DNA of 64,000 nt from Eledone cirrhosa. Lineage: Eukaryota. The notes under the pieces are model-generated. The model saw nothing but the letters and a program-made list of their open reading frames with translations. It was not told where the DNA came from and ran no database searches. This document shows, piece by piece, positions 1 through 64,000 of the stretch. Location: the NCBI GenBank assembly GCA_964016885.1, contig OZ024744.1:56916001-56980000 (forward strand), read 5' to 3'. Within the stretch, counting starts at the first letter, position 1; each line of letters opens with the position of its first letter. Both the position numbers and the translations under genes were made by a program.

Positions 1-1225
1 CTCCGATCTGTCATCTGGTAGTCCCTAAGGAGACTAGGTGTAGAGGAATGGTTTGTGAGGACAGTGCAAGCTATGTACAGAGGAACTGTTAGTAAAGTGA
101 GAGTGGGAATGGAATTTAGTGAAGAATTCCAGATACAAGTAGGAGTACATCAATATTCAGTCCTCAGCCCACTCTTATTCATTATAGTTCTCCATGCCAT
201 AACAGAGGAGTTTAAGACTGGCTGCCCATGGAAACTTCTCTATGCTGACGATCTGGTACTTATAGCAGAAACAGTAGAGGAGCTAAAGAATAAATTCTGG
301 CTATGGAAACAGCAGTTGGAATCAAGAGGACTCAGAGTGAACCTAGCTAAGACTAAATTGTTGATAAGTAGGAAAGAGGACAAAACTCTGATTCCATCAG
401 GGAAATGGCCATGCTCAATATATAGAAGTTGGCATAAATTCTATAGAATGTACACAATGCAGATCTTGGGTACACAAGAGGTGTAGTGGGATAGCAGGTA
501 AACTAACAGGTAGGGAAAACTACATATGCAATAGATGTTCAGGGAAATTTGATAGTAGAAGTGGTAGTGATAGACACATTTTTCAAATGCAGGTAGTTTC
601 AAATAGAGGTGGTTGATAGCTTCCGATAGCTTGGTGATCAGATTAGCAAGGGAGGAGGATGCTCCGAGGCCATAGTATCTAGAATAAGGACGAGTTGGAA
701 GAAGTTTAGGGAGCTGCTTCCTCTGTTGACAAAGAAGGGTTTCTTCCTATGAATGAAAGGCCGGTTATATGATGCCTGCGTGAGATGCGTGATGCTGCAT
801 GGTAGTGAGACATGGGAAGCAGCTGCGGAGGATATGCGATAGCTGGTGTGAAATGAAGCAAGCATGCTCCGATGGATGTACAATGTCAAAGTCCGTGAAC
901 GACTAAGCATAGACGAATTGAGAGTGAAACTGTATAAGAGGGATAAACTGTAGTGTGCGGGAGAGAAGACTGCATTGATATGGACGTGATGCGCATGGTG
1001 GATGACCGCTGGGTAAAGAAGTTCCAAGAAATCCCAGTGGAAAGAAGACGCAGTAGAGAAAGACCACGAAAATCATGGGCGGAGGTGGTGAGAACTGACC
1101 TCAGATCGCTGAAGCTAACAGAGGAGATGACGAAGGGCCATGACGAATGGAGAGATACTGTGCTGAAAAGGACCTGTCCTACCCTTGCAAGCAAGGAAAA
1201 GCGGGCGTAAAATGATGATGATGAT
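1..1225 (+). mobile_element. RTE-clade LINE, 3' part (RT end, PHD-like finger, C-terminus), degenerate; runs off the window start
   Basis: ORF 55..486 has QVGVHQYSVLSPLLF and LLYADDLVL RT motifs; stops and frameshifts; ends CAAGGAAAAGCGGGCGTAAAA(TGA)n like the copy ending at 11140. Confidence 0.92.
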
Positions 1226-1382
1226 ATATATATATATAATATAGAGTAAAATTGCAGGCCGGACAGATGAAATTCCTTCAAATAACTTAAGGCGTAACGA
1301 ACGTGCAATTACACACACACTCATATACAAAATGTGACGCCGTCGTCATGTTATAAAATATCCATTTACTTATAGTTGTTTA

Positions 1383-2041
<659 letters not shown>

Positions 2042-2042
2042 T

Positions 2043-2131
2043 AGTAAAATTTGATTTGATTTGGTCGAGCTGTTTGGGAATGCAAAAAGAAAATACAGAC
2101 AGAGAGACAAAGAATTTTATATATAGAGAGA
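2043..2131 (-). mobile_element. Helitron-type 5'-end fragment (second family)
   Basis: Minus strand TCTCTCTATATATAAAATTCTTTGTCTCTCTGTC; related fragment at about 11140-11217. Confidence 0.6.
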
Positions 2132-2702
2132 TTAGCTGACATACCCAGCTTCGCTTATGTAAACAGATGATAAGAGAAGACAGGTAGAAGAGAAAATGAC
2201 CATATTGGATGTTTATCTGGTTTACAGTATGAAGCGAGACTGTAGTGTGTGTGTTAGAAAAAAATAAACAGTAAAACATCTTCCAGATACCCCCAGATTC
2301 TTCGTTTTACCGTTCGTGCATAGTATATGAAGATTTTCAGATGTTTCCACTCATGAACAACCTACATATAACTGTCCATGGGTAAAAAGCAATTCTCTTG
2401 TATTCAATTATACAACTTTGAAACTCTGGTCCTGAGCTTTATGTACGGTTATAGCAAAACTGGTTCTAACAGGGAACTGAAGTCTTGAGAATTTGAATGG
2501 CAGCTCAGTAAAGGAAGCGATACGAGGAATCTTGGTAATAAATATATTTTCTCCTTGATGATTGCCTCCAAGAATAGTGATTTCTAGGAGATGGTTCATC
2601 ATCCTCATGGCTCTAAAGTGCGTGCCATTGCATAGACGTATTGGGTTCATGTGTCTCAAAAGGGGATGGAAGTTCCAATATGTTATATTATTTAGATATA
2701 GA
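2132..2702 (-). mobile_element. Helitron remnant encoding the C-terminal PIF1-like helicase part of RepHel
   Basis: LCNGT...LPFKFSRLQFPVRTSFAITVHKAQDQS...FTHGQLYVGCS helicase motifs; 3' end GCGAAGCTGGGTATGTCAG-CTAA (decayed CTAG). Confidence 0.85.
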
Positions 2703-3235
2703 TATATATATATAGATAATTGTAATTAAATGTATGTGTGCATGCACGCGTGTGTGTATGTAAACCAGCGTCTGAATCGTGTGTTTAATTCTCTGTGTAT
2801 CTGATACAGTATTTACGTGAAGATGTGTGTATTTAACTTACTAAGATGGAACATACATAACGAACGCACAAACACACACACTTACAGACACATACACACT
2901 CATATACAAAATGTGACGTCGTCGTCATGTTATAAAATATACATTACTTTTAGTCTATAGTAGAATATTTTAGATAAAATATGTTGTTTTAATCCAAATG
3001 AAAATAAAATTTATATGTTGTCACTCCCAGGTTCTTGTAAAATTTGATTTGATTTACATTGAATGCTTTTAAATTTGATATCAAAACTGCTTAATCTATA
3101 TAACTATTTTCCATCACAAGTAGAAAGTAACTATATGGTTATTATACATATATATATATATATGAGAAATGTGTTGAAACAATTTTAAAGAATTAAATGT
3201 TTTAAGTGTATGTCTTTGATATACATATATATCAT

Positions 3236-4111
<876 letters not shown>

Positions 4112-4140
4112 ATTTGAATGGATACAGTTTAGTTGAAAGG

Positions 4141-4448
4141 AATTTATTGACACGTGTTTCTATAACAGTTACATAACCTGAAAACAGCTGCTATCTATAA
4201 AGTATTAGTTATGCAGACATTCAATATTTCAATGTTATTATTTACTGGTATCGGTAGAGGGTCGGACGCCATGCTTTCCAGCATAGTTACGTCCCTTTAC
4301 GATCCGAGTTCAAATCCCGCCGAGGTTAATTTTGCCTTTCATCCTTACGGGGTCGATAAAATAAAGTACCAGTAATGCACTGGGTAATTGCTGGCCTTGT
4401 GCCAAAAGTAGAAACAATTATTTACTGTCATTTCATCAGAATAATATT
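4141..4448 (-). ncRNA. Type I hammerhead ribozyme motif with a SINE inserted in loop II
   Basis: Minus: AATATTATT-CTGATGA-AATGACAGT...ACTGTTATA-GAAA-CACGTG-TC-AATAAATT; intact core boxes, stems I-III pair. Confidence 0.72.
4248..4416 (+). mobile_element. tRNA-derived SINE (family B), 5'-truncated
   Basis: B-box GAGTTCAAATCCC; matches 34862-35054; 11-bp TSD ATTATTTACTG (4237-4247 / 4417-4427). Confidence 0.88.
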
Positions 4449-4990
4449 ACTGAGGACCTGTTTGGTTTTTATAGAGAATATTAGGAGGGAGGGGTGAAGT
4501 TGTTAGAAGAATAGTTGAGGGAGTGGTTTTTTGATAGCAGTGAGAATTTTCGGTGGCAGTGAGTAATTAGATTCCCATCTGTTGTTTTGACATTTTTATA
4601 GAATATATTATTGGTTATTTTTCTAAATCTATAGAAGGATTAGAGATAGTAAAGATATGCGTGGTTGGTTTTGTGTTTGCACTTAATTAACATTCAGACT
4701 TAAATTTTTCTTTCAAGTGTACGTATCCTTTCGCCCACGCATCACACACAAACATATTTGCACACCTCTACTAAATACATATACTCACATTCACATAGTA
4801 ACATGTTCATACTTACATACATATACACATGCATACATATATATATACACACATGTATTCATGTACATACATACGCGTTCATGTGTATACATTTTTATAC
4901 TCAACTTATCTTTATATACACACGTATAGACACACACATATATACATACATACTCTAGTCTATGTGTATATATATACATATACATATATA

Positions 4991-5032
<42 letters not shown>

Positions 5033-5129
5033 CACTTTAATACATGAATACACTTACATCTAACTATACACATCAAACATATATATATATATTTACTTAT
5101 TTATATACATTTTCACATATATATACATA

Positions 5130-6425
5130 CTTATGGTCGCTTTTAGACACATTCATTATCGCATTTTTGCACCTATTCTCATCAGCATATCTTTCCATTA
5201 TTAGTGTGGTAATTTGAGGTTATTAATATACATATATATGTTGAGAAGAGATTGTTTTTATATTTTTTTAACTAGATTGAGGTTTATATAGTTGGGGGGA
5301 TGTCCCTCTTTTATGTAATATTCGGCTTGTAGTGGAAAAAAAGGGTTTTAGTTCGGTGGCGGCAGAATAATGTTCGTTCAATTCTGTTATTCAGCAATTT
5401 CTTCTTGTGTGTGATTATGTAATAAATCTCAAGATTACACAATTTGCAGAAATTTTGGCTCCTGGAAAAGCTTTGGATTTTAGCTAATTTCTCCCATTTT
5501 AGGGTAAACTTTTGATCGCTATCCCTGAGCGTCCAAGCTTTTTCTGGTAAAGTTGTTACATTTCTTTGGCTCTGGTGTTTTATTGAGTAAGAATGCCTAT
5601 ATAATCGAGATTTAAACGATGTTGCCGTTGATCCCACGTAATACCACTCGTTGCCTCCGGATTTAATGGTACACTTATAAATAATATTTTTTTCCAGGCA
5701 GTTATTGCCGAGGGGGCAGTTGTCAGGATAGGTGCAGTTACAGTTGTGTACGTTGGGTTTTCTCTGGAGTAGTATAGCGGACGAACTTAGGTGTGGTTTA
5801 TTTATGTTCTGTAGTGTATTGTCTACTGTTTTTTTTGTGTTCTTTGTACTTAAGTTTTTAGTGTTTTCGTTTAACCTTCTAGTATTGATCTTTTTTATGT
5901 GCTGTTCAAGGTTTAACGCTGTAGAGTATGACAGTCTTATAGTGGTAGGGTTTAGGATTTTGTGGTATTTGTGTGATGTAGGAAAATGTCTCTTAATTAT
6001 TTTAAAGAAGAGTACTGGTAAATTTGTACTAATGGAACTATTGTATTCGGGGTTATACCATAAGTACTCTTTGCATCGCTTTCTATTAGTTTTGTTTGTT
6101 GGTTTACTGGTGTGCATACTATGGTAGTAAGTGTGGTTTGGTGTTGTGTTATTATATCTACCTATGTGGGATTTATTTTGGGTGTTTTGATTGTTCCCAT
6201 CTATATACTCTATTTTGTTGAGGTAGCCTGCTTTACTAAGGGCGTTATCGTAGTACTCGGCGTGTTCCTTAAATACTTGTATGTTAGAAGATAGACCCGA
6301 GATTCTAAGGGAAATATGTTTAGGGATAGATTTAATTATAGAGATGGGGTGATTAGACCCAACATTTACGTATTTGAGATTTTCATTCAATTTATGAAAC
6401 GGTTTAATCAGACCAGAGTTTAAAT
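5130..6425 (-). mobile_element. Penelope-like element, 5'-truncated (RT thumb + GIY-YIG endonuclease)
   Basis: ORF 5311..~6423: SNHP thumb motif, CNC..CPL..NCL, IIYK...YYVG, C.LC..E, LLN.R.E...CRHR; the N-terminal IY-rich stretch of the called ORF is just (AT)n. Confidence 0.92.
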
Positions 6426-6458
6426 TGAGTATATATATATATATATATGTATAAATTG

Positions 6459-6490
<32 letters not shown>

Positions 6491-6976
6491 AATTGAGTAT
6501 ATATATATAAATTGAGTATATATATATATATATATATATCATATATATATATACATATATACAGGGAGCTCATAGATAGGACAGCATACTGTTTTTCGTG
6601 GGGGGGGGGGGGGGTAAGTTTTTACTCATTTTCGTATTCTAAAAGACCAAAATACAACAAAATGTTTACTCATTGGACGCCGGGAAATGTACTGACAAAA
6701 GCTGTGGAAGCTACAGAAATATTCCATATATTTTTCCAGAGCAATCTTTATTTAAAAATTTTACATTTTACGCTTACAAAATGGCCATAAATTCAAATTT
6801 TGAAAAGAGAGGAAAAGGAACAAGTGAACTATGAACTTGTTATATCTCACTGCCCCACACCTCTCCGCCACCACAATAACGTCTACACTCGCTCCCCACC
6901 ACCATCACATAAATCATTACCCTATCTTCACTAAGACCTGTTGACGAACTGCTAAATCCTTTGTTGAATGTGTGTG

Positions 6977-7007
<31 letters not shown>

Positions 7008-7249
7008 ATATATGTATGTATATATATATCTCAGTGGATGCGGCCAGATTTCAACACAGCAACAGCAACAACACTATTGTCTGTGTTGAATGTGTGTAGG
7101 TATGTATATATATATATATGTGTGTATGTATATATATGTATGTGTATATATCACACACGCGAAGCGAACAAATTTCAAAATTTCAACCCAGCGACTATAA
7201 TAACAGCAACAGCAACAACACCATTGTCTGCAGCAGCAGCAGTAAAATG

Positions 7250-7625
7250 AACAACTACAACGGCAGCAGCAACAACAACAACAACTGCCACCACCATCAC
7301 TGACACTATCCACCACCATCACTGACAATATCCACCACCTTCACTACCACCACAACCATCACTGGTACCATCCACCACCACCACCATCACCACCACCACC
7401 ATAACCATCACTGACACCATCCAAACCATTACCACCACCACCACCACCACCGCCATCACCATCACTGACATCATCCACCACCTTCACCACCATCACCATC
7501 ACTGACATCATCCACCACCTTCACCACCACCACTACCACCACCACCACCACCATCACTGGCACCATCCACCACCACCACCACCATCACCATCACTGACAC
7601 CATCCACCACCACCAACATAACCAG
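7250..7625. repeat. (CAC/ACC)n-rich low-complexity repeat
   Basis: Degenerate CACCAC/CATCACTGACA units. Confidence 0.9.
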
Positions 7626-7904
7626 CGATCAGGCCTTAAAAACAACTATAATAATAATAATACTAAATAACTATTTTGTTCTTGGCACGGGGCAGCGATT
7701 GTCCCAGCGCATTGCTGGAAAAGTCAACAGTTGACATGATTTTGATTTTGTATCAGTACTGACGGTAATATATATATATATATATATATGTGTGAGTGGT
7801 GTGTGTGTTTGTATGCAGGAGTGTTGGTGTGTGAGTGAGTGTGTGTATGAGCTGTGAGTGTCAATAAGTGTTTTTTGGGGTTTTTTTTAATGACCATGCT
7901 GTAA

Positions 7905-10900
7905 AGTGGAGGGGTAGAGAGGGCCCTTGAGTCTAGTAAGACATCCTCTCTAGTGCTGGTGGCACAAATAAAAGCACCCAGTCCATGGCGCTCGTGTTAG
8001 GAAGGGCATCCAACCAGTGTATCAATGCCAAAACGATTATTAGCACAGCAACAAGTACATAGGAACAACAAAATATGAAGACGTCGCATCTCAGAGTTGC
8101 AACACTTAATGTTGGTACTCTCAGAGGTAGATCTGCTGAAATAGCGGAGATGCTGGAGAGAAGGCATGTGGATGTGTGCTGCGTGCAAGAGGTGAGATGG
8201 AGAGGTGCCTCTGCAAGACTAATCGTAGGCAAACATCTTCGCTATAAGCTTTTCTGGATAGGTAAGGATGATGGGTTAGGGGGAGTAGGCATTTTCCTGG
8301 CTGAGAAATGGATCAATAAGACAATAGAGGTAGTTCGAGTTAGTAATCGAATAATTAAGATTAGATTAGTTGTAGGCAGGAGACTACTGACAATCATCTC
8401 TGTCTATGCTCGACAAACAGGCCTAGGCAAAGAAGAGAAAGACTGCTTTTACGAGCAACTTTTACAAACAACTGCAATGACTGAGGACGGAGACATCGTT
8501 ATGCTAGCAGGAGACTTCAATGGTCATGTTGGACAGCTCCAGGATGGTTACACTGGGGTACATGGTGGGCACGGTTACAGCTCAAGAAATGAAGAAGGAG
8601 TGAGACTTCTTGAATTTTGTGATGCAAGTACACTAACCATTTGCAACACTAACTTCCAGAAACCTACCAACCACCTAATAACCTACAAATCTGGCGAGCA
8701 CATAAGACAGATTGACTTCTTACTAGTTAGGCAGCAGGACAGGTAGATAGTGTCTAATAACAAAGCATACCTTGGGGAAGAATGTACCCCACAGCATAGG
8801 TTAGTTGTTAATGATATCTCAGTAAGCAAGAGATGGAATGAGACATGCAGGAAGGTGTGGAGAAGAAAGGTCTGGAAGCTAAAAGACCTTTCACTAAAAT
8901 ACAAATTTAGGTAAGCCCTTCAAGATGTGTATGACGAAAAAGAAGACGATTTAGAGACGTATGACATAGATAATAACTGGAATTTCTTACGTGACAACTT
9001 ACTGCAGGCTTTTGATGAAACTTGTGTCTGGGGCAAAGCTCCAACCAGACAGAGAGTGACCTGGTGGTGGAACAGCACAGTAGATAAGGCCATTAGAGAC
9101 AAAAGACTAGCATGGAAGGCTTGGAAAAAGGGTGGGAGTAAAGAAGGATATACAGCTGCTAAGAGAGAAGCTAGACGTCAGGTGTACTTAGCACGCAAGG
9201 AGGCTAAGAGTAGGAGGTTTGCCAATGTTCTGCGACGGAAAGATCAGAGGCGTGCGGTGTTCCACATTGCAAGGCAGTGTGTCAATGCAAATCAGGATGT
9301 TGTTGGAGATAAATGTGTCCGGGATGATGCCGGTGTATTTAGTGTCACGAATGATCAGAAAAAGGTGGCCTGGAAATATCATTATGAGAGACTGATGAAT
9401 GTGGAGAACGAATGGGAGAGAGAGAAATTACCCTCAGTAGATCCGACAGAGGGACCAGCTATTGAGATTGACGAATATAGGGTCCAAGAGGCGATTAGGG
9501 AAATGAAAAATGGTAAGGCTGCTGGACCATCGGGGATAGTTGCTGAGATGCTGAAGGCATCAGGGGACGTAGGCACTAAACTGGTTGCACACATCATCAA
9601 TCAGGCTATTTATGGTGGTATCATACCCAAAGACTGGTGCAGCAGTATTCTCATAAATTGCTACAAAGGTAAAGGGGATGCTCTGGAGAGGAGCAATTAT
9701 AGGGGTATAAAACTGATGGATCAAGTTATGAAAGTGGCAGAAAGGATATTAACACAACTAATCAGAGAAAGGGTCAAACTAGATGAGATGCAGTTTGGTT
9801 TTGTGCCTAAGAAGAGTACAACAGATGCCCTCTTCTTAGTGAGACAATTACAAGAGAGGTTTTTAGAGTAAAATAAGCCACTATACTTAGCCTTTGTTGA
9901 CCTAGAGAAGGCCTTCGATAGGGTACCCCGATCTGTCATCTTGTGGTACCTAAGGAAACTAGGTGTTGAGGAATGGCTTGTGAGGACAGTGCAAACTTTG
10001 TACAGAGGTACTCTCAGTAAAGTCAGGGAAGGAATGGAGTTTAGTGAGGAATTCCAGATACAAGTAGGAGTACATCAAGGTTCGGTCCTCAGCCTGCTCT
10101 TGTTCATTATAGTCCTCCAAGCCATAACAGAGGAATTTAAGACCGGCTGTCCATGGGAACTTCTCTATGCTGACGATCTGGTACTTATAGCAGAATCAGT
10201 AGAGGAGCTAGAGAATAAATTCTGACTATGGAAACAGCAGTTGGAATCAAGAGGACTGAGAGTGAACCTAGCTAAGACAAAAGTGTTGATGAGTAGAAAA
10301 GAGGACAAAACTCTGATTCCGTCAGGGAAATGGCCATGTTCGATATGCAGAAAAGGAGATGGCATAAATTCTATAAAATGCACACAATGCAGATCCTGGG
10401 TACACAAGAGATGTAGTGGGATAGCAGGTAAACTAACAGGTAGGGAGAAGTACGTATGCAGTAGACGTACAGGGAAATTTGACAGTAGTAGTCGTAATGA
10501 TAAACACATTTATCAAATGCAGGCAGGTGCTATAGAAGTGGTGGATAGCTTCCGGTACGTAGGTGATCAGATTAGCATGGGGGGGGGGGGGCTGTTCCGA
10601 GGCCATAGTATCTAGAATAAGGACGGGTTGGAAGAAGTTTAGGGAGCTGCTTCCTCTGCTGACGAAGAAGGGTTTCTCCCTGCGTACAAAAGGCCGGTTA
10701 TATGATGCCTGTGTGAGGAGCGTGATGCTGCATGGTAGTGAGACATGGGCAGCAACTGCAGAGGATATGCGACGGCTGGAGAGAAATGACGCAAGCATGC
10801 TTTGTTGGATGTGCAATGTCAATGTGTGTGAACGACCCAGCATGAATGTGTTGAGAGGGATAGAATGTAGTGTGCGAGAGAGGAGACTGAGGTGGTATTG

Positions 10901-11140
10901 ACATGTGATGCGCATGGAGGATGACCGATGGGTGAAGAAGTGCCAGGAAATACCAGCTGAAGGAAGACGAGGTAGACCATGAAAAACATGGGAGGAGGTG
11001 GTGAGAACAGACCTCAGATCACTGAAGCTCACGGTGGAGATGACGAAGGACCGTGACAAGTGGAGAGATGCTGTGCTAAATAAGACCCATCCCACCCTTG
11101 CAAGCAGGGAAAAGCGGACGTAAAATGATGATGATGATGA
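7905..11140 (+). mobile_element. Near full-length RTE-clade LINE (APE endonuclease + RT + PHD-like finger), inactivated
   Basis: ATLNVGTL..CCVQEVRW..GDFNGHVG..IDF (APE, 8075-8746); QFGF..DLEKAFD..QG..YADDL (RT); CxxC..CxxC..WVHKRC..C finger; several in-frame stops; (TGA)n tail; 5' boundary approximate. Confidence 0.95.
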
Positions 11141-11227
11141 TTTGGTCGAGCTCTTTGGGAATGCATAAGGAAAAGACAGACCGACAGAGAGACAAAGAAT
11201 TTTATATAGAGAGAGATGTAAATATAG

Positions 11228-11563
11228 ATCATCATCATCATCATCATTTTACCTCTGCTTTTCCCTGCTTGCAAGAGTGGGACGGGAACTGATTCTGGCT
11301 TGATTTCTACAGCTGGATACCCTTCCTAACAACATTTACAGTGAGTGCTGGGTGCTTTTTTGCCGTGGCACCTAAATGCCCACTTTGCAATTGAATGATA
11401 TGGACCCCAGTCCCTATCATCTCATTTCTACAGCTGAGTAAACTGGAGCAATGTGAAATAAAGTGTCTTGCTCAAGGAAACAACACATCACCTGGTCTGA
11501 GAATTGAACTCACAACCTTTCGATTGTAAGGCCAATGCTCTAACCACTAAGCCATGTGCCTCC
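11228..11563 (-). mobile_element. tRNA-derived SINE (family A) with RTE-derived 3' end
   Basis: Homologous to 39407-39699; A/B boxes; 3' end matches the RTE 3' terminus and (TGA)n tail. Confidence 0.9.
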
Positions 11564-11699
11564 ATAGAAATACATAAAACCAATTAATAGATAGAAATAC
11601 ATAAAACCAATTAATTATTGATAGGAACCTGATAAATTTTATACACAAAAATATACAATCAAAGTGAAAAAAAACCCAATCAATTAAGCAATAAGTCCG

Positions 11700-12372
11700 A
11701 CAATTGGTCACATACCACAAGCGGCATCAGAACCTTTTGAGGCAAGCCAACATACTCACAGCATTACCGCAGGTGATGGTGAGGCTAAGGTGCTGAAACA
11801 ACCAAGTACCTTCATGGACATCACCTGACAACTCGGTAAGTCAAGCCGCTAACGGTGACAAGAACTTTGTTGTCAGCAACTCAGCTTCCCCAAACGTCTC
11901 GAATGTCACAGGCTAGAAGAAATGGTTTACCGATAAGTCCCGGTACTTTACAGTCACATTCTGTTCCGCTATGGAAGCAGTAACCCCTACAACTGCGACA
12001 ACATCCAGGATGTGGGAGGGAGCAAAAGAATCATAGACTGTAACGTCTCAGATGAGATATCTACCTCTTACACAGAGACAATGGGTAAGACCATCTGGCT
12101 TCTTCCCATCAATTCTGGATAATCTAGCTGGCTCCAGAACCCAGGGGATCTTTACCCAATCTACAACCCACTTAATGATCAGGTTTAGTTTGGTGTAGTG
12201 AGTGAAGCAACCAACATTCAGGTAGTAAGACAAACCATGAAGGCCTACCACAGTAACATCTCAGTGCCTTACTCACATCAGCTCCCACTGCGAGTGCTAT
12301 GGAGATGTGAGCACATTATAAATGAGGAGACCACTAATGTTGGCTATAAGCATGGCATCAACCTAGTCCCCC
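11700..12372 (-). mobile_element. Degenerate CRE-like retroelement fragment (RLE domain)
   Basis: HGLS..LEP..LSRIDGKKPDG..DVTV.D..KY..PVTFETFG motifs, homologous to the C-terminus of the element at 14101-18950. Confidence 0.85.
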
Positions 12373-13329
12373 AAGAATTTTACATTTTCGAAAAGCAGGC
12401 AACATTTTGAAAATTTATCAGATTGATTATGTATATATGTATATGAATACATATAAAAATGAGAAACAACTACTGCAGCATCCAAAATGTTGGAGGTAGC
12501 AAAAGAGTCACTGACTGTGGCATACACAGGGACAATGGGTAATACCCTGTGAACTTAGTGTACAAGTAGCTGAGTATTTCAGACACATATACATTTAATG
12601 TACATAGCAGGGAGATTCAACGTGACTGTGACAAGGCTGGTACTACCAATTACAAATAAAACTAATTTCTTTCCACACAATAGGACTGAAGCAATATGAA
12701 ATAAAGTGTCTTACTCAAGGACACTGTGCTGCTGGGAATGAAAATTATTGTTATGAGACAAACACCCTAACTACAAAGCTATGGGCCTTCATGATTTTAT
12801 ATAGACTTTATAAAACGATATCAACTGGTGACTCATATGATAAGTGACGTCACATTGGCTGTCTCAATAGTAGGTAACTAGTAATGCCACTACTGTAGTT
12901 ATTTTTCAGTTCTGGTACTTACTATATCAATCTCTTTTTATTGAACCGCTACGTTATGGTACATAAATACAAACATACGACAGGCTTCTGCATTTTCCAC
13001 CTACCAAGGTATTGATAAACCTGAGGCTGCGACAGAAGAAACTTATCCTAGATGCAGTGAAGGGGGACTTAACTTGAAAGCGTGTGTAAATAAATCAATG
13101 GATTTTGTTTAATAGAAAATTATTAAAAACTGTAGGGTTTATAATAGTTTGTTTTCTTTTATCGGGGGAAAAAAAAAATAAGCATCGCTACACTCAGAAG
13201 TAAATAGCGGGTGTCTGAATGTAAAGATGCTCGAGTCTTGTTACGCCAGCAAATGCTACATCTCATTCTACATTAATCATGCTTTTTATTATAAAAGATA
13301 ATTCTTCCGAATAACCATATATCTCACGT

Positions 13330-14100
13330 GGCTGAAAGTACCATTGGTACTAGATCCTATCTCACCTTTCTACATGTACCATGTATAGTTTGCTACTAGT
13401 TCCTATCTCACCTTACTAGGTGTACCATATAGAGTTTGGTACCAGTTCCTATCTCACCTTGCTAGGTGAACCATATATAGTTTAGTACTAGTTCCTATCT
13501 CACCTAGCGAGGTGTACCATATACAGTTTGGTACTAGTTCCTATCTAACTTTGCTAGGTGTACCATATATAGTTTGGTACTAGTTCCTATCTCACCTTGC
13601 TAGGTGTAATATATAAACTAGTTTGGTACTAGTTCTTACCTCACCTTCTACAAGTACCATATATACTAGTTTGGTACTAGTTCCTATTTCACCTTGCAAG
13701 GTGTACTATATATAATTTGATACTAGTTTCTATCTCCCCTTGCTAGGTGTACCATACATAGTTTGTGCTAGTTCCTATGTCACTTTGCTAGGTGTACCAT
13801 ATATACTAACTTGGTACTAGTTGCTATCTCACCTAGCTAGCTGTACCAATTATAGTTTGGTTCTAGTACCTATGCCACCTTGCAAGGTGTACCATATATA
13901 ATTTGATACTAGTTCCTATCTCACCTTGCTAGTGTACCATATATACTTGTTTGGTACTAGTTCTTATCGCACCTTGCTAGGTGTACCATATATAGTGTTG
14001 TACTAGTTCCTATTTCACCTTGCTAGGTATACTATATATACTAGTTTGGTACTAGTTCTTATCGCACCTTGCTAGGTGTACCATATAGAGTTCGGTACTA
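13330..14100 (+). repeat. 46/49-bp satellite array, block 1
   Basis: Unit TAGTTCCTATCTCACCTTGCTAGGTGTACCATATA(CTA)TAGTTTGGTAC-like; period 46 (e.g. 13535 to 13581). Confidence 0.97.
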
Positions 14101-14339
14101 TAAACATTTAATTTTATTCACAGTTGTATAAATAACATTACAAATCGTTTGCAATTCTTTCAGAATAAACAGAGCATATAAATAAATTTACAGTAGAATA
14201 ACAAAACAAATATGTTTTAAATATATACATAAATAACATTACAAATACTTAGATTACATTATAAATAGCTCGCAATTCTTTCAGAAAGATATATTCTTTT
14301 AATGTTACAATATTAAAGAAAATGTAAAGGAAGGGGTGA

Positions 14340-17300
14340 ACAACGGAGCCAACACCAGAGCAAAAGACAGCAACGTCGTGAGGAGTACTGGGCAACCTCT
14401 CTAATGATTTCTGAGGCAAACCAGCACACTCGTTGCCTCAGGTGATGGCGAGGCTGTTGCACTGAAACAGCCAAGCGCCCTCACGAGATTCGCCAGTTAC
14501 CTCTATTAGGCGAGACAAGGCCTCTCGACGAGGGGACCACAGGGTAAGACCGTCAGGTCTTTTGCCGTCACTTCTGGACACCCCAGTTTGTTCTAAGACT
14601 GAGGGGATATTCGCCCGGGCCAAAGCTCTCTTCAGAATGAGGTTTAGCTCCGTGTGACGCGCAAAGCGGCCGACATTCAGGTGGCAAGAAAGACCGTGGA
14701 GGACTGTAGAGTCGAGGAGTTTGCCACATCGGCACCTCAAACCCATGCAGACATCAGCTCCCACTCTGAGGGCGATGGAGACACGAAGTTTGTCCAGGCT
14801 GAGTAGGCCACCAACGTTGGCCAGGGGTAGGGCATCAACCCAGTCGCCTGAGTATTTGGCGCTGGCAGATAGTGAGCGGCACCTTGCAAACTGATCTGAC
14901 TGGACGAAGAGGGAGTCGAAGGTGGCCTTCAAACTTATGCTGTCCCAAGTTCTCTGACTTCGACTGTCCTCCACCTTCTCAGGAGGAGACAAGCCCAACT
15001 TGCTCCATTGCTGGAGAGCTTCACCAAACTCCCTGTTGGAACTAGTCCATGTTGGAGAGGGGAGGAGGCTGCTCACCAGTGTGGAGCAGGCGTGGGTGGA
15101 GGAAAGGAAGCAGGGGAGAGAGAGGGACAAACACTTACGAAGACCAAGACCTGCAAATCGCTTGGGCAACGCAGCCTGATCGCGGGACTCTGGTGAGAGT
15201 CTAACATTGACCAGGCACTCGAGTCTCTCGAAGATTAGGTCGTCGAAGCGTTGGAGGCAGGACGGAAATCTGTGAGAGGGGCTGACCCTGAGCAGATACA
15301 GAAGCTTAGGAATGGATAGGTAGTTCCTGAGTATGAAGAAACCTTGATGGGGTTCGATAACTTCGATATTCCTCAGCAGCTGCTCAAGGCCAACCATCTT
15401 CGATTGGAAGATTGACTCGAAGGCCAGGTCTGTGACTGGGGCTCCTAAGGAGCACCAAACCAACGGGGGAGGGACCGCGATAGAAGCGAAGGACTCTGCA
15501 AACAGGTTGATTAGCTGTTGGTGTTGAGAAGCCGGGTGGTTGAGGATCGAGAGCTCACATTTGGAGCTATTGATCTGGAGACCCCGGTGGCCAAGCTCTT
15601 CAACCATCTTGTTGGCAGTAGCGAGACCCATATCCGGAGTTCCCCCCCAAACAGGCTTCATCGAGGTACCAGACATTGAGATCCAACTCAACCCCCATCT
15701 TGGTGACATCATCAATGCCCAGTGCAAACAGAGCGGGCCCAAGTGGGTCATCCTGTGGGACTCCTGAGGCAGATTTGATGATTGGGTCACCGAAAGAGAG
15801 GTAGGAGGGCTCTCGATAAGCCTGCCAAGCAATGTAGTAGAGTTGTGGGACCCTTTTTCTTACTGAGCTGAGGACGATGTCGCGGCTGACGGAGTTGAAT
15901 GCATTCTTGAGATTCAAGTTTGAGGATGACCTTGGGGGATGAGGAGGGCAAGTTGGTAAATGCTCTGGCAGCATGGACAGCAGCCTCACATCCCAACTTG
16001 GTACCCACCCCCAGCTGGATGGGGGAAAATTCCTCCGCCAGTGAGTTGGAGACCAACAGCAAACATGCCTTTGCAGTGAGGCGGAGAAGGGTGCAGCCAA
16101 CCGCAATGGGGCGCAGGGCCCCGTTGGGCTTGGTGAGACCAAATAGCTTCGCACCAAAAAACAGTGGGCGGATGACCGGGAGAACGTTCAGTGAAAAGAA
16201 CTGATTCACAAACTGAGTCAGACTCTCCAAGAGCTCGAGTCCGGCATCACCGGCCGATAAGGAGATACCATCCTTGAGGTGTTGAGGACGAAGGCTGTCA
16301 ATTCCCGCGCCTGACCCAGCGGGGAAGGATGAAATCGCCTTTCTGATGATATCGGTGGTGTAAACCGGTCTCAAGTATTCTGGTGGTTCGGGCCAGTGCA
16401 GCTGATCATCTGGGGGTGCCGATGGGTGCTTCTCTTTCAGACGTTCAAGAGAATCAGAGTTGCACGGAGCGAGGGAGGACAGAGAAGAGAGGAGAAGAAC
16501 AGCCCCTTTAATGTCAAATTTGCTGAATTTGGCATTGACCGCTCGCTTGAGGCCTACCGGTTGTTTGTTGGTGGACACCGAGCTTGATGTCTAACTGAGA
16601 TGAGACGTGGTTGGGGTGGTCTCAAACAGCTGGAACTGCCGCTTGAGAGAAGACGTGAGGGAACCCGAATTCGTATTGTGCACGTGAAGAGAGATGAGAG
16701 GAAACAAAAACAATTTCTGCCAGTCAGATCTATTGTTGGATGAGCAAATGTTTTTCAATAAATTAGAGAGGGCACGTGCAAAGCTATTCCGAGCTCCCTT
16801 AGGGATCCGGTTAATGAACTTTGATTTGGATAAGCCCTGAAGGGCTGTGGCAAAATCCTTGGTAGAGAGTTGGTCATCGAAGTGTGGGGCATCCCCACGG
16901 AATACATTGGAGCTGAAATAGCACCGATTACAGGTCCAGTGTTGAAGCCTTTCGGCTTGAGCTTTGGTGATGCCGACACAGCTTCTGTGGTAGCTTGCGT
17001 GGCATAGGTGACATTTAATTGTCTTTAAGTATCAGCTAGTGCAGGCACAGAGACCGCAATCAGGTGGTGAGCTGGCAGCAGCCGGCAGTAGAGGGCCAGC
17101 GTTAGAATTCGGTGGAGGGACTGAGTCAGTAAAGGAGGCAACAGTGGTTCTAACGGTGGGACTAGAGCGGAGGTTGGGTGGTGTAAGGGTGGTGTGGTTG
17201 GCCAGGTTGGATTCATCCGGGTTGGAATCTGCCGTGAAGAGGAGGAGGGGTAGGTGGGGGCAAGTTAGCTCCTCTCGTGCGTGCCGAAGTTGGTGGAGAA

Positions 17301-17460
17301 TGAGAGGTCGAGGGCTGACCGGTTGTCACATAGTTGTTCCACCAAGCAGGTCTCTTGGTCATTCGATGCATGCCACCGCCACCTAGAGTGGACTAGCTTA
17401 AAGTGGTGGCAACTTTAGCAATCGGCAATCGGCAGTGATAGTTCGGGTTGAACGAATATA
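14340..17460 (-). pseudogene. Disrupted ORF of the CRE-like element
   Basis: Pieced from ORFs 15787..16578, 15600..16157 and 14438..15832 plus upstream frames; stops, frameshifts and an internal deletion within the RLE. Confidence 0.85.
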
Positions 17461-18637
17461 GAGGTGGGCTGTGCACGAGGACGAAGTAAGGGGTGAGCAA
17501 GGGGAGAAGGGGGAGAATATTATGCATGGAGAGGAGTGTGATCATGTGAGAGGCAGGTAAATACAGTGGGAGAGAAAGAGCACTGAACATGCAAAGAAAA
17601 GGAAAATAAAAACGCTAGAAGTACAAAATCTAAGGCTGTGAGTTTGTGTCATATTTCACATGGGTAAATCCACAGTAAAAACCGAAATTGTGAGTTTGGG
17701 TAAAAAAAATACACATGGGCAAGACTTCAGTAAAATCAAAACCTGAATGATAGTGATACAAGATGTTTACAATTACAGAGTGATTACAAACTGGTCCTGA
17801 ATTCTATCAAATGGTCAAAGCTTCTAATTCTGTGAAATAGAATGGAAGTATGGATTGACCTTTCAGTCACACCTGACTATAAATAGATTCCGGTTATTTC
17901 AAGAGGGAGATGGGATGGTGCCATGTGTTATCTCTTCTTGTGAAGCTAGTGGCGGTTCCTCGCTATTTATAATTATTTATTTTAATTTTATTTTAGGGGG
18001 GGGGGGGGGTTAAAAATTTTAAGTGTACATTAAGGAGGAATGTATAATTGTGTGATACAATTGCTCCAGGTTGGTTCCATGCGTTGTTGCCACAACCATT
18101 CCTTTTAAATTTTTAATTTTCTTTTTTTCTTTCTTCTGAAGATCTGTTATTCCTCTCCGTAGATTGTAAATGGTAAAATCTGTTCGAATGTCCCTGGGAG
18201 TTAAGTGATCCAACGGAATGGTAAAATCCAGTTCCTTGAAGAATATTTTGAAGTTTTCTCAGACAAAGTATACACTCATGCGAAAAAAGGGAAAAGTTGA
18301 AAATGTTTACCTTGTTTGGTGTCGAATTTGTACACACGTTTGTTTTCCTTTTGGCTTGTAATTGTTGTTCATCGTGGCAGAGGTTGTAGTAGTGTCTTAT
18401 TACTCTGGCGTTTCACTATATATATATTGTGTTGACTCTGGATAGAAAATATATTAACTTTTCGCACCTTTGAGTGCTTTGAGACACCCTTAAACAATTC
18501 GATTGGTATTTGCTATATTGTGGCTACAACTTCGATTTATACCTATAATTATTGTTATTCTCTTAGTTTCATGTATTTCATTGATAACGTGTTAGTTATT
18601 TTTTGTTCATAAACGCTAGTTGAGAGCTTTATTGTGT

Positions 18638-18950
18638 TAGTACCAAACTAGTATATATAGTACACCTAGCAAGGTGAGATAGGAACTAGTACCAAACTAG
18701 TATATATAGTACACCTAGCAAGGTGAGATAGGAACTAGTACCAAACTAGTATATATAGTACACCTAGCAAGGAGAGATAGGAACTAGTACCAAACTAGTA
18801 TATATAGTACACCTAGCAAGGTGAGATAGGAACTAGTACCAAACTAGTATATATAGTACACCTAGCAAGGTGAGATAGGAACTAGTACCAAACTAGTATA
18901 TATAGTACACCTAGCAAGGTGAGATAGGAACTAGTACCAAACTATATATG
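18638..18950 (-). repeat. Inverted, homogeneous block of six 49-bp satellite units
   Basis: Units start at 18638, 18687, 18736, 18785, 18834, 18883; identical apart from one substitution seen; reverse complement of the main array. Confidence 0.97.
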
Positions 18951-19742
18951 GTTTGGTACTAGCTCCTGTCTTACCTTGCTAGGTGTACTATATATACTAG
19001 TTTGGTTTCCTATGCCACCTTGCTAGTTGTACCAGAGATCGTTTGGTACTAGTACCTATCTCACCTTGCTAGGTGTACCATATATATCTTTTGGTACTAG
19101 TTCCTATAACACCTTGTTAGGTGTACTATATACTAGTTTGGTACTAGTTCTTATCTCACTTTCTAGGTGTACCATATATAATTTGGTACTAGTACCTATG
19201 CCACCTTGCTAGGTGTACCATATATAATTGCTACTAGTTCCTATCTCACCTTGCTAGGTGTACTGTATATAGTTTGGTACTAGATCCTATCTTACCTTGC
19301 TAGGTGTACCACATATAATTTGGTAGCAGTTCCTATCCCATGTTGCTAGCTGTACTAAAGGTCGTTTGGTACTAGTTCCTATGTCACCTTGCTGGGTGTA
19401 CCATATATAGTTTGGTACTTGTTCCTATCTCACCTTGCAGAGGTGTACCATATATAGTTTTGTACTAGTCCCTATCTTCCCTTCCTAGGTGTACCAAATA
19501 TAGTTTTGTACTAGCTCCTATCTCACCTTCCTAGGTGTACCCTATATAGTTTTGTACTAGTTTCTATCTCACCTTGCTAGGTGTACTATATATAGTTTGG
19601 TACTAGTTTTGTACTAGTCCCTATCTCACCTTCCTAGGTGTACCAAATATAGTTTTTTTACTAGCACCTATCTCACCGTGCTTGTTGTACTAGAGATCGT
19701 TTGCTACTAGTTCCTATCTCACCTTGCTAGGTGTACAATATA
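18951..19742 (+). repeat. 46/49-bp satellite array, block 2
   Basis: Same unit, diverged copies. Confidence 0.97.
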
Positions 19743-20400
19743 TGTATAATGGTGGCGAAGATTCGAAACCGAATCTGAGCTTTCCCGCCTCTGGGACAGG
19801 CCGTGGTAAGTTGTTTACGCTCAACAGACTAACCCCTTGGGAGATGCTAAACACAGGTCAGAGGTCTTTACGCCTGACAAAAATATCTATCCTTCTAACT
19901 TCAACCCTTATAAATACAGGGGTTGTTTACGCCCCGGGAGAAAAAGAAGTGATACACAGACAAGACAAGTCGCATTTACAAGCTCTCGTCACGAAAAACC
20001 AGTCTGTCTCTAATTTCTCACCCACCTGGCTGATCGCTTACTACTACTACTAAAACAAGCAAATATACTGATACGCACACACACATTCATATTAAGTTCA
20101 CACTGATTGCATTTCCACATGCACCATTTCTGTTTACACATATTGTATCTTTCGGATACAGTACAAATTATATTATAATCGTATTCTGTGATACTTGTAT
20201 TTACGTGGCTCGAAGAGCCACCAAATTATTGTACGAATATTTCGTGTTATTGATTTTATCATTCAATATTCAAATTGAATATTGTTATAATAAAATAAAC
20301 ATTGAAACAACACAATCCTGGTATTATTCTTTGCATTGAAACCATCATACCAACAGTTCCATCTATCCACTATCCGTTACAATCACAAATATTCGTTACA
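19743..20400 (+). mobile_element. Solo LTR inserted in the satellite
   Basis: TGTA...TACA termini, TATAAATA near 19908, AATAAA near 20288, satellite resumes on both sides; TSD imperfect (TATA/TAAG). Confidence 0.72.
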
Positions 20401-22472
20401 TAAGGTATGCTACTAGTTCCTGTCTCAGCTTACTAGCTGTACCATATATACTAGTTTGGTACTAGTTCATATATCACATTGCAAGGTGTACCTTATATAG
20501 TTTTGGTACTAGTTCCTATCTCACCGAGCTAGGTGTAGTATATAAACTAGTTTGGTACTAGTTCTCATCTCACCTTCTAGGTGTACCATATGTATTTTGG
20601 TACTAGTTCCATTGCTAGGTCTAGTATATGAGTTAATTTAGTACTAGTTCTTATTGCACCTTGCTAGGTGTACCATATATAGTTTGGTACTAGTTCCTAT
20701 CTCACCTTCTAGGTGTACCATATATACTTGTTTGGTACTAGTTCCTTTCTCACCTTGTTACGTGTACTATATATAGTTTGGTACTAGTTCCTATCCCACC
20801 TTGCTAGGTGTACCATATATAATTTGGTACTAGTTCCTGTCTCACCTTGCTAGGTGTACCATATATACTAGTTTGGTACTATTTCATATCTCACCTTCGA
20901 AGGTGTACCATATATAGTTTGGTACTAGTTCCTATCTCACCTTGCTAGATGTACTATATATACTAGCTTGGTACTAGTTCTTGTCTCACCTTACTAGCTA
21001 TACCATATATACTAGTTTGGTATTAGTTCATATCTTACATTGCAAGGTGTACCATATATACTAGCTTGGTACTAGTTCCTATCTCACCTAGCTAGCTGTA
21101 CTAGATCCTATCTCACATTGCTAGGTGTACCATATATAGTTTGGTACTAGTTCCTATCACACCTTCTTTGTTGTACTAGAGATAGTTTGGTACAAGTACC
21201 TATGCAAACTTGCTAGCTGAACCATATATAATTTGGTACTAGATCCTATCTCACCTTGCTAGGTGTACTATATATATATACTTGTTTGGTACTAGTTCCT
21301 ATCTCACCTTGCTAGGTGTAATATATAAACTAGATTGGTACTAATTCTTATCTCACCTTCTATGTGTACCATATATACTAGTTTGGAACTATTTTCTATC
21401 TAACCTTTCTAGGTGTACTATATATAGTTTGGTACTAGTTCTTATCTCACCTTGCTTGTTGTACCAGAAATCGTTTGGTACAAGTACCTATGCAACCTTG
21501 CTAGCTGTACCATATATAATTTGGTACTAGTTCCTATCTCACCTTGCTAGGTGTACCATATATAGTTTGATACTAGTTCCTATCTTACCTTATAAGGTGT
21601 ACCATATATAGTTTTGTACTAGTTCCTATCTCACCTTGCTTGGTGTAATATATAAACTAGTTTGGTACTAGTTCTTATCTTACCTTGCTAGGTGTACCAT
21701 ATATAGTTTGGTACTAGGTCCTGTCTCACCCTATTAGCTGTACCAATTATAGTTTGGGACTAGTTCCTATCTCACATTGCAAGGTGTACCATATATACTA
21801 GTTTGGTACTAGTTCTTATCGCACCTTGCTAGTTGCACCATATATCGTTTGGTACTAGTTTCTATCTCACCTTGCTAGGTGTACCATATATAGTTTGGTA
21901 CTAGTTCCTATCTCACCTTGCTAGGTGTACCATACATAGTTTGTGCTAGTTCCTATCTCACCTTGCTCAGTGTACAATATATAGTTTGCTACCAGTTCTT
22001 GTCTCAGCTTACTAGCTTTACCATATATAGTTTGGTACTAGTTCCTATCTCACCTAACTAGCTGTACCAATTATAGTTTGGTACTAGTTCCTGTGTCACC
22101 TTGCTAGGTGTAGTATATAACTAGTTTGGTACTACTTCTCATCTCATCTTGCTAAGTGTACTATATATAGTTTGGTACTAGTTCCTAGCTCACCTTGCCA
22201 GGTGAACCATATATTATTTGGTACTAGTTCCTATATATGTTACACTTAGAAGGTGAGATAAGAAATAGTACCAAACTAGTTTATATATTGCACCTAACAA
22301 GTTGAGATAGGAAACTATATATTGTACCATGTTCCTATCTCACCTTGCTTGGTGTACTATATATAGTTTGGTGCTAGTTCCTATCTCACCTTGCTAGGTG
22401 TACTATATATGCTTGTTTGGTACTAGTTCTTATCGCATCTTGCTAGGGGTACCATATAGAGTTTGGTACTAG
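20401..22472 (+). repeat. 46/49-bp satellite array, block 3 (small inversion near 22238-22330)
   Basis: Same unit. Confidence 0.97.
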
Positions 22473-24358
22473 TTTAACGAAGGGTATAATTGATGGTGTT
22501 AGAATAACAAAAATAGCTGAATTACTTTATATATAAAAAGGTTTACTTCACTTCAGTCAAAAAGAACAATAAACAAGTTACCAGGAGTTGTGAAAGTTGA
22601 CAGTGTTATTTTGTTGTTGGTTCATGAGGCTGGTGTAGTCTGAAACCAGGAGAGAGAGAGAGAGTAATGGTCTGTGGTTGACTGTAGACCTCTGCAGCCT
22701 GTAGTAGGCGGAGAATGTTTACATAGCTTGTAATATAGAGTACGTCCCCGATCTCTCTGTGTAAAACGTGGGAAAATATGGGCTTTATATACCTGTCGCT
22801 TTCTGTCTCCCACCTTGAGGGATCGCCCACGCATGAACCTGTCCACACCGAAACTGATGGTGACCTAGAATTTGACTTTTATGTGTCACCCAAGGTTCAA
22901 GGCGTGGACAGATTTTGCTACATTAGTTCGCTACCCAGATAGATGCAGGAGCAGCGATTGATTATAAAAGGAGTAGCGAAATCTGAATCTAGAAGCGTGT
23001 CCCAAAACACACCAAATGTGGGTACTGTGCCTGCACTTCGAGTGTAGAGAAATTTGGAGAGAAAAAAAAATATCGTATAACTGTGTATGCATGTGTGTGT
23101 GTAACATTTAGAAGAAACTGTAAATATACAAAGTTGTGATCATGTATTTCGAACTGTTGTGTATGGATGGCTGAACGTTCAGGGTTGCAGTATTGGATTA
23201 TGATATGACAATACAGAGGACTATTACATGTAAGATGCTTTTCCAGTGAGTCGAGGTTTACGCTATGACATGAGTGTGTGCAATTTTGAGTTGCGTGCCT
23301 GAATGAGTCCAAGCAAGTAGTACCCATGGGTTGTTTCTCATGTGTTTAATAGCTGTTGCCGAACCTCGACCAGTTGAAAAGTGATCTCGCAGAATCCCAA
23401 CCGAATCAAGAACATACCATAGACAACATGTTGGTGTGTGACAAAGAAAATGATGTGTGTTTGATGCAAAACGTGTATGTTCATACAGGCATATAATACA
23501 GTAAGATAAATAAATAAAAAATGAAAATAAACGTTCATATATAAATTGTAAAAAAAAATTTTATTTTTATTTTTATATAATTGTTCTTTACAAAAAGTTC
23601 AGTTTTCTCTTCTTTATGTGATCGTTATCTTGCTAGGAAGCTAGTAGTATTGTCTGTTGTTGTTGTTGTAGATTACGAAGCACGTGGTGAAGTGTTTGGT
23701 AATGAATCGAAACATCAAAGCGAAGTCACTGTAAATATTCCGTAGAATGATAGTTTGGTGAATAATTTGAAAGAGTGAAGTTTTATCATATCGTAGAATA
23801 TAGATGAGAAGCTTGGTAAGAGAAAGTTGTTGATGTTGGCAATGGAAGCCATGACCAGAAAAAAAAATTGCCTGTTTTCTTTTTTTAAAATACCACTTTG
23901 TATTTTTTTTTTTTATCACGTCGGGGTCACCAACGTAACGAAGAAGTAATTATAAGTGATTGTTAGAATGATATAACATTAATAGGTTATTTATTATATA
24001 TGTAAAAAGGTTTACTTCACTTCAGTCAAAAAGAACAATACACAAGTTACCACGAGTTGCGAAGGTTGACAGTGTTATTTTGTTGTTGGTTCATGAGGCT
24101 GGTGTAGTCTGAAACCAGGAGAGAGAGAGAGAGTAATGGTCCTTAGACCTCTGCAGCCTGTAGTAGGTGGTGAATCTTTACATAGCTTGTAATATAGAGT
24201 ACAGCTCTGATCTCTGTGTAAAACGTGGGAAAATATAGGCTTTATATACCTGTCTCCCTGCCTCGAGGGATTGCCCACGCATGAACCTGTCCACACCAAA
24301 AAGGATGGTGATCTAGAATTTGACTTTTAGGTTCAAGGCATGGACAGATTTCGCTACA
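22473..24358 (-). mobile_element. Non-autonomous LTR retroelement (two LTRs, tRNA-Trp PBS)
   Basis: LTRs 23934-24358 and 22473-22922; PBS TGGTGACCCCGACGTGAT at 23932-23915; 4-bp TSD CTAG; TATA box and AATAAA on minus; no recognisable gag/pol. Confidence 0.85.
23915..23932 (-). promoter_or_regulatory. Primer-binding site complementary to the tRNA-Trp 3' end
   Basis: Plus strand ATCACGTCGGGGTCACCA equals the 3' 18 nt of eukaryotic tRNA-Trp including CCA, 1 nt from the LTR. Confidence 0.88.
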
Positions 24359-25050
24359 CTAGTTCCTATCTCACCTTCTAGGTGTACCATATATACTTGT
24401 TTGATACTAGCTCCTATCTCACTTTTCTAGGTGTACCATATATAATTTGGTACTAGCTCCTATCTCACCTTGCTAGGTGTACCATATATAGTTTTGTACT
24501 AGTTCCTATCTCACCTTGCTGGCCTTACCAATTATACTTTGGTACTAGTTCTTATCTCACCTTGCGAGGTGTACTATATATAATTTGGTACTAGTTCCTA
24601 TTTCACCCTACTAGGTGTACCATATATACTAGTTTGGTACTAGTTCCTGTCTCACCTTACTAGGTGTACCATATATAGTTTTATACTAGTTCCTATCTCA
24701 CCTCCCTAGTTGTACCATTTATAGTTTGGTACTGGTTCCTATCTCACCTTACTTGGTGTACCATATATAGTTTGGTGCTTGTTCCTATCCCACCTTGCTA
24801 GGTGTACTGTATAAACTAGTTTGGTACTAGTTCTTATCTCACCTTCTAGGTGTACCATATATTAGTTTGGTACTAGTTCCTGTCTCACCTTGCTAGGTGT
24901 ACTATATATAGTTTGGTACTAGTTTCTATCTCACCTCGCTAGTTGTACCATACATAATTTTGTACTAGTTCCTATCTCACCTTGGTAGGCGTACCTTATA
25001 TAGTTTGGTACTAGTTACTATCTCACCTTGCTAGGTATACCATATATACT
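24359..25050 (+). repeat. 46/49-bp satellite array, block 4
   Basis: Same unit. Confidence 0.97.
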
Positions 25051-25137
25051 CGTGTATAAGTTGTACCAATAGATAAACTATATGCAGTTTTTCACATATT
25101 TTAGTGGGAAAAGTGACTTATACACAAGTATAGACAG
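25040..25137. mobile_element. Tc1/mariner(pogo)-type MITE
   Basis: TIRs CCATATATACTCGTGTATAAGT / ACTTATACACAAGTATAGACAG, TA on both sides. Confidence 0.65.
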
Positions 25138-25258
25138 TAGATATTCACTACTCACACAAACACCTGACCTTGCATTGCTCACAGCAGGATAACTTGTCTA
25201 ACGCAAGCCAGCGTGGAAAAATGGATGTTAAACTGATGATGATGTATATATATACACA

Positions 25259-25540
25259 CATCATCATTTAAAGTATATTTTCCACGTTAACATGGGTTAG
25301 ACAGGTTTGTCCCATTTGAGGCAAGTTTGGTCCAGTGGCCGCGTCTCACTCATATAGAACTGTTTCTGGCTAGTTTTCTAGTTGGATGCCCTTCCTAACG
25401 CCAACCACATTTACAGTGTGTGCTGGCAGCTTTTTGTCCTAACACCTACACGACCACTTTACAGTGTGGACTGAATGTTTTATGATACCAATAACTTTAC
25501 AAAGTAAAGGTGGTGTGGACAGAAATGGGAGATGTGGGGG
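25259..25540 (-). mobile_element. RTE-related 3'-UTR / non-autonomous fragment
   Basis: Similar to 62680-63000 (GTTAGGAAGGGCATCC motif, (TGA)n tail); further fragments near 26453-26660 and 26830-26950. Confidence 0.7.
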
Positions 25541-26114
25541 TATATTGGATTTTACATACATTTACAATATGTCATATATATATTAAATTAAGGTTTTGTA
25601 GGTGCTGTAGATAAGCCACATCTTGGTTTTTCATAGTTATATATTTGTGATTAAAAGTAACTTACATATCAGGATGCATGGTATGTACATTTATATGCTG
25701 TCCAAACTTTGCTAGCAGGTAAAACAGATGTTAAATGTTGAGAATAATGATGATGATATGTATATATCAATACACACACTATCACCACCATCATTTTACA
25801 TCTTTTTCCTGCTAGCAAGTTTATATGTCATCATCCTTTTTAGGTTGACATTTCCATACTGGAATGGGTTGGACAGAGCGCTTTGAGGTAATGCTGTACT
25901 GCCAGATGCTCTTCCTGACTCTTATCTATTTAGTTGCTTTTTATGACACACCAGATATATACATACATATATATATATCGTTTCATAATACAGGGGGCTG
26001 GCCGTCGGAGAAAGAACAACGCATTTGGCAGGCCCTCTGTATCATGAAAAGAAAATCTTTTTCAGGGAAATTATTAATTTTTCCAATTTTAAAGGTTTCT
26101 TAGGTACTTTCAAT

Positions 26115-26203
26115 GTTTATTTTAGGTTTTGCCATCTGAAGAACTCGGGCTATCATAACTGATAGTCCTCAGTGAAATATGTATAACAGAATTTTAAATA
26201 AAC
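26115..26203 (+). ncRNA. Type I hammerhead ribozyme motif in an AT-flanked segment (about 25980-26240)
   Basis: CTGAAGA (26136)-ACT GGGCTATCA taac TGATAGTCC AGT-GAAA (26174)-TATG-TA; about 20-bp imperfect stem I GTTTATTTTAGGTTTTGCCA / TAACAGAATTTTAAATAAAC. Confidence 0.68.
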
Positions 26204-27258
26204 CTGAATCAACTGAATATGGCCTCCGATCTTTTATTTAAATATATATATATATATTTGTAAATCTTAATTTATCCTTTTAATTGAGTCTTGTGAAGCG
26301 TATTATCTTTAGTCAGTATTTGCTTCACCTTGGCGGTTTATGTCCCTTGTGATTTGAGCGCACGCGTGTATGAATCTGTGTTCGTCTCTCTTTATGGTAT
26401 ATATATTTTTACATATATATAAACACACACATGCATTCCCCATACATTTACAATCATCATCATCGTTTAACATCCATGTTGGCAAGGGTTAGATGAGTTG
26501 TCCTGTTGTGAGCAATGCCAGGTCAGGTCACCATGTCTTGATCATACAGAACTGATTTGGGCTTGGTTTCTACAGCTGGATGCCCTTCCTAACACCAACC
26601 ACATTTACAGGGACTTCTAGGTGCTTTTTGTCATGTCACCTACACAACCACTTTACAAAATATTTTTGTAGGTCAAGTCACATGCTGTATTTTCACATTG
26701 TATCCCTGTAGGGAAAAGTGTATACGAGTAAAATGCTTTACATTGCTAGATCTCTCTTATAAAACACTTTATGTTAAGCTGTTAAGAAATACATAACTTT
26801 TACAATCATTTGACATTGAAGTTATTAAAATGTCATGTCTTTTTACCAGGATGTTGCATACTGGACATATTGTCGAGGGGCCCATGTCTTGCTCATTCAT
26901 ATTTTGGCAAGATTTCTACAGCTGGATGCCCTGCCTAATGCCCAACACTGGGTACATTTATGTTCTGAGCTCAAATCCTGCTGCAGCCTACTTAGATGGT
27001 AGATTAAATCTGTTGCTTGATTTAACATGACCACCTGGTCTTTGGGTACCTTGAGTAGAATGCACTTTGTTGCATTTGAGCCAGGTCTCTAGTTTAAGGT
27101 CTTCCTCTCCTCCATCAGTTTTGAAAATCCCGAAAAGGCACATGGGCACTGCCCTCTTTGTTGAAGCAAAAAATAATACAAAAACAATTTGAAATATAAG
27201 GCAAATGAAATAAATGAACAAACAACATCAATGAACTAAGCTTTACTTTATTTATTCA

Positions 27259-27348
<90 letters not shown>

Positions 27349-29430
27349 TCAGTGGTGTTGAGAACATGAATTATCAAGAAAAAGATTTAAGGAAGAAAAA
27401 AAAGAAAAACATAAGAGTAGTAATAGTAGTAATAGTAATTATAATAATAAATATAAAGACAAGTTTGGGATGAGGGAGATAGGGATGTGCAAAATAAAAG
27501 ATTAGATTGAAAAATCTATCATCTATTTATTACCGATAGAGTTTAAAAAAAAAAAAAAAACGTTTGCTAGAAACCCTTATAAATACTGTCAGTCTAATTA
27601 TGAGAGCATTTTGAGGAGAATAAGCCAACAACAGAGCAAATGTAGTCAGTCAGATGTGTCTATATGTGTGTGAGTATATATATATATATATATATATATA
27701 TTACATATAAATATATATATTTTATTATAGGTAGATAAACATATAGATGTAAACCAGAGCAGCACTGAATGCACAACACTCCAACCAATGAATCCATTAA
27801 GAATTGCTGGATATATAATAATCATATATACAGAAAGAAAATCAACCTCATCTAAAATATAAGCATCATGACAAACTATTACATTTTTAATTTATTATTT
27901 TTCTTTTTTTTTCCTTTTTTTGTTTTTATTTTGTTAAATTTAATTTATAGTCAGAGAAAATTTAGCTTTCCCCCCTCCATGCTAAGCCACCCAGCACATA
28001 CCATTCAGAGGCCCATTCAGTCAGATCATTCACCCAAGAGATATACCATTTGATGGTAATTAGTACAAAGCATATGCTGTTAATATTTAGTTAATTAACA
28101 CTTATTTATGCTTCCACTTTTGCAGCTTCGTAGTAGTAGTAATAATAATAATAATAATAATTTTCCGTCCATTTTTCTATGCTTGCATGTTTTGAAATTT
28201 AAATGAAAATTATTTTTTGCATGATCTATCATTTCAAAAATGCCCCCCCCCCTCCCTAAACATGTATTTTATTTAAATAACTTAATCCGAGAGAAACAAT
28301 TATAAAAAAAAAAGAAAAAAAAGTGTAAAAATAATATATAAAATCCTGCCCAAACTTTGGAACTTTTCTAAAAATCTTAGCAGAATCACAATATAATCAA
28401 TAATCAACTCATCATATAAAGCTTGAATGAGGTAGCAAGAAAGAAAACCACTTTAACCAGTCATGAAATCTCAAAAAGATCTCATGAATTGCATAGCACA
28501 GAAGACAAAAAATTCACAACTTAAATATTAATAGCAAGAATTGATTCAAACAGTATTTCTGAGTTGTAGTAAGTAAAAGATGTATAATCAAAACAAAAAA
28601 AAACAAACAAATAACGTCCTCAGTTTATTCACATTGACGCAAGATTACTCCATAAAATGCCTAATGGTGCCAGTAGACGATGCTAACAGTGCCAACAGAG
28701 GTTTAGCATACTGCAGAGAGTTTTAGTTAAACTAATACTTTTAGACATTTATTCTCATAATTTGTTAAATTTTCTAGGAAAAAATATTCATAAAAAAAAA
28801 AAAAAAAAGCATCACGTGTGTTTCTCTCTCTCTCTTTCCATATGCCTATACTCAGGTGTAAATATTGGGTGTCCAAAATTGAGCTGATTTAATAATTAAA
28901 CAAAAATAACAAACAAACAAACAAGAAGAAAAAAGAAAGAAGACAGACAGACAAACATCATAAACATAGCAAATAAATAATTGAAAAAGCCAAAAGTGAA
29001 GAGAAAGCCCCTAAACAACTGTCTCTTAACACTGACTATCATCGCTCTCTCACATGTCTAATAAATATGAACGAAACACAGGTAGTTAGGAATCTGACCA
29101 ATGGCTGTATTTCTCCCTTGCCTGCAATGCTCTGCTGTTAACTCAGTCTCTTAAACTACCAATATCCAGTTATATACGTCACCAGGAAATACTATGTAAG
29201 TATGTATGTATGTATGTGTGTGTATGGATACATGTATGTGTAATGAAATAGCGATAGTAAAAAAAAACAAAAAAACATTTATATAGCAAAAGTTTGTTGC
29301 TACAACAACAAAATAAATGGCGTAGCTGTTACATAATAGTTATTTATTTTTTTTTAATTATATTTAATTTTTATTTCAGAGATATTATTAATTTTAAAAT
29401 GTCATTTACAAAGGTTCTTACTTCTCTGGA

Positions 29431-29469
29431 TGAGAGAGAGAGAGAGAGGGAGAGATAGAGAGAGAGAGG

Positions 29470-29509
<40 letters not shown>

Positions 29510-29538
29510 TAGCGAGAGAGAGAGAGAGAGAGATAGAG
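29431..29538. repeat. (GA)n microsatellite
   Basis: Imperfect GA run. Confidence 0.95.
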
Positions 29539-29916
29539 ATATTATCTCTTGCTTATTCTTTAATTTAGAAATGTCTTTTTCTTTTTTTGGTGGAGGGAAG
29601 GGGTGGACCGGGGATATTACCATAAATTCTTATGGAATTTATTATATTAGGGAAGAGACAAAAATGTTAAAATTGTTATTATTAATTTCATTTTTTTGTA
29701 ATCTTTCTCTAAGTTATTTACATTTTATAACTATAATTTATACACAGTGAGTACATGAGTTACCAAACATGTTGAAAGGTCGCTGTGCTCTAGTAATCAA
29801 GGCTGTACACTTTACAGACAGGGCACCTGACATGGCACAAATCTACAGGTAAAATCACAAGAAAAGCCATATAACAATGGATGGAAATTTTGATGTTTGC
29901 AATAAATTAGAAACAA

Positions 29917-29956
<40 letters not shown>

Positions 29957-30794
29957 GTAAAATGGTTGCACATTCAGAGGACTGAAGGTAAGGGGTGCTC
30001 AACTCAAAGCGCTTATTATAGTTTAGTGTCTTAATTCACCCCTCATTAAATCCCACTCCAAATAACACATGCTATCACGAAAACAATGTTGTAGGGGGGG
30101 GGGGATCTCTCGAAACTAGAACAACTTCCTTACAGTCCACTGGTGGCGGGCACTGTTTCACCATAAACAAAAGATTCATTGCATTTTATTCTGTGTCTCA
30201 TTGTATCTCCATTTACAGCCACAACAGATTTGCTTTTGTATTTTCGGGATCTTTAGTGTTAGTAATTCTTTTTTTTTTATAAAGAAAAAAAAAATATGGA
30301 AAAAAAAAAAAGGAAATGCAGCCAAACAACTTAAGGAAATCTATTTGTAAAAACAAATGCAGGGAGAAAATACACCAATATATCACTCATTATTGTGGTC
30401 TATTTCCTCCTCACACTCAGTTCACAAATCAGGGTTAAACCTCCTTGAGTGGTTGCATGTTACTCAGTTGACACCTATGGAGATGGCAACCAATTCATTT
30501 ATATTCCTGCTGATCGTTATAACAACACCAAACTGATATGTATGTATGTACAAATACCAGCAGTTGAAGAATATAAAGTCTGGAATATACTGTAGATTTT
30601 AAAACTTATCCACACGCAAAATGCCTTCATCTTGAGTTACTGGAATGCTGCAACACATCAATGTTTTAAGGAAATTCAGAAGTGAACAGACTGCTCCTCG
30701 TAAAAATAAGAAGCAAGCTTCAGTTTATAGCTCCCTTACCAAAAAACAAAATAATGGACAAAGAAACACACAGCCAACCACTCCAGTAACAATC

Positions 30795-30842
<48 letters not shown>

Positions 30843-32284
30843 ATATACACACATACGTTATATGTAAATATATATATTTCTCTCTACAATGAAAAACACA
30901 AAATATTTGCTATATGATGAACTGTATTAGTTAATTGAACTATAGAAACTAATATACTATATTATAAAGAGGAGCTAAACAGTTTCAGTTCAAGCACGAA
31001 GCTAACAGCATAGAAACAGTTTAAAGAAGAACTATAATAGAAATGGATTCAATAAATAAAAAAAAAATATTTAAAAATTATTTGATTCTATATAGGACAC
31101 AATTGCTTCATAGCAGCAGTTTTTTGTCAGAAATTAATTTATTTTATATATGTATATAGGTATGTATGTGGAAAAAATAAATACCAGCAGCAGCAGCCGG
31201 GAGGATGGGGACCCGCCTCGTTCAGGTGGAGGGCAGGAAGGGGAGTCGTTCGCCTGCGACGACACTGGTGCCAAGCTGCATCGGTCTTTGTCTTTCCCTC
31301 GGATAATATTGGTGTAGAGAGGGGAGACCTGCACACATGAGCATCTGGTGGTCTTCCACAAAACACTTACCCAGGCTTGAACCTTGCAGAGGAACTTTCC
31401 AGGTGCAAACCCAGGGTCAGTAATGAAGGGTGTCTATTTATGTGCATGTGTGTGTGTGTGTGCTGTAATTGTTGATACAATTTAGATATGTTAAAAACAT
31501 GTTTTGAATGTATGTGTATTTAAATGATAAAAAGTAGTAAACCTGAGTGCATCTCATGACGGAACACTTGATTACAACTCATGATGATAAACCTGAGTGC
31601 AGCTCATGATAGAAGTGATTGTATATGGAACCAACAGACTGTTTTATGTGGTCAACTATGTCCTTTTATTTCTTTATTTTTACACAACACAAGATTATGT
31701 AAATTTCTTCTTTATGTGCAACCATTAACAAAACAAGAATGTGAATCTCTTAAGCATCATACACTCAGAATTTCAGTTTTTTTTTTAAATATTAAAAAAA
31801 AAAAGTAATAATAATAAAGCTAACTGCTTTCATTTTTTCCTTTTTTTCTTTTTTCCTTTAGTGAAATATGAGAGCACAAAGGGAGAGATGAAACCATAAC
31901 TTTTAAGACTTATGGAACTGAGTATCAGACATTGATTCTCAGTAGCTTTGTTCTTTTTTCTTATTCTCTATGTCAATCAAACTTAGTTAACACAGATAAA
32001 AGAAAAAAAATGAAATAGAAATCAAGAGGAATGAAGAAATATTTAAGAAAACAGATGAAAAGAAAGAATGGAAAAAAACAAGAATCACCCATATTTGTAT
32101 AGATGACATGAGCTGGGTGAAAGAGATGACCAACTGAGCAGTAAGAGAAGGGTGTGGTGGTGGTAGTAGTGGTAGTGGTGGAATAGGAGTTAAACATTAG
32201 CTATATGATGTAGCATATAAAAGAAGTAAGCTGGATGGGGTGGCATGCTATACACATAGGCTGGCTGTACAAGACAAACTGACA

Positions 32285-32365
32285 TCAAAAAGGCCGACTT
32301 GACAATTGGTCTGAACTTGCAGTTCTGCTTCGGATACTAAGGTCGCCTATAGATCGACGATTTTC
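32285..32365 (-). CDS. KLC: Kinesin light chain, terminal coding exon (ENRRSIGDLSIRSRTASSDQLSSRPF*)
   Basis: Polypyrimidine TTCCAG acceptor, phase 0 matching the previous exon, ends in TGA. Confidence 0.78.
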   Translation of the reverse strand, partial: ENRRSIGDLSIRSRTASSDQLSSRPF

Positions 32366-33867
32366 CTGGAATTAAAAAGAAAAAGAAAAGAGAGGAAACA
32401 AATTTTAAAGTTTTTTGTTTATTTTAAATAAAAATATATATCTTCATTTAATATTTTCCTGACTGATGGACGGGGGCGAGATGGAGGGCACATTGCTTAC
32501 ATACATTCCCATATAGAATGTACTAGGTGCATTTTATTATGGCACCAGCACTAGAAAGGTTGTCATATTATTAACATGACTGAAGAATCCTCTTAACCCT
32601 TTTATATATATAAAATTTTTAATTAATTCTACCCAAAAGGGAAACAGTTGACTTGAATCTCTTTTTTTTTCCTTTAAATATTTTTAACCCCCAAAATAGC
32701 ATAATTTCATGAAATTTAAACAAAAAAGAATATCTACTCTTATGTTAGAGGTGGAACCAGTGCCTGTAGCCATTCTCAGCCTTCATAGATAGACTAAACA
32801 ACAAAACCTCTGTATGAAGAATAAAAAACAAAACTGTCTCCAATCTAATTTAAATTAAGAACATTGAGTATACATAGTTACACTGTTATTGATGTTGTTA
32901 CAACTCACACTTACACAGGTTCAGCTGGCTTCCTATCAGGTTGCATATTATAGTAAGTTTTTCCATGTTTTAATGATAGGACTCCCAGTCCTATTAACAC
33001 AACATATTATTGCTACAGTCCCCACCTACAAAGTTACATGGCATGGAAGGTTTCTTAAGTGTGGATGCCAGTTTGTCTGAGAGGGGACACCCCAGCAGAT
33101 GCTGCTACTCACGTTTTATTTCAACTGAACGGACTGAAGCAACAAGAAATGGAGTATCTTACTCAAGGACACAGTGTGCCATCAGGTCCAGAAATCAAAC
33201 TCATGGCTGTATGATCCATCTAATCCAGCTAGCTACTTATTCAGTTCTCATTTTACATTTAACTCTTCAATACAAAATTATTAAGTTGAAGACATATCTA
33301 AATTAAAACTTTCCATCTTAATTTTATGGAAGAATATTTAGATATGTTAATGTTCTAAACATACTGACTGTATAATTCATTAGAAATATAGTCATAAAAT
33401 GATTTCCATCAGTAATGGTGAATTATAAAAATGATATGAATATTTCCACTTCCTACAGAGTTAGAGTGAGGAACTTGGTTTCCTGGATACAAGCACCAAT
33501 CTCATTGATCAGCTGAGCTGGGGGTATAATACTGTAAATACTAATTACACTGAATTACTTCAGTGTAATTAGTTAGGTAGATGACAGGCTTCTGCACAGT
33601 TTCCCCCTAATAAATTCCATCCAAAAAGCATTGATCAACCCAAGGAGGTAGAAGACATTTGTTCAAGGTGCCATGCAAAGCAAACTCTTTAACCACATGA
33701 TTATGCCTGTACTGTTGTGTGCAAAACGTTCCTCTTCATTATGATAATACTGTTGTTTGACTTTTGAAACTATTTTGGATGAATAGGAAATAACATGAAA
33801 TTCACTGCTGGAGTCATGTACCAATATGCTTCCTTCCCTCCCACCACAAATTAAATAAAATTTGGTC

Positions 33868-35270
33868 AAATAATTGTTTCTACTTTTGGCACAAGGCCAG
33901 CAATTATCCCAGTGTATTACTGGTACTTTATTTTATCGACCCTGTAAGGATGAAAGGCAAAGTTAACCTTTGGTCAAATAATAATAATAAAAATAATTGT
34001 TTCTACATTTGGCACAAGGCCAGCAATGTGAAGAGAAAGGGAAAGTCAATTAAATCGACCCCAATGCATTACCAATATTTTATTTTATGGACCCCGTAAG
34101 GTTGGAAGGCAAAGCTAACCTTGGTGGGATTTGAATTCAGAACGGAAAGGGCCGTAACTCTATGTCACAAAACGTTGTCCGACGCTCTACCAATACTACC
34201 AATCCACAATAATGATAATAATAAATGTAAAAGAATAAAAAAATTCTCAATAAAATAACACAAAGAGAGAAAGAAACGTTAGTAAAACCTTACACTTAAT
34301 TTATCTTTACTGCTTGTTGGGAGTACTGACAAGGAGCTTGCTCTTTTCATACTGAAATATAAAAATAAATAATGAAAGAAAATCGAAAAAAATAAATAAA
34401 TAAAATAAAAGTGAAAATAAATCGACATAACCCCCCCCCCCCAAAAAAAAAACATTTTTTAAAAAGTGTGAGTAATAACAAACAGCTTTGTGTTAGTTAA
34501 AAAATAACGATCAAAGAACTATCTACATAGCATAATTCATAATTTGAAACAATGCAGCTGAGGAGAAAAAGGAGGGGAGGAGGAGAGACAAGTATATATA
34601 ACCTGAAAATGGAGCAACAACAACAATAATAATGATTTCTACTTTGGACACAAGGCCAGCAATTTTTTGAGAAGAGAAAGTTGATTACATCACCCCCACC
34701 AGTCTTGAGTGCTATTTTATTTTATCGTTCACCAAAAGGTTGGAAGGCAAAGTTAACTGCAGTGAAATGTGAAGTTAGCATGTAGACATTCGCAACTATA
34801 TCGCAGCTATATAACATTTTGTCAGATGCTCTACCAATACAGCCAATTCATTGCCTTATAATAAATAATTGTTTCTACTTTTGGCACAAGGCCAGCAATA
34901 ACCAGTACATTACTGGTACTTTATTTTATCGACCCCGTAAGGATGAAAGGCAAAGTTAACCTCGGCGGGATTTGAACTCAGAATGGCAAGGGCCGTAACT
35001 CTATGCGTCAAATCATGGCGTCCGACCCTCTACCGATACTGCCAATCCACTGCCTTATAATAAATAATGATGATTTCTACTTTAAGCAAAAGGCCAGTCA
35101 TTTGGGGACATAGGGTAAGCTGATTATATCAACCCCAGTTCTTTACTGGTATTTTATTTTATCTACCCCGTAAGGATGAAAAGCAAAATTTGAGCTCAGA
35201 ACCTAAAGAACCAGAACAAATATTGCTAAACATTTGTCCAATGCTCTAACGATTCTGCCAATCCACTATT
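33868..35270 (-). mobile_element. Cluster of five family-B SINE copies around the KLC exon
   Basis: Copies near 33868-33972, 33990-34207, 34630-34857, 34862-35054 (full length, A-box TGGCAGTATCGG, B-box GAGTTCAAATCCC), 35068-35267. Confidence 0.88.
34294..34351 (-). CDS. KLC: Kinesin light chain exon ((S)MKRASSLSVLPTSSKDKLS)
   Basis: TTTCAG acceptor, GTAAGG donor, phase 2 to 0; MKRASSL motif of KLC C-termini. Confidence 0.9.
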
Positions 35271-35331
35271 AGAATTTATTTTTATAATTTCAAATTATTG
35301 ACAATAACCAATTCCACCCACATGAGTTTTG

Positions 35332-35371
<40 letters not shown>

Positions 35372-36739
35372 ACATTTTAAGGAATGTTTCTTAAGTATGT
35401 CACAACAGTATCGGATTCTAAAAGACTATCTTCATTGATAGCAGCTAAATTTAAACAGACATTTTTCCGTTTCAGTTTTGTTTAAAACAAGACTAGAACA
35501 TTGGTGATTGGCAGCATGATATGTTTGCATTGAATAACCCTTTTATGATCATATTTCTAAAAAACTACACTATTTCAATCAATTAATGAAGAATTTTGAG
35601 TGATTTACTAAATTATTAATTATTTTATTACTAAGACAGTAACTTAACATACAATTTTTATATAAAATCATGTTAGAAGATTTTAATTTAAATAGAAACT
35701 CTTTAAAATAAGTGATTTGTTTCATAAAACCAGAGCCAATTTTGGTATCTTCATTTGTCTCAAGCAACATTGGATAATAATTTTCTCTCATCAAACAAAG
35801 TCTTACAATATTGAAATTTTTCAAATTATAAATCAAATAATTTGAAAGCTTTCCTCATCGTAAGATAACTTCTAAATAACAATTACTTTCTTTTACTCTA
35901 CATGTGACTAACTTTATGATTGCTTCATGGTGTTGGCAGACAGAATAACAAATGCATTACTCTAGAAGGAAGTTTTATTATACTGCACTACACAAATCCT
36001 GCTGGATTGAGTCCCTCCAACAACTCCTAGTCAAAATGCACCTCTATTGTTTTGGTTTTGCACTCTGTTGCCTATGAGGTGAACTCATTCGTGATGTACC
36101 AGATGGCATAAACAGCAAGGCAGACAGGCAAGATCAATTTGTTATCTTGACCTGATATCTGGTTCTCACATATGGTGTCTGATGTTAGAATTGTGATCAG
36201 TTGATAATATCTGCATCAGACATCTAGGATCATTGTGCATGGGTAGTCCCTGAAAATATTTGGGTACACAAGCTGAAACTAGCTGAACCCTTCCTGGATG
36301 AGTAACAACATAAGTACAAATACTGACAGCATTTATTGCTTATATATTAACACATATGTAGTTAGTATCCTCACATTACTTATATTTACTTTAGAGTAAA
36401 AATACCTAGTCATTATATCGAAAAACACTGATTAATACATATATAAATGTTTTGTGACTGGCTTAGAGCCAGAAATATTTTTTTTTTTTAAAGGGATGGG
36501 CCACATTTGACATAATTGACTGAGGTAAATTAATTTCAGCAAAAGTAGAAGGTAAAAGGACATAAGAAACCAATGAAACATCTAGTTCCACCATGACAAC
36601 GACAACGACCACCACCACCATCACCTACATTTTCTAATACTGTGTGGATTTCTAACACTGGCAGAAGAAAATCCTCCAGTTTAAGTCATTGATTAAAGCA
36701 GCTATTGGCTGCTATTTATAATTAACTTTGGAATAATAA

Positions 36740-36963
36740 TAATAAGAGTTTCAGATTTAGGTACAAGGCCAGCAATGAGGGGGGGGGGGGGGGCGATTAA
36801 ATCGACCCCAGTGTGTGACTGGTGCTTTATTTTATCGACCAGCCAGAAGGATGAAAGGCAAAGTTGATTACGGTGACATTTGAATACACAAAGTAGAAAG
36901 CCCTAACTAAATATAGCAAACTGTTTTTTTCAGACAATCTTAATAATTTGAGTCCATTGCCCT
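36740..36963 (-). mobile_element. Family-B SINE, diverged
   Basis: ACAAGGCCAGCAA...TTTATTTTATCGACC...GGATGAAAGGCAAAG. Confidence 0.8.
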
Positions 36964-37498
36964 ACAAATATTACTACTGTGTTGAGTTCCTGTGAAACAT
37001 GATTCTTCTCATCTCAAAGTCATAAAGGAAAAGAATCAACTATACTGTTTGTCTTTCACCCCCCCCCCCCCCCCATTCCTCCCTACCTGTTTCAGAACCT
37101 CACCACCACCAAGTGTGATATGCGATACGCTGCACTTTCTCCCAACAATATAACAAAAAAAATAAAAATAATAATAAATATATACAGTTATCATTAAAAG
37201 TATATCAACCCTGTAAATAAAGTGATTTATCTAAATGCAACTTAAATACTTTGTTATTGTTTTATTTTTAATGAAAGGCAGAACAAATAAGTAAGCAGAT
37301 GAAAGATATTTTTAATGTTGTCAAATTATATTTTCTTAGGATATTTTGAGGATGGCAATACCCTAAATTACCTCTCCAATACTTAAAAATAAGAAATGTT
37401 TTATAGACATGGATTTGTTTTTATATATATAAAATATATATATATAAAATATATATATATATAAAATATATATATATATATAATATATATATATATAT

Positions 37499-37557
<59 letters not shown>

Positions 37558-37609
37558 TATATATATATATATATAATATATATATATATAAAATATATAT
37601 ATATATAAA

Positions 37610-37643
<34 letters not shown>

Positions 37644-37689
37644 TATATATATTTTATATATATGTATATATATATATATATATATTTCG

Positions 37690-38095
37690 TTTCTGAATTT
37701 GTTTAGCAAGATTCTTTATCTGAAATCGTGTGTTGAAACCGATATTGTTATACTTTGGGAGGGTCATGTTGCCAATAAGAAACACACGCACCAGTTGCTT
37801 TCACTTCAATTTATTATAATAAATTTATAAATTTCTAGTTGGTTGGTTGGTTCCACAACCAGATAGTTGTTTATATATAGTCGTAGTTCTTTCGTCACAC
37901 ACTGAGACCTCTTCAGTGACTGGGGATTCCTTTCTTTGTTTCTGTGCCTCTCCTTTGTTCTGTCCTACGCCATTTTGTTTCTGTGTGTGTGCTGTGTGCT
38001 CAGTCTGCGCATGCGCCACATAATAAATTGAAGTGAAAGCAACTGCTGCGTGTGTTTCTTATTGGCAACATGACCCTCCCAAAGTATAACAATAT
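37690..38095 (-). mobile_element. Penelope pLTR-like segment: 76-bp inverted repeats around a hammerhead-like motif
   Basis: IR 37742-37817 / 38020-38095 (1 mismatch); minus AGTCA-CTGAAGA-GGTCTCAGTGTGTGAC-GAAA-GAAC-TA-CGACT at 37921-37879; flanked by AT arrays. Confidence 0.6.
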
Positions 38096-39078
38096 ATATA
38101 TATATATATATATATATTTTATATATATATATATATATATTTTATATATATATATATTTTATATATATATATATATATTTTATATATATATATATATATT
38201 TTATATATATATATATATATTTTATATATATATATATATATTTTATATATATATATATATATTTTATATATATATATATATTTTATATATATATATATAT
38301 ATTTTATATATATATATATATTTTATATATATATATATATATTTTATATATATATATATATATTTTATATATATATATATATATTTTATATATATATATA
38401 TATTTTATATATATATATATATTTTATATATATATATATATTTTATATATATATATATATTTTATATATATATATATTTTATATATATATATATATTTTA
38501 TATATATATATATATTTTATATATATATATATATTTTATATATATATATATATTTTATATATATATATATATTTTATATATATATATATTTTATATATAT
38601 ATATATATATTTTATATATATATATATTTTATATATATATATATATATTTTATATATATATATATTTTATATATATATATATATATATATTTTATATATA
38701 TATATATATATTTTATATATATATATATATATTTTATATATATATATATTTTATATATATATATATATATTTTATATATATATATATATATTTTATATAT
38801 ATATATATTTTATATATATATATATATTTTATATATATATATATTTTATATATATATATATATTTTATATATATATATATTTTATATATATATATATATT
38901 TTATATATATATATATATATTTTATATATATATATATATATTTTATATATATATATATATTTTATATATATATATATATATTTTATATATATATATATAT
39001 TTTATATATATATATATATATTTTATATATATATATATATATATTTTATATATATATTTTATATATATATTTTATATA

Positions 39079-39117
<39 letters not shown>

Positions 39118-39300
39118 ATATATATATATATATATTTTATATATATATTTTATATATATATATATATATATTTTATATATATATATATATATATTTTATA
39201 TATATATTTTATATATATATTTTATATATATATATATATATATTTTATATATATATTTTATATATATATTTTATATATATATATTTTATATATATATATA

Positions 39301-39367
<67 letters not shown>

Positions 39368-39385
39368 ATATATTATATATATATA
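38091..39385. repeat. 1.3-kb (AT)n array punctuated by TTTT about every 20 bp; mirror array with AAAA at 37420-37686
   Basis: Direct reading. Confidence 0.95.
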
Positions 39386-39406
39386 TACACACACACATAT
39401 ATATAT

Positions 39407-39695
39407 GGAGGCACATAGCTTAGTGGTTAGAGCATTGGCCTTGCAATCGAAAGGTTGTGAGTTCAATTCTCAGACCGGGTGATGTGTTGTTTCCTTGAGC
39501 AAGACACTTTATTTCACATTGCTCCAGTTTACTCAGCTGTAGAAATGAGATGATAGGACTGGGTTCCATATCATTCCACGGCAAAAAAGCACCCAGCACT
39601 CACTGTAAATGAGGTTGGTGTTAGGAAGGGCATCCAGCCAGAATCAGTTCCCGTCCCACCCTTGCAAGCAGGGAAAAGTGGACGTAAAATGATGA

Positions 39696-39699
<4 letters not shown>
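39407..39699 (+). mobile_element. Full-length family-A SINE
   Basis: GGAGGCACATAGCTTAGTGGTTAGAGC (A box), GAGTTCAATTCTC (B box), RTE-like body and 3' end, (TGA)n tail. Confidence 0.92.
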
Positions 39700-39740
<41 letters not shown>

Positions 39741-39887
39741 ATCTATTTTTTAGAAACATTGAGTGAATTACAAATTTTTGAAAGTTAACACACTACCTCT
39801 CTCTCTCTCTCTAAATACACACACACACACACACTTCGTTTTTGTTTTTTGTATTTGTTTTACCAGATTCATGATGTGAAATTCCAT

Positions 39888-40256
39888 ATCATCATCATGA
39901 TTTTACGTCCGCTTTTTCCCTGCTTGCAAGGGTGGGATGGGAACTGATTCTGGCTTGATTTCTACAGCTAGATACCCTTCCTAACACCAACCTCATTTAC
40001 AGTGAGTGCTGGGTGCTTTTTTTCTGTGGCGCCTACACGTCCACTTTACAGTGTGGGCTGGGTGCTTTTTTGCCGTGGCTCCTCCACGTCCACTTTGCAG
40101 TGGGATGATAGGGACCCCCAGTCCCTATACAGCTGAGTAAACTGGAGCAATGTGAAATAAAGTGTCTTGCTCAAGGAAACAACACATCACCCGGTCTGAG
40201 AATTGAACTCACAAACTTTCGATTGCAAGGCTTTAACCACTAAGCTATGTGCCTCC
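39888..40256 (-). mobile_element. Family-A SINE, inverted relative to the copy at 39407
   Basis: Reverse-complement homology with an internal tandem duplication. Confidence 0.92.
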
Positions 40257-40464
40257 ATATATATATATTAGGAAAGGACATCCAGCCATAGAAACTGTAC
40301 CAGAATGGCACACATGAGTGAGGGACAATCATTTGCCATCAAAGCCATGAAGGCATCAAAAGTAGACATTAAACTGTGATGACTGAATGAATGCATTAAT
40401 GTACATTAAACTGTGATGACTGAATGAATGCATTAATATACATATGCGTATATGTATAAATGTA

Positions 40465-40655
<191 letters not shown>

Positions 40656-41481
40656 AAAATTCTGTTTGAGATGTATTTTCTGATTTTTTTTTTTTTTTTT
40701 AAAGATGTAAAAAATATAAAATAAATAGATAAATAAGTCAGGATGGGTGTGGCAGTCTGGAGAAGCAGGTTTTTGTGAAAGTGGATGCAATCAAATCACA
40801 AAATGCACAGTTGAGAACAACAATGTAAAAGAAATAACAGCAACAACAACTACAACCACAACAATAACAATAAGGCATTCCGATCAAACTGCCAAATATT
40901 AACAAAATTGGGGGAAAAAAAAAAAGATTTAAAAAATTATTTTTTTGAAGACATGTCAAAGAACTAGAGTAAAAATTTTAATAAGTTACCAATGTCCATT
41001 ATAATTCCTATTTTTTTTAAGGACTATAGCTCAGAGTTGGCCTGTAGGATACTTTATTTTTTATATTGGATTTTTTTTTTAACCTTTTTCTAAAACTCTT
41101 TAGGTTCTGAAAGATAACTAAAACCAGTAATTCTATATGAAATGAAATATGTTTAAACATTCTTTTTGTTCCTCAGTAATTTTAACTTTTTGTTATATAC
41201 AAATACATTAATGTTTATTTAAGACAGTTGTATGAGCATTCTACAGGTGTGATTTTGTAAGTAAAGTTTCATGGACGTCAGTCATTTGCATTCACTTGAG
41301 ATTTAAATTTATATTTATTGATGAATTAGGTTAACTAACAAGAAAGTCTCATTCAAATTCAAGATGCTAAATAAGACAATCATGTGTGTTACATTCTAAA
41401 AATAGGAAGAAAATACAAAATGTTTTGATATAGCTTTTCAATGAGAAATTTTTTTTTTGGACAGGAGCTTTAGAAAATTAA

Positions 41482-41830
41482 CTCTTAATACTCTGTAACG
41501 ATTTAGCATTACATGTTTAAAAATGGCTTTATTAATTTAAATAATCATAATATCTTTACTAATGTGAACATTTTCTATATTAAAGTAAAGACTTTAATTT
41601 TTAATGTTATGCAGTGAATTAAGAATACCTTGAAAATGTGGTTTCATGTAGTACAAGACATTAAAAGTTAATTTAAATGTTTACAGTATCTTTAGTATAA
41701 AGTCAGATGCTGTGAAAATTTGCAGTATTAGAAAAAAGACTAAATTTTCATGTCAGGAAGTCACAGTGGTGTTTTTGTAAATCAAGAATGTCTTGTTAAT
41801 GGGGTTTCATGTGGTACAGGGTATTAAGAG
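41482..41830. mobile_element. piggyBac-like MITE
   Basis: TTAA-CTCTTAATACTCTGTAAC ... GTACAGGGTATTAAGAG-TTCA. Confidence 0.55.
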
Positions 41831-44109
41831 TTCAAATTAAATAAATAAATAAAAGTGCATTAAAATTTTAATTCCCCGACATAAATGCAATATTTTCTCA
41901 TCAGCAATTAATGTTTTCTGTATTAGAAAATTTAAAACCTATATATATATGAGAGAGAAATAGATAGATAAGTTCATATAATGAAGTGAATAATTGTGAT
42001 AATTCTTAACAATATACTATCTGAAAAGCTACATAAAAACACAGAGATACAAAAGGAAAGAAATCCAGATCTTCAGATGTTTAAAATTATAAAGATGAAA
42101 TATTTTTGTCTAACTAAATGGTGCCACAGGGAGAAACATTTTAGTTGTCTTGCAGATTTTAGAAAAAAAAATGTAAAAATAGAAAGAAAAAACATGCTTT
42201 TATCTTGAAAAGATACTACAGATTAGTTGCCAAACTTTTATATAACTACACACACACACACATGTATATAAACAAATACATGTGTGTGTGTGTGTGTGTG
42301 CGCATATGTATGTATATGTGAGTGCATGTGTGTGTATATACACACACACACACACATATATATCCACTCCCTAAAACTCTCAAGGAATATGGTCATACAT
42401 TTCCATTGATAAATAGAAAATTTAATAAATGGCAGTGGATTGGTCCAGCCAGTATAGCTTGTGTCCATTAGAAAATGGATATAGGCACATTGCTGCTGCT
42501 GCTGCTGCTGTTAATGGTGTTGTCTTTTTTCTTTCTTTTTTGTTGTTGTTTGATCGTTAATATGGATGCACATTCTCAACTATTAGCCAACCCCTTCTTC
42601 AACAACTTGGCTAAAATTAATCTTTTGCCTTTCATAATCATTTCTGTTTACTTTTGCAATAAAAAAAAAAAAAATTAACCTGCTTATAACAGGTAACTAA
42701 GGTGATTGGAACATTTAAAAATATTTTTCATTCTATTACATTAACCTTTCATTACTAAATAGCTAATTGCAGACACACACACATACACTTATACAGTTTA
42801 GGCACATATTTGGAATTAAATATTTTTATAAAAATGGAAGGGGGAAAAAAATTGTTGTTTTTTTTTTTAATTTACTGAATTAAATTGTTTCCCATAACTA
42901 ATATATCAAATAAAAATAAAACTAAAACAATTTAAAGTGACTCGGTTTATAGCAGTGGATCCTTCATAAACATTATTTCAGATGATGGTTGGTGATGGTC
43001 GTGGTGATGATGATGGCTATAATGGTGATGATAATGATGATGGTTGGTGTTGATGAGGATGGTGGTGATCATCTGTTTCACTTTAAATATGTATGAAATC
43101 AATGATAAATTGAAGTTAAAATATATACTTAGAGATATATAGAATCATTTTAAATGGATAAATTGAACAATAAAAAATAAATTACTTTAGAGATTAAAAT
43201 ACAAGAGTAAAATAGATATGATAGACTATACTATTTCATATAATAAAACTTCAATATTTTAAAGAAGCATTTCTCTTATCTTACAGACAATTAGGAAAGG
43301 GCTGGATATTATATATATCAACAAAGTTTCATGTGATTTTCATATCATTTATGATGCATATAAAGGTATTGTAATGAAAACTGAATTAAGTTAATGACAA
43401 ATTCTGAAGAGTAATATATATAAAAAAAAAAAAAAGGGGGGGGGGGGGGGGTCAGCAGTTAGTAATGAAGGAAAAGCAAATTATTTTCTCTAAACTGTAG
43501 CGTTTTTGAAACAGGGAGAGGGGTTGATCAGTGCAGGATAAACAAATAGGTTATACGAACAATATCTTTCAAACTAGTGTTTAAAATATGTGGGGGTAAA
43601 AAGGGTTGGGAAGTTATTAAAAAAAAACAACAGGTGGATAGGTTGGAAGAACAAAGTTATTTGGGGGTTGGTTAGCAAATTCATAGACTATCAGGATATT
43701 TTTGTATTATATAGTGGGGAATTGTTTCCATTTTTCCCCATCATTCTCCTCACCTTGGAGTGTAAGGGACAAGAGTGTCCAAATTGCTGGATTAAACAAG
43801 AAAGGAATAAAATTAGTATGATTAATTTTCAAAACTAACTAACTCTAATACATTTCTTAAAAAATTAATATAAAAGCTTTTATTTAGTACAATGCCTATA
43901 AAGATACTTGCAGTAAATCATTATAAAAATGTTAATGCGACTATTCTGTATACTGAGAGATTATTTCATGTGAGATGATTGCTGTTATCTCATGACAATA
44001 ACAGCCTAAGAATTTACTTCATCTTTTCTGTATGATGGTTCTTAGCAAGTGTCTGTAAAATATATCAGATGTGTTCTATTTTTAGAAGTGTTGAGCAGAT
44101 AAGTATTAC

Positions 44110-44317
44110 TTGAAAATTTAGAAGTTTCAACATATTTATTTTACTATGAAAAATAGTCTAACAAATTGGGCATAAAAGACACTGGACAGGAAAAAAGTTG
44201 ACAGCATTGCCTATAGGATGCTGTCAAGCTTTTTTCCATCCAGTGTCTTTTATGCCCAATTTGTTAGACTATTTTTCATAATAAAATAAAAATATGTTGA
44301 AACTTCTAAATTTTCAA
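44110..44317. repeat. About 208-bp near-perfect palindrome
   Basis: About 100-bp arms centred on CCTATAGG (44210-44217). Confidence 0.93.
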
Positions 44318-44944
44318 TAAATCATATAACATATGTTTTGTAAGCCTGCACACCCACTGGCATAGTTTATATAGCATGAGCACAAGCTGAATTCATCCCA
44401 GCTCATCTCTACCACAAGAATAGGGGCCTTTTATCTGTAGTTTATACTGGTTACATTGGCACCAAGTGACAGAGTACAAGACAGGATACCAGTCCATTGC
44501 TGAACTAATCCCCAAAACAATCTACTCCTCTCACCCAAAAGAAAGAGATGTTCTATTTGATTCTGATGTAACATTTCCAAATAATCAGTAATTCTACTTG
44601 AATTAAGACCTCTCTCAAATAAGCTTTTGTCTAATGAAAGACTGTGCATAACTACTATAAACTTGCCCAGATTAACAATTACCAATTTTACCATTAAGAA
44701 TTACAGATAACATGATAGACAATATATAAATGAGAAGAGGAATAATGTTTAAATTAATGACATACAGTGTAACGGGCAGGTGGGGGAGGGGTATTTAACT
44801 GAGAAAGTGTTATATATAATTAGATTTGAAGAAAAAAATAAAAACTTCAGAAGTAAAATTCTGAGTAAACAAAAAAGTTAAACCTGCAAAATCTTAAAAC
44901 ATTATATATATATATATATATATATATATTTTTTACTTTCCCAC

Positions 44945-45000
<56 letters not shown>

Positions 45001-46196
45001 GTATGTATGTGTGTATGTATTAAGTATATTATTTGTAAATCAAATTTTTAGGGTAGAGATATAAATATAGAGGACAAACTCATCAATAATAGGATAGGTT
45101 ATATTTTATAAAAAGAGATTAAATAGAATAGAAAAAATGTTTAAAAAGTAAATAAATAAATAATAATTATGATGTGTGTGTGTTATTAAGAGTGTGAATA
45201 TGTGTAAGTATGCACATCCAGACGGAATTCTCAATTAAATATATGAAATATTCATATTTGAAACAATTTTAAAGAATATATATATATATATATATAAATA
45301 AATTTTTTAGATTTGATCAAAAAGTAATTGAAAGGAATTAGCCAAATAATTTAGTATTTGAGGTTAGATGAAAATTTTGAGAACATTTTTTTTTTTATAA
45401 AGAATTTGCAAAAAATATTTAAATAAAAAAAAAAAAAAAAAACTCCCCGAAATCCACTCAGTGTTTATAAACCAATTATGTTTTGCTAAATTTATTATAA
45501 AAATGATGTTTGACATGTTTAGAAAATGAAAGGCATTAAACTGAAATAAATATAATGTAAAAAAAAAAAAAGATGCAGCAAAAAGTTTTGTACTGCATGA
45601 AACTGTATAAGTCATTCTCGAAAGGTACAAAACAGTATTAAGAACTGCATTACATTCTACTCTAATATTGCAAATGTTCATGGTATGTAATGTAGTAAAG
45701 ATATTAGCAATATTTGAATTAATCCAGTTTTTAAATATTTTGTAATAAATCTTTACAAGATGTTATGAGTTAAATCATCTAACATAACTGTTTAAAAACA
45801 AAGTTGACTTTGACAGGGACTAATAAAACAAAGCATTTTGTCTAACACCAATGATTCCATTATAGATATAGATAAAACTATCCACAAAACAATTTTGCCT
45901 AAGAGTATCAAACTTATCTATCTAAAGGCAATAAATTACTTCAGTAAAATTATGTGATAGACACAATTACTCTGACATATTTGTACTAAGTTGTTAATGA
46001 CTGGAGTTTCCACAGGTCCAATTTCAAATCTAAAATATCAAAACTTGAAGATTTATTCATCAATATATTCGCTGTTTTTTTTAAAATTTAAATTTTACTT
46101 AAATTTATCTATTTTTGTGTGGATTCAATCTGTTTTCCATTAAGTTTTAGATTTAATTTTCCATTGATGCCAATAATTGAGCAACAGATATCTTAA

Positions 46197-46451
46197 CCCT
46201 TTTGATACAAAACAGCTTAAAACCAGACCTGTTTATGCAAAACAAGTCTGGTTATTTTTAAATGATTAAATTTATCTAAATACTGTTCATCATAATTTTA
46301 TGTAAGAACCTTTGTTAAGTTATGTTCCAAACACCAGATTAATAATGATAAAGTCAGTTATATTACTAAATCCCTCTGAATTCTTGATTATTTTCAAAAT
46401 TAATTGAAAATCATGAACAGTGTCTTTCATTAAAATATGGTAACAAAAGGG
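46197..46451. mobile_element. piggyBac-like MITE
   Basis: TTAA TSD on both sides, TIRs CCCTTTTGATAC / GTAACAAAAGGG; diverged sister copy near 54865-55094. Confidence 0.75.
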
Positions 46452-46555
46452 TTAATGATATAGCAGCATGTACATGTTTCAGATAAAAAGGAAAACTATA
46501 AATTCACAAAGAAAATATCTTTAATGTTAATCAATGACAAAACTTACAATACATA

Positions 46556-46963
46556 TCTATATATCTAAAACAGAGAATGTCTGTCTGTTTGTTTGACTCC
46601 CTAAAACTCAAGAACCACCCAACTGATTGTTTTCAAACTTTACACATGTAATACTTATGGTGGTGTGAGTGTTTTGAGCCAAAAAAATTTCAAATTTTCA
46701 ATGCCCTAGGGACCGCATTAGGCAATTTAGCGATCTCTCTATAATTCTTAGTCTTTCTTTTTAGATAGATACATAGCTACAATGTTGCGCCCTTATATCT
46801 GCCTGTATGTCTGCATTATATATAATTATATATTCGTTTACAGATATTTTTGCATACACAATAACAAAATATAAACAAACGTATTTATTTCACGAGGCTC
46901 AATAAGGATAAATATATAAGAACCCTAGAGCAAATCCCGAGCAACGCCGGGCCATTCTGCTAG
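46556..46963 (+). mobile_element. Non-autonomous Helitron
   Basis: A|TC...hairpin...CTAG|T; homologous to 1383-2041. Confidence 0.9.
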
Positions 46964-47228
46964 TTTTATACTAACTGTAAACATGGTAAACAAATGAGTC
47001 ACTGATGAGAATTCAACCTATGTTGTCTATTACATTTTACAACAAATACACAAATCCAACAGGAATCAGGGCTCACATACATACACACACACTTTTAATA
47101 CTTCTAGACTGTCTACATTTATCCTGCATGTCTTAAGAGGTTGAATTTAGTCATTAAACATTAGTTATCAATGTGTATTACACCAATCTGTTGATTGATG
47201 ACAAGAAAATTAATATGTTAATAATCTA

Positions 47229-47265
<37 letters not shown>

Positions 47266-48341
47266 TTGTGTTTATAATAATAATTTCTCAACTGATTAAT
47301 AAAAAAAAAATATTCCTAATGATGAAATAATCAAAGTAGTACAAGGTCCCTTCTCATGAAATTTTGAAAAATTGAAACTAAACTTCAATATATAACTGAC
47401 AAAAATTCTAAAGCAACTTCAATGCCTTTCATTCTAAAATTGAATCATTTTATATTGTATTTTTTTGTGAGTTTTCAATTAATGTTAAGTCATTAGGGAA
47501 ATAAGCAGCTAGCTATAGCTGTGATTCTAATATTTAAAATACATTTCATTAATATAATTAAAAAAAAATAGATTTTGGTTTCCACTTTATCAACTACTGT
47601 CTAATATAATTAGAATTGCTTTTTTTTTTATAGTAAAATACTTTTATTAGTATGTGTGCATAAAATAATATATCTATAGCTTTTTAAATTTTTTTTATTA
47701 GAGTGTATATGTGTGAATGTTTGTCTGTGTGAGGATACATGTGTGTATATGTTTATGGATATGTGTGTATGTGAATTCAGACTAATTACATACCAAATGA
47801 GAACTACCAATACTAAAAAGAAAAATATACAGTAATTCTTTTTTTTTTACATATTAAATATATGAAATCTATGCAAAGAATTCTGGGACAGCCCCAACCC
47901 ACACTCCCCCAAAAAATCTTTAAGATGTTAAATTCCATAGATCATTAGACCCCCCAAAATAAATAAACAAAAATAAATTTAATTTAAAAAAAAATGTTTT
48001 CTCAATTTCTTTTTTAAACAAATAACCTCAACATTTCAAGTTATTTGCTTAAAAGTTTATTTAGCTATTAAATTGATTAACATTCTTCATTATCTTACAG
48101 CAAGTTTTTTTTTTATTGGTTTGTTGTTTGTCCAGCTCTCAAACTGTACAAATATTTATATAAAATTTCTTAACATATAACAACTTAGTGACCATTTATG
48201 TTATTCAATCTGTACAAGTATGCGCCATTACACACATTCACACCCACCCACACACATTTTTCAATCATATTTAATTAAATAAACTGGTGGCAATAATTAG
48301 AGCAACAGTAGTGGTAGTAGTAGTAGTAGTAATAGTAGTAG

Positions 48342-48373
<32 letters not shown>

Positions 48374-48397
48374 AGCTACTAGAAGACTCATCCTTAC

Positions 48398-48519
48398 CTG
48401 CCAGGTGTGTCAGAATCTCCAAATCCTCTGCCTTTCAGTTTCTGGACCAGTTTAGCACTGCTACGCCTTATGGAAGCTCTCAGTTTGGAAAATGAGCCAC
48501 TGCGCTTAAGTTTCCCACT
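48398..48519 (-). CDS. KLC: Kinesin light chain exon (SGKLKRSGSFSKLRASIRRSSAKLVQKLKGRGFGDSDTPG)
   Basis: Near-identical to the conserved KLC motif LKRSGSFSKLRASIRRSSEKLVRKLKG; CATCAG acceptor, CAG|GTAAGG donor, phase 0 to 2. Confidence 0.95.
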
Positions 48520-49599
48520 CTGATGAGGTTAATTTAAATGTGTGAGGAGCCATATTCAAGGAGGAACATGCCAAGAGTGGTGAGAGGGGACATGGTGATC
48601 ACTACATTGACAACATTTACATATTTTGTTGTTTTTCTTAGGGGATTTATTATTCTTTTTGGTTTTCCAAAGTTTTTTGGTTATCTTTTTTCTCCGTAAA
48701 TAAATTTTGATTATTGGCAGATGAAAAATGGACAGGCTGACTCTTGCGTATGTACCAAGAATGCTTAGTGCTTCAGCTGTGACATATGACACACACACAT
48801 ACTTTTAACAAAATAATGTGCAAGCGGAGTTAGTTGTTAAGGTAACAAAGCTTTAAAAAAAGCTAGCTTTTAAAATGAATTTTTATTCATAGAAATTTTG
48901 TAGGGTTAAATTTATATTTCATTGGTATGAATTATTCTAATTATATTTACAAATATGGGAATATTTTTTCATTTTTCTTTAACATCCCCTCTAACCACTT
49001 AAAACACAAAATATAAATTTCTTTTTTAAAAATCATGCATCAAAAACATTAAAAAACGTAAAACACAATGGATATTTTTTTAAAACTCATGCTTCATGTC
49101 TAATAATAGTTATTAAATATACTAAAGTGTGCTTAAGTTAATCAAAATTATAGTTTACTACTAAAAATGTTTTGATAAAAAAAAAAAAAGGAATAATAAT
49201 AATTCTTCACACCAACTATTTATGGCAGAACTTCAAACATGATTTAAGAACTGTGGAACAGGCAGGTACTAATAAATCAATGTTTTGTTGAGCACTATGT
49301 TTTGGACAGCACTTATTAACCAAAATAATTGTTTCTACTTTTGGCACAAGGCCAGCAATTACCCAGTGCATTACTGGTACTTTATTTTATCGACCCCGTA
49401 AGGATGAAAGGCAAAGTTAGCCCAAAATAATGAAAACCGTTTGGGGTTATTGTGATCATTGTTTATTGTAATTTAACCACTAATAATATGTTAAATTATA
49501 CACTAAGACTTTTTACCCCAGGAAATATAACTAATGTTATACACAGACACCCATACAAGCATATAACAATATAGCAAGCCATATAGATACACACAGACA

Positions 49600-49960
49600 T
49601 TTTTATGCCTGCTTTTTCATGCTGGCATGGGTTGGACCAGTACTTTTCAGCTCAACATCACATTCCTTCGTTATCTCAATTTGGGATCAGCTTTGACCAC
49701 CTCCTCTCACTTCTTCACTGAGCGATCACCATCCATGCGAATCACATATCCATTCCAACAGTCTTCTCTCTTGCACACCATTTCTGATTCTTCTTAAACC
49801 CTGTTTCTCCCTCAGTTCATTCAAGCCCTGCCCTTCTCTCACATTTACACTGCATATCCAACAAAGCTTGGTTGCTTCATTTCTCTCCAGTCTACAGATG
49901 TCCTCTGCAATCACTGCCCATGTTTCACTACCAAGCAGCATTGCACTTCATACACAGGCT
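49600..49960 (-). mobile_element. RTE LINE 3' fragment
   Basis: MLLGSETWAVIAEDICRLERNE...QERRL. Confidence 0.85.
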
Positions 49961-50559
49961 GTGTCTGTCTGTGCGTGCACACACACACCCATATATACTT
50001 AAATATACGCATATACATACAAACACACATGGATACATACTCAGATATACGCACATGGGTTGGATGCTTTATCGTGGTTCATGACATCTTGCACACAGAA
50101 ACATATCAATAAACAAAACCCAACCAACTTTGTACTGTCTATACCTCAAGTATATTATATACCATCAACTTTGTACTGTCTATACCTCAAGTATATTTTA
50201 TGCCATCAACTCTAGAGATGTCCCAAATAGCAAGGAACATGGTGGTGATTGATTGTTTCTGTAATGTGGGTAGAAGTAAGGAGGGAGTATTTGTAAAGGT
50301 AATCTGAATGCCTTTGGAGTAAAGCGGTTACCAAAGCACTACAGAGAGAAGTATATTGAGAAATTTTCAAGAACTTCTCAAAGTTGTAAGGGAATTGTCA
50401 GGTTTTGTGGTGTAGGTAAGCAGATAGGCGAGTATAGCATCTCCAATTGAGCTGGACTGTGTATATATAACCCATGTATATAAAAGAAAGATGAATAAAG
50501 AGAGAAGGAAAATATAGGAGAAATAGATAATATAATAATAGCAATAATAATAATAATGA

Positions 50560-50770
50560 TTTTTGATTTAAGTACAAAGATGGCAATTTCAGGAGGGATA
50601 AGACTATTACACCAACTCCAGTACTTGATTGGTACTTTATTTTATTGATCCCCAGAAGGATGAAAGGCAAGTTGGCCTTGGCATGATTTGAACTTAGAAT
50701 GTGAAGAGCCTGTAATTAAATGCTGCAAAGCATTTTGTCCGATACTCTAATGATACTGCCAATCCACCAC
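50560..50770 (-). mobile_element. Family-B SINE (another fragment at 49323-49422)
   Basis: Homology to 34862-35054. Confidence 0.8.
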
Positions 50771-50779
50771 ATTAGCAGT

Positions 50780-52430
50780 AGCCATCATCATTAATCATCA
50801 AAAACATTTTCATGCTTGCATGGGTTGTGTGGGTCTTCTCCAGCACAACCTACCATCATTTGTTGCATCCCTTTGTTATTTGAGAGATTCAACGTTTTAA
50901 GATCAGCTCTAACCACTAAGCCCCAAGTTTTTCTCTGTCTTTCTCAACTACAGTTTCCTTCCACTAGCATTGCTTGAAACTTCTTCACCCATCACAAACA
51001 TACCAGTAAAAACTTCTCTTCTGCACACTATACCTGATTCTTCTTATATCCAGTTTTTCTCTCAGCTCATCCATGTCTTGTAGTTCATGCACATTAACAT
51101 TACATATACAAAATGAACATACACAATTCATTTATTTCCAGTCTCCATATATACATGAATTTATTGCCCATGTTTCACTGTCATGCAACATTACACTTCT
51201 CATGAAAGCATCATACAAATTACCTTTTTGGTTGAGGAAAAAAATCCCTTTGTTGTCATGAGATAGTAGTTCCCTGAACTTTTGTCATCCTCTTCTTATT
51301 CTAGGTACTCCACTGATAATTAGATCATCTAGTTAACAGAAACTATCAACTACTTCTATGGTACCTTCCTGTGATTGGAAAGATCTTACTTCACTGCTAC
51401 TCTTACCACTAAATATCCATAAGCACCTCCCACATGCAGTCTACATTTCCTATTAGTCTTCCTGATATCCTAAAACACATTTTACATTGTATAAATCATA
51501 CAGAATTCCTACTTACTCCTTTTCTACATAGTGAGCATGGTAACTCCCCTGATGGGATTAAAGTCTTGATTTCTTTCCTATTTACTAAAACTTTAATCTT
51601 TGCTAAATTTACCCTGAGCTATTTTGATTCTAAGTTCTGTTGCAACAACAAGAAACTCTTCTCCATATTGAGCTTTAAGAACCAGGTCATCAGCTATAGA
51701 AGTTTCCATGGACAGCTAATCTAAAACTCCTTTGTTTATAACCTGGAAAACTATAATAGTAGTGGCCTGAGGACTGAACTCTGACACTCACCTGCACATT
51801 GACTTCCTATTCTCACTTTACTGACAGGTCTTCTGTACATGACTTGCACTGCTCTCACAAGCCACTCATCTACACCTGGTTTCCTTAAGGATCATTAGAT
51901 AACAGATCTTGTAACTCAATAAAAGGCGTTTTCCAGAACAACAAAAGCTAGATATAGCAGCTTACAATTGGCTAGTAACTTGTCTTGTGGTTGTCTTATT
52001 AAAGAGTGCATATGTGATGCTCTTTCCTTGCACAAAGCAAAATTTTATCTTATCTAATTTGATTCTTTCCCTAGTGGTCCATTAATTTTATGCCTCTATA
52101 ATTGCTTCTTTCTAGAGTATCACCTTTTCTCTTGTAACAATTAATGAGTATATACTATGCCAGTCATTGGATATGGCACCATCATAAATTACCTATTTGA
52201 CTATGTGGGTGACTAGCTCAACTCTTATTTCATCAAATGATTTCAGCATCCCAGCAACTATCTTTGGTAGTCCAGTAGCTTTATCATTCTTCATCTCAAT
52301 TACTTTTTCAACCCTATAATTGTCAACTTTGATAGCCAGTCCCTCTGTTGAGTCTACTGGCGGTAGTCCTTTCTTCTTCTCATTCTGTACATATCAACTA
52401 ATCCGAACATTTCCAGGCCTCTTTCCTATC
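50780..52430 (-). mobile_element. Heavily decayed RTE LINE
   Basis: Reverse-complement similarity to about 9350-11100 throughout. Confidence 0.82.
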
Positions 52431-53217
52431 TGCCATTGTATGTATCACCTAAAAATTTTCTGATCCTATATTTAATAGAGAACCCTTTTAGCTTCTATGC
52501 CCTCCTCCTCCTGATTTTCTGCAATTTTGATTTTGTCTGACATCACTAATAACTAATTTACATTGGGTGGTAAATAATAACAATAATAATAATAATAATA
52601 ATAATGAAATGTTATTAAATAAAACTGTCCTTATCTTGCCTCCCCACCTTCCAGTGTTTGTTGCTCGAGTATGAGTATGTCAATCCTATATAACCCCACT
52701 GCCAGTTGTACTCACATATGGTCACATATAATGTAGAGTATCTTGTTTCATCATCTACACATGATATAACACCACATGTGGACTGGCATGGACACAGTTT
52801 TCAATAAACATTACTTCACACCCTACCTAACAAGCTGGATAATTTCTTTCACTTAATTGTATTGTTATTCATTACACACAGACACATGTGCATTGTTATA
52901 TGACAGTAGTTAATGCTACTACATAAACCATTTTGTTCTAAAACATTTTTTTAAAATTAACTACTTTTGTAAATTTTAATTGTAAACAAAAATAAAAATA
53001 AAAATGGGAAAGAAAATATTCAAAGCAGGCCAACATAACCTTAAATATTATTAATTAACCTTCAAAGAAGACCAACATAAATTTTTGTAATCAATTTTAT
53101 GAAAGAAACCCAATAAAGTGTCAAAGTAAATAGTTGAATTTGTCTGCAAAATCAATTAATGCACTGGCATTTAACTGTATGTAGGTGTGCAGAAACGCAT
53201 GCTCAAGGAAGTGTGTG

Positions 53218-53254
<37 letters not shown>

Positions 53255-53745
53255 GCACACACACATACATATATACAAATACACATGTGTGTATAAATGA
53301 TAGATAGAGGTAAGTGCTGATTTTACACAAATTTAAAAAGTGCTCATATATTGTTTTAATAATAAAGAAATGGCAAGTAACCATAGATAATACTGATAAC
53401 CATCATGATAGTAACATCATCCTCTGCAATAAGAGCTGCTAGAATATAGTCCACTGAACACTAACTGGTTAGCTAATATATATGTACTTAATTTCAATAC
53501 TATGAAGAGATATCATGGAGAAATGCAAGGCACATATGTAAGCATATACAATGGTTATATATAACAATCTAGCTATAAGTATTTAAAACTGATTCTATCA
53601 TAGCTACTTCAGTAACAACAGAATTGTGATATCATCACAGCTTAAAATACAGCTAGACATGTATGTTTACTATACATAAACATATGATATATGTTTACAT
53701 ATACATCTCTATTTTGAATCAAGTTGTGTTGGTGCTACAGCTACT

Positions 53746-53817
<72 letters not shown>

Positions 53818-54121
53818 AATGGAAAAGAATGAAGCAAAATTTAATTTCTCACTCTTAGTACGTCTGTATACATATATGTATGTACGTATACATACATACT
53901 TACATTTATATATATATAAATTTTCTTCTAATGATGGACAAATAATAGGAATGCTCCAAGAAGGAGCGAGAGAAAGAGTCTAATTTCAACAGCCTCATAG
54001 TCCTATATTATGAGTAATAGAAAAGTTTTTGATTTGTTGGGAAAATGTCATACTGTGGTTTTAAATTCAAGAGTGAACAATATCTTAGAGATAAATTATA
54101 TATCATATCAACTAACTAGAG

Positions 54122-54250
<129 letters not shown>

Positions 54251-55309
54251 GTTGAGCCTTAATACTAGCAGGCAAAAATCTTAAATATTTTTAGAAATCT
54301 ATCAACTGAACAATTTAAGAATGAAAAAGAAAATTTTAAAAAGCCCAGATGTTTTACCCTTGTGTACAAAATAGAAAAAAAATAAAGATGAGCAACTTTG
54401 TTGGCAACTCTACAGTATAAGAAAGTAAAAGAATAAAAAATAATTATAGTATACATGCAAGTTTAAATAAATTGAGCTAAAAGACCAAGAGCATATGCAT
54501 AAAAAGCAGCCATGAAAGTAGCAAAGAACTAAAAATAATAATTTTATCAAAGTATACATAAAAAATAAGTTTTTTATATTTAAATTATCTTTTAAAATTT
54601 CAATTGAAATGTGTAACCCATCCACACCTCATATATCATTCAAAGTATATTGCAATTACAACTCTAAATAATTTCAGGCAAGTGTGTATGTAAAAATATC
54701 TGGTCTGTTTAAATTCTAACTACATGAATTATGAACTTTAGCATAAAAATTCTGAGATATCATAATTTTGAGGTTTGTTTAAAAATAAATTTTAAAATAT
54801 AACAAACCTCTGAATATCTTCATATCTAAGACCTAAATTGTCTTAGAGCTATGAAATATGTTAACCTTTCTGATATCAAACTGCCTGAAACTTTATATTT
54901 TAATGTGCTTATATTTACCTAAAAACTTTTCATCATAATTTTATGTAAAAACCTTTGTTAACTTATACTCCAAATACCAGTTTTAATAATGAAAATGTGT
55001 CATATTACTAAATTCCTCCAAATTCTTGATTATTTCCAAAATTAATTGAAAATTATAGGCATTATCTTTCATTAGAAATATGGTACTGAAAGAGTTATGT
55101 TGATGCCATCTCATCTAATTTTACCATATCTGTTTGTTTTATGACAAGTAATGACAGAGAGAATGGATGTAGTTGTTTTAAGATGTGCAGCGTCTGAAAT
55201 AACTTGATTGTCTGTTAAATCGTTATTGAGATATTTACATGCTGTCATAAGAAAAAAAGAATAAAAACTGAACAACTTGGTCCCATATACCCAATCAGAC
55301 ATTTCTTCT

Positions 55310-55610
55310 TTTAAATTGTTGGTTTCAATGGCAAGTGTTCCAGTTGTTTGATCAACGGAATAGCCTGCTTATGAAATTAATGTGTAAATGACTCAGCATT
55401 CCATAGACACATGTAACCCTTAAATAGTTCTCAAGGAGACACTGAAAATGTAAACCAAAGCTGGCCTTTGAATTATAGGTACAACTCATTTTTGCGAGCT
55501 AAGTTGACTCAAGCAATGTGAAATAAAGTGTCTTCTTCAAGGGCACAATGCACTGCCAAGAATTGAATTCATGACTTTACGATCATAAGCCAAACAACCT
55601 AACCACTAAA
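55310..55610 (-). mobile_element. Diverged tRNA-derived SINE
   Basis: GCAATGTGAAATAAAGTGTCTT motif and head shared with family A; related copies near 12500-12790, 33060-33230, 56030-56250. Confidence 0.7.
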
Positions 55611-57748
55611 CCAGTTAGTCATTTTTTTCTTTAAAATGCCATTTTCAATTTCACATTTTTCACATTTTTTTAGCTGTTGATCAATCTGAGCTAGCTTGGC
55701 TTGAGTGAATGTTTGACATAAATGCAGCTGCCAACAGAATGTTAAGGAAATCACAGGCCTAGTAGCACCCTTAACCTTGAATAATAATAAAAAAAAAAAA
55801 TCTGCATTAAGCCGAGGCTCATCAGGCAAGAGCTTATCCAAGTTTCATTGGTGTTAAGTGACAGAGTACAAGACTCTTTCTAAAAGAGGCACAAGACCAA
55901 ACATTTAAGAGGACAAGGGGTCAGTCAGTTATATCCACCCTAGTATTTGACTGACTACAACTTAATTTTATATACCCCAGAAGGAAAAAATAAGTTAACC
56001 ATTAAAGTCTGTTCACACTCAGAAGCTTCATCAGACCTGAGCTTATCCTGGTTTCACTGGTGTTAAGTGACAGAGTAGAAAACATGCTTTTCCCCAAGAT
56101 GGGACACTAATCCAGCACATGCTTAACCCCCAGCTGCTGCTGATACATACTTTCAGCTGAGTGGACTGGAGCAAAATAAAATGAAGTGTTTTGCTCAAAT
56201 TGAACCCCACGACATTGATCCCGTATCCAACACTCTAGCTATTAGGCCCTTGACACTGAGATATACAAAACGACTAGCTGGTTGTTGTTGCTGCTTGACA
56301 GATTTTGATGTTACATGTTGAAGCAGGTTGTGATAGGAACTCTTTAGCTTGCATGTATTGTAGTAAAGCAGTTTGTGAGATATTAAACACTTGTAGCAAC
56401 TCCTCTGGGAGAATGCTCATCACATGATCTGATCTGTTCTCTTGACGATCTTGTTGGTTCTAACTTCCAGATACTTTGGGATAAAGAGTGAAATTGATTT
56501 GCCTCCTAACACATACCAAGCATGGCCAATACAATTAGCATTCTTTATTATTATTGGTAGTGTTTTCTTTTTTTAATTAAATACTGCAAACATCTTTTTT
56601 TAAATAGTGTAACCACTATACAAGAGTTCAGCTACTAAGTTTTTTTTCTTCATACATAGAAGACTGTTTTATACAGATCAACAGATTTTAGTTGACTCTG
56701 GATATGTTGAAATCATTGGATAATAAGATGAGAACAACATGATCAAATACTAAATATCGGTCATCACAAACTTGTTATTCTATACTTTTTGATTAACCAT
56801 AAAGCAGAGACTTCACAGAATAAGATTTTCTCTATTTTACCGAGAAATTCTAACTAAACAGTTAAAACAACAGCACAATGGGTGGATAATGTAAAACTGT
56901 AGTAAATTATAAATATATTTCTATGTAATATTTCCCTTTTGTGTACTTAAAACAATAAAAAAAAAAAAAACCAACACTACTGAGTAGATAGTTTCATGAA
57001 TTTATATATATGTGCGTGCGTACGTGTATGTGTTCTAAATTTAATATTGTTATTTAAACTTTCTTTAAAAATGATATAAAGACATTTGTTAAGAATATCT
57101 TCATGCAGGAGGTGCTTTCTTCTACCAACAGTTGTTACCAGCAAATAGTATCAGCAATGGAAAGACCGATGTAGCATTGTCATCTTAGTCTAAGCTGATA
57201 ACCAGTTCTTTTCCTCTTCTTTGATTCAATAGCATTTTTAGTTTTAATTAAAACATATTTAAATATCTGTATCTAAATATTTTAAATATATATATGCAAA
57301 TATATCATAGCTGTATTCCAGGCAAACTATGAACATACACTACAATATTATTGAATAGATTCTCTACAAAATATAATCTGCTAAATGATTGTGCAAAAAA
57401 TTGCAATGTCTATCCCAATATAAATCAGTATTTCTAGCTTTCCCCAAATTGTTTTAAAAAACTGTATTACAAAAAGTTCTAATTGGACTTTCATTTTAAG
57501 CTGAAGTAAAAATGTTTACACAACATAGAAACACATTAATTAGTTATAACAGTAAGTAAAAACAAGGGGAAATAATTAGAACAGATAACAAAAATAGGAG
57601 CCAATATCTCTTGTAGAATCTTTTTTTTTTCCTTCTCTGATTTTTTTAACTATTGAAATTTAACTAAGCTCCTTGTAGAGGACTAGCCACAAAACTAACA
57701 TACCTATCAATCATAAAATTTTAATATGCTAAATTTATATACACATAG

Positions 57749-57793
<45 letters not shown>

Positions 57794-59218
57794 GAGAAAT
57801 TACATTTTATAGCTACCCACCCACCTTCAAAATGTTATCAAGTTTTATGAATTTCCAATAAGAAATAGATTGAATCCTATCTATAGACATAGCTGTGTAT
57901 CAAAAGAGATATATTATCCTGAAGTCAAAACATTTAAAAACATTTTTTCATGAAATTAAAAAAATATAAAAAAATATATATTTAATAAATAAACAAACAA
58001 ACAAATAAATAAATGAATAATAATAATAACACTGTTGAGCAAGAGTTGCCAGCCAAAGAGTTAATTTCTAAACATTTAACAACATGCACAAACAATGTAT
58101 CAATCCTTTGTTGGAAGGGTACATGCATAAGGAAAGGGTAAAAATAATCAAATACAAGAACCATCCTAAAGAAATGTTGAATATGAGTACAGAGTCTTCA
58201 GTGATTTCCAGGGCAACAGATTCAAGCAAAAATGGGAGGGGAGGGGGTTAAATTAGAAGATAGGAAAGTAAATTCAGATAGGTAGAGATTAGAGTAGATG
58301 ATGAAGAGCAGGAATCATGGAAATGGTAGAAAAGTAGGAAAGTAAAAGCAGCTTGCTCATAAAAAAATTACTTAGACTAATAAGATTTTAAACGGATAAG
58401 AAAATTTTGAAAGAAAAAAAAAGGTAATGGAAAAATAATCTATCAAGAGAAGCTCAATTTAGGGTTTAATTTCTAGGTATAATTAGAAGCTTTGTGTTAG
58501 GGAAACAGATATTAGAGCAATACAATTTTGTTAAAAAATAAATATGGGTTAGTAATCTTTCTAAAAATATGCAGTAATTCTTTGGTTAAAAAATGAATAA
58601 TTAATAAAGGAGAAAAAATTTGAGGTTGTTAAAAAATAATAATTACATTTTTAAAAAAAAATTAAATTAAATGGACAGGTTAATAAAAAATAAAGCCAGC
58701 AGGAAACATATCAAAGCAGATTTGGATTTATTAACAAGAATAGCCTGCCTGTACACCACAGATTAATCCATTAGGTTATGAAGCCCTGCCACTGGCAAGT
58801 CACTAAAGACAATGAAAAAAACAAAAAAACAATCTAGGATACATTCCAACAGGCCCGTCATAAAAGTATTTATAAAAAGAGACAAAATAATAATAGCAGG
58901 AGCAACATATAGTCACTGGGTTTTAGGGGTTTTTTAAACTTTTTTTTTTAAGCAAAAGAAACTCACAGGAAAGCAAGTTTATAATTGCCACAAATTAAAT
59001 TTTCAAAAGAATATTTCCTGAAAGCACAAAAAAAAAAAAGAAGCAAAATTAAAGAAAAAAAGGCAGTGATAGTTTTAATGATGGCAGCTGACTACTAAGT
59101 AAGCAACAACCATATAAGGATGATCATTTATATGGGGAAACACTAACAGTATTAACTACTTCCTCCTTCAATGACATCTATGTTGGAATGTCTCCAAATT
59201 TTCTGTACTCATACTCAC

Positions 59219-59416
59219 CCCATCCCCTGGCCAATGCATAATGATACTCACTACATCACCACCATCACCACTTCTCTCATATGAGACACTATCCGTTGAG
59301 TTTCGACGATTACGATCTCTGCTCTGAGAGCGTTTCTTGTCTTTTGGGGACTGGCCCTTAGAATAGTCACTGCATAGAACTTCACTTATTTTGGGCTGCC
59401 TGACTCCATCCACACT
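59219..59416 (-). CDS. KLC: Kinesin light chain exon (SVDGVRQPK...HWPGDG); alternative donor after 59252 or read-through to stop at 59168
   Basis: TTTTCTGTTAG acceptor, GGG|GTGAGT donor, 198 nt, phase 0; WPGDG|SGKLKRSG parallels vertebrate WNGDGTGSLKRSG; upstream TPR exons not seen in the window. Confidence 0.85.
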
Positions 59417-59607
59417 CTAACAGAAAACCAAAGAAATGCCAATAAAAAAAAAATAAAGAAGAAAAAGAAACGTGTGGGCAGAGGGTAAGGATATTTCAGA
59501 GTCAGTTGTACAATGATGATTTCACACTGGCCCACACAACTGTGCATATATACTAACAGGACTATGGTAATTAATATATAGATGTGTGTGTGTGTGTGTG
59601 TGTGTGG

Positions 59608-59663
<56 letters not shown>

Positions 59664-59898
59664 TATGTATATACATATAAATGTGTATATACACATATAT
59701 ATATATACACATATACATGTGTGTGTGTATACACATACATGTATGTGTGTGTGTGTATATATACATATATATATACATATATATATATACATATTTATAT
59801 ATATACATACATATACATATATATATACATATGTATATATATACATATTTATATATATACATACATATATATATATATATATATACATATGTATATAT

Positions 59899-60506
59899 AT
59901 GGTGGCTGCCAACTCGTTTTCGAGTACGGCCACTACTTTATATCCATGTAGGAGAACCCCTACCGATGCGCTGAACGAATGTGACTTTAGTCCAGCCAGC
60001 GACTTGAAAACTCTGGTACAAAGACTACACTTGTGACCATTATTGACACATAGTGCAGGGCCCATGGTACCATGTGATGACAAGTGCAGAGAGATCTCCA
60101 GATATAAAGCAATGCCTGTGCTGTGAAGCTTTTATAGTGAGCAAAGGCACTGCACAAAGCCAGTCCCACTCTCTTAACCAAGATGATATTTACCAAAAAG
60201 AAGAACAGGTCAACATCATTGGATACCATCAGGATTGCAGGTGTTATATCAGAGTTTTCCTTCTCCTAGAATTCTGCCTTGACAAAGGCTAAGGGGTCAT
60301 CTCTCCCGGTGATTTTGGATGGCTATTGACTCTTAAGAGCTCCCTTGCCCTTTGACAGGTTTTGTTTTTAGTCCTGCAGGATGTCCAAAGTCACCCTCCT
60401 CACCAAGAAACCTTGGTGGGGTTGCCAGTTTAGTCGCCAACGACCCGACCATGAGACAGGTTGTACTGGGATACATGTTACCAGTAGCACCAACTGGTGA
60501 CCTGAC
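59899..60506 (-). mobile_element. Short LINE-derived element, copy 1
   Basis: C2H2-like remnant [19 protein letters not shown] near the 3' end, (AT)n tail; close copy at 61141-61690. Confidence 0.65.
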
Positions 60507-60754
60507 ATATATATACATATGTATATACATGTATATATATACATATGTATATACATACATATTTATATATATACATACATACATACATACATATATATAT
60601 ATATATACATACATACATACATACATATACATATTTATTTATATATATATACATATTTATATATATATATATATACATATACATATTTATATATATATAT
60701 ACATATACATATACATACATATATATATCTATACATATACATACATATATATAT

Positions 60755-61028
60755 CTATCTATCTATCTAAAGCGGGTAAAATTCCCGAGATCCATGGACG
60801 AGTTCTCTCCAGCGGTCTCTGTCCCTCATTATCGCTGCCATATCTTGCATCTCCAACAGACCAGTGTCTGTCCTTAGGGCATCAACATATGTTAACCTTG
60901 GTCTTCCTCTTCTAGTGTGTCCATGTAGGGGCTCCCAAAGGAGCACTGAGTGCAATGTCAACTCTGGATGTCGGTGAGCATGTCCAGCCAACCTCAGTCT
61001 CCTCTGTGTCACTTTTGAGCTGACTTTT

Positions 61029-61032
<4 letters not shown>
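60755..61032 (-). mobile_element. RTE/RTE-X LINE 3' fragment
   Basis: RRLRLAGH..R...RRGRPRLTY...DRDRWR motif, (GATA)n tail. Confidence 0.85.
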
Positions 61033-61080
<48 letters not shown>

Positions 61081-61107
61081 TATATATATATATATATATA
61101 TACATAG

Positions 61108-61140
<33 letters not shown>

Positions 61141-61688
61141 CATGGTGGCTGCCAACTCGTTTTCGAGTATGGCCACTACTTTATATCCATGTAGGAGAAC
61201 TCCTACCGATGCGCTGAACGAGTGTGACTTTTTAGTCCAGCCAGCGACTTGAAAACTCTGGTACACTTGTGACAATTATTGACACACAGCGCTGGGCCCA
61301 TGGTACCATGTGATGACAAATGCAGAGAGATCTCCAGATATAAAGCAATGCCTGTGCCGTGAAGCTTTTATAGTGAGCAAAGGCACTGCACAAAGCCAGT
61401 CCCACTCTCTTAACCAAGATGATATTTACCAAAAAGAAGAACAAGTCAACATCATTGGATACCATCAGAGTTGCAGGTGTTATATCAGAGTTTTCCTTCT
61501 CCTAGAATTCTGCCTTGACAAAGGCTAAGGGGTCATCTCTCCCGCTGATTTTGGATGGCCACTGACTCTTAAGAGCTCCTTTGCCCTTTGACAGGTTTTG
61601 TTTTTAGTCCTGCAGGATGTCCAAAGTCACCCTCCTCACCAAGAAACCTTGGTGGGGTTGCCAGTTTAGTCGCCAACGACCCGACCAT

Positions 61689-61690
<2 letters not shown>
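61141..61690 (-). mobile_element. Short LINE-derived element, copy 2
   Basis: Highly similar to 59899-60452. Confidence 0.65.
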
Positions 61691-61724
<34 letters not shown>

Positions 61725-61880
61725 TATATATATATATATATATACATAGATATACATATATATATATATATATATATACATAGATATACATATATATATA
61801 CATATATATATACATAGATATACATATATATATACATACATACATACATACATACATACATACATACATACATACATACA

Positions 61881-61916
<36 letters not shown>

Positions 61917-61917
61917 C

Positions 61918-62032
<115 letters not shown>

Positions 62033-62185
62033 GATATATATATGTATACATATACATACATATATATATATATACATACATATATACACGTATACATATA
62101 CATACATATATATATATATATACATACATATATATACATATACATACATATATATACATATACATACATATATATATATGTATAT

Positions 62186-62430
62186 GGAGGTGCCACGGCA
62201 AAAAAGCACCCAGCCCACACTGTAAAGTGGACGTGTAGGCGCCACGAAAAAGCACCCAGCACTCACTGTAAATGAGGTTGGTGTTAGGAAGGGCATCCAG
62301 CTGTAGAAATCAAGCCAGATCAGTTCCTGTATGAGCAAGGCATGGTCAGCCGACCAGACACTGCCCACAACAGGACAACCCGTCTAACCCATGCTAGCGT
62401 GGAAGAACGTACGTAAAACGGTGATGATGA
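62186..62430 (+). mobile_element. RTE-related SINE body / non-autonomous element
   Basis: Family-A body motif plus RTE-type 3' end and (TGA)n tail. Confidence 0.75.
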
Positions 62431-62490
62431 TATATATGTATACATATACATATATACATACACATACATACATATATATATATATATGTA

Positions 62491-62521
<31 letters not shown>

Positions 62522-62591
62522 ATATGTATACATATACATATATACATACACATACATATATATATATATATGTATACATATACATATACAC

Positions 62592-62622
<31 letters not shown>

Positions 62623-62677
62623 TATACACATATATATATATATACACATATATATATATATACACATATATATACAC

Positions 62678-64000
62678 ATCATCATCAACGTTTAACGTCC
62701 GTGTTCCACGCTTGCATGGGTTTGGACGGGCGTAGTCCCACTTGAGGCAAGAGTGATTGTCTTGCTCGCATAGGACTGTCTGGCAGGTTTTCTACAGTTG
62801 GATGCCCTTCCTAACACCAACCACATTTACAGTGTGGGTCTGGGAGGTTTTTACCGTGTTGCCTACACGGCCACATTACAGCGTGGACTGTGTGTTTTTT
62901 TGTCGTGACACCTACACGATCTCATTTGTTTCGGCCTCGATGGCGCGGCACCAACATAACTTTACATAGAACGGGGTGGTGTGGATGGGGTGGGGTTGGT
63001 GGTGGTGGGACGGGGTGTATTTTGTTAGAGATGCCTACTGGCTGGAGTAGGTTTTACTATATATTTAGGTAAGGCGGGTCTTCTCTGTTACTGAGTACCG
63101 CCAAAGGTCTCGGTCCAGTGACATTGTCTTGGAGAGGTGTAAGTGTGTGATGTCGGAGTTTATCAGCTCGTCCCAGGTTTTTCTAGGTCTGCCTATTCCG
63201 TGACTACCGTCTATCTTTATTGCCCTGCACTTTGTTATACAGCTATCGACTTTCATGCGCATCACGTGTCCATACCAACGTAGCCTTCTCTCGAGTAAAC
63301 AACATCTGATCCCTCTTATCTCTAATTTTTTCCTTAGTTCGTTTATGCTTTGCCGTTCACGTATATTACTGTTACACATCCAGCGGAGCATGCAAGCTTC
63401 GTTCCTCTCTAGTCTGCGTATATCCTCTGCACACAATGCCCAGGTCTCACTGCCATGCAGCATTGCTGTTCGTATGCAGGCATGGTACAACCTGCCTTTC
63501 ATTTTTAGGGAGAACCCTTTAGCAGCTAATAGTGGTATAAGCTCTCTGAACTTTTTCCAACCAGTTCTGACTCTAGCTACAGTACTTTCAGAGCACCCTC
63601 CCCCACTGCTGATTTTATCGCCCAGGTAACGGAAGCTGTCCACTATTTCTATAGAACCCTCTGCGCAATTGAAAGAGCTAGTAGCTTGTGGGCACTTGCT
63701 GCTACTTATTGCACCAGAGCACCGGCCACATGTAAAATCTATGTTCTTAGTTAGCTTACCTGTGATCCCACTACATCTTTTATGCACCCATACTTTGCAT
63801 TTAGGACATAAAATGGAGTTTCTACCTACGCCTTTCCTACACACCGAGCACGACCATTTCCCAGAAGGGAACGCCGCCTTGTTTTCTTTCCTACAAACTA
63901 GTACTTTGGTCTTAGCCAGATTAATTTTAAGTCCTTTTGACTCTAGGCCGTGCTTCCATGTTTGGAATTTCTTCTCTAGCTCGGCCATTGATTCCGCTAT
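62678..64000 (-). mobile_element. RTE LINE 3' part with open C-terminal ORF (63065..>63988) and probable 3' UTR
   Basis: GLKINLAKTK, intact C4HC3 finger, FRYLG, MLHGSETW, RRLRWYGHVMR, GRPRKTW; (TGA)n tail at 62678. Confidence 0.93.

Follow-up and report, generated by a model that had tools for sequence, protein, structure and literature searches.

A decayed non-LTR retrotransposon with a restriction-like endonuclease (RLE), found in a 64,000-nucleotide stretch of Eledone cirrhosa DNA (the window), carries a genuine PHD zinc finger at positions 16921..17058, in frame with its reverse transcriptase (RT). Protein comparisons indicate that PHD-RT-RLE is a real, conserved architecture that marks one clade of CRE-like elements. 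On balance, this PHD finger is likely a basic module that binds nucleic acid, DNA or RNA, and not a histone reader.

There is work under way to engineer RLE retrotransposons for inserting genes, and target choice in these elements is set by the N-terminal domains. The PHD clade and a sister type that possesses the histone-reading residues form a natural paired test of the modularity of the N-terminal slot and of chromatin reading versus nucleic-acid reading, and intact natural proteins are available for such testing. According to excerpts of a 2014 survey, no LINE PHD had been functionally studied (PMC4120745).

A PHD finger fused to the reverse transcriptase

The minus-strand translation of 17058-16921 has the spacing C-x2-C-x11-C-x2-C-x4-H-x2-C-x15-C-x2-C, with an aromatic residue two before Cys7, as expected of a C4HC3 PHD finger. 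With the stop codon entered as X, the segment matched Pfam PF00628 over positions 1-47 of its 47 at 28.8 bits (E 1.3e-6; curated cut-off 24 bits), and the score fell to 23.7 bits, just below the cut-off, when the segment sat inside a 242-aa stretch. The intact relatives P0002-P0005 matched the same profile at 26.9-32.8 bits. The C4HC3 pattern occurred in none of 30 block-shuffled windows, as against two occurrences in the real window, of which the second is the PHD of another LINE. When the 413 aa from PHD to RT were modelled with AlphaFold, the PHD had a pLDDT of 89-95, and the Foldseek matches of the modelled domain were PHD fingers with weak E-values (best-cited, the AL1 PHD 5y20: probability 1.0, rmsd 1.2 A, E only 0.038 with the 413-aa model). 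The domain is thus predicted by the model to adopt the cross-brace PHD fold.

A preliminary description of this DNA, made from its letters, had called a PHD finger here, and its quoted translation was reproduced exactly; the profile search bears out the call. It had also proposed that the PHD is fused in frame to the RT at the N-terminus of the ORF. This holds as well: a single minus-strand frame, 17154-15916, contains the PHD, the RIPKGAR motif and the first RT motifs, with just two stops, and intact relatives with PHD, RT and RLE in a single ORF exist. On the other hand, the possible C2H2 remnant that it placed at 17360-17440 was not recovered, as the three minus frames of 17200-17700 contained no C2H2-like pattern.

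The element is a dead, ordinary insertion of an R2-like/CRE-like retrotransposon (Table 1). The tblastn matches of intact relatives cover 17073-14516. About 80 codons are absent past the PD motif, where tblastn skips from about residue 845-858 to residue 924 of P0005, and the loss of these RLE codons means that this copy is dead. Two ATGs that could serve as the start, at 17371 and 17362, are in a different frame from the PHD ORF; we therefore infer a frameshift, and the start codon is only a candidate. Close intact relatives have 11-23 aa ahead of the PHD.

Table 1. Features of the element and its flanks (positions in the window)
Feature	Position	Strand	Basis and remarks
Decayed CRE-like RLE non-LTR retrotransposon, probably full-length, about 3.86 kb	14119..17980	-	tblastn, depth, 12-bp direct repeat
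Candidate target-site duplication, 5' copy	17981..17992	-	same 12-mer as 3' copy; coincides with depth drop
Low-complexity S/T/P-rich N-terminal stretch	17059..17371	-	sequence
PHD finger (C4HC3), basic type without cage Trp	16921..17058	-	translation, Pfam, alignments, model; internal stop 17034-17032
Conserved helical N-terminal extension opening with RIPKGAR motif	16315..16809	-	frame, comparison, model; stop 16593-16591
Reverse transcriptase core	15600..16314	-	tblastn, profile match; frameshifts near 15915 and 15640
CCHC knuckle and restriction-like endonuclease	14438..14734	-	tblastn
AT-rich 3' UTR, deepest-covered part	14119..14437	-	depth
Candidate target-site duplication, 3' copy, 12 bp, AT-only	14107..14118	-	12-mer occurs just twice in the window
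46-bp satellite block adjoining 3' end (context, not target sequence)	13344..14100		repeat analysis
Satellite resuming about 650 bp past 5' end	18638..19743		repeat analysis

The element belongs to a high-copy family. Summed contig depth in the public runs X1 and X2, which together are one sample, climbed towards the 3' end from about 2,000 (PHD) to 12,600 (RLE) and 62,336 (3' UTR bin 14170-14486), as compared to about 5-6 for exact unique contigs; such sums are not copy numbers, and tandem repeats may be undercounted in them. The greatest depth in the 3' UTR is as expected from 5'-truncated copies. Depth was high up to the bin ending at 17973 and roughly tenfold lower in the next bin, which was partly skipped as a repeat. 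At 17032, nearly all of the depth (1728/1728 in X1, 338.5/352 in X2) carried a letter other than that of the stop; other copies thus differ at this position, which makes the PHD stop private to this copy. At the other end, a joint at 14232-14330 connects the 3' UTR to the element in another copy. The 3' UTR bin was about 5 times as deep as the RLE bin, which could reflect many short truncated copies or a SINE with the same tail.

The PHD-bearing relatives form one clade

Two protein searches with the 413-aa query, in which 120 of 129 and 150 of 5,123 matches were listed, provided 263 distinct relatives; the query included the PHD and so enriches for PHD-bearing matches. From the 264 proteins, 52 without a usable RIPK anchor were dropped; 162 entered a short tree, 99 a long tree and 36 an IQ-TREE check. 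The best relatives among the matches listed, P0002-P0005, are intact proteins of 953-980 aa encoded by a single ORF, with 40-43% identity, a PHD and RVT_1. RVT_1 was present in all 34 relatives scanned. PHD and RVT_1 also occur together in Atlas clusters of 201 and 97 members, with a share of 36-55%.

Among the matches listed, the N-termini of the 162 proteins, this copy included, comprised 29 with a basic PHD (type B), 12 with an acidic PHD (type W), 31 with C2H2, 41 with C2HC and 49 with another module or nothing recognized. The two PHD types were told apart manually on the PHD sequences themselves, which leaves the clade-based counts as the only independent ones. In a tree built on the region from RIPK through RLE, and hence without the PHD, one clade among the 99 proteins held 14 of the 15 full-length type-B proteins (FastTree 0.999; SH-aLRT 99 in the IQ-TREE check on 36 of these rows). 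All 14 clade members possess the RLE motif. One type-B protein, P0019, fell outside the clade in the long trees. In the 300-aa short tree this copy grouped with P0002-P0005 at 0.998, and type B was split into several groups on a weak backbone. Type W was scattered across C2H2 and RFX lineages.

The place of the PHD in the protein also separated the two types. Measured from the end of the module, the median distance to RIPK was 38 aa for type B (n=29), close to that of C2H2 (41 aa, n=31), as compared to 55 aa for C2HC (n=41) and 76 aa for type W (n=12). Among the matches listed, none of 30 type-B proteins had another finger upstream or downstream of the PHD, and a C2H2 followed the PHD in 5 of 12 type-W proteins. 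These data suggest that the type-B PHD replaces the usual finger while the type-W PHD, lying further upstream, is added to it.

The slot is also filled by RFX in P0259 and by SAP in P0054. Further domains were seen in several relatives (P0006, P0031, P0040, P0072, P0062, P0054 and P0259): a C-terminal ubiquitin hydrolase (UCH, 4/34 scanned), an N-terminal OTU protease, SAP and RFX. Pattern matches in other relatives point to an unnamed C2HC or Cys-rich module.

Histone-reading residues and surface charge

The four best solved sequence matches of the PHD were chains of BPTF, Cfp1 and EBS. Readers of H3K4me3 require an invariant cage Trp and often an acidic residue that takes up Arg2, whereas reading of unmodified H3K4 requires an acidic cluster before Cys1 (PMC3241642, excerpts). 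We mapped the cage position, two before the His ligand, by alignment to BPTF and Cfp1. Trp and the acid were present in all five alignments shown; this copy has Ser and His at those positions. In the clade plus this copy, Trp occurred in one of 15 proteins, as did Asp or Glu at the Arg2-binding position after Cys3. Before Cys1 this copy has a single Asp, and two or more acids were found in 2 of 12 clade members. The net charge of the PHD in the clade plus this copy ranged from +3 to +10 (median +6.5). For type W, the cage Trp was found in 11 of 12 and the median charge was -3, a count that is partly circular. The preliminary description had inferred a histone-reader-type domain; with Trp and the Arg2 acid each in one of 15 and a basic domain, this inference is not supported.

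An Arg/Lys patch ahead of Cys3 is conserved in type B. These PHDs carry Lys five before Cys3 in 22 of 24 and Arg or Lys six before it in 83%; the residue two before Cys3 is hydrophobic, mostly Ile or Val. They also share a helix motif, L-T-R/K-x-Q-A-x2-L, in which Gln is present in 20 of 24. In this copy, Leu occupies the nearly invariant Lys position and Tyr the Arg position. A protein search for host-family copies that cover the PHD returned just P0137, which is without the PHD. Given these substitutions and the lack of a host-family PHD protein in that search, the loop of this copy may be decayed or divergent.

Possible roles of the PHD finger

The absence of the histone-reading residues together with the positive charge suggests that the PHD likely grips DNA or RNA. 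This reading is supported by the matches of other slot occupants to families that bind DNA (RFX in P0259, SAP in P0054). There are precedents: the BAZ1A PHD binds DNA and is without the cage and acidic residues (PMC5636791, excerpts), and the cross-brace finger of piggyBac binds DNA sequence-specifically (PMC5861402, excerpts). In two other PHDs, however, a basic pair alone gave no DNA binding (PMC5636791, excerpts), and the basic patch could instead be a nuclear localization signal (NLS).

We propose that the clade descends from an ancestor that had captured a PHD, its sequence being nearest to the Cfp1, BPTF, EBS and Alfin-type readers, and that this PHD may then have lost its cage and gained a basic surface. 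The surface would hold target DNA, or the RNA of the element itself, during RLE nicking and RT priming. The outcome would be at most a loose preference for AT-rich sites, with no strict site specificity.

It is possible, and we put it forward tentatively, that CRE-like elements captured PHDs at least twice: in one clade as a DNA or RNA module that replaced the finger, and in other lineages as an acidic, Trp-bearing H3K4me reader placed before a C2H2. If so, the N-terminal slot (C2H2, C2HC, RFX, SAP, PHD) would be a natural plug-in targeting module, and type W would represent RLE retrotransposons that read chromatin.

Another possibility is that the clade PHD is itself a chromatin reader, recognizing the H3 tail in its unmodified form or some non-canonical mark, possibly along with nucleosomal DNA, and biasing insertion towards a chromatin state. 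This agrees with the PHD fold, with the H3K4me readers being the nearest solved sequences, with the Ile or Val that mostly occupies the position two before Cys3, and with the location of this copy within a repeat-rich block. The same role has been suggested for the PHDs of CR1 and L2 (PMC4120745, excerpts), and binding of the H3 N-terminus can proceed through backbone carbonyls, which is invisible to sequence (PMC3241642, excerpts). Nevertheless, we consider it rather unlikely for the clade, as the cage Trp, the Arg2-pocket acid and the acidic cluster are nearly all missing and a net positive PHD would face a histone that is itself basic.

Alternatively, the PHD could serve protein contacts, in tethering to a host factor or in dimer or RNP assembly, with the basic patch as an NLS. 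The exposed, conserved helix could serve as a surface for protein contact, an NLS overlaps the cross-brace finger of piggyBac (PMC5861402, excerpts), and PHDs bind non-histone proteins as well (PMC3241642, excerpts). We regard this explanation as unlikely. The slot otherwise holds C2H2, C2HC, RFX and SAP, families known to bind nucleic acids (for C2HC this role is inferred), which favors binding of DNA or RNA.

The setting of the insertion bears on a more specific proposal, namely that the PHD steers the family into the 46-bp satellite. At its 3' end the element comes to within some 20 bp of the array edge, both flanks contain satellite, and the preliminary description had suggested targeting to it. 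However, the candidate target-site duplication, which is 6 bp away from the edge of the array, is AT-rich and not satellite sequence. A duplication of that length was obtained in 11 of 1000 shuffles and in 0 of 607 AT-rich windows, the zones having been picked after the match was seen. The DNA on the 5' side is non-satellite for about 650 bp. The depth of the element (about 2,000-12,600) was at least 50-fold that of the satellite (about 10-40), although such depth does not give copy number and may be too low for tandem repeats. The array is also interrupted by unrelated inserts (19744-20410 and 22475-24357), and outside the satellite, at 11736-12248, there is a CRE-like piece from a different family (63.5% DNA identity). 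These observations do not support targeting to the satellite, which we judge very improbable; accumulation in a tolerant region would explain the setting better.

Least probable of all, and largely refuted, is the idea that the PHD has no function and came along as a passenger, or that a piece of a host gene was fused by accident. This copy is broken, but at least 14 intact full-length proteins retain the PHD at the same place, with conserved surface residues, and on end branches the RT regions of these proteins differ by about 0.3-0.8 changes per site.

Some further features of the flanks were recorded, in a host genome that is AT-rich and rich in microsatellites. The block at 18638-18949 consists of 6.4 copies of a 49-bp satellite variant that are 98% alike and inverted with respect to the remaining array, which is about 70-85% alike; it is a recent local amplification. 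The 1.9-kb satellite insert at 22475-24357 has direct terminal repeats of about 440 bp (84% identity) and is without a long ORF; it is an LTR-like non-autonomous element. The fragment at 11736-12248 (minus strand) is the RLE 3' part of a second CRE-like family, with 41% protein identity to P0004/P0005, and another short related piece lies near 12466-12518.

Comparison with known retroelements

Like the CRE clade (SLACS, CZAR, CRE1/2, MoTeR, FoTeR), the intact relatives have a single ORF with RT and a C-terminal CCHC and RLE, and one relative, P0019, is automatically named a SLACS protein by NCBI. The RLE motif fits the published SLACS/CRE pattern (PMC12857005, excerpts) but with one residue more between PD and D: none of 14 clade members matched CCHC-RH-E-PD-D at the published PD-to-D distance of 12-14, while all 14 did at 12-16, the actual spacing being 15. 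The candidate 12-bp target-site duplication was accompanied by no clear poly(A) tail. Members of CRE, as described, carry one or two zinc-finger motifs and insert into spliced-leader genes or telomeres (PMC12278014, PMC12857005, excerpts). In contrast, the present element has a lone PHD in the place of the zinc finger and is high-copy, with no sign of a spliced-leader or telomere target. We classify it as CRE-like from its architecture and RLE motif, a term that does not imply proven membership of CRE.

R2 structures (PDB 9nl3, 9dou, 9nl2, 8gh6) were the best solved relatives of the family profile, from RT to RLE (E 2.5e-30). The N-terminal region of R2 is its DNA-recognition part (PMC13188248, excerpts). 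Unlike R2, whose clade is defined by a zinc finger and Myb at the N-terminus and a 28S rDNA target, the clade proteins scanned had no Myb or zinc-finger match, and the flanks here are AT-rich and satellite.

PHD fingers are known in CR1/L2 LINEs and in the Chlamys Penelope-like elements (PMC4120745, PMC8557442, excerpts). As in those elements, the PHD here is an accessory domain of a retroelement, and in some L2/CR1 groups it is likewise N-terminal in a single ORF. Those elements have APE or GIY-YIG endonucleases, whereas the present one has an RLE, with the PHD in the zinc-finger position. The BAZ1A PHD and the cysteine-rich domain of piggyBac are similar in being cross-brace fingers, and both use basic residues to bind DNA. 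The lysines of BAZ1A, as far as its excerpts go, are in the C-terminal part of its PHD while the main patch here is before Cys3; we consider these domains functional analogs and claim homology for the fold alone.

Variable N-termini of RLE elements are already known (PMC4640811, PMC13580325, PMC13188248, excerpts). In a 2026 survey of R2 architectures PHD is listed zero times (PMC13188248, excerpts), and excerpts of PMC9977147, PMC9004415 and PMC5408684 contained nothing relevant. We found no account of a PHD in CRE elements, or in RLE elements at large, in a literature search whose scope ended short of Repbase Reports, subscription papers and supplements, where a prior description is quite possible.

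Other PHD fingers in the window

Two more PHDs lie inside LINE RT-like frames, at 63719-63850 (minus strand; Pfam 31.1 bits) and at about 10337-10470 (plus strand; 30.7 bits). In both, a Trp is retained ahead of the His ligand region and the domain looks basic, and both are presumably placed between RT motifs 6 and 7. APE and RT matches were obtained for the element at 8063-10615, which we take to be RTE-like. Compared to one APE-type LINE PHD in the window, the PHD described here has 12 of 34 positions identical, mostly ligands.
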